DNA of 64,000 nt from an uncultured bacterium (GCA_963732385.1 CAVSZB010000001.1:31890-95889); one strand, 5' to 3'. Positions 1 to 64,000 are shown, counted from the first letter of the stretch. Notes: a model not told the origin generated them from the letters alone. Numbers and translations are program-made.

Positions 1-34
1 CAGCCGTTGCTACAGTAGCAATGAGTGCGCGGGC
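1..34 (+). repeat. 34-bp palindromic (REP-like) repeat, copy 1 (diverged, at window edge)
   Basis: CAGCCGTTGCTACAGTAGCAATGAGTGCGCGGGC; inverted partner of 52..85; internal TTGCTAC-N-GTAGCAA palindrome. Confidence 0.8.
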
Positions 35-51
35 CAGGGGGGGCGGAACGA

Positions 52-85
52 GCCCGCAAACTCGTTGCTACCGTAGCAATGGCTG
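52..85 (-). repeat. 34-bp palindromic repeat, copy 2
   Basis: Reverse complement CAGCCATTGCTACGGTAGCAACGAGTTTGCGGGC is identical to 4308..4341. Confidence 0.9.
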
Positions 86-277
86 TTCGGAAGGACCGCC
101 GCATTCCCGTGCACGCACGTGAACCTCGCTGCGGCGGCTGCGGCGGCCGCGCCGGCAGGCCCGTATTGCCGCTCTCCGGGCCGTCTGCTAACTTGGTCGC
201 GCCCGAATGGTACGGGCTGTGCGCATGGGCATGCCGCGCCCAGGCCGTTCACTCGCTGCACGCGACAGGAATTTCCC

Positions 278-1822
278 ATGGCCGCGAGCCTTCCCAACCG
301 TGATCTGCGCTCCTTCTGCCGGTTTCTCGAGGAGCGCGGCGAACTGATCCGCGTGACGGAGCCGGTCGATCCGTATCTCGAAGTGACGGAAATCGCCGAC
401 CGCTTCGTGAAGGCCGGCGAATCGCCTGCCCTCCTGTTCGAGAATCCCCTGCCCGGACCGCTCGGTCAGGCGGCCGGGCGCGCGACCGCGGCCCGCACCG
501 CCGACGGCCGACCGGTTCCGCTCGTGATCAATCTGTTCGCGTCGCGGCAGCGGCTGGCGTGGGCCCTCGGCTGTGCGACGGTGGACGAGGCCGTGGCGAA
601 AATCGAGGCGCCGTTGCATGCCGGGGCTCCGGGCGGGCTGTGGGACAAGCTGCGCCTGCTTGGCAGGCTCAGGGAGTGGAGCAGCGCGTTGCCGAAGTCG
701 GTCGCGCGGGGAGCGTGCCAGGAGGTTGTTGTGCGGGGGGACGAGTTGGAGAGCCGCGGCCTGCTCGACCTGATCCCCGTGCTCACCACCTGGCCGGAGG
801 ACGGCGGGCCGTACATCACCTTCCCGCTGGTGATCACGCGCCACCCGGAGACCGGGAAGCGCAATCTTGGCATGTACCGGCTTCAGGTCCACGACGGCCG
901 CACGACCGGCATGCACTGGCAGGTGCACAAGACCGGCGCGGCGCACTACGATCTCCACGAGCGGCGCGGCGAGCGGATGCCGGTCTGCGTGGCGATCGGT
1001 GGTCCGCCGGCGCTCACCTACGCCGCGACGGCACCGCTGCCGGACGATCTTGACGAGGCGCTGCTGGCCGGCTTCCTGACCGGCGCGCCGATCGCCTTCA
1101 CGAAGGCGGTCACCTGCGACCTCGAGGTTCCGGCCGACGCCGACTTCGTTATCGAAGGCTATGTCGACCCGGGCGAGCGCCGCGTGGAGGGGCCGTTCGG
1201 CGACCATACCGGCTTCTACTCGCTGGCTGAGCCGTTCCCGGTCTTCCACGTGACCGCGATCACCTCGCGCCGCGATCCGATCTACCTCACGACGATCGTC
1301 GGCCGGCCGCCGATGGAAGACGGCGTTTTGGGGTGGGCCACCGAGCGTCTGTTCCTGCCAATGCTGCGCACCGCCCTGCCCGAGCTCATCGACCTGCACC
1401 TGCCGGTGGCGGCCTGCTTCCACAACCTCGCACTGGTGTCGATCCGCAAGCGCTTCCCGGGCCACGCCCGCAAGGTCTGCCACGCCCTGTGGGGCATGGG
1501 TCAGATGATGTTCTGCAAGACGATCGTCGTCGTGGACGACGACGTGAACGTGCAGGACCCTTACGAGACGCTCTGGCGCGTCAGCAACGCCGTCGATCCG
1601 CAGCGCGACACCTTCTTCGCCACCGGCCCCGTCGACCAGCTCGATCACACCACGAATGTCGCACTCATCGGCGGCAAGATGGGCATCGACGCGACCCGCA
1701 AGTGGTCCGGCGAAGAGGGCTACGGCCGCGATTGGCCGCCGGTGATCGCGATGCGCGAAGACGTGAAGCGCCAGGTGGACGAGCGGTGGGCGAATCTGCT
1801 GGAGCGCTTGCGCCGGCCCTGA
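278..1822 (+). CDS. ubiD: UbiD-family prenyl-FMN decarboxylase (menaquinone biosynthesis, MqnL-like)
   Basis: Motifs RNLGMYRLQV, EGPFGDHTGFYS, GRPPMED, KMGIDATRK; ATG at 278 after AGGA. Confidence 0.92.
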   Translation: MAASLPNRDLRSFCRFLEERGELIRVTEPVDPYLEVTEIADRFVKAGESPALLFENPLPGPLGQAAGRATAARTADGRPVPLVINLFASRQRLAWALGCATVDEAVAKIEAPLHAGAPGGLWDKLRLLGRLREWSSALPKSVARGACQEVVVRGDELESRGLLDLIPVLTTWPEDGGPYITFPLVITRHPETGKRNLGMYRLQVHDGRTTGMHWQVHKTGAAHYDLHERRGERMPVCVAIGGPPALTYAATAPLPDDLDEALLAGFLTGAPIAFTKAVTCDLEVPADADFVIEGYVDPGERRVEGPFGDHTGFYSLAEPFPVFHVTAITSRRDPIYLTTIVGRPPMEDGVLGWATERLFLPMLRTALPELIDLHLPVAACFHNLALVSIRKRFPGHARKVCHALWGMGQMMFCKTIVVVDDDVNVQDPYETLWRVSNAVDPQRDTFFATGPVDQLDHTTNVALIGGKMGIDATRKWSGEEGYGRDWPPVIAMREDVKRQVDERWANLLERLRRP

Positions 1823-1850
1823 ACGCCCGTCCCGGGACGCGAGACACAAA

Positions 1851-1880
1851 GGGAAAGCCATCCCCGCGGATGGCTTTCCC
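1851..1880. terminator. Perfect 13-bp hairpin between convergent genes
   Basis: GGGAAAGCCATCC-CCGC-GGATGGCTTTCCC; followed by TTTG on the minus strand. Confidence 0.75.
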
Positions 1881-1905
1881 CGAATCCAGGAGCGGAACTC
1901 CCGTA

Positions 1906-3090
1906 CTAGTTGTCGCCGGTGGTCGTCCCGAGCGCAGCCTTCTCCGCATCGACCAGGCCGTAGCCCTGGTACTCGAACGGCAGGCCGATGTTCTCGCCGC
2001 TGTCGCGCATCAATTGCCGGATCTCATCGCGGGTGTAGGTGGGGTGCGCCGCCCAGGCGACCGCCGCCGCGCCCGCCACCATCGGGCAGGACATGGAGGT
2101 GCCGCTCAGCGAGCGGTACTTGGCGTTCTTGTAGGTCGAGTAGATCAGGCGACCGGGCGCCATGAGCTCGGCCTCGGGGCCGAAATTCGTGAACCAGGCG
2201 GCGATATCGGCCGAGGTCGAGGCGGTGATGGCCATCACGATCGGCAGCTTGGCGGGATAGATGATGTCGCCTTCCTCGTTGCCGGCGGCAGCCACCAGGA
2301 GCATGCCGTGGTCGTAGCAGGCCTGCAGGGCCGCCTCTTCCGCGGCCGAGGAATAGGTTCCGCCCCAGCTCATCGAGACGATCTGGATGTCGTTGTCGGG
2401 ATCGGCGTCGAGATGCGTGTTGATGACCCAGTCCAGGCCGGGGAGGATGGTGTCATCGCCGAACGGGCCGGACTTGCTGATCCTGACCATGTACAGGTTG
2501 CAGTCCGGGGCCACGCCGATCACGCCGATCTCATTGTCGTTGGCGGAGACGATGCCGGAGCAGTGGGTGCCGTGGCCGTTGATATCGTCCCAGTCGGTCG
2601 GATCATCGGTCGCGGTCGAATAACCGCCGGAGAAGTTGAGATCAGGATGATCCTTGTCGCCGCCGGTATCGAGGATGGCCACGTTCACGCCGACGCCCTT
2701 GTTGCCGGCGGCATGGACAACCTCGGAGTCGATGCGGTCGATGCCCCAGTCCATCACTTGCGCCACTTCTTCATCGACGCAGAAGTGCCGGGAAACGTTG
2801 TTCTCCACGTACAGGATGTTGGCGTTCTGGCCGAGCCCCTGCCGGGCCGAAACGGGGATCGTGGCGAACACGACCGGGAAATTCTTGTACTCGCGCAGGA
2901 TGGCGCCACCCGCGGCGGTGATCGCGGCGCCAGGGTGCGCGCCCTGGTAGCCGATGAACACATCAACCGTCGCCAGATCCTTGTCCGCGATTGACGGGGT
3001 TGTCGGGTTCGACACGTTGTCAGATGAACAGCCCCAGACGAGGGCCAGGATGGCGGTCATGCCAACCAAAACGAGCGCGGTTTTCTTCAT
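1906..3090 (-). CDS. S8 subtilisin-family serine protease, lipoprotein with I9-like prodomain
   Basis: Triad motifs ILDTG, HGTHCSG, GTSMSCP; AAAGN; lipobox LVWGC. Confidence 0.93.
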   Translation of the reverse strand: MKKTALVLVGMTAILALVWGCSSDNVSNPTTPSIADKDLATVDVFIGYQGAHPGAAITAAGGAILREYKNFPVVFATIPVSARQGLGQNANILYVENNVSRHFCVDEEVAQVMDWGIDRIDSEVVHAAGNKGVGVNVAILDTGGDKDHPDLNFSGGYSTATDDPTDWDDINGHGTHCSGIVSANDNEIGVIGVAPDCNLYMVRISKSGPFGDDTILPGLDWVINTHLDADPDNDIQIVSMSWGGTYSSAAEEAALQACYDHGMLLVAAAGNEEGDIIYPAKLPIVMAITASTSADIAAWFTNFGPEAELMAPGRLIYSTYKNAKYRSLSGTSMSCPMVAGAAAVAWAAHPTYTRDEIRQLMRDSGENIGLPFEYQGYGLVDAEKAALGTTTGDN

Positions 3091-3449
3091 GGGAGACTCC
3101 CGTTCGGTTCCAATGGCGAAAGATTTTCGGCGAGGATCCGAATGGTCATGTCGCAGCGAGTGACACCAGCAGGCTCTTCCCGGACTTTCCTGAGCCATCC
3201 CCCCTCAGTGGCCCCTGGCGAGTGATCGAATTCAACCGCCCCGCCCCCCGCGGGTCGCCCCTCCCACGGATCTTCCGGCGGTCAATGCTTGCCCAAGAGT
3301 ATACCGCAGATGAAATCACACTTCCAGTGTTTGGGCCGGCCCGCTGCGGCCATTCGGGTCCCCGCCCCGTGATCCAGCAATGGGCTGCCAGGCTGGAAAT
3401 ACCCTATACTGCGCGCTCGGAGTCCGGAAGGACCTGCCGGAAAGGGACC

Positions 3450-4325
3450 ATGTTGCCAGACAAGCCCCAGCAGACGGGCGCCCGGCCCGGCATCCACGAC
3501 CGCTGCCGCGACACCTGGAGGGTGCGCGATCCGGAGGCGCACGCCCGATCGGTGCGGGCGATGTTCGCGCGCATCGCGGGCGCCTACGACTTCATGAACC
3601 ATCTGCTGAGCCTCAACCTCGACCGACGCTGGCGGCGCCGGCTCGTGGCGCGGATCGACGCCGATGCGTGGGAGGTTCTCGACCTGTGCGCCGGCACCGG
3701 GGATCTGGCCGTCGAATGCCTGCGGGCGGGCCGAGGGCGGCTGCTGCTGGTTGCGGACTTCTGCCCCGAAATGCTCGGCCGCGGTCGGGGCAAGGGGCTC
3801 GGATTGCCGCTGCCGGGTCGCGACGGTATCGCGCGCCCCAGCCTGCTGTTGACGGCCGACGCGCAGGTCCTGCCGCTGCGCGATGCGTCGTGCGACGCCG
3901 TGATGGTGGCGTTCGGCGTCCGCAACCTGGCCGATGTCCGCGGCGGGCTGCGCGAGATGGCGCGCGTGCTGCGGCCCGGAGGCCAGCTCCTCGTGCTGGA
4001 ATTCTTCCGCGACGATCCTGCCGCCAGGAACGAACGGCGCGGTCCGTTGCTCCTGCTGCGCTGGTGGCTCGCCGCCACCGTTCCGCTGTTCGGCCGCCTC
4101 TTCGCCGGCGATGGCTCCGCCTACGGCTACCTCCCCGCAAGCATGGGCCGCTTCCTGTCGGTGTCGGAATTCGCAGCACTGCTCGCCGAGTGCGGGTTCG
4201 CCGATGTCGAAGTGGAACGGCAGTCGCTCGGCGTGGCGCACCTGGTGACAGCGCGGACGATCGGCCCGGCTCGCGAGGGGGAGGGGGGCCGCGGCAGCCC
4301 GTCCGCACAGCCATTGCTACGGTAG
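3450..4325 (+). CDS. menG: UbiE/MenG quinone C-methyltransferase
   Basis: MFARIAGAYDFMNHLLS, VLDLCAGTGD, FGVRN, EMARVLRPGG; start approximate. Confidence 0.88.
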   Translation: MLPDKPQQTGARPGIHDRCRDTWRVRDPEAHARSVRAMFARIAGAYDFMNHLLSLNLDRRWRRRLVARIDADAWEVLDLCAGTGDLAVECLRAGRGRLLLVADFCPEMLGRGRGKGLGLPLPGRDGIARPSLLLTADAQVLPLRDASCDAVMVAFGVRNLADVRGGLREMARVLRPGGQLLVLEFFRDDPAARNERRGPLLLLRWWLAATVPLFGRLFAGDGSAYGYLPASMGRFLSVSEFAALLAECGFADVEVERQSLGVAHLVTARTIGPAREGEGGRGSPSAQPLLR

Positions 4326-4341
4326 CAACGAGTTTGCGGGC
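4308..4341 (+). repeat. 34-bp palindromic repeat, copy 3 (contains the menG stop codon)
   Basis: Exact inverted copy of 52..85. Confidence 0.9.
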
Positions 4342-4546
4342 CTGCCGGGTCCGTCGTGATGTTGTCACTTCGGGTCCCGGCCTCGCGGACGGAGATTTCT
4401 CGTGACCGCGCGCGCCGCCCGCCAGCGGCCAGCGCCGGAACCGGGCGGAGTCGGGTCGCGCTCCCAGCCATTCGCTGCTATCCTCGCCGGCGCGGCGCGG
4501 GGCGACTGCCCTCGCCGCCCCACCCACGATGCGAAAGGGCGTTTCG

Positions 4547-5035
4547 ATGAGCAGGGACGATTCTCCCGTGGTGCAGGACCACTACCCCGACGACGTTGCC
4601 CACTGCTATGGCTGCGGGCGGCTCAACCCTCAGGGGCTGCGGCTGCAGACGCGCTGGGACGGCGACGAGACCGTGGCGCTGTTCACGCCGCGCGCATACC
4701 ACACCGCCATGCCCGGCTTCGTGTACGGCGGGCTGATCGCATCGCTGGTCGACTGCCACGCGATGGGGACGGCGGCTGCGGCGGCGGAGCGGGCCGCCGG
4801 GCGCGACATCGGCGAGGCGCCGGCGCCGCGTTTCGTCACCGGCATGCTGCGGGTCGACTACCTGCGGCCGACGCCGCTCGGCCCCGAGCTGGAGGTCCGC
4901 GGACGGGTGCGGGAGGCGGGCGGGCGGAAGTACGTCGTGGAGGTGACCGTGGCGGCGCAGGGGACGATCACCGCACGCGGCGAAGTGGTGGCCGTGCGTC
5001 TGCCCGATACGATGACCGGCGGCTCGCCGGCGTGA
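4547..5035 (+). CDS. PaaI/hotdog-fold thioesterase
   Basis: [34 protein letters not shown]. Confidence 0.85.
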
Positions 5036-5841
5036 TCCCTCCGGGCGGCACCGACCTGCTGATCGCCGCCCTCGCGGGGGCGGCGGCTGGCGTGGTCAAC
5101 GCGCTGGCGGGGGGTGGTACGCTCATCACGTTTCCCACGCTCACTGCGCTCGGAATGCCGGCGCTTGCCGCCAACGTGACCAACACGGTGGCGCTCTGCC
5201 CCGGCTACCTCGGCGCCACCATGGCGCAGCGCGGCGATTTGCGGGGGCAGGGGCGGCGACTCTGGCTGCTCGTGCCGGCCGGCGTGCTGGGCGGGCTGGC
5301 GGGCGGCTTCCTGCTGCTGCGGTCGGGCGAGCGGACGTTCCGCGCGCTGGTGCCGTTTCTGATCCTGCTCGCCTCGGCTCTGCTGGCGGCCCAGGAGCCG
5401 CTGCGGGCCTGGCTGAAACGGCGGAGCGCGAGGGTGGAGGGCGCCACGGACGACGCGGCGTCGTGCCCCGCCGGCGTTGGCGCGGATTCCGGCGTCGCCC
5501 GGGTCGCCCCGGCCGCCGGTCTGGCGGCCGTGTACGGCGGCTACTTCGGCGCCGGCCTGAGCGTGATCGTTCTGGCGGTGCTCGGTCTGTTGCTGGATGA
5601 TTCGCTCACGCGGCTGAACGCGCTGAAGCAGGCGATCGCGTTCGGTGTGAACGTGGCGGCAGCGGTACTGTTCGCACTGGCGGGACCGGTCGTCTGGCCG
5701 GCGGCGCTGGCCATGGCGGCCGGCGCGCTGCTGGGCGGGACGGCGGGGGGGCGGCTGGCCGGGCGCGTACGGCCGGCGACGCTGCGTCGGATCGTCGTGA
5801 TCATCGGTGTCGCGGTGGCCGTGGTCTATTTCGTGCGGTGA
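5032..5841 (+). CDS. TauE/SafE (DUF81) family membrane transporter
   Basis: [13 protein letters not shown] and YGGYFGAG motifs, multiple TM helices; GTGA overlap with upstream stop. Confidence 0.88.
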
Positions 5842-5861
5842 AACGCCGATCTGGAGGACCC

Positions 5862-6227
5862 ATGCCGAAGCTGATCAACGCTCCGTCCGTTATCGAGGCA
5901 GCCGGCAACCGGCCGAAGCGGATCGAGGAGTACGTCGGACGGGTGAACTCCGGCCACCACGACATCAGCGTGGCGCGCATGGTGGCGCCGGCGGGCTGGG
6001 TGGAGCCGGGGCAGACGCCCGGATTCGCGGAGATCACGGTCGTGCTAAAAGGACTGCTGCGCGTGGAGCACGCCGGCGGAACGCTCGAGGTGCGCGCCGG
6101 TCAGGCGGTCGTGACGAGCCCGGGCGAATGGGTGCGCTACGCTACGCCGGAGCCGGATGGCGCGGAGTACGTGGCCGTCTGTCTGCCGGCCTTCTCGCCG
6201 GATTCGGTGCGCCGGGACCCGGACTGA
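5862..6227 (+). CDS. Cupin-domain protein
   Basis: GWVEPGQTPGFAEITVVLKG, VRAGQAV, WVRY; GGAGG RBS. Confidence 0.8.
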   Translation: MPKLINAPSVIEAAGNRPKRIEEYVGRVNSGHHDISVARMVAPAGWVEPGQTPGFAEITVVLKGLLRVEHAGGTLEVRAGQAVVTSPGEWVRYATPEPDGAEYVAVCLPAFSPDSVRRDPD

Positions 6228-6284
6228 GGCGCGCGCGCGGCGCGCTGATCGAGACCCCCATCTTTAGCCGAGGATGTACGCAGC

Positions 6285-7103
6285 ATGGACCCGTTCTACC
6301 TGCTCAAGGCCGCGATCCTGGGTCTCGTCGAAGGGATTACCGAGTTCATTCCGGTCTCCTCCACCGGACACCTGATCGTGGTGCAGAACTGGCTCGCGCT
6401 GGCCGGCCGGAAGGAGAACGCGTTCGCGATCTTCATCCAGCTCGGGGCGATCCTCGCGGTGGTGTGGCTCTACCGGCGGAAGCTGCTGTCGGTGGCGCTG
6501 AACTGGCGTCACGATCCGCTGGCGCGAAGGCTGATCGTCAACCTGATCCTCGGCACCATCCCGGCAGTCGTGATCGGGCTGCCGACCTCCGACTGGATCG
6601 AGGCGCACCTTTTCCGGCCGTTCCCGGTCGCGCTGGCGTTCGTGCTTGGCGGGGTGGCTATCCTGCTGGTCGAGCGATTCGCCCGCCGCCCGAGCGTGGC
6701 GGGTGTGGACGACATCCCGGTGCGCAAGGCCATCGGCGTCGGTCTGATCCAGGTGCTGGCGATCATCTTTCCCGGCGTTTCCCGCTCCGGCGCGACCATC
6801 ATGGGGGGCATGACGCTCGGCCTGTCGCGCCGCGCGGCCACGGAGTTCTCTTTCTTTCTCGCCATCCCCGCGATGATCGGAGCCTCGGTGGTCAAGCTGG
6901 CGGGCGTTCGCCACGAGCTGGCCGCGTCCGACGCTCCATTCTTCGCCGTCGGCTTCGTGGTCGCGTTCGTGGCCGCGTTGTTCGTCGTGCGCGCGCTGGT
7001 GACCTTCGTGTCGCACCGCTCGTTCGTCCCGTTCGCCTGGTACCGGATCGCGTTCGGGATCGCTCTGGTGGCGCTGTATTGGAACTCGCGGGCCGGGTTC
7101 TGA
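6285..7103 (+). CDS. uppP: Undecaprenyl-diphosphate phosphatase
   Basis: GLVEGITEFIPVSSTGHL, PGVSRSGATI, ATEFSFFLAIP. Confidence 0.96.
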   Translation: MDPFYLLKAAILGLVEGITEFIPVSSTGHLIVVQNWLALAGRKENAFAIFIQLGAILAVVWLYRRKLLSVALNWRHDPLARRLIVNLILGTIPAVVIGLPTSDWIEAHLFRPFPVALAFVLGGVAILLVERFARRPSVAGVDDIPVRKAIGVGLIQVLAIIFPGVSRSGATIMGGMTLGLSRRAATEFSFFLAIPAMIGASVVKLAGVRHELAASDAPFFAVGFVVAFVAALFVVRALVTFVSHRSFVPFAWYRIAFGIALVALYWNSRAGF

Positions 7104-7255
7104 TGCGCGCGCGGGCGGCGGAGCCGGCTCCATCGCCCGCCCCGGGCTTCTGAAAAGTCGCTTCCGGGGCCGAAACGGGCTACAATGTGAGTGATCCGTC
7201 TTCGGACGCGCGCCGGTTAGCGGCGCCCGCCGCACCTGCACGACAGGGGTTGCCC

Positions 7256-8581
<1,326 letters not shown>

Positions 8582-8624
8582 ACAGGGCGACCGGGCCGGA
8601 CGCAGTCATGAGGGAGGCCGCGTA

Positions 8625-8906
8625 ATGACCATCGAACGGGCCACCAGGACCTGCCAGTCCTGCGACATGCCGCTCAAACGCGACCCCCAAGGCGGAGGCA
8701 CACGCGCCGACGGCTCCCGGAGCCCGATGTACTGTTCGCATTGTTATCACAACGGCCGCTTCACGCAGCCGGACATCACCGTCGGACAGATGAAGGCGCT
8801 CGTGAAGGGGAAGCTGCGGGAGATGGGCTTCCCCGGACCGGTCGCCGGCCTGTTCACCTGGGGAATCCCGCGGCTCGAACGCTGGCGGAGCGCCCCGACG
8901 CGCTAG
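8625..8906 (+). CDS. Putative zinc-ribbon protein (Zn_ribbon_2-like)
   Basis: CQSCDMP...YCSHCY..G.FT; C-terminal IPRLERW. Confidence 0.8.
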   Translation: MTIERATRTCQSCDMPLKRDPQGGGTRADGSRSPMYCSHCYHNGRFTQPDITVGQMKALVKGKLREMGFPGPVAGLFTWGIPRLERWRSAPTR

Positions 8907-8978
8907 GAAGTCTCGCGTCTGCCGTGGTTGCGGCCGCGTTTGCCCGCCGCGCGCGTCGCGATGCAACGGGAGGCCCCC

Positions 8979-9773
8979 ATGCTCTCCGGCGACGGCTCGT
9001 TCACCGCCCTGGTTCGGGACGTCAGCCCCGCCATCGCGCGCTGTGAGCTGACCCACCTGCCTCGCATCGACATCGATGTCACGCGTGCGCGCGCCCAACA
9101 CCAGGCGTATGTGGAGACGCTGACCGGGCTCGGCTGCCGGATGATCGCGCTGCAGGCCGAGCCGGACCTGCCCGATTCGGTGTTCGTGGAAGATACCGCC
9201 GTCGTTCTGGATGAGATCGCGGTGATCGCACGACCGGGGGCGGCTTCGCGCCGGCCGGAGTGCCTCTCGATCGCGATCGTGCTCAGCGACCACCGCCCCC
9301 TGGTCACGCTGGAGAAACCGGCCACGCTCGACGGTGGCGATGTTCTGCTCATGGGCCGGACCGTGTGGGTGGGGCTGTCGGGCCGCAGCAACTGGTCGGC
9401 GATCGGCCAGCTGCGCGCCATCGTCGGGCGACATGGGTACGAGGTGCGTCCGGTCGAGCTGGACGGCTGCCTGCACCTGAAGTCAGCGGTGACGCTGGTG
9501 GCGCCCGACACCGTCCTGCTCAACCCGGCCTGGGTGGACGCGCGGATTTTCAGCGGGCTCGATGTTGTCACCATCGATCCCGACGAACCGCACGCCGCCA
9601 ACGCCCTGCGGATCGGCTCCGGCCTGATCCACGCCGCGAACTTCCCCCGCACGCGCGCGCGGCTCGAGGCGCGCGGACTCGCGGTCCACCCGGTCGACGT
9701 GTCGGAACTGCAGAAGGCGGAGGGGGCGGTCACCTGCTGCAGTCTGGTGTTCCGGTCGACGGCAGAGACCTAG
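8979..9773 (+). CDS. Dimethylarginine dimethylaminohydrolase family protein
   Basis: PDSVFVEDTA, LDGGDVL, LHLKS, GAVTCCS. Confidence 0.9.
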   Translation: MLSGDGSFTALVRDVSPAIARCELTHLPRIDIDVTRARAQHQAYVETLTGLGCRMIALQAEPDLPDSVFVEDTAVVLDEIAVIARPGAASRRPECLSIAIVLSDHRPLVTLEKPATLDGGDVLLMGRTVWVGLSGRSNWSAIGQLRAIVGRHGYEVRPVELDGCLHLKSAVTLVAPDTVLLNPAWVDARIFSGLDVVTIDPDEPHAANALRIGSGLIHAANFPRTRARLEARGLAVHPVDVSELQKAEGAVTCCSLVFRSTAET

Positions 9774-9788
9774 GAGGAGCGCAGGACC

Positions 9789-10178
9789 ATGACCGACATG
9801 CCCGCGACCCCCGCGCCCGATCCCCGGCCCCGCCCGAAGAGCGTGGCGCTCGATCCGGCGGCCGGCCGGTACCAGCGGCTGCTTGGCGGACCGCCCGAAA
9901 CCGTCACCATGCGCTCAGGCCTGGTGACGCTCTCGCCGGGTCGGGCCGTGGGCTTGCACAACACCGGGGATCGGGAGGAGGCGCTCGTTGTGCTGGAAGG
10001 GGCGGGACGCCTGACGCTGGCCGGCGGGGGCATGCTCGACCTTCTCCCCGGCTGTCTCGCCTACTGTCCGCCGGGGAGCGAGCACGACGTGCTCAACGTC
10101 GGTCCTGGCCCGCTTCGCTATGTGTACATCACGGCGCAGGCTCCGCAAGACCCCATAATGCATGAAGAGACTTCGTGA
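9789..10178 (+). CDS. Cupin_2 domain protein
   Basis: HNT..REE..VVLEG.G and PPGSEHDVLN. Confidence 0.82.
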   Translation: MTDMPATPAPDPRPRPKSVALDPAAGRYQRLLGGPPETVTMRSGLVTLSPGRAVGLHNTGDREEALVVLEGAGRLTLAGGGMLDLLPGCLAYCPPGSEHDVLNVGPGPLRYVYITAQAPQDPIMHEETS

Positions 10179-10870
10179 GCGAGAATCCGCTTCGTCAGCC
10201 GGGGCCTGCCGCCCCGTGCCCTGTCGCGGTCGGCTGGACCGGCGCCAGCGGCATCGCTTACGGCGTACGTCTGGTGGAAGTGCTGCTGGCGGCGGGACGC
10301 GACGTGCACCTCGTCGTGTCGGCGGCGGTCGGGCAGACGGCGCCGGTGGAGATGGGCCGGACGCCGGACGAGCTGGTAGCCGCCCTCGCGGGGGGCGATC
10401 CGGTCGCGGTCGTGCCGGGCGAGCCGCCGCGCCCCGTGACGTTCGCTCCCGGTAACGTGCCGTCGGCGGTCCGCGGCGCTTTGCACCGCTGGGGGGAGCG
10501 TGAATTCACCGCCCCTCTGGCAAGCGGGTCGTCGTTGCGGGGAGGCCTCGTGATCTGCCCCTGCTCGATGGGCACGGCTGCCCGCGTGGCGCACGGCACG
10601 AGCGAAACCCTGCTGCTGCGCGCGGCGGATGTCTGCCTGAAGGAGCGGCGCCGGCTCATTCTCGTGCCGCGCGAGACGCCTCTGGCCACACACCACCTGG
10701 AGAATCTCGCGAAACTGAGCGTGCACGGCGCGCTCATCGTGCCGGCCGCCCCCGGCTTCTACCACCGACCGCGTTCGGTGGGCGACCTGGTCGACTTCAT
10801 CGTGCAACGGGTCTGCGACCATCTCGATGTCGCCGTGGCTCTGACGGCTCGCTGGGGGGATGACGCGTGA
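10175..10870 (+). CDS. ubiX: UbiX flavin prenyltransferase (MqnM-like)
   Basis: TGASG, ASGS, PCSMGT, RAADVCLKERR, RETPL, PGFYHRP. Confidence 0.94.
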   Translation: MSENPLRQPGPAAPCPVAVGWTGASGIAYGVRLVEVLLAAGRDVHLVVSAAVGQTAPVEMGRTPDELVAALAGGDPVAVVPGEPPRPVTFAPGNVPSAVRGALHRWGEREFTAPLASGSSLRGGLVICPCSMGTAARVAHGTSETLLLRAADVCLKERRRLILVPRETPLATHHLENLAKLSVHGALIVPAAPGFYHRPRSVGDLVDFIVQRVCDHLDVAVALTARWGDDA

Positions 10871-11721
10871 GCGCGGTCGGCCGCTATCTCGGCCTCGTGA
10901 AATTCGAGCACACGCTGTTCGCGCTGCCGTTCGCGCTCATCGGCCTGCTCGTGGCGACGGCCGGGCGGCCGCCGGGACGCGTGCTGCTGTGGGTGGTCGT
11001 GGCGATGGTCGGGGCGCGCAGCGCCGCCATGGCCTTCAACCGCCTGGTCGATCGCGAGTACGACCGGCGCAATCCGCGCACCGCGGACCGGCATCTGCCG
11101 ACCGGCGCGGTCACGCCGCGCGAGGCGGCGCTCTTCACGGCGCTCGCGGCTGCCGTGTTCGTGCTTGCGGCGGAGCGTCTCAACCCGCTCTGCCTGGCGC
11201 TCTCGCCGGTCGCGCTGGCGGTCATCCTGCTCTACTCGTACACGAAGCGGTTCACCGAGGCTTCGCATCTGGTGCTCGGCCTGTCGCTGGCGATCGCGCC
11301 GGTCGGCGCGTGGCTCGCCGCAACCGGCCGGTTCGCCCCGTTCCCGCTCTGGACCGCCGCCGGCGTGCTCTGCTGGGTGGCCGGGTTCGACACGATCTAC
11401 GCCTGCCAGGACGTGGATTTTGACCGTCGGGCCGGCCTGCGCTCGCTCGCGGCGCGTCTGGGGGTGCGGCGGGCTCTGCTGGCGGCGAGGGGGCTGCATG
11501 TCGTCGCGGTGGTCTGCCTGGCGATCGCGTTCGGACGCGCGCCGGAACTCGGCGCGTCGGCGCGCGTCGGCGTGGCGATCATGGTGGCGCTGCTGGTCAT
11601 CGAGCACCGCCTCGTGCGCGTCGGCGATCTGGCGCACATCGACCGGGCCTTTTTCACGCTCAACTCGTGGATCGGCGTGATGCTGCTCGCCGCGGTGGCG
11701 CTGGACCTCTATCTGTTCTGA
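10867..11721 (+). CDS. UbiA-family polyprenyltransferase (MqnP-like)
   Basis: KFEHTLFALPF, NRLVDREYDRRNPRT, YSYTKRFT, FDTIYACQD. Confidence 0.9.
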   Translation: MSAVGRYLGLVKFEHTLFALPFALIGLLVATAGRPPGRVLLWVVVAMVGARSAAMAFNRLVDREYDRRNPRTADRHLPTGAVTPREAALFTALAAAVFVLAAERLNPLCLALSPVALAVILLYSYTKRFTEASHLVLGLSLAIAPVGAWLAATGRFAPFPLWTAAGVLCWVAGFDTIYACQDVDFDRRAGLRSLAARLGVRRALLAARGLHVVAVVCLAIAFGRAPELGASARVGVAIMVALLVIEHRLVRVGDLAHIDRAFFTLNSWIGVMLLAAVALDLYLF

Positions 11722-11827
11722 CCGCCGGTGCTGCCTCAGCAATGACGGTTCGAGGGGGGCGGCCGCGGACCTCGCCGGATCGCCCAATTCACGCCTGGAT
11801 GGGGGGCGATTTACCCGAGGAGGTCTC

Positions 11828-12424
11828 GTGATGAAATGGCTGCTGGTCGGCGTCCTGCTGCTCGCGGCCCAAGCCGTCTCTGCCCAGCCTTGCGATCCGC
11901 AGTCCAACGGCATCGGCATCTACTTCGACCAGCAGGGCTGCGACTACTGCGCGATGCCGGCCCCTTACACAACGGTTACCGGCTACGTCTTGGCTACGAA
12001 CGTGGATCCGAGCCTGGGCGGCATCTCCGGCTTCGAATTCAAGCTGTTGTGCGATCCGCTTCCACCAGCGCTTCTCGTCACCGTCCCGGGATATGTGATC
12101 CTGGACGACACGTTCCCGTTTTATCGGGTGCCACTGTGCGCGGAAAGTGCGCCGGCCATCAAGCTCGCGACCATCAGCATGCTGTGGATCGGCATCACCC
12201 CGATCCGGTTCGGTCTTGGTCCTCATGTGCCGTCCTCCGGCGATGGCACCAGCCCAATGATCGCCGCCGGAAACGACCCGACCCTGTTTGTTCCCCTGCG
12301 TTACTTCAGCCAGAACGTCCCCTGGCCGGGCGAGAACTACGGCTACACGGTGGCCTGGGTCGGCAACTGCCCGGTCGCCGTCGCGGATGCGAGTTGGGGG
12401 GGGATCAAGAGTCTCTTCCGGTGA
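11828..12424 (+). CDS. Secreted hypothetical protein with C-terminal SWGGIKSLFR tail
   Basis: Signal peptide, GAGGAGG RBS, IGIYFD beta-rich domain. Confidence 0.8.
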   Translation: MMKWLLVGVLLLAAQAVSAQPCDPQSNGIGIYFDQQGCDYCAMPAPYTTVTGYVLATNVDPSLGGISGFEFKLLCDPLPPALLVTVPGYVILDDTFPFYRVPLCAESAPAIKLATISMLWIGITPIRFGLGPHVPSSGDGTSPMIAAGNDPTLFVPLRYFSQNVPWPGENYGYTVAWVGNCPVAVADASWGGIKSLFR

Positions 12425-12619
12425 TCGCTCAGCGCCGGGGCAGACGACCGAGCAGGGAGAGGCCGGGACCGTTGTTTCTGTCAGGCCGGGCTTGCAGTTG
12501 CCGATAGAACTATGGGTCCGAATGCGATGGCACAGCCAGGGCAGCGTGTCCGGCAGGCCGTGATCGTTCCGGCCGTCGGCAAAGCGGAGGGGGGCGACGA
12601 CCGTCGCCCCCTTCCGCGT

Positions 12620-13483
12620 TCAGGGCTCGCGCCAGAGGATGTGGAAGCCGTACGGACTCTCCAGCATCTCCGAAACCTGTCCCGGCCGCAGCCGGAACAG
12701 CGCCTCATCAAGCGGTTGAGGCAGGTCGCCGGGCGCGAGCACGCCCAGATCGCCGCACCCGGTCGCGTTGCCCGCATCGTCGGAGAAGCGACGCGCCAGC
12801 CGGCAGAGATCGGCCCGGGGCGCGATCGCCTGCAGGCGCACCTCCGCCGCGAGCGCGAGCGCCTGCTCCTTCGTGCGGGTGACCGCGGAGGTGGCGAGGT
12901 CGGCTCCGCGCCAGGCGATCAGGATGTGATGGGCGTGGATCCGGACCACCGGCAGGCGTTTGATCACGTGCCAGCCGTAGACCGTCTCCACCACTCCGCA
13001 CGCTTCGCCTGGACGCAGGCGGAAAAGCACTGCCTCGAAGCCGAGGTCCATCTGGCCGTGTTCGATGATGCCGAGATAGCCTCCGGTGCGTGCCGCCGCA
13101 GGGTCGTCCGACCAGCGGAGAGCCAGCTCGGTAAAGTCCCCGCCCGGTTCGGAAGCCAGGCCGGCCGCACGCAGGGCGAGATCCTCCGCCTCGTCCCGGG
13201 TGCGGGTCACTCCGGGGCCCGCCCCCAGACAGCCGCGGTACTGGATGAGGATGTGCGCCGCCGCGGCCTCGCGGCCGCCCATGGTGTCGAACCGCGAAAT
13301 CCCGGGAGCCCCCTCCGAAGCGGTTCCGGACGGCGCCGCGGCAGGCGGAGCCGGCGCCTTCCGTTCGCCCCCGCAACCGGCCGCCAGGAGCAGCAGGAGG
13401 GCCAGAACGGTCGCGGTGGCCGACGGAGCGGGTCGGGCGGGCCGGCAGTGCCGGATCGGAGCCGCGGCAGATGGGTGGATCAC
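12620..13483 (-). CDS. Two-domain parvulin peptidyl-prolyl isomerase, probable lipoprotein
   Basis: Two HILI...G.LG...ET/ESxYGxH repeats; lipobox AAGC; GTG start after AGGAG. Confidence 0.88.
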   Translation of the reverse strand: MIHPSAAAPIRHCRPARPAPSATATVLALLLLLAAGCGGERKAPAPPAAAPSGTASEGAPGISRFDTMGGREAAAAHILIQYRGCLGAGPGVTRTRDEAEDLALRAAGLASEPGGDFTELALRWSDDPAAARTGGYLGIIEHGQMDLGFEAVLFRLRPGEACGVVETVYGWHVIKRLPVVRIHAHHILIAWRGADLATSAVTRTKEQALALAAEVRLQAIAPRADLCRLARRFSDDAGNATGCGDLGVLAPGDLPQPLDEALFRLRPGQVSEMLESPYGFHILWREP

Positions 13484-13586
13484 GGGCGAAACTCCTGGTT
13501 CAAGGATCTTGGTTCGGGGTCGATATAGCACAGGAACCGCGTACATGGCCACCACGGACCGGCATACCAGGCGCGAGGAGTGTCCC

Positions 13587-13961
13587 GTGATCCCCGATAT
13601 TCTAATGGTCGGAACCGATGTGCCCGTGCTGGATCAGAGCCGTCTGATGGATCAGTTCAGCGACGAGCCGGAAATCATTGACGAGCTGCGCGACCTGTTC
13701 CTCGATGACTTCCCGCAGCAGCTCGCGAAAATCCGCGCCGGCCTCGACTCCAACGATGCCAACCAGGTTGCGCGGGCCGCCCACAGCCTCAAGGGCGCCA
13801 GCGGTACGTTCGGCGCCGAGCGTGTCTACCAGGTATCCCTCTCGATGGAGCAGCTGGCCCGCGAAGGCAAGCTCGAGGGCGTAACCATGGGCTACGATCT
13901 CCTTAAGGACGAGCTGGACAAGGTCGTCTGCGCCATCCAGGAGTTGAATTCCGGCAGCTGA
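13587..13961 (+). CDS. Stand-alone Hpt phosphotransfer protein
   Basis: AAHSLKGASGTFGA; GAGGAG RBS. Confidence 0.9.
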   Translation: MIPDILMVGTDVPVLDQSRLMDQFSDEPEIIDELRDLFLDDFPQQLAKIRAGLDSNDANQVARAAHSLKGASGTFGAERVYQVSLSMEQLAREGKLEGVTMGYDLLKDELDKVVCAIQELNSGS

Positions 13962-13981
13962 AACGTCTTTCCCGACCCTGC

Positions 13982-14026
13982 GCGCCGGTTCGGCGATCCC
14001 ATCCGCCGGGCCGGCGCTACTGTTTT
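13982..14026 (+). terminator. Probable intrinsic terminator after the Hpt gene
   Basis: GC-rich hairpin GCGCCGG..CCGGCGC followed by TGTTTTG. Confidence 0.5.
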
Positions 14027-14027
14027 G

Positions 14028-14900
14028 TCAGGCCTCATCGCCGCCGTCGGGCGGCAGACCGTGGAAGCGCGGCCGCCCCAGCGCATCGAGAATACGTCGC
14101 GACAGCAGGTGGTAGATCTGCACCTCCCAGTTGACGATGCCGGCCCGCTGGTGCATCTGGCGCAGATAGGTAAGGAATTTCCGCCGCTCCGCGTCGCTGT
14201 AGCCGACCGCCGCCATCACCGCCGCGAAGTGCGCGTAGACCGTTTCCAGCTCCGCCTGGGACGGCAGCCGGGTGCCGCGGTGCGGATGGCTGACGGCGTG
14301 GGCGATGGCGGGGGGCACGGGGCGCGAGGCCTGTGCGGTGCGCGGAGCCGCCGCCGCGGCCAGGCACGCCCGACGGAGCTCCCACGCGTACAGCATGACG
14401 GCCTGCGCCAGGTTGAGCGACGGTTGGTGCTGCGCCATCGGCACGGTCGACTGGTAGCGGCAGAGGTTCAGCTCGTCGTTGGTCAGGCCGGTGCGTTCGG
14501 CCCCGAACAGCAGCGCCACCGGGCCGGCGGCGGCGTGGTCCGCCAGTCGCACGGCCAGCGCCTCCGGTGGCAGCAGGGCGCCTTTCCGGAGCTGGCGCGA
14601 GCGGCAGGTCGTGCCGGCCACGACGACCGCGTCGGCCACTGCATCGCGCACGTCGTCGAAGAGAACCGCCTGCTCGAGCAACTCCTCCGCGCCGTGCGCC
14701 AAAGCCAGCGCCTCGCGGCCGAGGTGGTCGTGGGGGCGCACCAGGCGCAGGCGGCGCAGCCCCATTGTCTTGAGCGCGCGGGCCGCGGCGCCGAGGTTCC
14801 CAGGTTCGGTCGTGTGGCTGAGGACGACAACGATGTTGTCCAGCGCGGAAGGTTCCGCGGGACGACCGGCGCGGCGCGTGGTGGAGGAGCTGTCGTTCAC
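14028..14900 (-). CDS. trmJ: TrmJ/LasT-family SPOUT RNA methyltransferase
   Basis: PGNLGAAARALKTMG, LFGAERTGLTNDEL, SLNLAQAV. Confidence 0.88.
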   Translation of the reverse strand: MNDSSSTTRRAGRPAEPSALDNIVVVLSHTTEPGNLGAAARALKTMGLRRLRLVRPHDHLGREALALAHGAEELLEQAVLFDDVRDAVADAVVVAGTTCRSRQLRKGALLPPEALAVRLADHAAAGPVALLFGAERTGLTNDELNLCRYQSTVPMAQHQPSLNLAQAVMLYAWELRRACLAAAAAPRTAQASRPVPPAIAHAVSHPHRGTRLPSQAELETVYAHFAAVMAAVGYSDAERRKFLTYLRQMHQRAGIVNWEVQIYHLLSRRILDALGRPRFHGLPPDGGDEA

Positions 14901-15041
14901 GTTGCACCCAGACGAGGACCCGCCCCCGGGCGAAGGCGGGTCCTGTTATCCGCCGGATGGCGGGAGGCTCGCCTGACGGTCGGCTGGCCCGGTTCCGAAG
15001 AGTCGGTTCGGTCCGGCGGCCGAAGGCCGCTCCGCCAAGCT

Positions 15042-15160
15042 GCCGGATGATTGAAGGAGCGACCTTGGAGGCGCGTGTCCGCCGCCCCAGGGTCCCGCCT
15101 GTCTTGATGCGGGAACTGCGGCGTCACGAGGGATCTCCGCCTTCGCTCCTCCGGCTTCAA
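15042..15160. ncRNA. Candidate structured RNA (long nested imperfect hairpin)
   Basis: Nested pairings GCCGGA/TCCGGC, GGAGCGA/TCGCTCC, AGGCG/CGCCT, CGCCGC/GCGGCG, CCCGC/GCGGG. Confidence 0.35.
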
Positions 15161-15169
15161 GTTACGGGA

Positions 15170-15199
15170 GACGGCCCCCCCGGCACAAGGGGGGCCGTC
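15170..15199. terminator. 11-bp hairpin just downstream of the minus-strand secreted protein gene
   Basis: GACGGCCCCCC-N8-GGGGGGCCGTC. Confidence 0.6.
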
Positions 15200-15222
15200 A
15201 ATATATCCGATCGACGCGCGCG

Positions 15223-17319
15223 CTACTTCGTCAACGCGATCTTCGCGAACTCCAGCAGCCCGGCGCCCGTGGCGCGCACCAGGTAGACGCTGCTCGCCAC
15301 GCTCCGGCCGTCGTCGCCGCGGCCGTCCCAGGTTACGCGCTGCGGGCCGGCCTCGCGGCGGCCGCTGAGCAGCGTGCGCACGTGCTGGCCGCGCAGGTCG
15401 AAGATCTCCACGGCGATCTCCCCGGCCGACGGCAGGGTGAAGGCGATCGTGGTGGCCGGATTGAACGGGTTGGGCGCGACGCGCAGGCCAAGGCCGGGGG
15501 CCGCCGGCGTTTCGTCGTCGACAGGGGTCAGGTCGTCCGCCAGCAGCCACATCGTCGCATTCAGGAAGAACTCGCGGTTGTTGCTGCCGGCCTCGGTCCA
15601 GTTGTTGACGTGCGGATCGCTGTCGGTGCCGTCGGCCGTGCTGGAGGAGTCGCCGTAGCCCATCACCTTGCCCGCGCCGTAGCGCGACCAGGCGGCGATG
15701 TTCACGTCGGGATTGCCGGTGTCGCCGTCCTTCCAGATGTGGCCGCCCACGCCGGTCAGGTACGGGTTTGCGGTCGGCCAGAGCGACATCACGTTGCCCA
15801 CGTGGTAGATCGTGGCGCTGACGTGCCCGTATTCGCCGTTGATGACCGGGTTGGCAGGGTTCGTGTCGACGTTGGAGAAGGTCCCAGTGATGGCGTTGTT
15901 CCCCTCGTCCTTCACGTGGAAGTGCAGGCCGAACAGCGCGCCGCAGAAGGTCTCCACGTCGGCGCCAACCGGCACCGAGATGTGCGGGATAGAGTAGCCG
16001 CCGAAGATGCTCGGCGAATCCCAGCCGTCGCTGTCACGGTCGCTGCCATTGTGGTTGGCCACGACGAAAAGCGAGCCGCCGTTGTACACGAAGGTCCCCA
16101 CCGCGGCGATCTCCGCCGCCGTGAACGGGTTCTGCGGCTCCACGATCACCAGCAGGTCGACCCCCGCCAGCACCGACGCGTCGAGCGGCGCGTTGCTGCT
16201 CTTGAGCGTGTGGCCCCGCAGGTAGAGCTCGTAGCCCCAGCTCGACAGCTGCCCGCTCCAGTCGGCCTCGCTCGTCGGGTTGGCCGGAAGTGGCAGCGGC
16301 GCGTTGTCGTCGATGCGCCAGTTTCCCTCGGTGCCGGCGTCCTGGCCGTGCGCGTGGTCGAACAGGACGACCTTTGCCGGTCCGGTCGTTCCCTGCACCC
16401 AGACGCTGTACACGCTCGTGGGGGCGTTGGCCGGGTCGCGCGTCTGCGCCGCCTCGTCGTCTTCGGCCAGGAGGTAGAACTCCAGCGTCGCGTTGCCGGT
16501 GAGCGGGTAGACGACGCCGCGCCAGCCGCTGCCGCCGGTGGCGGTCATGGCCTGCGCGGTGTACGTGCCGGCGCCGAAGCGCCAGTACATCTGCACCGAG
16601 GCCACCGTGCCGTCGCTGTCGGTGACACTGGTCGTCACGACGACGCTGTCGGTGAGCGTCGGCGCGGCCGGCGTGAAGGCAGTGCCGCTGATGACCGGCG
16701 CCAGGTTCGTCGTCCCGCCGCCGGCGACGTCGTAGTACAGCTCGACGAACTCATAGTAGTAGGCGTTGGTGCCGACCGTGGAGTCGTTCACCTCGCTGAT
16801 GACGACGCCGCTGGCGGTGCCGTCGGCCGCCTCGACGCCGGAGCCGGGCGTGGGGGCGCTGTCGATCGACGTCCAGGGCGCCGCCTCGGGATCGTCGCGG
16901 TGGAACGCCAGCGCCGGCGTGGTCGCTGGCAGCGCCGGGGTCGGACCGTCCTCGCTGACGCTTGCCGCGTTGACCAGCTCGAAGGTCTCCGCGCCGTTGA
17001 TCTGCGGCACGCCGGTCGCCGAGGCGGCGTGCGTCCGGTAGGTGACGTTCGATCCGAGCGTCACGCCGTAGTAGGCCTCGAACTGCCCCTGCGTGGCGTA
17101 GCGCGCCAGGATCAGGTAGCCGCCCGGCTGGATCAGGGTGCCGGCCGGGAAGGTCTCGGTCTGGGTCGAGTTCAGCTGTCGCAGCTGCCAGCCGCCGATG
17201 TCGATGGCGGTCTGGGCGGAGAGCGGCAGGCCGGCGGTCAGAACGGCGAGGGCGGCGCAGGCAGCCACGGAGGCAGCGCGGGCGCGCACCGACAGGCAGG
17301 CGGAAACGCAGTGCTTCAT
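15223..17319 (-). CDS. Secreted multidomain protein: lamin-tail-like + Ig-like + DUF4350/GATase-like + C-terminal FlgD-Ig domain
   Basis: Signal peptide; IGGWQL..FPAGTLIQPGGYLIL; VLFDHAHGQDAG; PNPFNPATTIAF..IFDLRGQHVRTL..WDGR. Confidence 0.82.
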   Translation of the reverse strand: MKHCVSACLSVRARAASVAACAALAVLTAGLPLSAQTAIDIGGWQLRQLNSTQTETFPAGTLIQPGGYLILARYATQGQFEAYYGVTLGSNVTYRTHAASATGVPQINGAETFELVNAASVSEDGPTPALPATTPALAFHRDDPEAAPWTSIDSAPTPGSGVEAADGTASGVVISEVNDSTVGTNAYYYEFVELYYDVAGGGTTNLAPVISGTAFTPAAPTLTDSVVVTTSVTDSDGTVASVQMYWRFGAGTYTAQAMTATGGSGWRGVVYPLTGNATLEFYLLAEDDEAAQTRDPANAPTSVYSVWVQGTTGPAKVVLFDHAHGQDAGTEGNWRIDDNAPLPLPANPTSEADWSGQLSSWGYELYLRGHTLKSSNAPLDASVLAGVDLLVIVEPQNPFTAAEIAAVGTFVYNGGSLFVVANHNGSDRDSDGWDSPSIFGGYSIPHISVPVGADVETFCGALFGLHFHVKDEGNNAITGTFSNVDTNPANPVINGEYGHVSATIYHVGNVMSLWPTANPYLTGVGGHIWKDGDTGNPDVNIAAWSRYGAGKVMGYGDSSSTADGTDSDPHVNNWTEAGSNNREFFLNATMWLLADDLTPVDDETPAAPGLGLRVAPNPFNPATTIAFTLPSAGEIAVEIFDLRGQHVRTLLSGRREAGPQRVTWDGRGDDGRSVASSVYLVRATGAGLLEFAKIALTK

Positions 17320-17412
17320 GAGGGGGCGTCCTTCATGGAAGAGGGTGTCGCGCGGGGGGTGTCAACTTGACCAATGATAACACGGGCGGGGAAGTTTTTC
17401 CCGAATCCCGGC

Positions 17413-18780
17413 TCAGGCGCGGGACAGGTAGGCCAGGGCCTCCACGTGCGCGGTCTGCGGGAACATGTCGAACAGCCGCAGACGGCGCAGGGCGTAGCCG
17501 CCCTTCGCCAGCGCCGCGACATCGCGCGCCAGGGTTGCCGGATCGCAGCTCAAATAGAGTACTTCGCGCGGGGCAAGCCGCTCGATCGCCGCGGTGACCG
17601 CCTCGCCGATGCCGGCGCGCGGCGGATCGACGAAAACGCACGCCCCGGCCCAGTCTTTGCGTGAGGGGTTCGCGGCCGTGGTCTGGGCCGCGGCTGTGGC
17701 AGAGTCCTCGTCTGCGCCCTCGGCCGCGCCGGCCCAGCCGGAAAGGGCCGTGGCTGCCGCGGCCTCGTGCACTTCCAGGGTCGCCTCCAGCCCTTTCGCG
17801 TGGACGGCGTTGATGCGCGCGTCGCGCACGGCGCCCCCTTCGGCCTCCACCATGAGCACGTGGTCGAAGCGATCGGCCAGGGCGAGCCCGAACAGTCCGA
17901 CGCCGCAGAAGACGTCAGCCAGCAGCCCGCCCGCCGGGCGCGCCTCGTGCAGCCAGGCCCGGGCTGTAGCGACGACCGCTTCGGTCTCGGCGGGGTTGCT
18001 CTGGAAAAAGCTGTTGGCGCCGACCCGGTAGGTCTGGCCCGCCAGGCGCACCAGCAGGTAATCGCGCCCCCACGCCGGCAGGTTGTTGAACAGGATTCCG
18101 GCGCAGCCCGGCAGCGGCGCTTCGCCTTCCGGCAGCCGCTTGAGGATCGCGCGCAGCAGGCGCAGCCGGTTGGGCAGGCCGAACATCGACACCAGGAAGC
18201 CACCGGCACCGTCGAGCCGCACGAGGACGTGCTGCACGGGCGGTATCGTGCGCAGCCACGGCAGGATCGTCTCGTTGAAGAGCGCCGGCATCTGCGGGCA
18301 GGTGTCGATCGGCACGACCTCCTGGCTGCCGCGGCGCAGCAGGCCGTGGCGACCGGTGTGGTCGGTGGAGAGCCGGATGCGGTCGCGATAGCCCAGTTCC
18401 GGCCCTGTCGGCGCCGGAGTCTCGAGCAGCCCGGTCACGTCGATTTTTCCCTGGCGGCGGAAACAGTCGACCACGATCTCGGCCTTGGCGGCCCGCTGTG
18501 TGACGCCGTCGAGGTGCTGCAGGTCGCAGCCGCCACAGGCGCCGAAATGCGGACAGGCCGGCGCCGCGACCCGGCCGGGAGCGGGAGTGAGCACCTCGAC
18601 GAGCTCCGCCTCGATGAAGCCGCGCTTGCGCCGCGTGATCCTGGCCCGCACGTGGTCGCCGGGGGCGGTCAGCGGGATGAACGCGGCCATCCCTGCGCAG
18701 CGGCCGAGACCGGCGCCGCCGGTGATCAGCTTCTCGATGGTCGTTTCAAAGAGGTCGGGAACGGGCAATTGTTCAGGCAT
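17413..18780 (-). CDS. rlmD: 23S rRNA m5U methyltransferase (RlmD/TrmA family, TRAM domain)
   Basis: CPHFGACGGC, SFFQSN, DVFCGVG, VDPPRAG, YLSCDPATLARD, DMFPQTAHVE. Confidence 0.9.
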   Translation of the reverse strand: MPEQLPVPDLFETTIEKLITGGAGLGRCAGMAAFIPLTAPGDHVRARITRRKRGFIEAELVEVLTPAPGRVAAPACPHFGACGGCDLQHLDGVTQRAAKAEIVVDCFRRQGKIDVTGLLETPAPTGPELGYRDRIRLSTDHTGRHGLLRRGSQEVVPIDTCPQMPALFNETILPWLRTIPPVQHVLVRLDGAGGFLVSMFGLPNRLRLLRAILKRLPEGEAPLPGCAGILFNNLPAWGRDYLLVRLAGQTYRVGANSFFQSNPAETEAVVATARAWLHEARPAGGLLADVFCGVGLFGLALADRFDHVLMVEAEGGAVRDARINAVHAKGLEATLEVHEAAAATALSGWAGAAEGADEDSATAAAQTTAANPSRKDWAGACVFVDPPRAGIGEAVTAAIERLAPREVLYLSCDPATLARDVAALAKGGYALRRLRLFDMFPQTAHVEALAYLSRA

Positions 18781-18947
18781 GATGCCGGCAAGGTAGCACG
18801 CTGGGAGGCGTGGGGCCAGAGTGAGGAGCGGTGGTCGGGGGACGGAGCCCTATCTGTACGGAGGATGCTACGGGAGCAAAAAGTGCGCGGGCCGTTCCGG
18901 CGGGCCTCCAGGAATCCGGTTATCCGCGCCGCGCTTGTATCGATTGC

Positions 18948-19580
18948 ATGGAGCGGCCTATTCTCAAATACGTCCGCCCTGTCGCCCGGGAAGGGGAGCC
19001 CGTGCCCGGAATATTCGCAGCCGCCCTGGCGCGGGTTGTCGCCTTCACCCGGGCCGCCCTGGCCCTGCTGGCCCTGCTGGCGCTGGCGGCCGTACTGGCC
19101 CAGGGCTGCGCACCCAAACGGGTATTCGGACCGGTTTCGACCGAAATCGGAAGCGTACCCGGTGCCGATCCGCGGGCGGCCGGACTCGGGCATGCTTCCG
19201 GCGACGAGGCGGCGCGAGGCGAGGCCGTGGCCCGGGAGGCGAGGGCGCTCGTCGGAGTTGCCTACCGGGTTGGCGGCGACACCCCCGAGGGTGGGTTCGA
19301 CTGCAGCGGATTCGTTCGTCACGTCTGCCTCGGGCAGGGGGTGCGACTGCCTCGCCAGACCCGCGACCAGGCCGGCGCCGGGCGGCCGGTTGCGCCGGGC
19401 GGGCTCTCTCCGGGCGACCTCGTTTTCTTCAGTGTGCGCGGACAGGGGGTTTCTCACGTCGGCATCTGGATTGGCGACGGATGTTTCGTGCATGCCCCGA
19501 AGGAGGGCCAGTCCGTGCGGGTGGAGCGGCTCGACGATCCCTATTGGTCGACGCGGTTCGCGGGCGGGCGCCGACCGTAA
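18948..19580 (+). CDS. NlpC/P60 (C40) peptidoglycan endopeptidase, probable lipoprotein
   Basis: GFDCSGFV, LPRQT, PGDLVFF, SHVGIWIG..FVHAP; start uncertain. Confidence 0.88.
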   Translation: MERPILKYVRPVAREGEPVPGIFAAALARVVAFTRAALALLALLALAAVLAQGCAPKRVFGPVSTEIGSVPGADPRAAGLGHASGDEAARGEAVAREARALVGVAYRVGGDTPEGGFDCSGFVRHVCLGQGVRLPRQTRDQAGAGRPVAPGGLSPGDLVFFSVRGQGVSHVGIWIGDGCFVHAPKEGQSVRVERLDDPYWSTRFAGGRRP

Positions 19581-19956
19581 GGGACGTCAGGACGAGCGCG
19601 GGACAGCCACCAGAACACACGGACATAGTTTATTATTCATATCATAATGCTTTATAATAAAGCCAAAAACATAAATAAATTGTTTATTTACGGGGCAATA
19701 AGGAAAAGGGCGCTGCCGGCCGCGGTTCCGGCGGTTTTCGCGCCGGAATCCCAAGGAAAAATCCCGCGACCGCAGCGCTGTGGCGCGGGTCGCGGGATTC
19801 TTCGGAAGATCGGCGGCGACGTGTCGCAAGGCTGTGCGAGCCGACTGTGTCGGCGCCGCCGCCGGATGACCGGGCGGCACGATCGCAGGCCGACAGGCGC
19901 TTGTCAAGTCTGGCGCCCGCCGCGACCTGGCGGCGGGCGTACCGGTGCCTGGGGCG

Positions 19957-20385
19957 TCAGGCCGCCGGCAGGGCCGGTATCGGTGAGGCGCAGTGGGCGC
20001 ACTTGCGCGCCTTGATCGGGATCGCCGAGAGGCACTCGGGGCAGTCCCGCGTCGTTGGCGCGGCGGCTGGCGCCGGCTTCGCCGCGAACTTGTTCACCTG
20101 CCGGATGAGCAGGAAAATTGCGAAGGCGACAATGAGAAAATCGACAATCGTGTTCATGAACAGGCCATAACGAATCGTCACCGGCGCGGCGTCGCCGACC
20201 GGCGTCCGGAGCGTCAGGGCGAGCTTCGAAAAGTCGACGTTGCCGGCTACGGCGCCGATCGGTGGCATGAGCACGTCGCTCACCAGCGACGAGATGATCT
20301 TGCCGAACGCGCCGCCGATGATGATGCCGACCGCCATGTCGAGCACATTGCCGCGCATGGCGAAGGCTTTGAACTCTTTCAGCAT
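19957..20385 (-). CDS. mscL: Large-conductance mechanosensitive channel with C-terminal CxxC..CxxC tail
   Basis: [24 protein letters not shown]; CPECLS..CAHC. Confidence 0.95.
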
Positions 20386-20539
20386 GGCATCCTCCTTTTT
20401 CGGACTCTCATGGAGATGACGTGGGCGGGGAAAGCCGATCAGCCCCCACCTTAGGCCACTCATATCGGCAAGGCAAGACGGGTTAAGGAATCGGGATGGA
20501 CGGGTCCGGGAGCCGGAGCCCTGGGTCCGGCCGGGCGGC

Positions 20540-23059
<2,520 letters not shown>

Positions 23060-23280
23060 GCGATCATCCCTATGCTGGCGCAGTCCTGCCGCGGTCGGAC
23101 CGGCACGCAGGACCGCATGGAACTGGCTTCCGGTGATGATGATCGGCAGATTGGCGGGGAGTTTAGCGAAATAGTGCAGGCGCCGGTCCCGCCGGCGGTC
23201 CGGTTGCCCGACCGCGCCGTGGGTGTTAGGCTTCAGGTTCCCGGCGCGCGTCCGACGCGCACGGTCCCGAGGAGGAAAGT

Positions 23281-23658
23281 GTGATGAAAAAGCAGGTCTG
23301 TCCGGTCCTGGCTGCGGCCCTGGTCGCCCTGACCCTCTGGGCCCCGGTCGTTCCGGCCCCGCGGGTCGTGCTGGCCGCCGCCGGCGAGGCGCTCGCGCCC
23401 GGCACGCCGCTGGAAATCGTCGCCGGGCAGGTCGACCTGCTCGCCATGCCGCCGGGCTACGTCCGCAGCGTGAAGGCGAAGACGCAGAACCGGATCGGAA
23501 CGGCGCGCCGGGGCGCGCGCGTGGCGCTGGTGCAGGAAACAGATAACTTCTACCAGATCGCGCTCGAATGTCAGGACGGGAAGGTCCGGATCGAAGCGTG
23601 GATCGACAAGATCGCCGCGCGGCCCGCGCTCGAGCGGGGGCCGGAACTGCCGCGATGA
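23281..23658 (+). CDS. Secreted hypothetical protein, possibly SH3-like
   Basis: GAGGAGG RBS, signal peptide, IGTARRG..FYQI..AWI. Confidence 0.6.
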
Positions 23659-23684
23659 CCCTCGTTCACAACTGAAAGGACCCC

Positions 23685-25364
<1,680 letters not shown>

Positions 25365-25466
25365 AGAATCGGGGCCGGTCCGGCGGGGGCAGGCAGCTGG
25401 GCGAAAGTTGTGCCCCGACGGTGGTCCGGCCCCGAAAACGACTCGATGGTCAGGCGGGGCACGCAC

Positions 25467-25494
25467 ACCATAAGTCCGCCCGGCGGTCCGTCAA
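25467..25494 (-). promoter_or_regulatory. Putative sigma70 promoter inside a convergent intergenic region
   Basis: TTGACG-N16-TATGGT on the minus strand. Confidence 0.4.
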
Positions 25495-25539
25495 GGGGCG
25501 CGCCGAACTTAATCGGATTAATTTCGTCCTGACAAAAGA

Positions 25540-26739
25540 TCAAGCGCCGGGCTCTGTAATCACCATTTTTTCAATAGCTTCCAAAGCTTCCGCGATGGCG
25601 CCATCCATGTCCATCCGCTCGGACAGTGCCAGCACCTCGCGCGCGCGGCCCCGCAGGATGGGGTGCGGCGAGCGGAGGGAGCAGCAGTCACGGTACGGCT
25701 CGATCGAGGTTTCGAAGGTGCCGATCCGGCGCGCGAGGGCCGAGATTTCGACCTTGTCCGTGCCGATCAGCGGCCGGAAGACCGGCAGCCGCACATCGGG
25801 CCCGATGGCCCCGAGGTTGTAGAGTGTCTGGCTGGCGACCTGGCCGAGGCTGTCGCCCGTGACGAGCGCGTGGCAGTCGGTGCGCCGGGCGAGCTGTTCC
25901 GCCACCTTCAGCATGTAGCGACGGAACAGCACCATGTCGTGCGATTCGGCGATCACGCCGATCGCGCGCGACTCGTACGGGTAGGTCGGCGCGAGGTAGA
26001 GGTGCAGGTCGGTCGGCGTGTGCTCGCGCAGGATGGCGGCGAGGCGCAGAATCTTCGCGGCGTCGGCTTCCGCGGCGGTGCGGCCGGTGTAGAAGTGGAT
26101 GAAGTCCGAGCGGCAGCCGCGCCGCATGAGCATCCAGGCCGCCACCGGCGAGTCGATCCCGCCCGACAGCAGCGTCATCACACGGCCGCCCGAGCTGGCC
26201 GGCAGGCCGCCGGGGCCGGGGAGGCGCTGCGTGAAGATCAGCGCCTCGTTGCGCAGCATCAGCACGTGCACGGTGAAGTCGGCGCCGTGCAGCCGCACCG
26301 GCAGCTGGATCGCCTCGCCCACCGCGTTGCCCACCAGGCGGTTGATCTCGGGCGAGACGAGGGGGAAGTTGCGGTCCGAGCGGCGGGTTTCCACGCGGAA
26401 GGTGCGGGCGTTGCCGACATCGCGCCGGGCGAGCGCCGCGGCGACCTCGCCCAGGCCGGCCAGGTCGTCGCCCAGGCTCGCCCGCGGTACCGCCGTGGCC
26501 ACCGACAGCCACTGCACGCCGAACACCCGCTGCAGCTTCGCGGCCACCGCGTCGGCGCGCGTGGCATCGTCCAGCCGCACCAGCAGCCGGCTCTCGATGT
26601 GGTTCACGTGGCTGACCGGCTCGCCCTTGAGCGCGACGAGGATGTTGTTGCGCAGCCGCCGCAGGAAGGCGTGCCGGTTGCGGCCCTTCAGGGCGATCTC
26701 CGCGTAGTGGACGGCCAGCACGGGGGTGTCGAAGGTCAC
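25540..26739 (-). CDS. thiI: tRNA 4-thiouridine synthase (short form, no rhodanese domain)
   Basis: YAEIALKGRNR, THUMP domain, LLSGGIDS, GDSLGQVASQTL, DCC. Confidence 0.92.
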   Translation of the reverse strand: MTFDTPVLAVHYAEIALKGRNRHAFLRRLRNNILVALKGEPVSHVNHIESRLLVRLDDATRADAVAAKLQRVFGVQWLSVATAVPRASLGDDLAGLGEVAAALARRDVGNARTFRVETRRSDRNFPLVSPEINRLVGNAVGEAIQLPVRLHGADFTVHVLMLRNEALIFTQRLPGPGGLPASSGGRVMTLLSGGIDSPVAAWMLMRRGCRSDFIHFYTGRTAAEADAAKILRLAAILREHTPTDLHLYLAPTYPYESRAIGVIAESHDMVLFRRYMLKVAEQLARRTDCHALVTGDSLGQVASQTLYNLGAIGPDVRLPVFRPLIGTDKVEISALARRIGTFETSIEPYRDCCSLRSPHPILRGRAREVLALSERMDMDGAIAEALEAIEKMVITEPGA

Positions 26740-26924
26740 GGCGTGCTCCAAGTTCGGGGTGGCGCAGCCCAATGACACCCTGCGCCGCGCGGATGTCAAC
26801 TCGCGACGGAGCGGTCCGGGGCGATTCCCGCCGCGAATCGGGGCTGCAGGCGCGCATTGCATCTCCGCTGAGGGCGTGTATGCTCTGCCGCCACGCCACC
26901 TCATCCACAACATAGGACGCCGCC

Positions 26925-28223
26925 ATGACGCCCCTGAACGGTTTCGACTTCGCGACCGTCGATGATTTCAGCCTCCTGCCGGCGGAGGCGATCGATGCGC
27001 TCGCGCCTGCCGTAAACCAAATCGCCGGCGACCTTGAGCGGGGGCAGGGGCCCGGCGCCGCCTGGCTTGGCTGGCGCGATCCAGAGGCCGCCTGTCCGGC
27101 GGCGACCCGCCGGGCGATCGCCGCCGCTGCCGCCACAGCCCGCCAGAAGTGCGACGCCTACGTGGTGATCGGGATCGGCGGTTCCTACCTGGGGACCCGC
27201 GCAGTCCTGGCCTCCCTGCCCGACCGCACCTCGGGACCGGAGATCCTGTTCGCCGGCATCGACCTGAGCGGCGTCGGCCTCGCCCGGCTGCTGGCGGCGT
27301 TGCAGGGGCGGGACTTCCGCCTCTGCATGATCTCGAAGTCCGGCACCACGCTCGAGCCGGCGCTCGCCTTCCGTCTGCTGCGCACGGAGCTGGAGCGGCG
27401 CTACGATCGCGCGGAGGCGGTCCGGCGGATCACCGCCGTCACCGATGGGTCGCGCGGCGCCCTGCGCGCTTTGGCGCAGGCACAGGGATGGGAGACTTTC
27501 GTCGTCCCCGACGACATCGGCGGTCGCTTCTCGGTGCTTACGCCGGTCGGCCTGCTGCCCCTGGCCGTGGCCGGACTCGACATCGACGCCCTCGTCGATG
27601 GCGCCTCTGCCATGCGCGATGCCTGCCGGGTCCCGGCGCTGCGCGACAACCCGGCCCACCTCTACGCCGCCACCCGCCACGCCCTCCAGACGCGCGGCTT
27701 CCGCACCGAGATCCTCAGCGCCTTCCACCCCGACCTGCACTGGCTGCAGGAGTGGTGGAAGCAGCTGTTCGGCGAGAGCGAGGGGAAGCAGGGACGCGGC
27801 CTCTTCCCGGCCGCCGCCATGATGACCGCCGACCTGCACAGCCTCGGCCAGTACCTCCAGGACGGCCCCCGCGACCTGTTCGAAACTTTCCTGTGCGTGC
27901 GCCGCACCGCCCCCGACCTGCGCGTGCCGGCGGCCGCCGCCGCCGCGGGGGAGGGCGACGGCCTCGGCTATCTGGAGGGCCGCCCGCTCGACGAGATCAA
28001 CGCCCTGGCCTGGCAGGGGGTCCGCCGCGCTCACACCGCCGGCAAAGTGCCGTGCCTGTCGCTCACACTCGACGCCCTCGACGAACGCCGCGTGGGCGCC
28101 CTGATCCACTTCTTCGAGGAGGCGGTCGCCGTGAGCGGCCGATTGCTTGGCGTCAATCCGTTCGACCAGCCCGGCGTGGAAGCCTACAAGCAGGAGATGT
28201 TCAGGCTGCTCGGAAGGGCGTGA
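26925..28223 (+). CDS. pgi: Glucose-6-phosphate isomerase
   Basis: GIGGSYLG, SKSGTTLEP, QLFGESEGK, NPFDQPGVEAYK. Confidence 0.95.
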   Translation: MTPLNGFDFATVDDFSLLPAEAIDALAPAVNQIAGDLERGQGPGAAWLGWRDPEAACPAATRRAIAAAAATARQKCDAYVVIGIGGSYLGTRAVLASLPDRTSGPEILFAGIDLSGVGLARLLAALQGRDFRLCMISKSGTTLEPALAFRLLRTELERRYDRAEAVRRITAVTDGSRGALRALAQAQGWETFVVPDDIGGRFSVLTPVGLLPLAVAGLDIDALVDGASAMRDACRVPALRDNPAHLYAATRHALQTRGFRTEILSAFHPDLHWLQEWWKQLFGESEGKQGRGLFPAAAMMTADLHSLGQYLQDGPRDLFETFLCVRRTAPDLRVPAAAAAAGEGDGLGYLEGRPLDEINALAWQGVRRAHTAGKVPCLSLTLDALDERRVGALIHFFEEAVAVSGRLLGVNPFDQPGVEAYKQEMFRLLGRA

Positions 28224-28263
28224 GCGGAGGGCGCGCGATGTCGGTTACGAACGGAGAGTCTTC

Positions 28264-28620
28264 ATGGACCGCAAATCCCTGAGCCGCGAATACAAGGAGG
28301 CCGCCCGTCCGATGGGCGTCTTCCGCGTGCACAACACCGTCAACGGCAGGTCGTTTGTCGGGACGAGCGTGGATCTGCCGTCGATGTTGAACCGGCAGCG
28401 GGCGCAGCTCGGTTTCGGGGGGCATCCCAATCGCGAACTGCAGCGGGAGTGGCGGGAGATGGGGGCGCAGGCCTTTGCGTTCGAGGTCCTCGACACTCTG
28501 AAGCCGCGAGAGGAGCCAGGCTACGATCCGGACGCCGATCTGCGGGCGCTTGAGGCGCTCTGGCTCGAGAAGCTGTCGCCCTACGGGGAGCTGGGGTACA
28601 ACGTGCGGCCCCATGAGTAG
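28264..28620 (+). CDS. Small GIY-YIG-like family protein
   Basis: MGVFRVHN..SFVG, HPNRELQREW, FEVL. Confidence 0.75.
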   Translation: MDRKSLSREYKEAARPMGVFRVHNTVNGRSFVGTSVDLPSMLNRQRAQLGFGGHPNRELQREWREMGAQAFAFEVLDTLKPREEPGYDPDADLRALEALWLEKLSPYGELGYNVRPHE

Positions 28621-28868
28621 CTGAAAGCGTTGCGGCACAACACGATCGTGGCACGCTCCGATCTCCCTGCGAGACGGCGGGATATTCTGCACCTACGGGA
28701 TTTCCGGAATATTCGAACCTTCCCATTCAAGCACGACTGAATTCCTGTCGAATTACTGGGTGAAATGTGCAGCCGCACGGCTGCGGTGTCGGCCCTATGC
28801 GGACGCAGATTCGGGGATCGCGATGACCTTTGCCCGCTCCGGATCTGCCCCCTTCCCAAAGGAATGAA

Positions 28869-29438
28869 ATGGTAGGACTCATCTGCAAAGTCCTCATCGA
28901 CTTCGTCAGGGCCACAGGTGGCGACGCTGCGGTGAACAAGGTCAAGCTGCAGGCTCAGGTTCCGCCGGCCCAGGAATACAAGCTCAACGGCGTGTATGAT
29001 GACGCCGAATGGCGTCGTCTGGTCGGCGCCGCCTGCGCGGTCCTGGGAATCACCGCGGATCAGGCCGAGGCGGACTTCGCGGATTTCTTCTTCAAGGACT
29101 CCCTCGGCCGGTGGCCCATGTGGTTCAAGATGTCCAGGAACTCACGGGAATTCCTCCTGCGTCAGCCGGCCATCCATAACAGTCTGGCGGCCGGCGTAAG
29201 CGAGGAGGCCCAGCGTACCGCCATCGCCGACAAGTTCCGCATCGAGGCGACCGACGATGGCCTCGTGACCCACTACCGTTCGGCCAACGGTCACTGCGGC
29301 CTGTACAGGGCCCTGGCCCGCTGCATCATCAACCATTACGGCGATGAGGCGACCGTCGAGGAGCCCCGGTGCGCGCTACGGGGCGACGACGAATGCGAGA
29401 TCCATGTCCACTGGACGAAGGGCGGAGTGAAGCCGTGA
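28869..29438 (+). CDS. H-NOX (heme-NO binding)/V4R-like sensor protein
   Basis: MVGLI N-terminus, YDDAE, IHNSL proximal His, HYRS, C-terminal C..RGDDEC. Confidence 0.8.
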   Translation: MVGLICKVLIDFVRATGGDAAVNKVKLQAQVPPAQEYKLNGVYDDAEWRRLVGAACAVLGITADQAEADFADFFFKDSLGRWPMWFKMSRNSREFLLRQPAIHNSLAAGVSEEAQRTAIADKFRIEATDDGLVTHYRSANGHCGLYRALARCIINHYGDEATVEEPRCALRGDDECEIHVHWTKGGVKP

Positions 29439-31222
29439 ACGTGGCCTGCCCTCCGGATGCATCGCTGACGGCGCTGCAGGGCGATATCGACAAACTCGCC
29501 GACCAGTTGTGCTGCGCGGTCGATGGCGACGTATCCTTCATCGTCGAGACCGAATCTCCCGACGAATGCCTCCAGCGGCTGACCATGCTGATGAACTTCG
29601 TCATGGACACGGCCCGCCGCGCCATCGAGCAGGTCAGGCACCAGACCGAGGAGATCCGCCTGAAGGAGACCCGCTTCCGCGAGTTGTTCGAGAACATGAA
29701 CGACGGCGTGGCGGTTGTCGAGGCCGTGGAGGAGGGGAAAGACTTTGTCATCCTGGACATCAACAGCGCCTCGCTGCGGATCGAGCGCATAGTTCGCGAG
29801 GCTGTGGTTGGGCGCCGGATCACGGAGGTGTTTCCCGGCGCCGAGCAGATTGGCCTGCTGGACGTTTTCCGGCGGGTGTCCGCCACGGGGAATCCCGAGC
29901 ACCTGCCGGCGCGGTTCTACGGGGACGAACGCATTTCCGGCTGGCGCGAGAACTTCGTCTACCGTCTGCCCACGGGGGAAGTCGTCACGGTGTACCGCGA
30001 CGTGTCGGCGCAGAAATCCGCCGAGGAGGCGCTGCGGGAGACGCTCAGGTCCACCGAGATGCTCATCGAGGCGGCTCCCATCGCGCTGGTGGTCGTAGGG
30101 AATGACCAGGTCATCCGTCGGGCCAACGAAGTAGCCGGCAGGATCCTGGGCGCCAGCCCTCGCGAGATGGTGGGCCGGAACTGGCGTGCATTTCTCGGCG
30201 ACGGGTCGGAAGAAGTCACCCGGAAGGCCGCCGAGGAGGGCACGCTGAAAGATGCCGGCGGCAATCCCGTCCCGGTTCTGATGTCTGTCATCCCAGCCGT
30301 CGTCAGCGGCGGGGAGGTAGTCCATATCGCGGCATTCCTGGATCTCACGGAGCGGAACCAGCTGGAGGGCCAGCTGCGGCACTCGCAGAAGCTAGAGGCT
30401 GTCGGCCAGCTCGCCGCGGGAATCGCCCACGAGATCAACACGCCGACCCAGTACGTCGGCGACAACACCCGCTTCCTGCAGCAGTCCCTGCAGACCATCC
30501 GGAACACCTGCTCGCTGTACGCCGAACTGCTCCAGGCGGCAAAGACCGATTCGCTGACACCGGAACTGCTGGTGCGCACCGAGCAGGCCGTCGAAGTCGG
30601 CGATCTCGACTATCTGTTCACGGAAATCCCCACGGCCATCAGTCAGACTCTGGAGGGCGTCGAACGCATCACCAGAATCGTGCGCGCCATGAAGGACTTC
30701 TCGCATCCGGGCGGCAAGGAGAAGGAGGCCGCCAACCTCAACAAGGCCATTGAAAGCACGATGACCGTGGCCGGCAGTGCGTGGAGGCACGTCGCCGACG
30801 TGAAGCTGGATCTCGATCCGGACCTGCCGCCCGTGGTCTGTTATCTGGGCGACATCAACCAGGCGGTCCTCAATCTGATCGTCAACGCCGCGCATGCCAT
30901 CGGCGACGCAAAGATACAGACGCCCGGTTCCCTGGGCGAAATTGTCATCAGCAGCCGTCGTGACGGCGACCAGGTCGAGGTGCGGGTGAGCGACACAGGT
31001 TCCGGGATACCGGAAGCGATCAGGCCGCGACTCTTTGAACCGTTCTTCACCACCAAGGGCGTGGGCAGGGGGACGGGGCAGGGTCTGTCCGTGGTTTACG
31101 GCGTCATCGTCAAGCGGCATGGCGGCACGGTGACGTTCGAAAGTGAAGTGGGCAGGGGCACCACCTTCATCATCCGGTTGCCGATCGAGCCGGGCCCGGT
31201 AGCGCCGGGGTTGGAAGCTTAG
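29435..31222 (+). CDS. PAS-domain sensor histidine kinase
   Basis: [30 protein letters not shown]; GTGA overlap with the H-NOX stop. Confidence 0.92.
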
Positions 31223-31425
31223 CCGGCCGCCAGGCCTCAGGCAGCTCCGCCGCTCATTCCGATGGTTTTCCGGCCCGCCCTATTCGCCTCGGCTACAATA
31301 TTCCTGCGACTTGTGAAGGGTTCTCCGGTGTCTCACCAGGGAGCCAGGACCGGAAGCGGGCCGGCGCCGCGGGCAGACGTGCCTGGGGCCACGGCCAGGG
31401 AAAGCGGAACACGAGGTCACGACGG

Positions 31426-32079
31426 ATGCGCTCGAGAAACGGACCTGCCACGGATCGCCCCGCCGACTGGGCGCGACTGCTCGAGCTCCTGGCGCCGATC
31501 CACGCGCGCGCGGCGGGGATGGCCAGGCGGCTCGCGGGGTCGGCCCACGACGGCGACGATCTGTTCCAGGAAGCGGTTCTGCGCGCCCTGGCCGCGTTGC
31601 CCGCGTTGCGCGACCCGGAGCGCTTCGGTCCCTGGTTCACCACGATCCTCCTGAACGTGCACCGCAACCGCAGCCGCCGGGGCTTCTGGCGGCGTCTCGT
31701 GCCGATCGAGCGGGGCGAGGCGCCGGCGGCCGAGCCGGTCGGCGAGGACGGGCACGCGTGGGAGGAGGAGCGGCTGCGCGCGGCGAGGGCGTCCCGGGCG
31801 CTCGCGACGTTGCCGGCCGTGCAGCGGGAGGCGGTGGCACTTTTCGAGCTCGAGGGGTACTCGATCGAGGAGATCGCCGCGCTCCAACAAGTTTCGCCAT
31901 CCGCGGTGAAATCGCGGCTCGCCCGCGGGCGGGCCCGGTTGCGCCGCACCTACGAGCGCTGGGGATTCGGTCGCCAGCGCGAGCACAACGGTGTCGGACG
32001 GTCCGGCGGTACGCCGCTGCCCGTATTGGCGCCGCTGGCGCCGGAGGGTGAGTCCCATGGTCGTGCATCCGGAGAATGA
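31426..32079 (+). CDS. ECF sigma-70 factor
   Basis: DDLFQEA, FGPWF, EGYSIEEIA..VKSRLARGR. Confidence 0.9.
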   Translation: MRSRNGPATDRPADWARLLELLAPIHARAAGMARRLAGSAHDGDDLFQEAVLRALAALPALRDPERFGPWFTTILLNVHRNRSRRGFWRRLVPIERGEAPAAEPVGEDGHAWEEERLRAARASRALATLPAVQREAVALFELEGYSIEEIAALQQVSPSAVKSRLARGRARLRRTYERWGFGRQREHNGVGRSGGTPLPVLAPLAPEGESHGRASGE

Positions 32080-33010
32080 TGGGGAGCGCGCTTTCGAGCG
32101 CGACCTGCAGGCGTACCGCGAAGTGACCGCTCGGGATCTGCCGAGCGTGCGCGACACGGCGCAGCTTCTGCGCCGCGCCGCGTTGCAAACAGCCCACAAT
32201 ACCACCCGGGAGGGTTTCTATATGAAGAGCCTGATTTCGGTGAAGGCGCACCCGTGGCTGGCGGCGACCGCCGCCGCCGTCGTGGTCGCCATGATCCTTG
32301 GCGTCGTGCCGGTCAACTACACGGTGACGACGGGGCAGGACGTGACCCTGCAACTCGCCGCCCCGGCGCCGCAGGGCGAAGCGTTGCGCAAGGTCGCCAC
32401 CGGTCTGCGCGCGGCGCTCCACGCCGACGGCGTGCAGATCGCTCTCACCGACGACGGCGCCGGCCCCGCGGTGCGGCTCGAGGCCGCGGTGCCGTCGCGT
32501 CTCGGCGCCGAGGTGCGCCACGCTGCGGCAGCCTACGCCCGCGGCCTGACGGAGCGGGGCATCCCGGCGCAGGCGAGCGTGCAGGCGCGCACCGAGCGGG
32601 TCTCCACGAACGTCTATGCCTTCGCCCGCAGCCGCGCGGTCGAGCTGCGCGTCACCAGCGCCGGGCGCACGCCGGCCGAGATCGAGGCCGACATCCGTGC
32701 CCAGCTCGAGGCCGCCGGCCTGGAAAACCCGCAGGTCCAGGTGACGAAGGATGGCGGCCAGACGCAGGTGCAGATCCAGGCGGACGGCGCCCGGGGCGAG
32801 TGCGAACAGAAGTTCGAAATCAAGCTGATCGGCCGCGATGACCAGCCGCTCGACGCTTCCCTCAACCGCTTCGAGGTCGAGCGCAGGCCCGGCATGACCG
32901 ACGCCGACGTCAAGGCCGACATCGAGCGCCAGATGCGCGAGGCCGGCGTCGAGGGCACGGTCACGGTGGTGGACGGCAAGGTCAACGTGAAGGTTGAGGA
33001 GCGGCGGTAA
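32057..33010 (+). CDS. Single-TM protein downstream of the ECF sigma; putative anti-sigma factor
   Basis: Overlaps sigma 3' end; one TM helix; repeated extracytoplasmic module. Confidence 0.65.
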   Translation: MVVHPENDGERAFERDLQAYREVTARDLPSVRDTAQLLRRAALQTAHNTTREGFYMKSLISVKAHPWLAATAAAVVVAMILGVVPVNYTVTTGQDVTLQLAAPAPQGEALRKVATGLRAALHADGVQIALTDDGAGPAVRLEAAVPSRLGAEVRHAAAAYARGLTERGIPAQASVQARTERVSTNVYAFARSRAVELRVTSAGRTPAEIEADIRAQLEAAGLENPQVQVTKDGGQTQVQIQADGARGECEQKFEIKLIGRDDQPLDASLNRFEVERRPGMTDADVKADIERQMREAGVEGTVTVVDGKVNVKVEERR

Positions 33011-33161
33011 GGGCGGCGGACCGCGGTGCGCGCGCCCCGCAGACAAATGATCGCCGGGCGAGAGGGCGGCGGGGGCCGTCCTCTCGCTTGCGACAGACCG
33101 GTGGTCAAGACGACTGCGGGTGGCCTGACCGGCCCCAGGTCGCGGTGCGCGATCGCGGTGG

Positions 33162-33617
33162 TCACGGGACGAACGACTTCTCCCGGGGGGCCTCCGCGGC
33201 GCCACGCCGCAAGAAGCTCGCTTCGGCCCACGCCATGACCTCTCCGTCGCGCTTCAGTTCCGCGCGCAGACGGTAAAGGGGCGGCCGCGCCTTCATCAGG
33301 CGCGCGCGGATCTCCAGTCCGGAGTCGCACGGGACGGGATGCACGTAGCGCACGCGCAACTCGCCCGTGAGCGCAGTTACGCCGCGGTGAAAGAGGCAGT
33401 GGGTCATGGCCGCATCGAGCAGCGCCGCGACCACGCCCCCGTGCAGGAGCCCCTTGTAGCCCTGCAGTCGTTGGTTGCAACGCAGGTCCGCCCAAACCCC
33501 GCCGTCGCCGTCGGGTTGGAAGGCGAGAACCGGCCAGAGCGGACTGCCGCTCCCGCACAGCAGGCAGTGTTCGTGGCCGTGGCGTGCCGCGAGGCCGGCC
33601 GCGTCGTCAGTGGTCAC
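33162..33617 (-). CDS. PaaI-family thioesterase
   Basis: HCLLCG, LHGGVVAALLDAAM, VRYVHPVP. Confidence 0.85.
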   Translation of the reverse strand: MTTDDAAGLAARHGHEHCLLCGSGSPLWPVLAFQPDGDGGVWADLRCNQRLQGYKGLLHGGVVAALLDAAMTHCLFHRGVTALTGELRVRYVHPVPCDSGLEIRARLMKARPPLYRLRAELKRDGEVMAWAEASFLRRGAAEAPREKSFVP

Positions 33618-33945
33618 AGGTGTTTCCTCCCACCTCCAGCGAGCCCGCCAGCCAGTCGGTCACGATCCGCTCCGGCGTGTCGGCCGGGGCGCCGACGACG
33701 ACTTCGATGTTTTGTGCGGCGAAAAGATCGCGCGCGCGTCCTCCCATGCCGCCGGCGATGATCACGTTCGCGCCGCGCTCGGCCAGCCAGGGCGGCAAAA
33801 GACCCGGCTGGTGCGGCGGCGCCGCAACATCCTCACGACCCAGGATCCGCTTCTGCTGCGGTTCCACGTCGATAAGGGCGAAGCTCTCGCAATGGCCGAA
33901 GTGCGGGCACAGCCGGCCGGAGGCCAGGGGGATGGCGATCTTCAT
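33607..33945 (-). CDS. NifB/NifX-family metal-cluster-binding protein
   Basis: MKIAIP, HFGHCESF, IAGGMG, CDH tail. Confidence 0.88.
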   Translation of the reverse strand: MKIAIPLASGRLCPHFGHCESFALIDVEPQQKRILGREDVAAPPHQPGLLPPWLAERGANVIIAGGMGGRARDLFAAQNIEVVVGAPADTPERIVTDWLAGSLEVGGNTCDH

Positions 33946-33948
33946 GAT

Positions 33949-34866
33949 TCAGACCTCGTCTTTCTGGAGATTGTGATGCCGCGTGGCGGTATCCGTGATG
34001 AGCCCGTCCCACAGGCGGCGGATGTCGTCTCCCGCGGGCGCGCCGGTTTCGACCACCGCGCGCGCCGCGATCTGCGCGCGGGTGACTTCGCGATCGTAGC
34101 GGATGCGGCCCGCGATCGAGGCGCCCGCCACGCGCGCGACTGCTTCGATCCTTTCCGCCAGGCCGGGATTGAGATCCCACTTGTTGACGCAGACGGCCGC
34201 CGGCACGTTGAAGTGCCGTGCCAGCGACAGCACGCGCGCCAGATCGTGCTCGCCCGAGACGGTCGGTTCCGTGACCAGCAGCAGCTGTGAGGCACCGGTG
34301 ACCGAAGCGATGACCGGGCAGCCGATGCCCGGTGGCCCGTCCACGATGACCAGCGGCCGCGTGGTCGCCTCCGCAATGCGGCGGGCTTCGCCGCGCACGA
34401 TGGAGACCAGCTTGCCCGAGTTCTCGGCCGCCGCAAAGAGCCGCGCGTGCACGAGCGGCCCGCAGCGGGTGTCCGATACCATCCACTCGCCGCAGAGGCG
34501 CTCGGGAAAGTCGATCGCCCCCTCCGGGCATATCCGCACGCAGACGCCACACCCCTCACATGCAACGGTATCGATGACGTATGGGGACCCCGGTGCTCCG
34601 GGGGTGAGGGAGAGCACTGCGCCGAAGCGACAGTGCGCGAGGCAGAGCCCGCAGCCGAGGCAGCTCTCCGCACGGATGACCGCCCCGCGGCCGGCCCGGA
34701 ACTCGTGGCGCTCGCGCACGGTGGGCGCGAGCACCAGGTGCAGGTCCGCCGCGTCCACGTCGCAGTCGGCCAGGACCGCATTGCCCGCGAGCACGGCCAG
34801 CGAGGCGGCCACGCTCGTCTTGCCGGTGCCGCCCTTGCCGCTGAGCACGACTATTTCGCGCGTCAT
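33949..34866 (-). CDS. MinD/ParA-type P-loop ATPase with inserted 2x[4Fe-4S] ferredoxin domain
   Basis: SGKGGTGKT, DCDVDAADLH, two CxxCxxCxxxC, DGPPGIGCPV. Confidence 0.9.
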   Translation of the reverse strand: MTREIVVLSGKGGTGKTSVAASLAVLAGNAVLADCDVDAADLHLVLAPTVRERHEFRAGRGAVIRAESCLGCGLCLAHCRFGAVLSLTPGAPGSPYVIDTVACEGCGVCVRICPEGAIDFPERLCGEWMVSDTRCGPLVHARLFAAAENSGKLVSIVRGEARRIAEATTRPLVIVDGPPGIGCPVIASVTGASQLLLVTEPTVSGEHDLARVLSLARHFNVPAAVCVNKWDLNPGLAERIEAVARVAGASIAGRIRYDREVTRAQIAARAVVETGAPAGDDIRRLWDGLITDTATRHHNLQKDEV

Positions 34867-35723
34867 CGCGTCCTGACCGCCCGCGCCGCGCGCGGCATCT
34901 CCGCCACCCGCGCGAGCAGCCCGGCCAGCAGCGGCCGGTATTCCGGCACGGCGTCTACCATCAATTCGCCGCGCGAGTAGGCCTCCGCCACGCGCCGGTC
35001 GTCCGGGATCTCGAGTAGCACCGGCAGGCCCTCGCGCGCGCACCAGTGCTGCACGCGGTCATCACCGCTGCCCATCCGGTTGACCACGACGCCGCACGGC
35101 AGGCCCAGTTCGCGCACCGTTCCGACCGCCAGTTCGAGGTCGTGCAGGCCGAACGGCGTGGGCTCGGTGACCAGCAACACCGCGTCCGCGTCGCGAATCG
35201 TTGCGACGACGGGGCACGACGTGCCGGGCGGCGCATCGAGGATCGTCGGAATGCCGTCGCGGCGCGCCGCCTTGACGGCGGCGATCAGCGGCGGTGCCGT
35301 GGCCACCCCCACGTCGAGGCGGCCCGAGATCAGCGTGATCGGCCCGTCCTCGCGGATCTCGACCTCACCGATGCGCCGCTCGATTTCTCGGATCGCCCCG
35401 CGGGGGCAGAGCAGCGCACATCCGCCGCAACCGTGGCACATCTCCGGAAACACCAGCGGCGTCGTACCGAACGAGACGATGGCGTGCCAGGCGCAGAGCC
35501 GGCCGCACTCACCGCAGGCGTTGCAGAGCTGCGCGTCCACCGTAGGCACGGGGATGCCGATGATGTGCCGTTCGTGCACCGCGCCGCCCAGGAACAGGTG
35601 CGCGTTGGGCTCCTCGACGTCGCAATCGAGCAGTTGGACGGGGCCGGCGATCACGCGCGCGAGGTTCACCGCGAGCGTGGTCTTGCCGGTCCCGCCCTTG
35701 CCCGAGGCGATGGCGAGGATCAT
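34863..35723 (-). CDS. MinD/ParA-type P-loop ATPase with inserted ferredoxin domain
   Basis: SGKGGTGKTT, DCDVEEPN, CNACGEC, CHGCGGC, PPGTSCP, TEPTPFGLHD. Confidence 0.9.
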   Translation of the reverse strand: MILAIASGKGGTGKTTLAVNLARVIAGPVQLLDCDVEEPNAHLFLGGAVHERHIIGIPVPTVDAQLCNACGECGRLCAWHAIVSFGTTPLVFPEMCHGCGGCALLCPRGAIREIERRIGEVEIREDGPITLISGRLDVGVATAPPLIAAVKAARRDGIPTILDAPPGTSCPVVATIRDADAVLLVTEPTPFGLHDLELAVGTVRELGLPCGVVVNRMGSGDDRVQHWCAREGLPVLLEIPDDRRVAEAYSRGELMVDAVPEYRPLLAGLLARVAEMPRAARAVRTR

Positions 35724-36082
35724 ACCCAGTGTCCTTCCACGTCGGCGTCGTGCGCCGGGACGAGGCGCCCGGCGCGGAACTCCACGAGTGCCGTCGCGAC
35801 CGTGGCGGCCTCGGTGTTGTAGACCGTGACCCCCGCCGCCGCGAGCACGCGGAACGCCTTGGGCCCGCAGTGGCCGGTGACCACCGCCCGTGCCCCCGCG
35901 CGCACGACCGCTTCGGCCGCCTGGATGCCGGCGCCCTGTGAAGCGGCGAGGTTCTGCGCGTTGTCGAGCAGTTCCCAGGCGTCGCCGTCGAGATCGTAGA
36001 CCAGGAACTTCGGCGCGCGGCCGAACCGGCCGTCCAGGGGTGCGTCGGGCCCGTCGCCCGACGTCGTGAACACGATCTTCAT
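35720..36082 (-). CDS. NifB/NifX-family protein (orange-protein-like)
   Basis: RFGRAPKF, GAGIQAA, TGHCGPKAF, VEGHW. Confidence 0.88.
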   Translation of the reverse strand: MKIVFTTSGDGPDAPLDGRFGRAPKFLVYDLDGDAWELLDNAQNLAASQGAGIQAAEAVVRAGARAVVTGHCGPKAFRVLAAAGVTVYNTEAATVATALVEFRAGRLVPAHDADVEGHWV

Positions 36083-36095
36083 GGTCGTCTCCCGT

Positions 36096-36539
36096 TCAGT
36101 TATAGGCCTCCATGACGTCACGCGGCTCCCGCATCAGTTCGCCTGCGACGTCATCCATGCTGCTTTCGGTCCAGAAGGGGAGTTGCCGGTGTGCCTCGAG
36201 GTACTTGAGCGGGATGGGGTGGGTGCCGATCACGACCGGCAGCCCATGCACCTTTTCGATGAACTCCCGGAAGCGGCGAATGTGCGGGCACGGCGGATAC
36301 CCCACGACCAGGCCGGTCGCAAGGTGGACCACGTCTGCGCCGTTCTTCAGAAACTCCGCCGGGACGTCCTCCACGTTGCCGCCCGGGCAGCCGCCGCAAG
36401 TGGAGTACCCCACGATCTCGACCGCCTCGTCGGGTGCGTAGCGGGCGAAGGCGCCTCTCCGCTCCCGCAGGGCCCGGAAGCACTTGCCGCCGCCGCAGTC
36501 ACGGTAGCGGGCGCAGATGATGATGCCGATGCGCGTCAT
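36096..36539 (-). CDS. CGGC-domain metal-binding protein
   Basis: IGIIIC..C..GKC, CGGCPG, VHLATG, CPH, GTH. Confidence 0.88.
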   Translation of the reverse strand: MTRIGIIICARYRDCGGGKCFRALRERRGAFARYAPDEAVEIVGYSTCGGCPGGNVEDVPAEFLKNGADVVHLATGLVVGYPPCPHIRRFREFIEKVHGLPVVIGTHPIPLKYLEAHRQLPFWTESSMDDVAGELMREPRDVMEAYN

Positions 36540-36546
36540 ATGGGGC

Positions 36547-36837
36547 TCACTCCGTCGGGGGGGTGGGGGTCAGTTCGTTCAACCGCCGGTGGACGGCATC
36601 CAGCCGCTCCTGCAGCGCCGTGGCCCGATCCTCCAGGCAGCCCCGTTCCTGCCGGAGGTTGGGCGTCACGGCGGGCCCGCCGCGTCTCCGGCCCCCGCCG
36701 AAGCCGCGCCCTTTGCCGAAGCCGCGCCCGGGCTGAGGGTTCATGGACCCGGGCACTCCCGCGCCCGCGCAGAGACCCGCTGCGCGGCCGGTCATGGGGC
36801 CCAGGCCCCTGGGCCCTGTCCTGTCTCCGCCTGGCAT
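36547..36837 (-). CDS. DUF5320-like small Gly/Arg-rich protein
   Basis: MPGGDRTGPRGLGPMTGRAAGLC, C-terminal coiled coil. Confidence 0.8.
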   Translation of the reverse strand: MPGGDRTGPRGLGPMTGRAAGLCAGAGVPGSMNPQPGRGFGKGRGFGGGRRRGGPAVTPNLRQERGCLEDRATALQERLDAVHRRLNELTPTPPTE

Positions 36838-36863
36838 GATGCGTCCCCTCTCTCTGTGGTTCC

Positions 36864-37496
36864 TTACTTCCGCAGCAGCGCGGTTCCGCACTTCGGGCAC
36901 TTCTGTTGGGCGCAGGGCGAGCCTTGCGCGTGGGGCTCCTCGTGACCGCACCTGGGGCAGATGCAAGCGCCGCCCGGCCCGCCAGCCTGGGGGCCGCCCA
37001 TGCGACCGAGTCCGCCGCTGCCACGACCGCTGCCACGGCCGCCACCGCCGCCGCCACTGCCACCGCCGATCATATTCATCGTCGCCTCCTCTGTTGTTCC
37101 GCCGGCGCTCCATCGCGGTCCGCGGCCCCTGGGCCACCCGCAGCAGCCCGGCATCGCGAAGCGGTTTGTTGCCAGCCCGTTGCGCAACCAGGCGCTCACG
37201 ATTCTGTCCAGCGGCCCGGCCACGAAGGGGATCAATCGGATTCCCTGCGCGGCCACCATGACGGTCAGGGGGCGCGAAATCGCTCCGCAAACCAGGACAT
37301 CCACGCCAAGTTCCGCCAGGTGCAGAACGCGCCCCGTGGGCATGGCGTCAGCGAAATCCGTCCGCGTTTCGGCCGTGATTTCGCCCGCGATCGCGTCCAC
37401 GAGCAGCAGTTGCTGCGCAACGTCGAAGACCGGGGCGACCCGGTCCTGCCAGGCCGCGAAGGCCGCTCTCTGAACGGTCGGGTCCATGGGTCGCAT
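36864..37496 (-). CDS. NifB/NifX-family protein in frame with a Gly-rich zinc-ribbon domain
   Basis: RVAPVFDVA, LVCGAIS, MPGC, then CICPRCG..CAQQKCPKCG. Confidence 0.8.
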   Translation of the reverse strand: MRPMDPTVQRAAFAAWQDRVAPVFDVAQQLLLVDAIAGEITAETRTDFADAMPTGRVLHLAELGVDVLVCGAISRPLTVMVAAQGIRLIPFVAGPLDRIVSAWLRNGLATNRFAMPGCCGWPRGRGPRWSAGGTTEEATMNMIGGGSGGGGGGRGSGRGSGGLGRMGGPQAGGPGGACICPRCGHEEPHAQGSPCAQQKCPKCGTALLRK

Positions 37497-37508
37497 GACC
37501 CGGCCTAT

Positions 37509-37524
37509 TGCCGGATCCGTGCCA
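37509..37524 (-). promoter_or_regulatory. Sigma54 -24/-12 promoter of the NifX/ATPase operon
   Basis: TGGCACG-GATC-CGGCA with correct GG-N10-GC spacing, next to a sigma54 activator gene. Confidence 0.75.
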
Positions 37525-37607
37525 GGATCGGCGGGCCCGCGACAGAGACATAACTCAATGCTATTACAATATTTATGGAATGATGCGTTCCGGGCGCGCG
37601 CACGTAG

Positions 37608-37658
37608 AGTCGCGTATCTGCGACTGAATTTAGATAGTTCGGTCGCGCTTTGGCTACT
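37608..37658. promoter_or_regulatory. Tandem palindromic enhancer (UAS) candidates
   Basis: AGTCGC-N6-GCGACT (37608..37625) and GGTCGC-N6-GCTACT (37641..37658), 33 bp apart. Confidence 0.6.
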
Positions 37659-39042
37659 CTGTGGCGGGTTCCCGGGATCGCCCGTCGCGGGGCGGCAGGG
37701 CGATATGGAGCTTCTTCATCCGCCGGAACAGCGTGCTTTTGTGCACGCCCAGCGCGCGCGCTGCGGCGAGACGGTTGAAGCTGTTGCGTCGCAGGGCGGT
37801 CAGGATCGAATGCCTGTCCAGCAGGTCGCGTGCCGTGCGCATGTCGGTCGTCGCGCCGGGGGCGATGCGCGCCGTGAGGTCGGCAGGCAGGTGCGCCAGC
37901 CCGATGTCACCGTCGTGGCAGAGGATGAAGGCACGCTCGATCACGTTCTCCAGTTCACGGACGTTGCCGGGCCAGTCATGCGCCATGAGCAGCGAAAGCG
38001 TTTCCGGCGCCAGCCCGGTCACTGCCCGTAGCTGCAGGCGGTTGAAACGCTCCACGAATTGCTCCGCGAGCAACGGAATGTCCTCGCGCCGCGATCGCAG
38101 TGGCGGCAGCTCCACCCGCACGACGTTGATGCGGTAGTACAGATCCTCGCGGAATGCCCCCTCGCGCATGCGTTGGGCCAGATCCCGGTGTGTTGCGGCA
38201 ATCACGCGCACGTCGGCGGTTTCGGAGCTATTGCTGCCGAGCGGCTCGTAGGTCCGTTCCTGCAGCACGCGCAGCAGCCGCACCTGCACGGCGGGGCTGA
38301 GCTCGCCGATCTCGTCGAGAAACAGCGTGCCGCCGGCGGCAGCGGCGAATCGCCCCGGCCGGTCGCGACCGGCGCCCGTGAAGGCGCCCGCGCGATAGCC
38401 GAACAGCTCCGACTCGATCAGCGTCTCTGGCAGCGCGCCGCAGTTGACCGCGACGAAAGGCCCATCGCACCGCGGGCTCAGGTCATGGATGGTGCGCGCG
38501 ACGAGCTCCTTGCCGGTGCCGGTATCGCCCACGATCAACACGGTGCTCGGGCTCGCGGCGATGGTCGGCAGGATCTCGAACACACGCTGCATGAGGGGGC
38601 TGCGACTGACCAGGTCGCCCGCGCGGAAACGACCCGCCAGTTCCTCGCGCAACGCCTCGACTTCGCTCAGGTCGCGGAAGGTCTCGGCCCCGCCGATCAC
38701 GCGGCCGGACGCATCGCGCAGCACGGCGGTCGAAACGCTGATCGGGATGCGCGAGCCGTCACCGCGCACGATGTAGGCCGATTGTCCGATCACCGGACGC
38801 TTCGACTTGAGCGTGCGTCCCAGCGCGCAGTCCGTCTCGCACATGCTGGCGCGGAAGACGTCGCAGCAGCGCTGCCCCAGCGCCTCGCGGCGCGGCACGC
38901 CGGTTATCTGCACGGCGGCGCGGTTGAACGAGGTGATGCGCCACTCGAGGTCCACGGTGAAAACGCCGTCGGAGATGCTCTCGAGGATCGCCTCGGTCGA
39001 AGCGGGGGCGGCGGGCTGCGGCTTCGCGCGGCGGGCAGTCAT
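37654..39042 (-). CDS. PAS-domain sigma54-dependent activator (OrpR-like)
   Basis: PAS with CC-x7-C-x3-[28 protein letters not shown]. Confidence 0.92.
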
Positions 39043-39206
39043 GACATCATCCCCGGGGCGCGCCGGCATGACGCGCGTCAGAGGCTTCCGGACCCAGATT
39101 AGGCGATCCGCGCCGGCGGTCAAGGTCGCGGGCCATCCGGTTGCTGTTGTCACTGGCAATCAGCATGGCCGCGGGCGTGGGCCAGCAACGGCAAGTCGAG
39201 TCCGGC

Positions 39207-40973
39207 CTAGATCACCTCGGACCAGCGCGGCGAGGCAGCGAAGGCCGCGTGGATCAAACCGACATGGGAGTAGGCCTGCGGAAAGTTGCCCCACATCCGC
39301 AGGCCCTCCACATCATAATCCTCGGAGAAGAGTCCCAGGGGCGAGGCCGCCGACATGGTGTGCTTGAGCAGCTCCCGCGCTTCAGCGGTGCGGCCCACCA
39401 TGACGAGCGCTTCGACCAGCCAGAACGTGCACATGATGAAGGCGACCGTGGGCACTCCGAAGCCGTCGTCCACCTTGTAGCGCAGCAGCAGGCCGTTCCG
39501 TTCGAGTTCGCGCCAGACGACGTCGATGGTGGCGGCGAGACGCTGGTCGTCCGCCGGCAGCATGCGCAGGCTGGCCATCTGCAGGAGCGAGGCGTCGAGG
39601 CCGGCGCCGCCGTAGGTCGCCACGAAGGTTCCCCGGGTTTCGTTCCACGCCTTCGCGATGATCTCCTCGCGGATGCGCCCGGCCGCCTGCCGGAGCTCGG
39701 CCGCCTCGGCGGAGCGACCCCGCTCGAGCACCAGGGCCATGCGGTCGGCGGCCGCCCAGCACATCAGGCTGCTGAACGTCTGGGGTTGCGCGGCATGACG
39801 GAATTCCCAGATGCCCGTGTCAGGCGTGCCGGCGACGGCGATCGCCTTGCGCGCCAGCCGGCGCAGCAGGTCGAGGGTCTCGCGCGAGCGCTCGGCGGTG
39901 AAGCGGTCGTCCAGGAAGACAGGACAGAGGGCGAGGACCATCTCCCCGAAGACGTCGTTCTGGCGCTGCTTCGCCGCCGCGTTGCCGATCCGCACCGGGC
40001 CTTCCCCGTTGAAGCCTGGCCAGGCCGGGAGCGTGCTCTCTTCGAGGTCCATCGTCGCGTCGATGCGGTAGAGGGGAGCCAGGTCGAGGTCCGGGCTCGC
40101 GCTCGCCACGTTGATGAGGTAGCGGACGAATCGCTCCCGCTCTCCGAAATGGCCGAGCAGCCGGAACGCCGACAGCGCGTAGTACGCGTCGCGCAGCCAG
40201 CAGTAGCGGTAGTCCCACGTCCGGCCACTGCCGGGCGACTCCGGGATCGACGTCGTCATGGATGCCACGATGGCGCCGGTGTCATCGAAACAGTGCAGTT
40301 TCAGGGCGAGCGCCGAGCGGATGACCTCCTGCTGGAATTCCGGCGGGACGTGGCACTCCTTCACCCAGCGCCGCCAGTAGCGGATGGTCTCGTGCAGGAA
40401 GCGCTCGCAGAGCGGCGCGAGCGGCTCCTCGATCGGTGAGCCCCAGGTCAGGATGAGGTAGCGCCGCTCCGTCAGCGCGAACGGCTGGCCGGAAAGGTAC
40501 GAGATGGGGATGTCGGTGGTGAGGCGGAGCTGAGCCGGAAAGCCGTCGAAACGGATGTGGTTCGAGCCGGGCATGCGGCGCGGGGATTCCTTGGACCACC
40601 CGAGACGCGGCTCGCACGCGACGCGGATGCGCGGCGTGCCGACGATCGGCTCGACGATGCGGATGAGCTGCATCGGGCGGAACGTCCGGTCATACTGGTG
40701 GAAGCGCGGCGCGAAGTCGATGAGGCGCACCCCGCCGTCAGGCGTGTCGAAGGTGGTTTCGAGCACGTTCGTGTTGTCGAGGTAGCGCTGGACGCCGGGT
40801 GAGCCGTCGGCCGGCCCAACCTGGAAATGGCCGCCCTCGCGCGCGTCGAGCAGGGTGGAGAACACCGGGTCGGAGTCGAACCGGGGCAGGCAGCACCACA
40901 CCACCGAGCCGTTCCGCTCGACGAGGGCCGAGTACTGGCAGTTGCCGATGAGTCCCAGATCCTCCAGTCGCAT
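39207..40973 (-). CDS. Glycoside hydrolase family 15 (trehalase/glucoamylase-like)
   Basis: LIGN..ALV..GS..W.C.PRFDS, WDYRYCWLRD, GNFPQAYSH. Confidence 0.92.
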   Translation of the reverse strand: MRLEDLGLIGNCQYSALVERNGSVVWCCLPRFDSDPVFSTLLDAREGGHFQVGPADGSPGVQRYLDNTNVLETTFDTPDGGVRLIDFAPRFHQYDRTFRPMQLIRIVEPIVGTPRIRVACEPRLGWSKESPRRMPGSNHIRFDGFPAQLRLTTDIPISYLSGQPFALTERRYLILTWGSPIEEPLAPLCERFLHETIRYWRRWVKECHVPPEFQQEVIRSALALKLHCFDDTGAIVASMTTSIPESPGSGRTWDYRYCWLRDAYYALSAFRLLGHFGERERFVRYLINVASASPDLDLAPLYRIDATMDLEESTLPAWPGFNGEGPVRIGNAAAKQRQNDVFGEMVLALCPVFLDDRFTAERSRETLDLLRRLARKAIAVAGTPDTGIWEFRHAAQPQTFSSLMCWAAADRMALVLERGRSAEAAELRQAAGRIREEIIAKAWNETRGTFVATYGGAGLDASLLQMASLRMLPADDQRLAATIDVVWRELERNGLLLRYKVDDGFGVPTVAFIMCTFWLVEALVMVGRTAEARELLKHTMSAASPLGLFSEDYDVEGLRMWGNFPQAYSHVGLIHAAFAASPRWSEVI

Positions 40974-41033
40974 GCACCCAAGATAGCGGATTTCATTTGC
41001 TATTCAAACTACTTTGTGCTTTCGTGACCGCAT

Positions 41034-43289
41034 ATGGCTCGAACCCTGAGATTTGTCGCCGCTCTCGTGGTTGGCCTGGCGCTCGTGACCTGGGTCGCGT
41101 CGCTGGTGGCGATCAGAACTACCGGCCACTGGTTCGAGAAGGACATCCGTCTGCGTTCCCAACTGGCGGTGAACGGCGCCCGCCAGGGGCTCGTCAGTCA
41201 CTGGAGTCGGGAGCGGCCGGACGATCTGCGGGCGATCCTTCTCGAGATCACTCGCGACGAGCGCATCATGGCGGCCGCCGCGTACGCGCCGGACCTGACA
41301 CTGCTGACGACCACCCCCCGGTTCCCGGACGTCCTCGCGAGCGGCGGGCTCTTGGCGAAGAGCCGCCCGTTGACCGCGTCCGGCGACCGGGCGTGGCTGG
41401 CGTGGCAGGACATCGTGTCGCTGCCGGGGGGCAGCGTCCACGTGAGCGCCGTGCCGGTCGTCGAGGGAGGGCAGTCGCTGGGTTTCGTCGTGCTCCTGCA
41501 CGATCTGAGCTTCGTCGAACGCCGTGACGCCATGGCGCGGCGGTTCCTGCTGGTCGTCTTCGGTTTCCTGGCGCTCGCCGCCTCGGCGGTGACCATCCTG
41601 GCGACGCGCTGGTCCCGGCACAACTGGAATCGCGGGCTGCAAAGACTGTTGCGCGGCGAGACGGAGCGGCCGGAATTCCTGCCCTTCCTGCGCGATGTGC
41701 GCGAACTCGTGGACCGCATCGTCGCCGAGAAAGAGGCCGAGGGGGAGGGAGGGGCCTGGACGCCGCAACGGCTCAAGAACTCGCTGAACCGCTACCTCCA
41801 TGGCGAGAAGATCGTCATCGTCGCCAACCGCGAACCGTACATCCACAATTACGCGAAGGATGGCATCATCGAGGTCGTTCACCCGGCCAGCGGCCTCGTG
41901 ACGGCGCTGGAGCCGGTGATGCAGGCCTGTTCGGGCGTGTGGATCGGCCACGGCGTCGGTTCGGCCGACCGCGAGACGGTGGACAGGAACGATCGCCTGC
42001 ATGTGCCGCCCGGCGACGAATCGTACGTGCTTCGCCGTGTCTGGCTCACGGCCGAGGAGGAGTCCGGCTACTACTACGGCTTCGCCAACGAGGGCCTGTG
42101 GGCGCTCTGCCATCTGGCGCACGCGCGGCCGATCTTCCGCGGTGAGGACTGGAAACACTACCAGGCGGTGAACGCAAAATTCGCCGACGCCGTGTGCGCC
42201 GAGGTCGACGCCGAAGATCCCATCATCATGGTCCAGGACTACCACTTCACGCTCGCGCCGAAGTTCATCCGCGAGCGCCTGCCCCGCGCGACCATCATCA
42301 TGTTCTGGCACATCCCGTGGCCGAGCTCGGAGCGTCTCGGCATCTGCCCCTGGCGCGAAGAGCTGCTCGAGGGGATGCTGGGAGCGAGTATCCTCGGCTT
42401 CCACACCCAGGTCGACTGCAACAACTTCGTGGAGTCCGTGGACCGCTATCTCGAGGCCCGGATAGACCGGGAGCAGAACGCGGTCGTGCGCAACGGGAAG
42501 ACCACCCTGGTTCGCCCCTACCCGATCTCTTTGGAGTGGCCATCGCGCTGGCTCGGAACGGCGCCGCCGGTGGAGGAGTGTCGGAGCAGCGTCATCCGGG
42601 AGCTTGGCCTCGCGCCCGACGCGCTGATCGGCGTCGGCGTCGACCGACTCGACTACACGAAGGGGGTCGAGGAGCGGCTTCTGGCCGTGGAGCGCCTGCT
42701 GGAGTGCCATCCGGCCTTTCGCGGGCGGTTCACCTTCGTGCAGCTCGCCGCGCCCAGCCGGACGATCATCGACCGTTACCGCCAGCTCAACGAGGACGTG
42801 GAGCGGCTCGCCATCCGCATCAACGAGCGCTTCGGCGAGGCCGGCTATCGGCCCATCGTGCTGCTGCGCTCGCACCACGAGCCGCCCGCGGTCTTCCGCT
42901 ACTACCGCGCCGCCGACTTATGCTACGTGAGCAGTCTGCACGACGGCATGAATCTCGTCGCCAAGGAGTACGTCGCCGCCCGGGACGACGAGCAGGGCGT
43001 CCTCGTGCTCAGCCAGTTCACGGGCGCTGCGCGCGAACTGACGGAGGCCCTGATCGTCAACCCCTACGATCTGGACGAGGCGAGCTCTGCGCTCGCCACG
43101 GCGCTGAGCATGACCCCCGAAGAGCAGCGTGACCGCATGCGCGCGATGCGCGCCTTTCTCTCCGATTTCAACGTCTATCGCTGGGCCGGGAAAATGATCG
43201 TGGACGCGGCCCGTCTGCGCAGACGCGATCGCCTCACCGGACGCCTGACGGATCACGTCATGAGCGCCGCCGCGGGAGAGTCATCTTGA
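41034..43289 (+). CDS. otsA: Trehalose-6-phosphate synthase (GT20) with N-terminal 2-TM extracytoplasmic domain
   Basis: [37 protein letters not shown]. Confidence 0.9.
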
Positions 43290-44068
43290 AGAACATCCTT
43301 GCGCGCGCCAATCGCGAAGTGCTCCGGCAGTTCGCGTGGTCGAAGGTGCTGCTTGCATTCGACTTCGACGGCACCCTGGCCCCCATCGTGACGCGACCGG
43401 ATCGCGCGACCATGCGGCCGACGACCCGGCGGCTGCTCGGGAAGCTGACGGAGCTGTACCCCTGCATCGTGATTTCCGGCAGGGCCCAGCGGGACGTGAG
43501 CAGGCGTTTGCAGGGGGTCGGCCTGCACGAAATCGTCGGCAACCACGGCGTGGAGCCGTGGCATTCCACGGAGAAGCTGTCGGAAGAGGTCGAGCGCTGG
43601 CACCCCGTGCTGCAGGAGCGCCTGGCGGGGTTGCGGGGGGTGAAGATCGAGGATAAGGGTTTCTCGGTCGCCGTCCACTATCGGCAGTCCCGGCAGAAGA
43701 AGGCCGCGCGCGGCGCCATCCTCGACGCGGCGCGCGCGCTGGGCGAGGTGCGGCTGATCGGGGGAAAGCAGGTGGTGAACATCCTGCCCGACGGCGTGCC
43801 GCACAAAGGAGGCGCCCTCGAACGGGAACGGGCGCGCCTCCGGTGCGACACCGCGATCTATGTGGGAGACGACGATACGGACGAAGATGTCTTCGCCCTC
43901 GATCAGCCGGGCCAGCTGCTGGGCATCCGGGTCGGACGCCACCGCGCCTCGGCTGCACCGTATTTCCTCGGCAGCCAGCGGGACATGGATGAGTTTCTGC
44001 GGGTCCTCCTCGGTCTCCGGCAGGACGAGGCCGATGCGCGGTCCTCTTCAAAGCGGTCGGTGGCGTGA
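43286..44068 (+). CDS. otsB: Trehalose-6-phosphate phosphatase
   Basis: FDFDGTLAPIV, ISGR, VHYR, GDDDTDEDVF; TTG start overlapping the otsA stop. Confidence 0.92.
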   Translation: MKNILARANREVLRQFAWSKVLLAFDFDGTLAPIVTRPDRATMRPTTRRLLGKLTELYPCIVISGRAQRDVSRRLQGVGLHEIVGNHGVEPWHSTEKLSEEVERWHPVLQERLAGLRGVKIEDKGFSVAVHYRQSRQKKAARGAILDAARALGEVRLIGGKQVVNILPDGVPHKGGALERERARLRCDTAIYVGDDDTDEDVFALDQPGQLLGIRVGRHRASAAPYFLGSQRDMDEFLRVLLGLRQDEADARSSSKRSVA

Positions 44069-44556
44069 GACCGGCTCGGGGAAGCGCCCCGGGAGCCTCC
44101 CCGGTTCCGGCCCTGGGGCCGGAGCTCGAGTTTCTGCGCGTGGTGTGGGCTCTCGATCATTCGCTGCAGAGGGTGTCGAAGCGCATGGAGGGGACGCTCG
44201 GGATCACGGCCCGGCAGCGCCTCGTCATCCTCATCCTGGGTCGCTTCCCCGGCCTGAACGCCGGGCAGCTCGCCAACATTCTCCACCTCCATCCCAGCAC
44301 GCTCACCGGTATCCTCAAACGGCTGCACCGGAGCGGGCTGATCACTCGGCGCGCCGATCCCTGCGATCGCCGGCGGGTCGTTCTGGGGCTCACGGTGAAA
44401 GGCCGGGCGTTCGACATCGCCACCGAGGGCACCGTGGAGGCGGCGGTGCAGGCCGTCATCGCGGCGCTGCCGGGCGCGAAGCTCAGGCATACGTCTGAGG
44501 TGCTCGGGGCGCTGGTCGAACTTCTCGGGCGCAAGATGGCGACGCGAACGCCGTAG
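44065..44556 (+). CDS. MarR-family transcriptional regulator
   Basis: STLTGILKRL..GLITR..DRRRV.L.LT.KG. Confidence 0.88.
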   Translation: MRPARGSAPGASPVPALGPELEFLRVVWALDHSLQRVSKRMEGTLGITARQRLVILILGRFPGLNAGQLANILHLHPSTLTGILKRLHRSGLITRRADPCDRRRVVLGLTVKGRAFDIATEGTVEAAVQAVIAALPGAKLRHTSEVLGALVELLGRKMATRTP

Positions 44557-44662
44557 CCGGGCCCCGGACGGCAGTATCCCGCCGGTTCCCTGCCCCGCTC
44601 GCTCCCGGATGGATTCTCTCCTATATTGACAAGCATCATCATTATCCGTCAGGGAGGTCGCC

Positions 44663-45907
44663 ATGCGACGGCGTGTTGTGCGGGCGTTTATCGTGCTGCT
44701 GTGGATCGTGCCGGGGTCGCTCGTGGGGCTGGCGCCACGCGCCTCGGCCCAGATCGCGGTGAACCGGGTGGCGGGGGGGCTGGCCTGGCCGGTCTGGGTG
44801 ACGGCGCCGCCGGCGGATGCGCAGCGGCTGTTCATCGTGCAACAGGGGGGTCTGGTCCGGATCCTGAAAGGCGGCGCGTTGGTGGCGGCGCCGTTTCTCG
44901 ACATCACCACCCTGGTCAGCCAAGGGTCGGAGCGGGGGCTGCTGGGACTGGCGTTCGATCCGCAGTACGCGACCAACGGGCGCTTCTTCATCGACTACAC
45001 GGACGTGGCGGGGAACACGGTGATCGCGCGGTACACCGTCTCGGCGGGCGATCCGGACCTGGCCGACCCCGGCAGCGCCGTGCTGCTGCTCGCTATCGAC
45101 CAGCCGTTCGCGAATCACAATGGCGGCACGGTCGCCTTCAGTCCGCGGGACGGCTATCTGTACATCGGCATGGGGGACGGTGGCTCGGCCGGCGATCCCG
45201 GCGACCGGGCGCAGGATACCGGCACCCTGCTTGGCAAGCTGCTGCGGCTGGACGTGAGCGGCGCCACCTATACCATCCCGCCCGACAATCCGTTTGCGGC
45301 GCCCGGAGGGGCGCGCGAAGAGATCTGGGCGACCGGGCTGCGCAATCCCTACCGCTTCGGCTTCGACCCGCTCAACGGCGACATCTACATCGGCGATGTC
45401 GGTCAGAACGAGTGGGAGGAGATCGACTGGCAGCCGGGCGATGCGCCGGGCGGACGCAACTTCGGCTGGCGCCGGATGGAGGGGTCCCACTGCTACGACC
45501 CGGTCAATGGCTGCAACGACGGCTCGCTCATCCTGCCGGTGCACGAGTACAGTCACGCGGGAGGCTGCTCGGTGACGGGTGGCGCGGTATACCGCGGCAG
45601 CGCCATGCCGGCCCTGCAGGGGACCTATTTCTTTGCTGACTATTGCACTGCCCGCCTCCGGTCGTTCAAGATGCTCGGCGGAGCGGTGGCGGAGTTCCGC
45701 GAGTGGCCGCTGTCGGTCGTGCCGGGCGCGGGGATCGCCACGGTCGGGGCCATCGTCGCCATCGCGGCCGACGGCGTCGGCGAACTGTACCTCGTCGATC
45801 GCACCGGGACGCAGGAGGGCGAGATCTGGAAAATCGTACCGGAGGGGACCCAGGCGACGGAGCAGCGCACTCTGGGCGGTGTGAAAGGGCTCTACCGCGG
45901 CCGCTGA
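44663..45907 (+). CDS. Secreted PQQ-dependent sugar dehydrogenase (GSDH beta-propeller) family protein
   Basis: ERGLLGLAFDP, NHNGG, GDGGS, GLRNPYR, GDVGQN..EEID. Confidence 0.9.
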   Translation: MRRRVVRAFIVLLWIVPGSLVGLAPRASAQIAVNRVAGGLAWPVWVTAPPADAQRLFIVQQGGLVRILKGGALVAAPFLDITTLVSQGSERGLLGLAFDPQYATNGRFFIDYTDVAGNTVIARYTVSAGDPDLADPGSAVLLLAIDQPFANHNGGTVAFSPRDGYLYIGMGDGGSAGDPGDRAQDTGTLLGKLLRLDVSGATYTIPPDNPFAAPGGAREEIWATGLRNPYRFGFDPLNGDIYIGDVGQNEWEEIDWQPGDAPGGRNFGWRRMEGSHCYDPVNGCNDGSLILPVHEYSHAGGCSVTGGAVYRGSAMPALQGTYFFADYCTARLRSFKMLGGAVAEFREWPLSVVPGAGIATVGAIVAIAADGVGELYLVDRTGTQEGEIWKIVPEGTQATEQRTLGGVKGLYRGR

Positions 45908-47190
45908 GCGGGGCCGACCACTGGCCGGTCGTCGTCGTGGGGGCAGGGGCCGCCGGCCTGACCGCGGCGATTTTCGCCGCCCGGGCGGGGGCGCGAGTCC
46001 TCCTGCTCGAAACGCGACCCGCGCCGGGGGCCAAGATCCGCGCCAGCGGCGGCGGTCGTTGCAACGTGCTCCCCTCGGCGGTGACGCTCGCGGATTTCCA
46101 CACCAGCGGGTCGCGCACCGCGCTGCGCAACATCCTCTTCTCCTGGCCGCTCGACGACGTGCGCGCCTTCTTCGAGAACGATCTGGGCGTGCCGCTCAAA
46201 CGCGAAGCGACCGGCAAGCTGTTCCCCGCGGACGACGACCCGCGGCGCGTGGTGGCGGCGTTGCTCGGCGCCTGTCGGGCCGCCGGCGTCACGCTGTACG
46301 GGGACTTCCGGGTGACGAAGGCGAAACGGCCGGATGCGCCGGGCGCGGGCGGGGCTGGCGCGGCGGCGGAGGGGGCGGCGAGCTTCGCGCTGACGGCGGC
46401 GGGGGGAGTGCAGGTGACCTGCGACCGCCTGGTGCTCGCAACCGGCGGATTCTCCCTGCCCAAGACCGGCTCCGACGGCCACGGCCTTGCGCTGGCCCGC
46501 GCCTGGGGGCATGCGCTGGTGCCGCCGTATCCCGCGCTGGTGCCGCTGCTGTGCGACGATCCCCGCTGGCGCGCGCTGGCCGGCGTGTCGCTGCCGGCGC
46601 GGGTGCGGGCGGTGCGGGACGGGCATGTGGTGGTGGAAGAGCGGATCGACAGCTTCCTGTTTACGCACCGGGGCTTCAGCGGCCCGGTGGTGCTCGACAT
46701 GAGCCGTCACCTCGCCGGGCCGGAGGGGAAGACCACGCAACTACGGGTCCGCTGGGGGGGGGATGACGCACCCGACTGGGACGATCTGTTCCGGCGCGGC
46801 GGCGCGCGGCCCCTGGCCGGTCTCCTGGCCGAGCGGTTGCCGCGTCGTCTGGCGGAGCTTTTGATCGAGGAGACGGGGCTTCAGCCGGCGGTCCGGGCTG
46901 CCGATCTTACCCGGGAGACGCGGCGCTCCCTGGTGGCGGCTCTGGTGGACTTTCCGCTGCCGGTCGGCGGCAACGAGGGGTACCGCATGGCCGAGGTGAC
47001 CGGTGGCGGCGTGCCCCTGGGGGAAGTGTCGCCGCGTACCCTGGAGAGCCGGATCGTCCCGGCCCTGCACTTCGCCGGCGAAATTCTCGACGGCACGGGA
47101 CGTATCGGCGGCTTCAATTTCCTCTGGGCCTGGGTGACCGGGCGCAAAGCGGGGCTGGCGGTGGGTGCGGGGCGGCCGCAAGGCGGCTGA
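45904..47190 (+). CDS. HI0933/BaiN-family flavoprotein
   Basis: GAGAAG, KIRASGGGRCN, ATGG, LFTHRGFSGP, VTGGGV, GEILD..G.IGGFN; start uncertain (CTG?). Confidence 0.88.
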   Translation: MSGADHWPVVVVGAGAAGLTAAIFAARAGARVLLLETRPAPGAKIRASGGGRCNVLPSAVTLADFHTSGSRTALRNILFSWPLDDVRAFFENDLGVPLKREATGKLFPADDDPRRVVAALLGACRAAGVTLYGDFRVTKAKRPDAPGAGGAGAAAEGAASFALTAAGGVQVTCDRLVLATGGFSLPKTGSDGHGLALARAWGHALVPPYPALVPLLCDDPRWRALAGVSLPARVRAVRDGHVVVEERIDSFLFTHRGFSGPVVLDMSRHLAGPEGKTTQLRVRWGGDDAPDWDDLFRRGGARPLAGLLAERLPRRLAELLIEETGLQPAVRAADLTRETRRSLVAALVDFPLPVGGNEGYRMAEVTGGGVPLGEVSPRTLESRIVPALHFAGEILDGTGRIGGFNFLWAWVTGRKAGLAVGAGRPQGG

Positions 47191-47246
47191 CAGTCGCTTT
47201 CGCGGGGAGCACAATCGGCGCGGGTGGTCCGCAGCCGGGAGGGATC

Positions 47247-48119
47247 ATGGACAAGAGCCAGGAAGTTCTGCGTCGGCTGGAGTCGCTGAAGAACCTGCCG
47301 ACGCTGCCGGTCGTCATCGACAAGCTGCGCGCGGCGGTGCGCGATCCCAATTCGAACGCCACGAAGGTGGCGCGGATCATCGAGGACGATCCGTCGATGA
47401 TGGCGCGCATTCTCAAGATCGTGAACTCCGCGCTCTACGCGAGCTGGGAGCCGATCATTTCGGTCGAGCTCGCGGTGGCGCGGCTCGGTTTCAACGCGGT
47501 GACGAACATCGCCACCTCCACGGCCGTCTTCCAGACCTACGACCGGACCGGTCAGCGCGATTTCGACCGGGAGGAGTTCTGGCGCCACTGCGTGTCGGTC
47601 GGAATCGCGGTGAATGTTCTCTACGATCGCTGCAAGCCGAACCTGCAGCGGCGGTACGGCAAGGACCTGATGCACCTGTCCGGCCTGCTGCACGACGTGG
47701 GCAAGATCGTGCTCGAGCCGCACTTCCACGAAGCGTTCATCGCCGCCGTGCGCACCTCCGTCGAGAAGCACATACCGCTGCCGCAGGCCGAGGTCGAACT
47801 GCTCGGCATCGACCACGCCGAAGCGGGCGCCTGGCTCGCCATGCGCTGGAACCAGCCCCCGGATGTGTTGCAGGCGATCCGTTGGCATCACCATCCCGGT
47901 CTGGCCGATGTGGAGAACCAGGAACTGGCCATGCTCGTGCACAGCGCCAATTACATCTGCAACCTCGAGAAGATCGGCGACGGCGGCGACACCGCAGCCC
48001 CCGCTTTCCAGCAGGCCGTCTGGACCCGGCTCGGCCTGACGGTGAAGGACATCCCGGTGGTTGTGGACGAGGTCGTCGAGCGGTCGCGGGAGTCGGAAGT
48101 GCTGATGGCGCTGTTGTAG
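47247..48119 (+). CDS. Stand-alone HDOD domain protein
   Basis: LPTLP, DP..ARILKIVNSA, FWRH, GLLHDVGK, DHAEAG..W. Confidence 0.92.
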   Translation: MDKSQEVLRRLESLKNLPTLPVVIDKLRAAVRDPNSNATKVARIIEDDPSMMARILKIVNSALYASWEPIISVELAVARLGFNAVTNIATSTAVFQTYDRTGQRDFDREEFWRHCVSVGIAVNVLYDRCKPNLQRRYGKDLMHLSGLLHDVGKIVLEPHFHEAFIAAVRTSVEKHIPLPQAEVELLGIDHAEAGAWLAMRWNQPPDVLQAIRWHHHPGLADVENQELAMLVHSANYICNLEKIGDGGDTAAPAFQQAVWTRLGLTVKDIPVVVDEVVERSRESEVLMALL

Positions 48120-48386
48120 GCGCGGCTTCTCCGCCACGGGGCGGAGACGTGTCGGGGGCGGAGCGGCGCATCTTCCGGAGCACAACCGCCAGAAGACGGA
48201 TCTGGCTCCCCCCAAACGGGCAGCGGGGCGCCCCCTTCCTCATCGATGCCGCCTCCACGAAAATCCCCCCGTCGGTCGTCGGGCCTTCCGGGTTTTCCTC
48301 CACTTGACTGGTGGCATCGCCGAGAGATAAGCTCAAGGTCTCCGTCAGAACGCCTGTCTCGATTCTCTCGCCTCGAGGAGGGCAAC

Positions 48387-49508
48387 ATGTTCCGGACACA
48401 TTCCCGTATTGTCATGCTACTGCTCGTGCTCCTGTCCCTGGGCCTGGTGTGGGCGGGCTGCAGCCGCGACGACCAGCCGGTCACGCCGGAGACTCCCGGC
48501 GCCGCCGTGCCGATCGGCGATGCCTCGTCCGCGGCGTTCCGTGCGGCGGTCAACGTGCAGAAGATGCACACGCCGGCTCTGATGGCGATGCCGAACGTGA
48601 TCGGCACCGCGATCACCCTGCTCGATGACGGCACCCCTGCGCTGATGATCCTCACCATCGAGCCGATGGCGAAGGGCGCCCTGCCCGTCGATCTCGAGGG
48701 TCTGCCGATCGTGGAAGAGGTCAGCGGCATCATCCGGCCGATGATCGATCTGCCCATGGCTTCCGACAAGGCCGGCAACACCGCCAAGCAGACGCCGCCG
48801 ATCCAGATGGGCACCTCGGGCGGCTGGCGCTACGACCTGGCCAACGGCTACTGCTGCGGCGGCACGCTCGGCTCGCTGGTGACCAACGGCACGACGCAGT
48901 ACATCCTGAGCAACTACCATGTGTTCGAGGCGGACATCGTGGCGGGCGGCAACAACCTCGTCGCCACCACCGGCGACTACGTCATCCAGCCCGGCCTCAT
49001 CGACGTCGCCTGCAGCGCCGCCAATGCCCAGAACGTCGGCACGCTGGTGGTCCGGCACAGCCTGCCGGGCAGCAACGTCGACTGCTCGATCGCCCAGGTC
49101 ATCAGCGGCATGGTCCGCACAGACGGCGCGATCCTCGGCATCGGCACCATCTCGAAGACGCCGATCGCCGCCGCGGTCAAGATGGGGGTCAAGAAGGCCG
49201 GTCGCACGACCGGGCTGACCACCAGCACGATCTCCGGCCTGAACGCCACGATCAGCGTGGCGTACGAGAACGAGTGCGCCGGCGGCGCGGCGTTCACGAA
49301 GACCTTCACCGGTCAGATCGTGGTCGCGAACAAGCGCAGCAAGTTCCTCGCCGGCGGCGACTCCGGTTCGCTCATGGTGCAGAACGTCACGACGAACCCG
49401 AAGCCGGTCGGCCTGCTGTTCGCCGGCAGCACGACGACGGCGATCGCCAATCCGATCAGCTCGGTGCTCTCGTTCCTGGGCAGCGGCTGGACGATGGTGG
49501 GCATCTGA
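48387..49508 (+). CDS. Lipoprotein trypsin-like (S1, NAL1-like) serine protease
   Basis: Lipobox WAGC; GTLG, LSNYHV, VDCSIA, GRTTG, GDSGS, GLLFAG. Confidence 0.85.
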   Translation: MFRTHSRIVMLLLVLLSLGLVWAGCSRDDQPVTPETPGAAVPIGDASSAAFRAAVNVQKMHTPALMAMPNVIGTAITLLDDGTPALMILTIEPMAKGALPVDLEGLPIVEEVSGIIRPMIDLPMASDKAGNTAKQTPPIQMGTSGGWRYDLANGYCCGGTLGSLVTNGTTQYILSNYHVFEADIVAGGNNLVATTGDYVIQPGLIDVACSAANAQNVGTLVVRHSLPGSNVDCSIAQVISGMVRTDGAILGIGTISKTPIAAAVKMGVKKAGRTTGLTTSTISGLNATISVAYENECAGGAAFTKTFTGQIVVANKRSKFLAGGDSGSLMVQNVTTNPKPVGLLFAGSTTTAIANPISSVLSFLGSGWTMVGI

Positions 49509-49547
49509 GCCGCACCGTTTTCCGGCTGAGGTTGTGAATTCGCAAGT

Positions 49548-49583
49548 GGACACCCGCCCTCCCCCGGGGGGGGGCGGGTGTCC
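49548..49583. terminator. Strong hairpin between the protease and downstream lipoprotein genes
   Basis: GGACACCCGCCC...GGGCGGGTGTCC; weak U tail. Confidence 0.6.
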
Positions 49584-49605
49584 TGTTACGAAGGGGGACG
49601 CGACC

Positions 49606-49938
49606 ATGGCGATCCTGCGCGCGGCGACCCTCGCGCTGGCGGCGATGTTCCTGATGGGCGGCTGCCGTTCCGGCGCGCGCCACGAACCGGGGGGAGAAAC
49701 AGCAGTGGCACAACGACCCATCGAGATGGTGCTGGCCGATCACACGCCGCGCCTGATGGCGTTGGCGGGTGTTGCGGGGACCTATCAGGGGGCTCTCGAC
49801 GATGGCTCGCCCTGCATCGCGATCATGGTCGTGACGCTGACTCCGGCCCTGCGCGACAGTCTGCCAGAGACGCTGGAGGGGTGGCCGGTGCGGGTCGAAG
49901 AGACGGGCGAGATCCGGCCGCTGGACACGGAACGCTGA
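49606..49938 (+). CDS. Small lipoprotein homologous to the N-terminal domain of the upstream protease
   Basis: Lipobox MGGC; HTPRLMAL..LDDGSP..LEGWPV..GEIRPL. Confidence 0.82.
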   Translation: MAILRAATLALAAMFLMGGCRSGARHEPGGETAVAQRPIEMVLADHTPRLMALAGVAGTYQGALDDGSPCIAIMVVTLTPALRDSLPETLEGWPVRVEETGEIRPLDTER

Positions 49939-49959
49939 GTCGCCGCGCGGCGGCGTGGT

Positions 49960-50835
49960 TCACGGAGTCCAGCGGGCGTAGACGCCGGCCGGCAGGGGCG
50001 GCGCGCCGGCGGCGCCGCACAGCAGCATCTCTCCCGCCTCGACGCTTCCGCCCAACGGCGCCAGCAGCGTGCGCAGCACGGCGGCGGTGACCCCGGGCGA
50101 ATGCGCCGTCAGCAGCACGCCGAGCGGCACCTTGGCCAGCACATCCCGACAGGCGATCAGCAGCGGGTGGAGGTCGCGTTCGATTTTCCACACCTCGCCG
50201 CGCGCGCCGCGCCCGAAAGACGGCGGATCCAGAATGATGATGTCGTAGCGCCGGGAGCGCCGGGTTTCGCGGCGGACGAACCCGAGGGCGTCGTCGGTGA
50301 GGCAACGGAGGCGGTTTTCCGGGATACCGGACCGTTCGGCGTTGAGGGCGGCCCAGGTGTTGACGGCGCGCGCGCCGTCGAGGTGGGTCACTTGGGCGCC
50401 CGCCCGCGCCGCCGCGAGCGAGGCGCCGCCGGTGTAGGCGAAGAGATTGAGCACCTCCAGAGGCGCGCTGCCGGGACCGTTGGCCGCCGTCTGCCGCCCG
50501 ATCGTCTCCTCCAGCCAGGCCCAGTGCGCGGCGTGTTCCGGGAAAAGTCCCACGTTCCCGAAACCGGTCAGACGCAGTTCGAAGCTCAGGCCCCGCCAGA
50601 GCGCGTTCCAGGTGGACGGCGCCACGCCTGGGCCGGTCTGCCAGTCGCCGGTTCCCCCCTCGCCGCGCTGGAAGGCGGCATTCGCCTCGGCCCAGGGGGC
50701 TGAGGGGTCGGCCGGCCAGATCGCCTGGGCGGCCGGCCGGTCGAGGAGAACGCCGCCGAAACGCTCCAGCTTGCGGCCATCGCCGCAGGAGACGAGCTCC
50801 CAACCTTCCGGCCAGCCGTGCACTTCGAGGTCCAT
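49960..50835 (-). CDS. Class I SAM methyltransferase (RlmI/RlmK-like)
   Basis: GRKLERFG, GLFPE, VLNLFAYTGG, ILDPPSFGRG. Confidence 0.88.
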   Translation of the reverse strand: MDLEVHGWPEGWELVSCGDGRKLERFGGVLLDRPAAQAIWPADPSAPWAEANAAFQRGEGGTGDWQTGPGVAPSTWNALWRGLSFELRLTGFGNVGLFPEHAAHWAWLEETIGRQTAANGPGSAPLEVLNLFAYTGGASLAAARAGAQVTHLDGARAVNTWAALNAERSGIPENRLRCLTDDALGFVRRETRRSRRYDIIILDPPSFGRGARGEVWKIERDLHPLLIACRDVLAKVPLGVLLTAHSPGVTAAVLRTLLAPLGGSVEAGEMLLCGAAGAPPLPAGVYARWTP

Positions 50836-50926
50836 GGACGGAAGTATAGGGGCTGCGGGGCTGGCGCGACAACGGTCGGTCGCCGACGGCGTTCCCGGAG
50901 GTGCCTGACGCCGGCGGCCGCGACCG

Positions 50927-51877
50927 TCAACGGGCGGCAGCCAGCAGTGCGGTCCAGCTCGTGGGGAGGTTCTGATCGATGATGCCGTCGCCATCCTCGT
51001 CGAGCCGCAGGCGCGCGCGGTCGGGCCCGGTGAACAACACTGCCACCGAGCCGCCGCCTGCCTGCCGCACCACGAGGCGGCCCGCCTCGGCCGGGCCGAG
51101 CGCGCCGTTGGGAAGCAGAGCGCCGCTCAGCCGCGAGGTCGTCTGCAGGGTGAGGGCGCCGAACCGGGCGTGGGCCAGCGAGGCCCGCACCCGCAGGGTC
51201 CAGGCATGGGAATAGGGCTGAAGTTCGAGTGTCAGGTCGAGGCTGTCGAGCACGGCGTCGCCGGACGGGGCGGTGCAATGGAAACCGGCGGCTCCGCAGC
51301 CAACGGTGAGTCGCTCGCCGATCGGCCCACGGACGTAGGCCATGGCGAGGGTGCCGGAGAGGGCTGTGGCGGTGGAGTCGGTCACGGCGGCGGCAAGGTC
51401 GGCATAGAGGGCGGGGGTGGTGAAAGCGCCGGCGCCGAACGTCATGTCCGGCACGTGCAGCCCGGCCGGCCGGGCGCTGGACTGCGTGCCCGGAGGCGCA
51501 ACCGGGCGCGGGGCGGTGTCGAGGCGCAGACCGTCGCCGCTCGAGAGCGCGCCGTCGCGATTGGCGTCGAACCACCTCAGGAAGAAACGGTCGCTGCGGC
51601 CAGGCAGGGCGATGAGCGAATCGCTCTGATCGACTCCCTCTTCGAGCAGTCGCGGCGCCTCCAGGACGGCGAAACGGCCGGTGTCGAGGGCGAGCTGCAG
51701 CGCGTCGCGCACGGGGGCCAGGGCGGCGGTGGCCAAGTGGCCAGGGTCGGACGAGGGTGGCAGCGCGTCGGCGTCGCCGGCGCTGACTCCTCCACCCCCG
51801 CAGCCGGCGGCGGCCAGGATCGCGAAGAACGCGCCCGCGGCGGACGCGCGCAAGTGTGGCAGGGGCGTGAACATCAT
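50927..51877 (-). CDS. Hypothetical lipoprotein
   Basis: AAGCGGGG lipobox; DxDxDG-type loops DANRDG and DEDGDG. Confidence 0.65.
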   Translation of the reverse strand: MMFTPLPHLRASAAGAFFAILAAAGCGGGGVSAGDADALPPSSDPGHLATAALAPVRDALQLALDTGRFAVLEAPRLLEEGVDQSDSLIALPGRSDRFFLRWFDANRDGALSSGDGLRLDTAPRPVAPPGTQSSARPAGLHVPDMTFGAGAFTTPALYADLAAAVTDSTATALSGTLAMAYVRGPIGERLTVGCGAAGFHCTAPSGDAVLDSLDLTLELQPYSHAWTLRVRASLAHARFGALTLQTTSRLSGALLPNGALGPAEAGRLVVRQAGGGSVAVLFTGPDRARLRLDEDGDGIIDQNLPTSWTALLAAAR

Positions 51878-51983
51878 TTTCCCCCCCTCCACACATAATC
51901 ATACCACTTCGTCGCGGCCACAGCCGACCCGATTTGGCTGGGCGCAGGATCCGCTCCCGCCACGCGTTAAGGATGGGGCTATC

Positions 51984-52012
51984 TTGACGGGGCCGGGGGG
52001 CGGCCATAGTAT
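51984..52012 (+). promoter_or_regulatory. Putative sigma70 promoter of the efflux operon
   Basis: TTGACG-N17-TAGTAT. Confidence 0.55.
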
Positions 52013-52085
52013 GGAAAAATCTGTTAGTTGCGAAGACTTTGAACAACCGGCGCAGCCTCGTCTCGCCGGGGGAGGCCTGACGCCG

Positions 52086-53416
52086 ATGGGTCGCAGGGGC
52101 ATGGCAATAGTGATCTTGGTGGTGCTGGTCGCGGCGGGCGGATTTTATGCCTGGCGCAGCGCGAAGGCCCGCCACGCGAAGCCGAGGTACCGCACCGAAG
52201 CGGTCCAGCGCGGAGACATCCAGGTGCAGGTCACGGCCACTGGCAATCTGCAGGCGGTGACCACCGTGCTCGTCGGCAGCCAGGTGAGCGGCACGATCTC
52301 GGCGCTCTACGCTGATTTCAACGACCGCGTGCGCAGCGGACAGGTGCTGGCGCAGCTCGACCCGACGTTTCTCAAGGCGCAGACAGCGCAAAGCCGCGCC
52401 GACCTCCAGCGTACCGATGTGCAGGTGCGTCAGTCGGAGCGGGACAGCGCGCGCGTCTACCCGCTGCTGGGCGAGGGGCTGGTTTCCGTCGCCGACATCG
52501 ACATGTCGCGCACCGCGCTTGACCAGGCACGCGCCTCGCGGGCGTCGGCGCAGGCGGCGCTCGACCGCGCCGAAACGAACCTGCGCTATGCGACCATCCA
52601 CTCGCCCATCGACGGCGTGGTGATCTCGCGCGACGTGGACATGGGCCAGACGGTGGCCGCATCGCTGTCGGCGCCGACTCTCTTCACGATCGCCAACGAT
52701 CTCCAGAAGATGCAGCTCGAGGTGGCGGTCGACGAGGCCGACATAGGCATGGTCAAGGGGGGCAGCGGGCCACCTTCACCGTGGACGCCTACCCGTCACA
52801 GCTCTTCCAGGGCGTCGTGCATCAGATCCGCCTGGCGCCCGAGACCGTCCAGAACGTGGTGACCTACACCGTCGTCATCCTCGTGGAGAATCCCGGCGAG
52901 AAGCTGCTGCCCGGCATGACCGCCAACGTCTCGATCCTGGTGGACGAGGCGACGGGCGTGTTGAAGGTGCCGGCCCTGGCGCTGCGCTTCCGGCCCCCGA
53001 CGGGCGCGGTGGCGGCGGGGCCCGGTGGCGCCGCGGCTGGACGGAGCGGGATGCGGCAGGCCGCGGGCGGCGAGGGCGCGCGCGAAGGGGGACGCCGCGG
53101 CGGCGCCCGGCCCGACGGTGCCCGTCCGGGCGGCCTGCCCGGCGCTCCGGCCGGCAGCGGGCCTGCCGGCGAAGCCCCGGGCGAAAGCGCCTGGCAGCCC
53201 GGCAAGCTCTACGTGCTCGACAAGGGGACGGAACTGCACCAGCTGGACGTGATGACGGGGCAGACCGACGGCACCTTCGTGGCGGTGCGGGGCGCGGCGC
53301 TGAGCGAAGGGGCGAGGATCGTCGTCGGGCTGGAAGTGGCCGGCCAGGGCGGCGCCAACAGCCAGGGGGCGGTCAATCCGTTCACGCCGCGGATGCCCTC
53401 CGGCGGGCGGCGATAG
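52086..53416 (+). pseudogene. macA: MacA-like periplasmic adaptor with a 1-nt frameshift at the G6 run 52757..52762 (may be a sequence error)
   Basis: VGSQVSGTI, SPIDGVV, VDEADIG in one frame; GQRATFTVDAYP, LLPGMTA in another. Confidence 0.8.
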
Positions 53417-53418
53417 AC

Positions 53419-54156
<738 letters not shown>

Positions 54157-55374
54157 ATGCGCATCGCCCTGCTGCTCAAGGCCGCGCTGCGGGCCATCGC
54201 GCGCAACAAGATGCGCTCCACGCTCACTGTGCTCGGCATCATCATCGGCGTGGGCGCGGTCATCGCCATGGTCGGCATCGGCGAGGGCGCCTCGAGCATG
54301 GTGCAGTCGCAGATCGCCAGCCTCGGCGACAATCTCATCAACATCTTTCCCGGTTCTCGCATGGCGGGCGGCGTGCACGGCGGCGCCGGCACCTACTCCA
54401 TGCTGACGGAGGACGACGTCGTCGCGATTCGCACGCAGGTCCCGTGGGTGACCGCAGTCAGTCCGGTCGCTCGCACCGGCGCGCAGGTCGTTTATGGCAA
54501 CCAGAACTGGGGCACGCAGATTTACGGCGGGAGCGAGAGCATCTTCGCCATCCGCCGCTGGGCGATCGTCAGCGGCACCGGCTTCAACGATTCGGCCGTG
54601 CGCGGCGTGGCCAAGGTGGCGGTCATCGGGCAGACCGTGGCCGAACAGCTGTTCCAGGGGTCCGACCCGGTCGGGCAGTCGATCCGCATCAAGAAGATCC
54701 CGTTCACGGTGATCGGCGTGCTTGACAAGAAAGGGCAGAATTCCTGGGGTCAGGACCAGGATGATGTCATCTTCGCGCCGTATACCACCGTGCTGAAGAA
54801 GATCTCCGGCGAGGACCACCTGAACATGATCCTCGCCTCGGCGACGTCGATGCAGGCGCTGCCACAGGCGGTCGAGGCGATCTCGCAGCTGCTGCGCGCC
54901 CGCCACCGCATCGCGGCCGGCAAGGATGACGACTTCACGGTCCGCACCCAGCAGGACATCGCGAACATCGCGGGCTCGACCTCGCAGGTCATGCGCACGC
55001 TGCTGGCCGTGATCGCGTCGATCTCGCTGTTCGTCGGCGGCATCGGCATCATGAACATCATGCTGGTGTCGGTCACGGAGCGGACTCGCGAGATCGGCAT
55101 TCGCATGGCCGTGGGGGCCAAGGGCTGGCACGTGATGCTGCAGTTCCTGGCCGAGGCGGTCGTGCTGGCGTGTTTCGGCGGGCTGCTCGGCATCGGCGTG
55201 GGGGTGGGGGCGGCCAACATCGTGCGCAAGACGGCGAACTGGCCGGTCCTGATCCAGCCCCAGGCGATCCTGGTGGCGTTCCTGTTCGCCGCCGCGATCG
55301 GCATCTTCTTCGGCTTCTGGCCGGCCCGCAAGGCGTCGCGTCTCGACCCGATCGAAGCGCTGCGCTATGAGTGA
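54157..55374 (+). CDS. MacB/FtsX-type ABC permease
   Basis: RSTLTVLGIIIGV, GGIGIMNIMLVSVTERTREIG, LDPIEALRYE. Confidence 0.94.
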   Translation: MRIALLLKAALRAIARNKMRSTLTVLGIIIGVGAVIAMVGIGEGASSMVQSQIASLGDNLINIFPGSRMAGGVHGGAGTYSMLTEDDVVAIRTQVPWVTAVSPVARTGAQVVYGNQNWGTQIYGGSESIFAIRRWAIVSGTGFNDSAVRGVAKVAVIGQTVAEQLFQGSDPVGQSIRIKKIPFTVIGVLDKKGQNSWGQDQDDVIFAPYTTVLKKISGEDHLNMILASATSMQALPQAVEAISQLLRARHRIAAGKDDDFTVRTQQDIANIAGSTSQVMRTLLAVIASISLFVGGIGIMNIMLVSVTERTREIGIRMAVGAKGWHVMLQFLAEAVVLACFGGLLGIGVGVGAANIVRKTANWPVLIQPQAILVAFLFAAAIGIFFGFWPARKASRLDPIEALRYE

Positions 55375-56173
55375 CGCCCTGCGCGGCGCGGCCGATCAGG
55401 CGCTTCCGCTGTGCGGTCGCCGCGTCATCGTCACCCGCGCGGCCGACCAGGCTGAAGACATCGTCGGCGCGCTGGCCATGCGTGGAGCCGAAGTGATCGC
55501 CTGCCCCGTCCTGCGCGTCGAGCCGCTCTCCGCCGCCCACCTCGTGCCGCTGCGCGATCGGCTGGCTGACTACGCTTGGGTTGTTTTCACCAGCGGCAAC
55601 GGGGTGCGCGGCCTGCTGACGCAACTCGCCGGACGGAGTCTCGACGCGCGCGCGCTCGGCGCGGCGAGAATCGTCTGCGTCGGCTCGACCACCGCCGCGG
55701 CGCTTGCCACCGGCGGCCTGCGCGTCGATTTCGTGCCGACTGATTTCCGGGCTGAGGCGATGCTGCGGGAATTTCTCACCGCCCATGACGTGAATGGCGC
55801 GCGCCTGTTGCGTGTGCGCGGCGGCAGGGCCTCGACGGAGGTGGAAGACGCCCTGCGCGAAGCCGGCGCCGAAGTCGATGTCCTCGACACCTACCGCACC
55901 GTGCCGGCCGAACCGTCGCCCGAAGTGCGCGCCGACATTCTCGCCCGCGGCGCCGCAGCCGTCACCTTCGCCAGCGGCTCCGCCGTGGACGGCTTCGACC
56001 GCGCGGTGCCGGAGCACGGTCTGCACGCGAAGGCGCTGGCCGCCTGCATCGGACCGGTCACGGCGCTGGCGGCGGAGCGGGCGGGCTGGGGGCAAATCGT
56101 GGCGCCCCCGGAGAGCACGGCCGGCGCGCTGGTGGACGCGCTGGTGGACGCGATCGTGCGGCATCCGCTCTGA
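55367..56173 (+). CDS. hemD: Uroporphyrinogen-III synthase
   Basis: VIVTRA, WVVFTSGNGV, CVGSTTA, YRT, FASGSAV, CIGPVTA. Confidence 0.88.
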   Translation: MSDALRGAADQALPLCGRRVIVTRAADQAEDIVGALAMRGAEVIACPVLRVEPLSAAHLVPLRDRLADYAWVVFTSGNGVRGLLTQLAGRSLDARALGAARIVCVGSTTAAALATGGLRVDFVPTDFRAEAMLREFLTAHDVNGARLLRVRGGRASTEVEDALREAGAEVDVLDTYRTVPAEPSPEVRADILARGAAAVTFASGSAVDGFDRAVPEHGLHAKALAACIGPVTALAAERAGWGQIVAPPESTAGALVDALVDAIVRHPL

Positions 56174-56197
56174 GCTTCGCTCCTCCGGGCAGCTTCG

Positions 56198-57106
56198 TCA
56201 CTCCTGCGGCTCCAGAAACGTCCCCCGGTCTAGCTCCGCGAACGCCTGCTCCAGCTGTTCCTGGGTGTTCATGACGATCGGGCCGCGCCAGGCGACCGGC
56301 TCCCGCAACGGCCTGCCCGAGACCAGGAGGAAGCGGATCCCTTCGTCTCTCGCCTGCACCGTGATCTCGTCGCCGCGATCGAACAGCACGAGCGTACGAT
56401 TGTCGGCCGCGGTCGGCGGCGACGTGTCGACCCGGCCCACCACCTCGGTCGGTACAGCGAGAGGCTTGGACGCGTGGGCGAAATTCCCGGACCCCGCGAA
56501 GACATACGCGAAGGCGTGGCGCGCGGTCTCGATCGGGAGAGTCCGCCGCACGCCCGGGGGCACTGAAACGTCGAGGTAGAGCGGATCGGCCGCGATGCCG
56601 TCGACCGGCCCCGTACGGCCCCAGAAGTGGCCGCACACGATCCGCACCCCGGTCCCGTCGTCGTCGGTGATCAGCGGGATGTCAGGCGCTTTGATCTCCT
56701 GGTAACGGGGCGCCGTCATCTTGAGCGCCGCCGGGAGGTTCGCCCAGAGCTGGAACCCGTGCATCCGGCCGGCGTCGTCGCCCCGGGGCATCTCCTGGTG
56801 GATGATGCCGCGGCCGGCCGTCATCCACTGGACATCGCCCGCGGAGATGACGCCGCGGTTCCCCATGCTGTCGCCGTGCTCGACGTCCCCCGCGAGGACA
56901 TACGTGATCGTCTCGATCCCGCGGTGGGGATGCCAGGGGAAGCCGGCCAGGTAATCATCCGGACGTTCGCTGCGGAAGTCGTCGAAGAGCAGGAACGGAT
57001 CGAATTCGGTGGTATTCCCGAAGCCGAAGGCCCGGCGCAGATTCACGCCGGCCCCCTCGCGGGTCGGCCGGGGCTTCGCGAGGCGCTTCACGGGTCGGAT
57101 CGACAT
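56198..57106 (-). CDS. Pirin family protein
   Basis: DPFLLFD, HPHRGIETITY, WMTAGRGIIHQE, GPIVMNT. Confidence 0.94.
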   Translation of the reverse strand: MSIRPVKRLAKPRPTREGAGVNLRRAFGFGNTTEFDPFLLFDDFRSERPDDYLAGFPWHPHRGIETITYVLAGDVEHGDSMGNRGVISAGDVQWMTAGRGIIHQEMPRGDDAGRMHGFQLWANLPAALKMTAPRYQEIKAPDIPLITDDDGTGVRIVCGHFWGRTGPVDGIAADPLYLDVSVPPGVRRTLPIETARHAFAYVFAGSGNFAHASKPLAVPTEVVGRVDTSPPTAADNRTLVLFDRGDEITVQARDEGIRFLLVSGRPLREPVAWRGPIVMNTQEQLEQAFAELDRGTFLEPQE

Positions 57107-57219
57107 TGGTGCACTCCTTTCTCCGGGGGGCAGCCCCCGGGAGAACGGGTCCCAGGCTAGTGCGAACCGCGTCGGACCGCCCGTGGCGTGGCGTCCGGGA
57201 CGCCGACAACCCGGTCGCA

Positions 57220-57240
57220 TTCTTGACCACTTCTTGACGC
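57220..57240 (+). promoter_or_regulatory. Direct repeat, candidate KdpE (OmpR-family) binding site
   Basis: TTCTTGAC at 57220 and 57231 (11-bp period) upstream of the kdp operon. Confidence 0.55.
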
Positions 57241-57335
57241 AATTACCCTTCTCCTGAAGCCCGGATTGACGCGGCGACCCTTACTCTGTGATCACGGCGC
57301 GCGATTCGCGCCGGGTCGGTCGTGAGGAAGGCGTT

Positions 57336-57428
57336 ATGGACAGCCCCCATGCCATCGCGGTGCTCGTGACCTGCTTCATGCTGATGGCCCTGGCCTGGAG
57401 CATCGTTCGCCCTCAGGGACGCCGCTGA
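57336..57428 (+). CDS. 30-aa hydrophobic micropeptide, KdpF-like
   Basis: MDSPHAIAVLVTCFMLMALAWSIVRPQGRR; GAGGAAGG RBS. Confidence 0.55.
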   Translation: MDSPHAIAVLVTCFMLMALAWSIVRPQGRR

Positions 57429-57454
57429 CCCTGGCTGTCATCGGGGAGGGAACC

Positions 57455-57550
57455 GTGCGGGACCTGCTGTTCGTCGGGATCACGCTGGCTTTCTTCGCGC
57501 TGGGTGCGCTGTACGCGCGGGTCTGCGCCAGGCTGCCGGGGGCGTCATGA
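57455..57550 (+). CDS. 31-aa hydrophobic micropeptide upstream of kdpF
   Basis: MRDLLFVGITLAFFALGALYARVCARLPGAS; GGAGG RBS; ATGA overlap with kdpF. Confidence 0.7.
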   Translation: MRDLLFVGITLAFFALGALYARVCARLPGAS

Positions 57551-57636
57551 CGGTCGAATACGCGGCGGGCGGCGTGCTGGCAGTGCTCCTGCTGGGGTAC
57601 CTCGTTTACGCGCTGTTGCGGCCGGAGCGATTCTAG
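57547..57636 (+). CDS. kdpF: K+-transporting ATPase subunit F
   Basis: MTVEYAAGGVLAVLLLGYLVYALLRPERF. Confidence 0.93.
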   Translation: MTVEYAAGGVLAVLLLGYLVYALLRPERF

Positions 57637-57646
57637 GAGGCGCGGG

Positions 57647-59365
57647 ATGACGACCATCGGCTGGATGCAGATCGCGGTGTTTTTCGCCGCGGTGCTGGCG
57701 GTGGCCAGGCCGCTCGGGTTGTTCATGCACCGGGTGCTCGAGGGAGAGCCGCACCCGTTCACGCGGCCGCTAGGGTGGATGGAGCGGGGGGTGCTGCGTG
57801 CGTGCCGGGTGGACGGCCACGAGCAGCGGTGGACGGAGTACGCGTTCGGACTGCTGGCGTTCAGCGGGCTGACGATGCTCGTCACGTACGCCCTGCAACG
57901 GCTGCAACACCTGCTGCCGCTCAATCCGCAGGGTCTGCCGGCGGTGGGGGCGGCGTCGGCGTTCAACACGGCGGCCAGCTTCACCTCCAACACCAACTGG
58001 CAGGGCTACGCGGGCGAGACGACCATGAGCTACCTCACGCAGATGGCGGGGCTGGGGTGGCACAACTTCATCTCGGCGGCGGCGGGAATCGCGGTGGCGG
58101 CGGCGTTGGCGCGCGGGCTGACGCGGCAGGGCGCCGGCAGGGGTCCGGGCACGGTGGGCAACGTCTGGCTGGACCTGACCCGGACGATCGTGCACATCCT
58201 GCTACCGCTGAGCGTGTTGCTGGCGCTGGTGTTCGTCTCGCGCGGCGTGATCCAGAATTTCGCTCCGTACCGGGAGGTGAAGACGATCGAGGGCGACCGC
58301 CAGGTTATGGCCATGGGACCGGTGGCGTCGCAGGAGGCGATCAAGCAGCTCGGCACGAACGGCGGCGGCTTCTTCAACGCGAACTCGGCGCACCCGTTCG
58401 AGAACCCGACCCCGCTCACGAATTTCCTCTCGCTGCTGGCGATCTTCGCCATCCCGGCGGGCCTCACCTTCACGTTCGGGCGGATGGCGCGCGACCAGCG
58501 GCAGGGGTGGGTCCTGCTGGCGGCGATGAGCCTGTTCTTCCTCGCCGGTGTAACTGCGGCCTACCGGGCGGAGTCGGCGGACAACCCGGCGCTGCGGCAG
58601 GCGGGCGCGGCGCCGGGCGGCGGCAACCTGGAAGGGAAGGAGACCCGGTTCGGCGTGGCGGCCTCGTCGCTCTACGCCGTCGTCACCACCGATGCCTCCT
58701 GCGGCGCCGTCAACGCGATGCACGACAGTTTCACGCCGCTCGGCGGGCTGGTGCCGCTCTTCAACATCCAGCTGGGCGAAGTGGTGTTCGGCGGGGTGGG
58801 TGCGGGACTGTACGGAATGCTGGTGATGGCGCTGCTGTCGGTGTTCATCGCCGGGCTGATGGTGGGACGCACGCCGGAGTACCTCGGCAAGAAGATCGGG
58901 GCGCGCGAGGTCAAGCTGGCCATGCTCTACGTGCTGATCTTCCCGCTGCTCGTCCTCGCGCCGACGGCGGTGTCGGCGGTGCGGCCCGCGTCGCTGGCGT
59001 CGCTGAACAACGCCGGACCGCACGGACTGACGGAGATCCTCTACGCCTGCACCAGCGCGGCGGGAAACAACGGGTCCGCGTTCGCGGGGCTCAACGCCAA
59101 CACGCTCTGGTACAACCTCACGCTCGGCCTGGTGATGCTGGCCGGGCGCTTCCTGATGATCGTGCCGGTGCTGGCGATCGCCGGGTCGCTGGCCGGAAAG
59201 ACCCGCGCCCCGGCCGGTCCCGGCACTCTGCCCACGACCGGACCGCTGTTCGCCGTGCTGCTCGTGTCGGTGATCATGATCGTGGGGGCGCTGACCTTCT
59301 TTCCGGCCCTGAGCCTCGGCCCGGTCGTGGAGCATTTCCTGGCGCAGGCCGGAAAGGCGTACTGA
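57647..59365 (+). CDS. kdpA: K+-transporting ATPase subunit A
   Basis: NTNWQGY, LGTNGGGFFNANSAHPFENP, SCGAVN, NNGSAFAG. Confidence 0.97.
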   Translation: MTTIGWMQIAVFFAAVLAVARPLGLFMHRVLEGEPHPFTRPLGWMERGVLRACRVDGHEQRWTEYAFGLLAFSGLTMLVTYALQRLQHLLPLNPQGLPAVGAASAFNTAASFTSNTNWQGYAGETTMSYLTQMAGLGWHNFISAAAGIAVAAALARGLTRQGAGRGPGTVGNVWLDLTRTIVHILLPLSVLLALVFVSRGVIQNFAPYREVKTIEGDRQVMAMGPVASQEAIKQLGTNGGGFFNANSAHPFENPTPLTNFLSLLAIFAIPAGLTFTFGRMARDQRQGWVLLAAMSLFFLAGVTAAYRAESADNPALRQAGAAPGGGNLEGKETRFGVAASSLYAVVTTDASCGAVNAMHDSFTPLGGLVPLFNIQLGEVVFGGVGAGLYGMLVMALLSVFIAGLMVGRTPEYLGKKIGAREVKLAMLYVLIFPLLVLAPTAVSAVRPASLASLNNAGPHGLTEILYACTSAAGNNGSAFAGLNANTLWYNLTLGLVMLAGRFLMIVPVLAIAGSLAGKTRAPAGPGTLPTTGPLFAVLLVSVIMIVGALTFFPALSLGPVVEHFLAQAGKAY

Positions 59366-59368
59366 GTC

Positions 59369-61420
<2,052 letters not shown>

Positions 61421-61428
61421 GAGAAGCC

Positions 61429-62022
61429 ATGTTTCGCCAGTTCGGCATCGCCGCGCGGATGACTCTCGTGACGTTCGTGCTCACGGGGCTGCTGTACCCG
61501 CTGCTCGTGACGGGGCTGGCGGGGGCGCTGTTCCCGCGCGCGGCGGCCGGAAGCCTCGTCGCGGTGAACGGCCGGACGGTCGGTTCCGCGTTGATCGGGC
61601 AGCGGTTCGACGGTCCGGCCCGGTTCCAGGGACGGCCGTCGGCTGCCGGGGTCGACGGGTATGACGCCGCCGCCTCCGGGGGCTCAAACCTCGGCCCGAC
61701 CTCCGCGAAGCTGCGCGACCGGGCGGCCGTCGAACTGACGCGGCTGGTGGCGGAGAATCCGGAGGCTGACGGGCCCCCACCGGTGGAGTTGCTGGCGGCC
61801 TCGGCCAGCGGCCTCGACCCGCACCTTAGCCCTGCCGCGGCCCTTTGGCAGGCTCCGCGCGTGGCGGCGGCGCGAGGGGTCGCGCTGCGGGAAGTGCAGG
61901 CGCTCGTGGCGGCGCGGACGGAGCCCCGGACGCTCGGATTCCTCGGCGAACCGCGGGTGAACGTGCTGTTGCTGAACCTCGACCTCGACCGACGGTTCGG
62001 CCAGTCTGGCCTTTCGCCGTAG
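61429..62022 (+). CDS. kdpC: K+-transporting ATPase subunit C
   Basis: GSALIGQ, SGGSNLGP, SASGLDPH, EPRVNVLLLN. Confidence 0.96.
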   Translation: MFRQFGIAARMTLVTFVLTGLLYPLLVTGLAGALFPRAAAGSLVAVNGRTVGSALIGQRFDGPARFQGRPSAAGVDGYDAAASGGSNLGPTSAKLRDRAAVELTRLVAENPEADGPPPVELLAASASGLDPHLSPAAALWQAPRVAAARGVALREVQALVAARTEPRTLGFLGEPRVNVLLLNLDLDRRFGQSGLSP

Positions 62023-62120
62023 AGGTTGCGCCGCTGGTGCGCCGCGGGCGGACCTTGCCCTGTTCCTAAGGACGGGGATACCATGACCGCGGCAGGACGG
62101 TCCGTGACGGGGAGTTGCCA

Positions 62121-64000
62121 ATGCCCATTGATGACGGATCCGCCGGCGGCCGCGATGAACGGCCCGACCCCGACACCTTGCTCTCGCGGGTCGCTGCAGA
62201 GGAAGAACGGGCGCGGCACGGGCGCCTGCGGGTTTTTCTCGGCTATGCCGCCGGCGTCGGCAAGACCTACGCGATGCTCCAGGCGGCGCAAGCCCGCCGC
62301 GCGGAGGGTGCAGATGTCGTTGTTGCGTACGTCGAAACGCACGCCAGGCCCGAGACGATGGCCCTGCTTGAAGGCCTCGAGGTCATCCCGCGACGGAGCC
62401 TGGAGTACCGTGGCGCCAGGCTGAGCGAGCTCGATTCCGACGCGGTTCTGGCGCGGCGGCCGGCGCTCGCGCTCGTGGATGAGTTTGCCCACACCAACGC
62501 GCCCGGCTCGCGTCACCCCAAACGCCACCTCGATGTCGCGGAGCTGCTGCAGGCCGGCATCGATGTCTACACGACGCTCAACATCCAGCACGTGGAGAGC
62601 CTGGCCGACGTGGTGGCCGGCATTACCGGCGTGGAGATGCGGGAACGGGTGCCCGACGGCGTGCTCGACGCGGTCGCCGAGATTTCGCTCATCGACCTGC
62701 CGCCCGACGAGCTGCGCCGCCGGCTGCGGGACGGGAAGGTCTACGTTCCCGAGCAGGTCGCGCTGGCGACCGAGCGGTTCTTCCGGACCGGCAACCTGAT
62801 GGCGCTGCGTGAACTGGCCACGCGCTGGGCCGCGCGGCGCGCCGACGACGACATGCAGGCGTTCATGCAGGCGAACGCCATCAAGGGACCGTGGGCGGCC
62901 AGCGAGCGGCTGCTGGTCTGTGTCAGTGGAAGTCCGCAGAGCGAGCGCCTGATCCGCGCGACGCGGCGCCTGGCCGACGAACTGCGCGCCGAGTGGCACG
63001 CCGTCCACGTGGAGACGACGGCGGTCGACCGGATCAGCCGGCAGAACCGCGAGCGCATCTGGAGCGATCTGGCTCTGGCGGAGCGTCTCGGAGCGCGGAC
63101 GGCCACCATCGCCGGGGATTCGGTCAACGAGGCGCTCATCCGGTTCGCGCGCGACCACAACATCACGAAGATACTGGTCGGGCGATCGAGCCGGGGCAGG
63201 GGCGGCTGGTTCCGGAGTCCCGCACCCGCCGAGGCGCTCATCCGGGCTCGGATCCCCATCGATCTGATCCTCGTCGGCGACGATGGCGTCCCGCATCCAC
63301 CCGAGCCGTCGCGCGAGTGGCGAAGGCACGCCTCGGCCGGCGACTACCTGAAGAGCGCCGCGTACGTGGCGCTCGCCACGCTGTTCGGCGAGCTGCTGCG
63401 CCGCCAGGTCTCGCCGACCAACCTGGTCATGCCGTACCTGGTCGCCGTAGTGCTGGCCGCGCTCCGTCTCGGGCGGGGCCCGGCCATCGCGGCGGCCGGC
63501 CTGAGCGTTTTCGGTTTCGATCTGTTCTTCGTGCCGCCCCGCCTCTCCATCGCCGTGAACGACACCGAGTACCTGCTGACCTTCCTCGGGCTCTTCCTGG
63601 TCGGCGTGGTGGTCAGCGCGCTCGTGGCGCGGGCGCGTGACCGCACCGAGGCGGCGCGCGACCGGGAGGCGCAGACCGCCACCCTTTTCGGGCTCAGCCG
63701 CGACCTGGCGGTGGCCGGCGACGCCGACGCCATCGCCGACGCCACCGTGCGGCACATCGGCGCCTTCCTGCATGAGGAAGCGGTGGTATTGGTGGTGCGC
63801 GGCGCCCTGCTGGAGCCGCTCGGCGCCACGCCGCCCCCGGCGTTCGGTCACGAGGAACTGGCAGTGGCCGGCTGGGTGGTGAAGAACGGCCTGCCGGCGG
63901 GGCGGGGCACCGATACGGTCGGTTCCCTCGAGCGGACCTTCTTTCCTCTGAAGACATCCTCCGCCGTGGCGGGGATCATAGGCGTGCGTCTGCGCCAGCC
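62121..64000 (+). CDS. kdpD: Sensor histidine kinase KdpD (truncated by window end)
   Basis: RPDPDTLL, GYAAGVGKTYAML, VDEFAHTN, TTLNIQHVESL, Usp domain, four TM helices. Confidence 0.94.
   Translation, partial: MPIDDGSAGGRDERPDPDTLLSRVAAEEERARHGRLRVFLGYAAGVGKTYAMLQAAQARRAEGADVVVAYVETHARPETMALLEGLEVIPRRSLEYRGARLSELDSDAVLARRPALALVDEFAHTNAPGSRHPKRHLDVAELLQAGIDVYTTLNIQHVESLADVVAGITGVEMRERVPDGVLDAVAEISLIDLPPDELRRRLRDGKVYVPEQVALATERFFRTGNLMALRELATRWAARRADDDMQAFMQANAIKGPWAASERLLVCVSGSPQSERLIRATRRLADELRAEWHAVHVETTAVDRISRQNRERIWSDLALAERLGARTATIAGDSVNEALIRFARDHNITKILVGRSSRGRGGWFRSPAPAEALIRARIPIDLILVGDDGVPHPPEPSREWRRHASAGDYLKSAAYVALATLFGELLRRQVSPTNLVMPYLVAVVLAALRLGRGPAIAAAGLSVFGFDLFFVPPRLSIAVNDTEYLLTFLGLFLVGVVVSALVARARDRTEAARDREAQTATLFGLSRDLAVAGDADAIADATVRHIGAFLHEEAVVLVVRGALLEPLGATPPPAFGHEELAVAGWVVKNGLPAGRGTDTVGSLERTFFPLKTSSAVAGIIGVRLRQ

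Follow-up and report, generated by a model that had tools for sequence, protein, structure and literature searches.

The window, a stretch of 64,000 nucleotides from an uncultured bacterium, carries two genes whose products end in a shared short tail (Table 1). One encodes a 198-aa exported protein and the other a glucose/sorbosone dehydrogenase (GSDH). Translation of the two open reading frames gave the same C-termini as those stated in a preliminary description of this DNA. In GSDH the C-terminal stretch with the tail reads ...EQRTLGGVKGLYRGR. With signal peptide and tail removed, no similarity between the two proteins was detected by BLASTP, and the 198-aa protein matched no profile in Pfam or NCBIfam. 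Both N-termini are Sec-like, as had also been described, and consist of a basic start and a hydrophobic core followed by VSA/Q in the 198-aa protein and by ASA/Q in GSDH. Signal peptides were called by eye and with a hydropathy score throughout, and the term stands for signal-peptide-like N-termini in the window proteins and in all carriers discussed below. A 698-aa neighbour is listed as context. This protein scored 37.8 bits with PF13860 (cut-off 27) and 18.9 bits with TIGR04183, which is under the cut-off of 23; the tail motif is absent from it.

Table 1. Genes and C-terminal features of the tail-bearing proteins in the window
Feature	Position	Strand	Basis
Gene for 198-aa exported protein, family without model	11828..12424	+	ORF; ends ...PVAVADASWGGIKSLFR-stop
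Predicted Sec signal peptide, residues 1-19, MMKWLLVGVLLLAAQAVSA/Q	11828..11884	+	By eye and hydropathy score
Extended tail module C181-R198, CPVAVADASWGGIKSLFR	12368..12421	+	Tail logo; kept in orthologues of 65-68% identity
Core tail S189-R198, SWGGIKSLFR, stop directly after (12422-12424)	12392..12421	+	ORF and six-frame motif scan
Gene for 414-aa PQQ-type glucose/sorbosone dehydrogenase (GSDH)	44663..45907	+	PF07995, E 1.2e-36; ends ...TQATEQRTLGGVKGLYRGR-stop
Predicted Sec signal peptide, residues 1-29, ...LAPRASA/Q	44663..44749	+	By eye and hydropathy score
Diverged tail T403-R414, TLGGVKGLYRGR, L replacing W, two residues added	45869..45904	+	ORF and motif scan
698-aa protein with lamin-tail domain and T9SS type A / FlgD-Ig C-terminal domain (about 15226-15480)	15223..17319	-	Context only

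The position of the motif was analyzed in the complete genome (9 contigs, 3.82 Mb, G+C 0.67-0.70). The pattern [WLFYM]-G-x-[IVL]-K-x-x-[FY]-[RK] gave 13 matches in six frames. All 13 lay within 0-2 residues of a stop codon, eleven of them at a distance of 0 residues, one at 1 residue and one at 2 residues. The shorter string WGx[IVLM]K was terminal 12 times and internal 6 times in 23,952 stop-to-stop frames of at least 80 aa. When 382 retrieved proteins, 470 metagenome ORFs and the proteome were scanned, 282 motif matches were terminal and 3 others were located 6-10 residues from the end. Chance does not account for the tail, and its position is strictly terminal. Relaxing the second position to G/S/T resulted in 20 ORFs, and one more, ending in ...NSWGTFKSLYR, was found among the neighbours. 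The pattern search of C-termini that had been proposed thus revealed a motif that is terminal and, with 21 ORFs, not rare.

No curated model in Pfam or NCBIfam matches the tail. The motif strings were absent from the literature searched, which covered part of PubMed Central. Nor did this literature describe a mechanism for the tail, in line with the preliminary description. It makes no connection between C-terminal sorting and Eisenbacteria, or between type IX secretion and Krumholzibacteriota. The tail is a genuine and abundant C-terminal tag outside the curated catalogues.

Clustering of 20 tail ORFs by BLASTP yielded 15 groups, and identical copies at contig ends accounted for two of the 21 tail ORFs. 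Signal-peptide-like N-termini were present in 19 of the 21 carriers. The other two are short and fragment-like (101 and 62 aa), and the ORF directly upstream of one of them starts with a signal peptide. The predicted co-occurrence with signal peptides therefore holds for all but these two carriers. Carrier folds include GSDH, a lamin-tail domain and a Temptin_C/CxxCH protein, with two CxxCH proteins among the cargo; when 13 further carriers were compared with domain profiles, only the lamin-tail domain and Temptin_C/CxxCH were recognised.

Related genomes were searched at the DNA level. A strict pattern with stop codon matched in 37 of 41 related genomes, and the reversed pattern gave 0 matches in all 41. 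A relaxed "tail + stop" pattern was found in 205 of 208 genomes of the phylum, with up to 72 matches per genome; in the reversed-pattern control of these 208 genomes, 0-2 matches per strand were obtained. Because only 3 of the 208 genomes are without any match, phylogenetic profiling within the phylum has no contrast. One family with three complete genomes gave 0 matches with the strict W-G pattern and was considered as a case of absence. This was rejected, as the W-S variant was found there with 10, 9 and 2 matches. Among the loci listed, named records were mostly 'Candidatus Eisenbacteria' and 'Krumholzibacteriia/-ota', together with some Fibrobacteraceae, Latescibacteria or Effluviviaceae. 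Four metagenome-assembled genomes (MAGs), three with the latter labels and one more, had whole-genome tail counts of 35, 25, 48 and 64. Zixibacteria were discarded as a carrier phylum, as a MAG with that label gave 1 match versus 2 in the control. The closest named homologue of the lamin-tail carrier (81% identity) is labelled Krumholzibacteriota, and so are the nearest Atlas clusters; the organism of the window probably belongs to this group. The statement in the preliminary description that such tails are common in FCB-type candidate phyla is in line with the 205 of 208 genomes and with the MAGs carrying other phylum labels. We know of no cultured representative among the tail-bearing phyla.

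For the anatomy of the module, one genome per prokaryotic species was scanned with the pattern. At least 132 loci were obtained, 130 of which had a true stop, and these gave 126 distinct tails. The logo of the 126 tails describes a module of about 18 residues, C-P-[VT]-P-[VT]-E-x-x-[ST]-[W/F]-[G/S]-x-[VIL]-K-x-[LM]-[YF]-R-end. Frequencies are given for positions that the search pattern left free. Upstream of the core, [ST] occupied position -1 in 92%, [VT] position -5 in 68%, P position -6 in 52% and [VT] position -7 in 76% of the tails. Position -4 is E or R, and Cys at -9, -10 or -11 sums to 50%. Downstream, [AS] was found at +5 in 73%, and L or M at +6 in 72%. Only eight residues follow the W, K and R among them. 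At every conserved residue of the tail the codons vary between copies. Since the codons differ at each conserved residue, selection acts on the peptide and not on the DNA.

The module was followed in individual families. Among 120 lamin-tail homologues, down to 45% identity, 108 match the broad motif, 10 are variants, 1 is degenerate and 1 is without tail; no internal match was observed in these 120 proteins. The first position in the 108 matching proteins was W in 71, F in 32, L in 4 and M in 1. In GSDH, close orthologues share L-G, and orthologues at about 57-64% identity have S/T-W-G. As the first position tolerates F and L, the GSDH tail of the window, with L for W plus GR, is a diverged genuine copy. 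The last residue is R in most families, and in the 198-aa family also E, Q, K, D or H. Some GSDH forms end in RR, RGR or RRR, whereas the usual tail has a single R. Of the consensus first proposed, [ST]-[WL]-G-G-[IV]-K-x-L-[FY]-R, the shared tail itself stood; the first position had to be rewritten as W, F or L, and the GSDH sequence is a diverged copy.

Structure predictions were made with AlphaFold2. With an alignment of 74 lamin-tail homologues, the model had a mean pLDDT of 89 and the tail formed a helix at residues 207-214, in a block with pLDDT 74-85. The 198-aa protein was modelled from an alignment of 6 sequences with a mean pLDDT of 55.7. Here residues 158-198 were below 50, and the helix at 190-195 is likewise predicted with pLDDT below 50. 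The ten-residue end, [ST]-[W/F/L]-[G/S]-x-[V/I/L]-K-x-[L/M]-[Y/F]-R-COOH, is probably a two-turn helix capped by Ser/Thr. For the core of the 198-aa protein the best Foldseek match was a type II cohesin (E 6.8e-4, TM 0.31-0.42, a weak match), and in an Atlas cluster at 0.87 the Cohesin family is assigned to 16% of the members. As a weak lead from these models, the 198-aa protein may be a cohesin-like beta-sandwich.

C-terminal helices of MinD and PBP5 tether these proteins to the membrane, and a terminal helix was predicted by AlphaFold2 in two unrelated carriers. The tail could be a self-sufficient anchor, namely a short interfacial helix of Trp, Ile/Val, Leu, Tyr, Lys and Arg that binds membrane or lipopolysaccharide without any machinery. 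Its aromatic and basic composition is typical of interfacial peptides, no reader gene appeared in any neighbourhood inspected, and the PQQ dehydrogenase and the two CxxCH cargo proteins could benefit from being held at a membrane. However, the tails did not stand out clearly by amphipathicity. Their helical hydrophobic moment (126 tails) was 0.45 versus 0.36 +/- 0.17 in shuffles, and 29% of the shuffles reached the observed mean. The near-invariant W/F, G/S, K and Y/F across phyla, together with the P-V-P-V-E stalk, exceed what lipid binding should need. Conservation in the logo extends about 8 residues upstream of the core, which a lipid-binding helix alone would not require. We consider a self-sufficient anchor unlikely, albeit worth keeping in mind. 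The tail also differs from outer-membrane beta-barrel signals. Its last residue is R or polar and not aromatic, and the cargo consists of GSDH (PF07995), lamin-tail, small beta-sandwich or CxxCH proteins.

The GSDH family revealed what occupies the place of the tail in homologues. The best 120 GSDH homologues comprised 20 with tail, 51 with a T9SS C-terminal domain (CTD), 9 with IPTL-CTERM, 20 with a dockerin-like end and 20 others, where classes were assigned by regular expression and every module is attached directly after the catalytic domain. In a FastTree phylogeny of the catalytic domain, the 20 tail forms and 3 CTD forms make up one loose group (support 84). This group nests in a 65-row group that holds 41 CTD forms, and the tail label needs 2 changes on the tree, with 1 possible. 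The 198-aa family has 130 representatives in a library of 1.84 billion proteins. Of these, 112 are about 200 aa long and have the tail at their end, and in four long proteins (660-4491 aa) the 198-aa domain is N-terminal and the end is CTD-like. In one metagenome cluster, tail-less homologues end at Cys-Pro exactly where the tail of the others begins. No tail motif was found ahead of a CTD in the linkers of this genome, of the 382 retrieved proteins or of the 470 metagenome ORFs. The tail is an alternative to the CTD and not its prefix. The preliminary description had likened the linker before the tail to the PV that precedes the FlgD-Ig domain of the 698-aa neighbour. This comparison proved uninformative, as the conserved stalk is C-P-[VT]-P-[VT]-E and no tail motif lies ahead of any CTD. 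The exchange of modules demonstrates a common position; it is not proof of a common function.

The core of a T9SS is present in the genome. SprA was recognised with 451.6 bits, over its cut-off, and a PorU-like protein with 416.8 bits (cut-off 420). A PorV-like gene adjoins the PorU-like one and scored 93 bits, under its cut-off, and 73-92 CTD matches were counted. PorU removes the CTD of T9SS cargo. The tail resembles T9SS type A CTDs in that both take the same position in GSDH and 198-aa homologues and occur in the same genomes. One might propose a minimal T9SS signal for small cargo, which would engage the translocon or the PorV shuttle without the 80-residue Ig-like domain. SprA, the PorU-like and PorV-like genes and the many CTD matches would suit such a signal, and so would the nesting of GSDH tail forms among CTD forms. 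The same is true for protein size, with a median of only 224 aa in tail proteins (n=21) and of 882 aa in CTD proteins (n=39, picked by regular expression). The last four residues are similar as well, being small-L-hydrophobic-K/R in the CTD and [AS]-[LM]-[YF]-R in the tail.

This likeness covers only those four positions, however, and no CTD model matches the tail. The models TIGR04183, PF18962 and PF13860 found no match in the two tail proteins of the window, nor in 12 of the 21 tail segments when E values up to 10 were allowed. A CTD folds into a beta-sandwich of 70-100 residues and ends in a beta-strand, whereas the tail has 10-18 residues and was predicted to be helical. Known T9SS signals require the greater part of the folded domain. 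In addition, T9SS and tail are both present in nearly all genomes of the phylum, so that their co-occurrence says nothing. When the PorV-like protein was modelled together with the C-terminal 40 residues of the 198-aa protein, the complex scored 0.01 (mark 0.32), which counts neither way. Taken with the points in its favour, a minimal T9SS signal appears rather improbable. The preliminary description had suggested an export or surface-attachment signal working beside a T9SS-like system. The T9SS was found, and homologues carry CTD, IPTL-CTERM or dockerin in place of the tail; the role as a signal is something we infer.

IPTL-CTERM (PF18203 / TIGR04174) and the tail are both located at the C-terminus of exported, unrelated proteins and have a common core, [VI]-P-[TV]-x-[ST]-x-W-G-x-[IV]. 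In GSDH, IPTL-CTERM forms end in ...[VI]PTLS[EQ]WGMII followed by a membrane helix and RRR, and eight independent IPTL-CTERM ends of the same phylum are alike. All 9 IPTL forms of GSDH and 17 of the 20 tail forms have their W-G 10-11 residues past the catalytic domain. We built a matrix of the 7 residues before the W from 8 IPTL ends. The upstream parts of the tails scored a median of -3.07 with this matrix, compared to -7.03 for random internal W-G sites (n=1109) and -7.08 for C-terminal position controls (n=2962). The Mann-Whitney p value for tails versus random W-G sites was 9e-21, which is overstated because the tails are related to one another. In 85 of the 126 tails the best register was shifted by one residue, with the proline further from the W. 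Judged from sequence, the IPTL-CTERM likeness of the upstream part is real but partial, and absolute scores are negative.

The two also differ. In IPTL-CTERM the core is followed by a transmembrane helix (about 17 residues) and a cluster of Arg, whereas the tail stops 8 residues after the W. PF18203 did not match the tails; its best score in this genome was 14.9 bits, under the cut-off and not at a tail. In the GSDH phylogeny, IPTL and tail forms are not neighbours and fall into different halves. Both occur together in one genome, once in adjacent genes. Ten of the 208 genomes of the phylum have IPTL-CTERM, and none of the 90 from the family to which the window belongs has it. In the part of the literature covered by our search, IPTL-CTERM is mentioned as an InterPro match on an S-layer protein. 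We know of no enzyme that processes IPTL-CTERM, and no shared enzyme was detected beside 8 IPTL-CTERM genes in 3-kb windows.

The partial signature likeness and the many carriers that are tandem paralogues would also fit a functionless remnant, in which an IPTL-like tripartite signal lost its membrane helix and was spread by paralogue expansion. A remnant is expected to decay, yet 15 unrelated protein groups of one genome, 205 of 208 genomes and several phyla have kept the tail, and synonymous codon variation within the tail speaks against it too. Such a remnant is hardly credible.

Tripartite signals are short C-terminal signatures on many unrelated exported proteins per genome, often dozens (10.1101/2023.06.07.544157). 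The same source sets out the standard tripartite design and lists WGxxGxxG-CTERM, which it describes as similar to tripartite signals, as an orphan candidate sorting domain with broad distribution and no known enzyme (10.1101/2023.06.07.544157). WGxxGxxG-CTERM and the tail are both C-terminal with a W-G start, but its model finds none of the tails of this genome; the best score of NF038039 was 15 bits at an unrelated site (cut-off 24). The tail is, like the signals of LPXTG/sortase, PEP-CTERM/exosortase, PGF-CTERM/archaeosortase, GlyGly-CTERM/rhombosortase and MYXO-CTERM/myxosortase, a short signature on unrelated exported proteins. In this genome it is a signature motif on 15 unrelated groups of exported proteins. 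In contrast to the tripartite signals, it has no hydrophobic transmembrane segment and no terminal Arg-rich cluster. The last residue, which is not always basic in the 198-aa family, further weakens the analogy with their basic end. In this genome, PF07589 (PEP-CTERM) reached 18.6 bits at best, under the cut-off and not at a tail, and the exosortase model PF09721 19.8 bits (cut-off 25.7). The full tail motif was found on none of the 53 C-terminal ends of the proteome that consist of a transmembrane segment plus basic residues. One of these ends (C8:82756-84987) has A-W-G-G-I-I leading into its helix.

Genes next to the tail genes were inspected for a reader. No recurrent neighbour other than cargo was found within +/-4 genes around 20 regex-matched tail genes (146 neighbours), and no reader emerged from a clustering of 470 ORFs from 124 metagenome loci. 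The one neighbour apart from cargo to recur there was an ABC ATPase together with a 533-aa polytopic membrane protein, present in 3 related loci; it was dropped, since it had no BLASTP homologue in this genome.

The tail is strictly terminal, sits on unrelated exported carriers, is conserved as protein sequence, abounds throughout the phylum and trades places with known sorting or anchoring modules. The reading that we favour, with about as much confidence as doubt, is that it serves as an envelope address or anchor tag read by a putative dedicated protein. The tail would direct localisation and a protein would read it. According to this model, the module consists of a proline-rich stalk, C-P-[VT]-P-[VT]-E-x-x, often started by Cys, and the ten-residue end. 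The Sec system would export the tail-bearing protein, and a putative dedicated protein of the cell envelope would bind the exposed tail. This binder might keep the cargo attached to the envelope or to the surface of the cell, or might hand it on. The tail would thereby do for small cargo what a T9SS CTD, IPTL-CTERM or dockerin does for the orthologues.

A strict position at the very end could equally be seen in a tag for a periplasmic protease or chaperone, which would govern turnover, maturation or quality control and not location. Tail-specific and PDZ-type proteases read terminal peptides and prefer non-polar ends, but the tail ends in R or other polar residues. A degron on about 20-70 proteins per genome, kept down to 45% identity, would be odd, and the exchange partners are anchoring modules and not degrons. 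We regard a protease or chaperone tag as very improbable.

C-terminal sorting signals determine which proteins a bacterium displays. To our knowledge, all those described are either folded domains (the T9SS CTD) or tripartite with a membrane helix. The tail has neither and is present on roughly 20-70 exported proteins per genome and, over several uncultured phyla, on thousands of them. Going beyond the address tag, it may tentatively be proposed, though we lean against so broad a claim, that the tail marks a new envelope pathway by which proteins are sorted or anchored. As a C-terminal label that has the size of a peptide and lacks a membrane segment, it would be the first of its kind. It would have a putative dedicated reader and IPTL-CTERM as an evolutionary cousin, and each cell in Krumholzibacteriota, Eisenbacteria and allied uncultured phyla would use it on tens of small exported proteins. 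An address label would imply a further envelope machine, and would provide a simple rule by which thousands of proteins annotated as 'hypothetical' could be assigned to the envelope or the surface. If the pathway exists, the reader of the tail might also solve IPTL-CTERM; the likeness joins two orphan signals, and one experiment could explain both. The tail would also be a short, portable tag with which to display proteins. The present analysis adds the module swap, the extended stalk with its cysteine, the W/F/L variants, the IPTL-CTERM likeness and the negative outcome of the reader searches. As a minor observation, the cysteine content of the carriers was 2.3%, compared to 1.3% in the proteome.

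Genes for a PorU-like protein, a PorV-like protein and SprA were found in the genome of the window's organism, and a T9SS core is therefore present. The PorU-like gene has a 1609-aa frame with its own C-terminal domain (CTD), and the PorV-like product comprises 342 aa.

A 743-aa protein of the same genome ends in ...IAWGGIIVWPLLVGLASAIMVVRRRRAG, that is W-G-G-I-I followed by a membrane helix and then an Arg cluster. This end is alike in design to the known sorting signal IPTL-CTERM, but scores under the model cut-off. In another genome (G207), a gene for a 129-aa protein with the end ...STWGKIKSLYFSN comes immediately after an IPTL-CTERM gene. Because these two genes adjoin, both signal types, IPTL-CTERM and the tail, are in use side by side in one genome.

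With respect to the cargo, CxxCH haem-binding motifs were detected in two small tail proteins, one of which also gave a hit to Temptin_C (E 3.9e-13). These two proteins and the PQQ dehydrogenase suggest that part of the tail cargo consists of redox proteins. The 198-aa tail protein of the window revealed a weak cohesin likeness by Foldseek, and an Atlas cluster carries Cohesin on 16% of members. Dockerin-like C-terminal modules occur on about 20 GSDH homologues elsewhere (P0044-P0115). A cohesin-dockerin-type surface assembly in the phyla carrying the tail would merit attention.

Several tail ORFs were of unusual form. One has a perfect tail (...RTSWGAIKGLY), but no R-stop after it; instead, 22 Gly-rich residues (GPRGGGAGPVTGASGTTGKIRR) lie between tail and stop. 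Read-through or stop loss may account for this extension. Two tail ORFs lack a signal peptide and resemble the C-terminal parts of genes that a frame change has broken in two; for that on C7 the upstream part begins MKKLLVLALILVSASAFAQ.

Two tail-bearing genes on C5 and C6 share 100% identity. The copy on C6 is located at the end of a contig, and the pair probably represents a repeat at which the assembly was interrupted. Small paralogues with the tail are often arranged as tandem arrays (genome G212 and metagenome loci), with eight tails in 8 kb in G212, the MAG behind L048. On many metagenome contigs, tail-gene pairs are spaced 0.5-1 kb.

Table. Locations of the features (G000, genome of the window's organism; C, contigs; other G, other genomes; L, loci from other genomes or metagenomes)
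Feature	Location	Relation to window
PorU-like gene, PorV-like gene directly after	G000:C7:221135-227058	outside
SprA	G000:C4:162482-166537	
743-aa protein	G000:C8:82756-84987	outside
IPTL-CTERM and 129-aa genes	L262:1405-2030 (G207:C9)	
CxxCH tail proteins	G000:C5:312679-313050; G000:C4:222857-223309	outside
198-aa tail protein	11828-12424	inside
Gly-rich extension	G000:C7:1545885-1546144	outside
No signal peptide	G000:C7:868702-869328; G000:C8:440823-442162	outside
Identical pair	G000:C5:403398-404108; G000:C6:433-1143	outside
Eight-tail array	G212:C1:3010563-3018486	
Tandem/paired tail genes	L137, L140, L142, L146, L155, L172, L176, L200, L202
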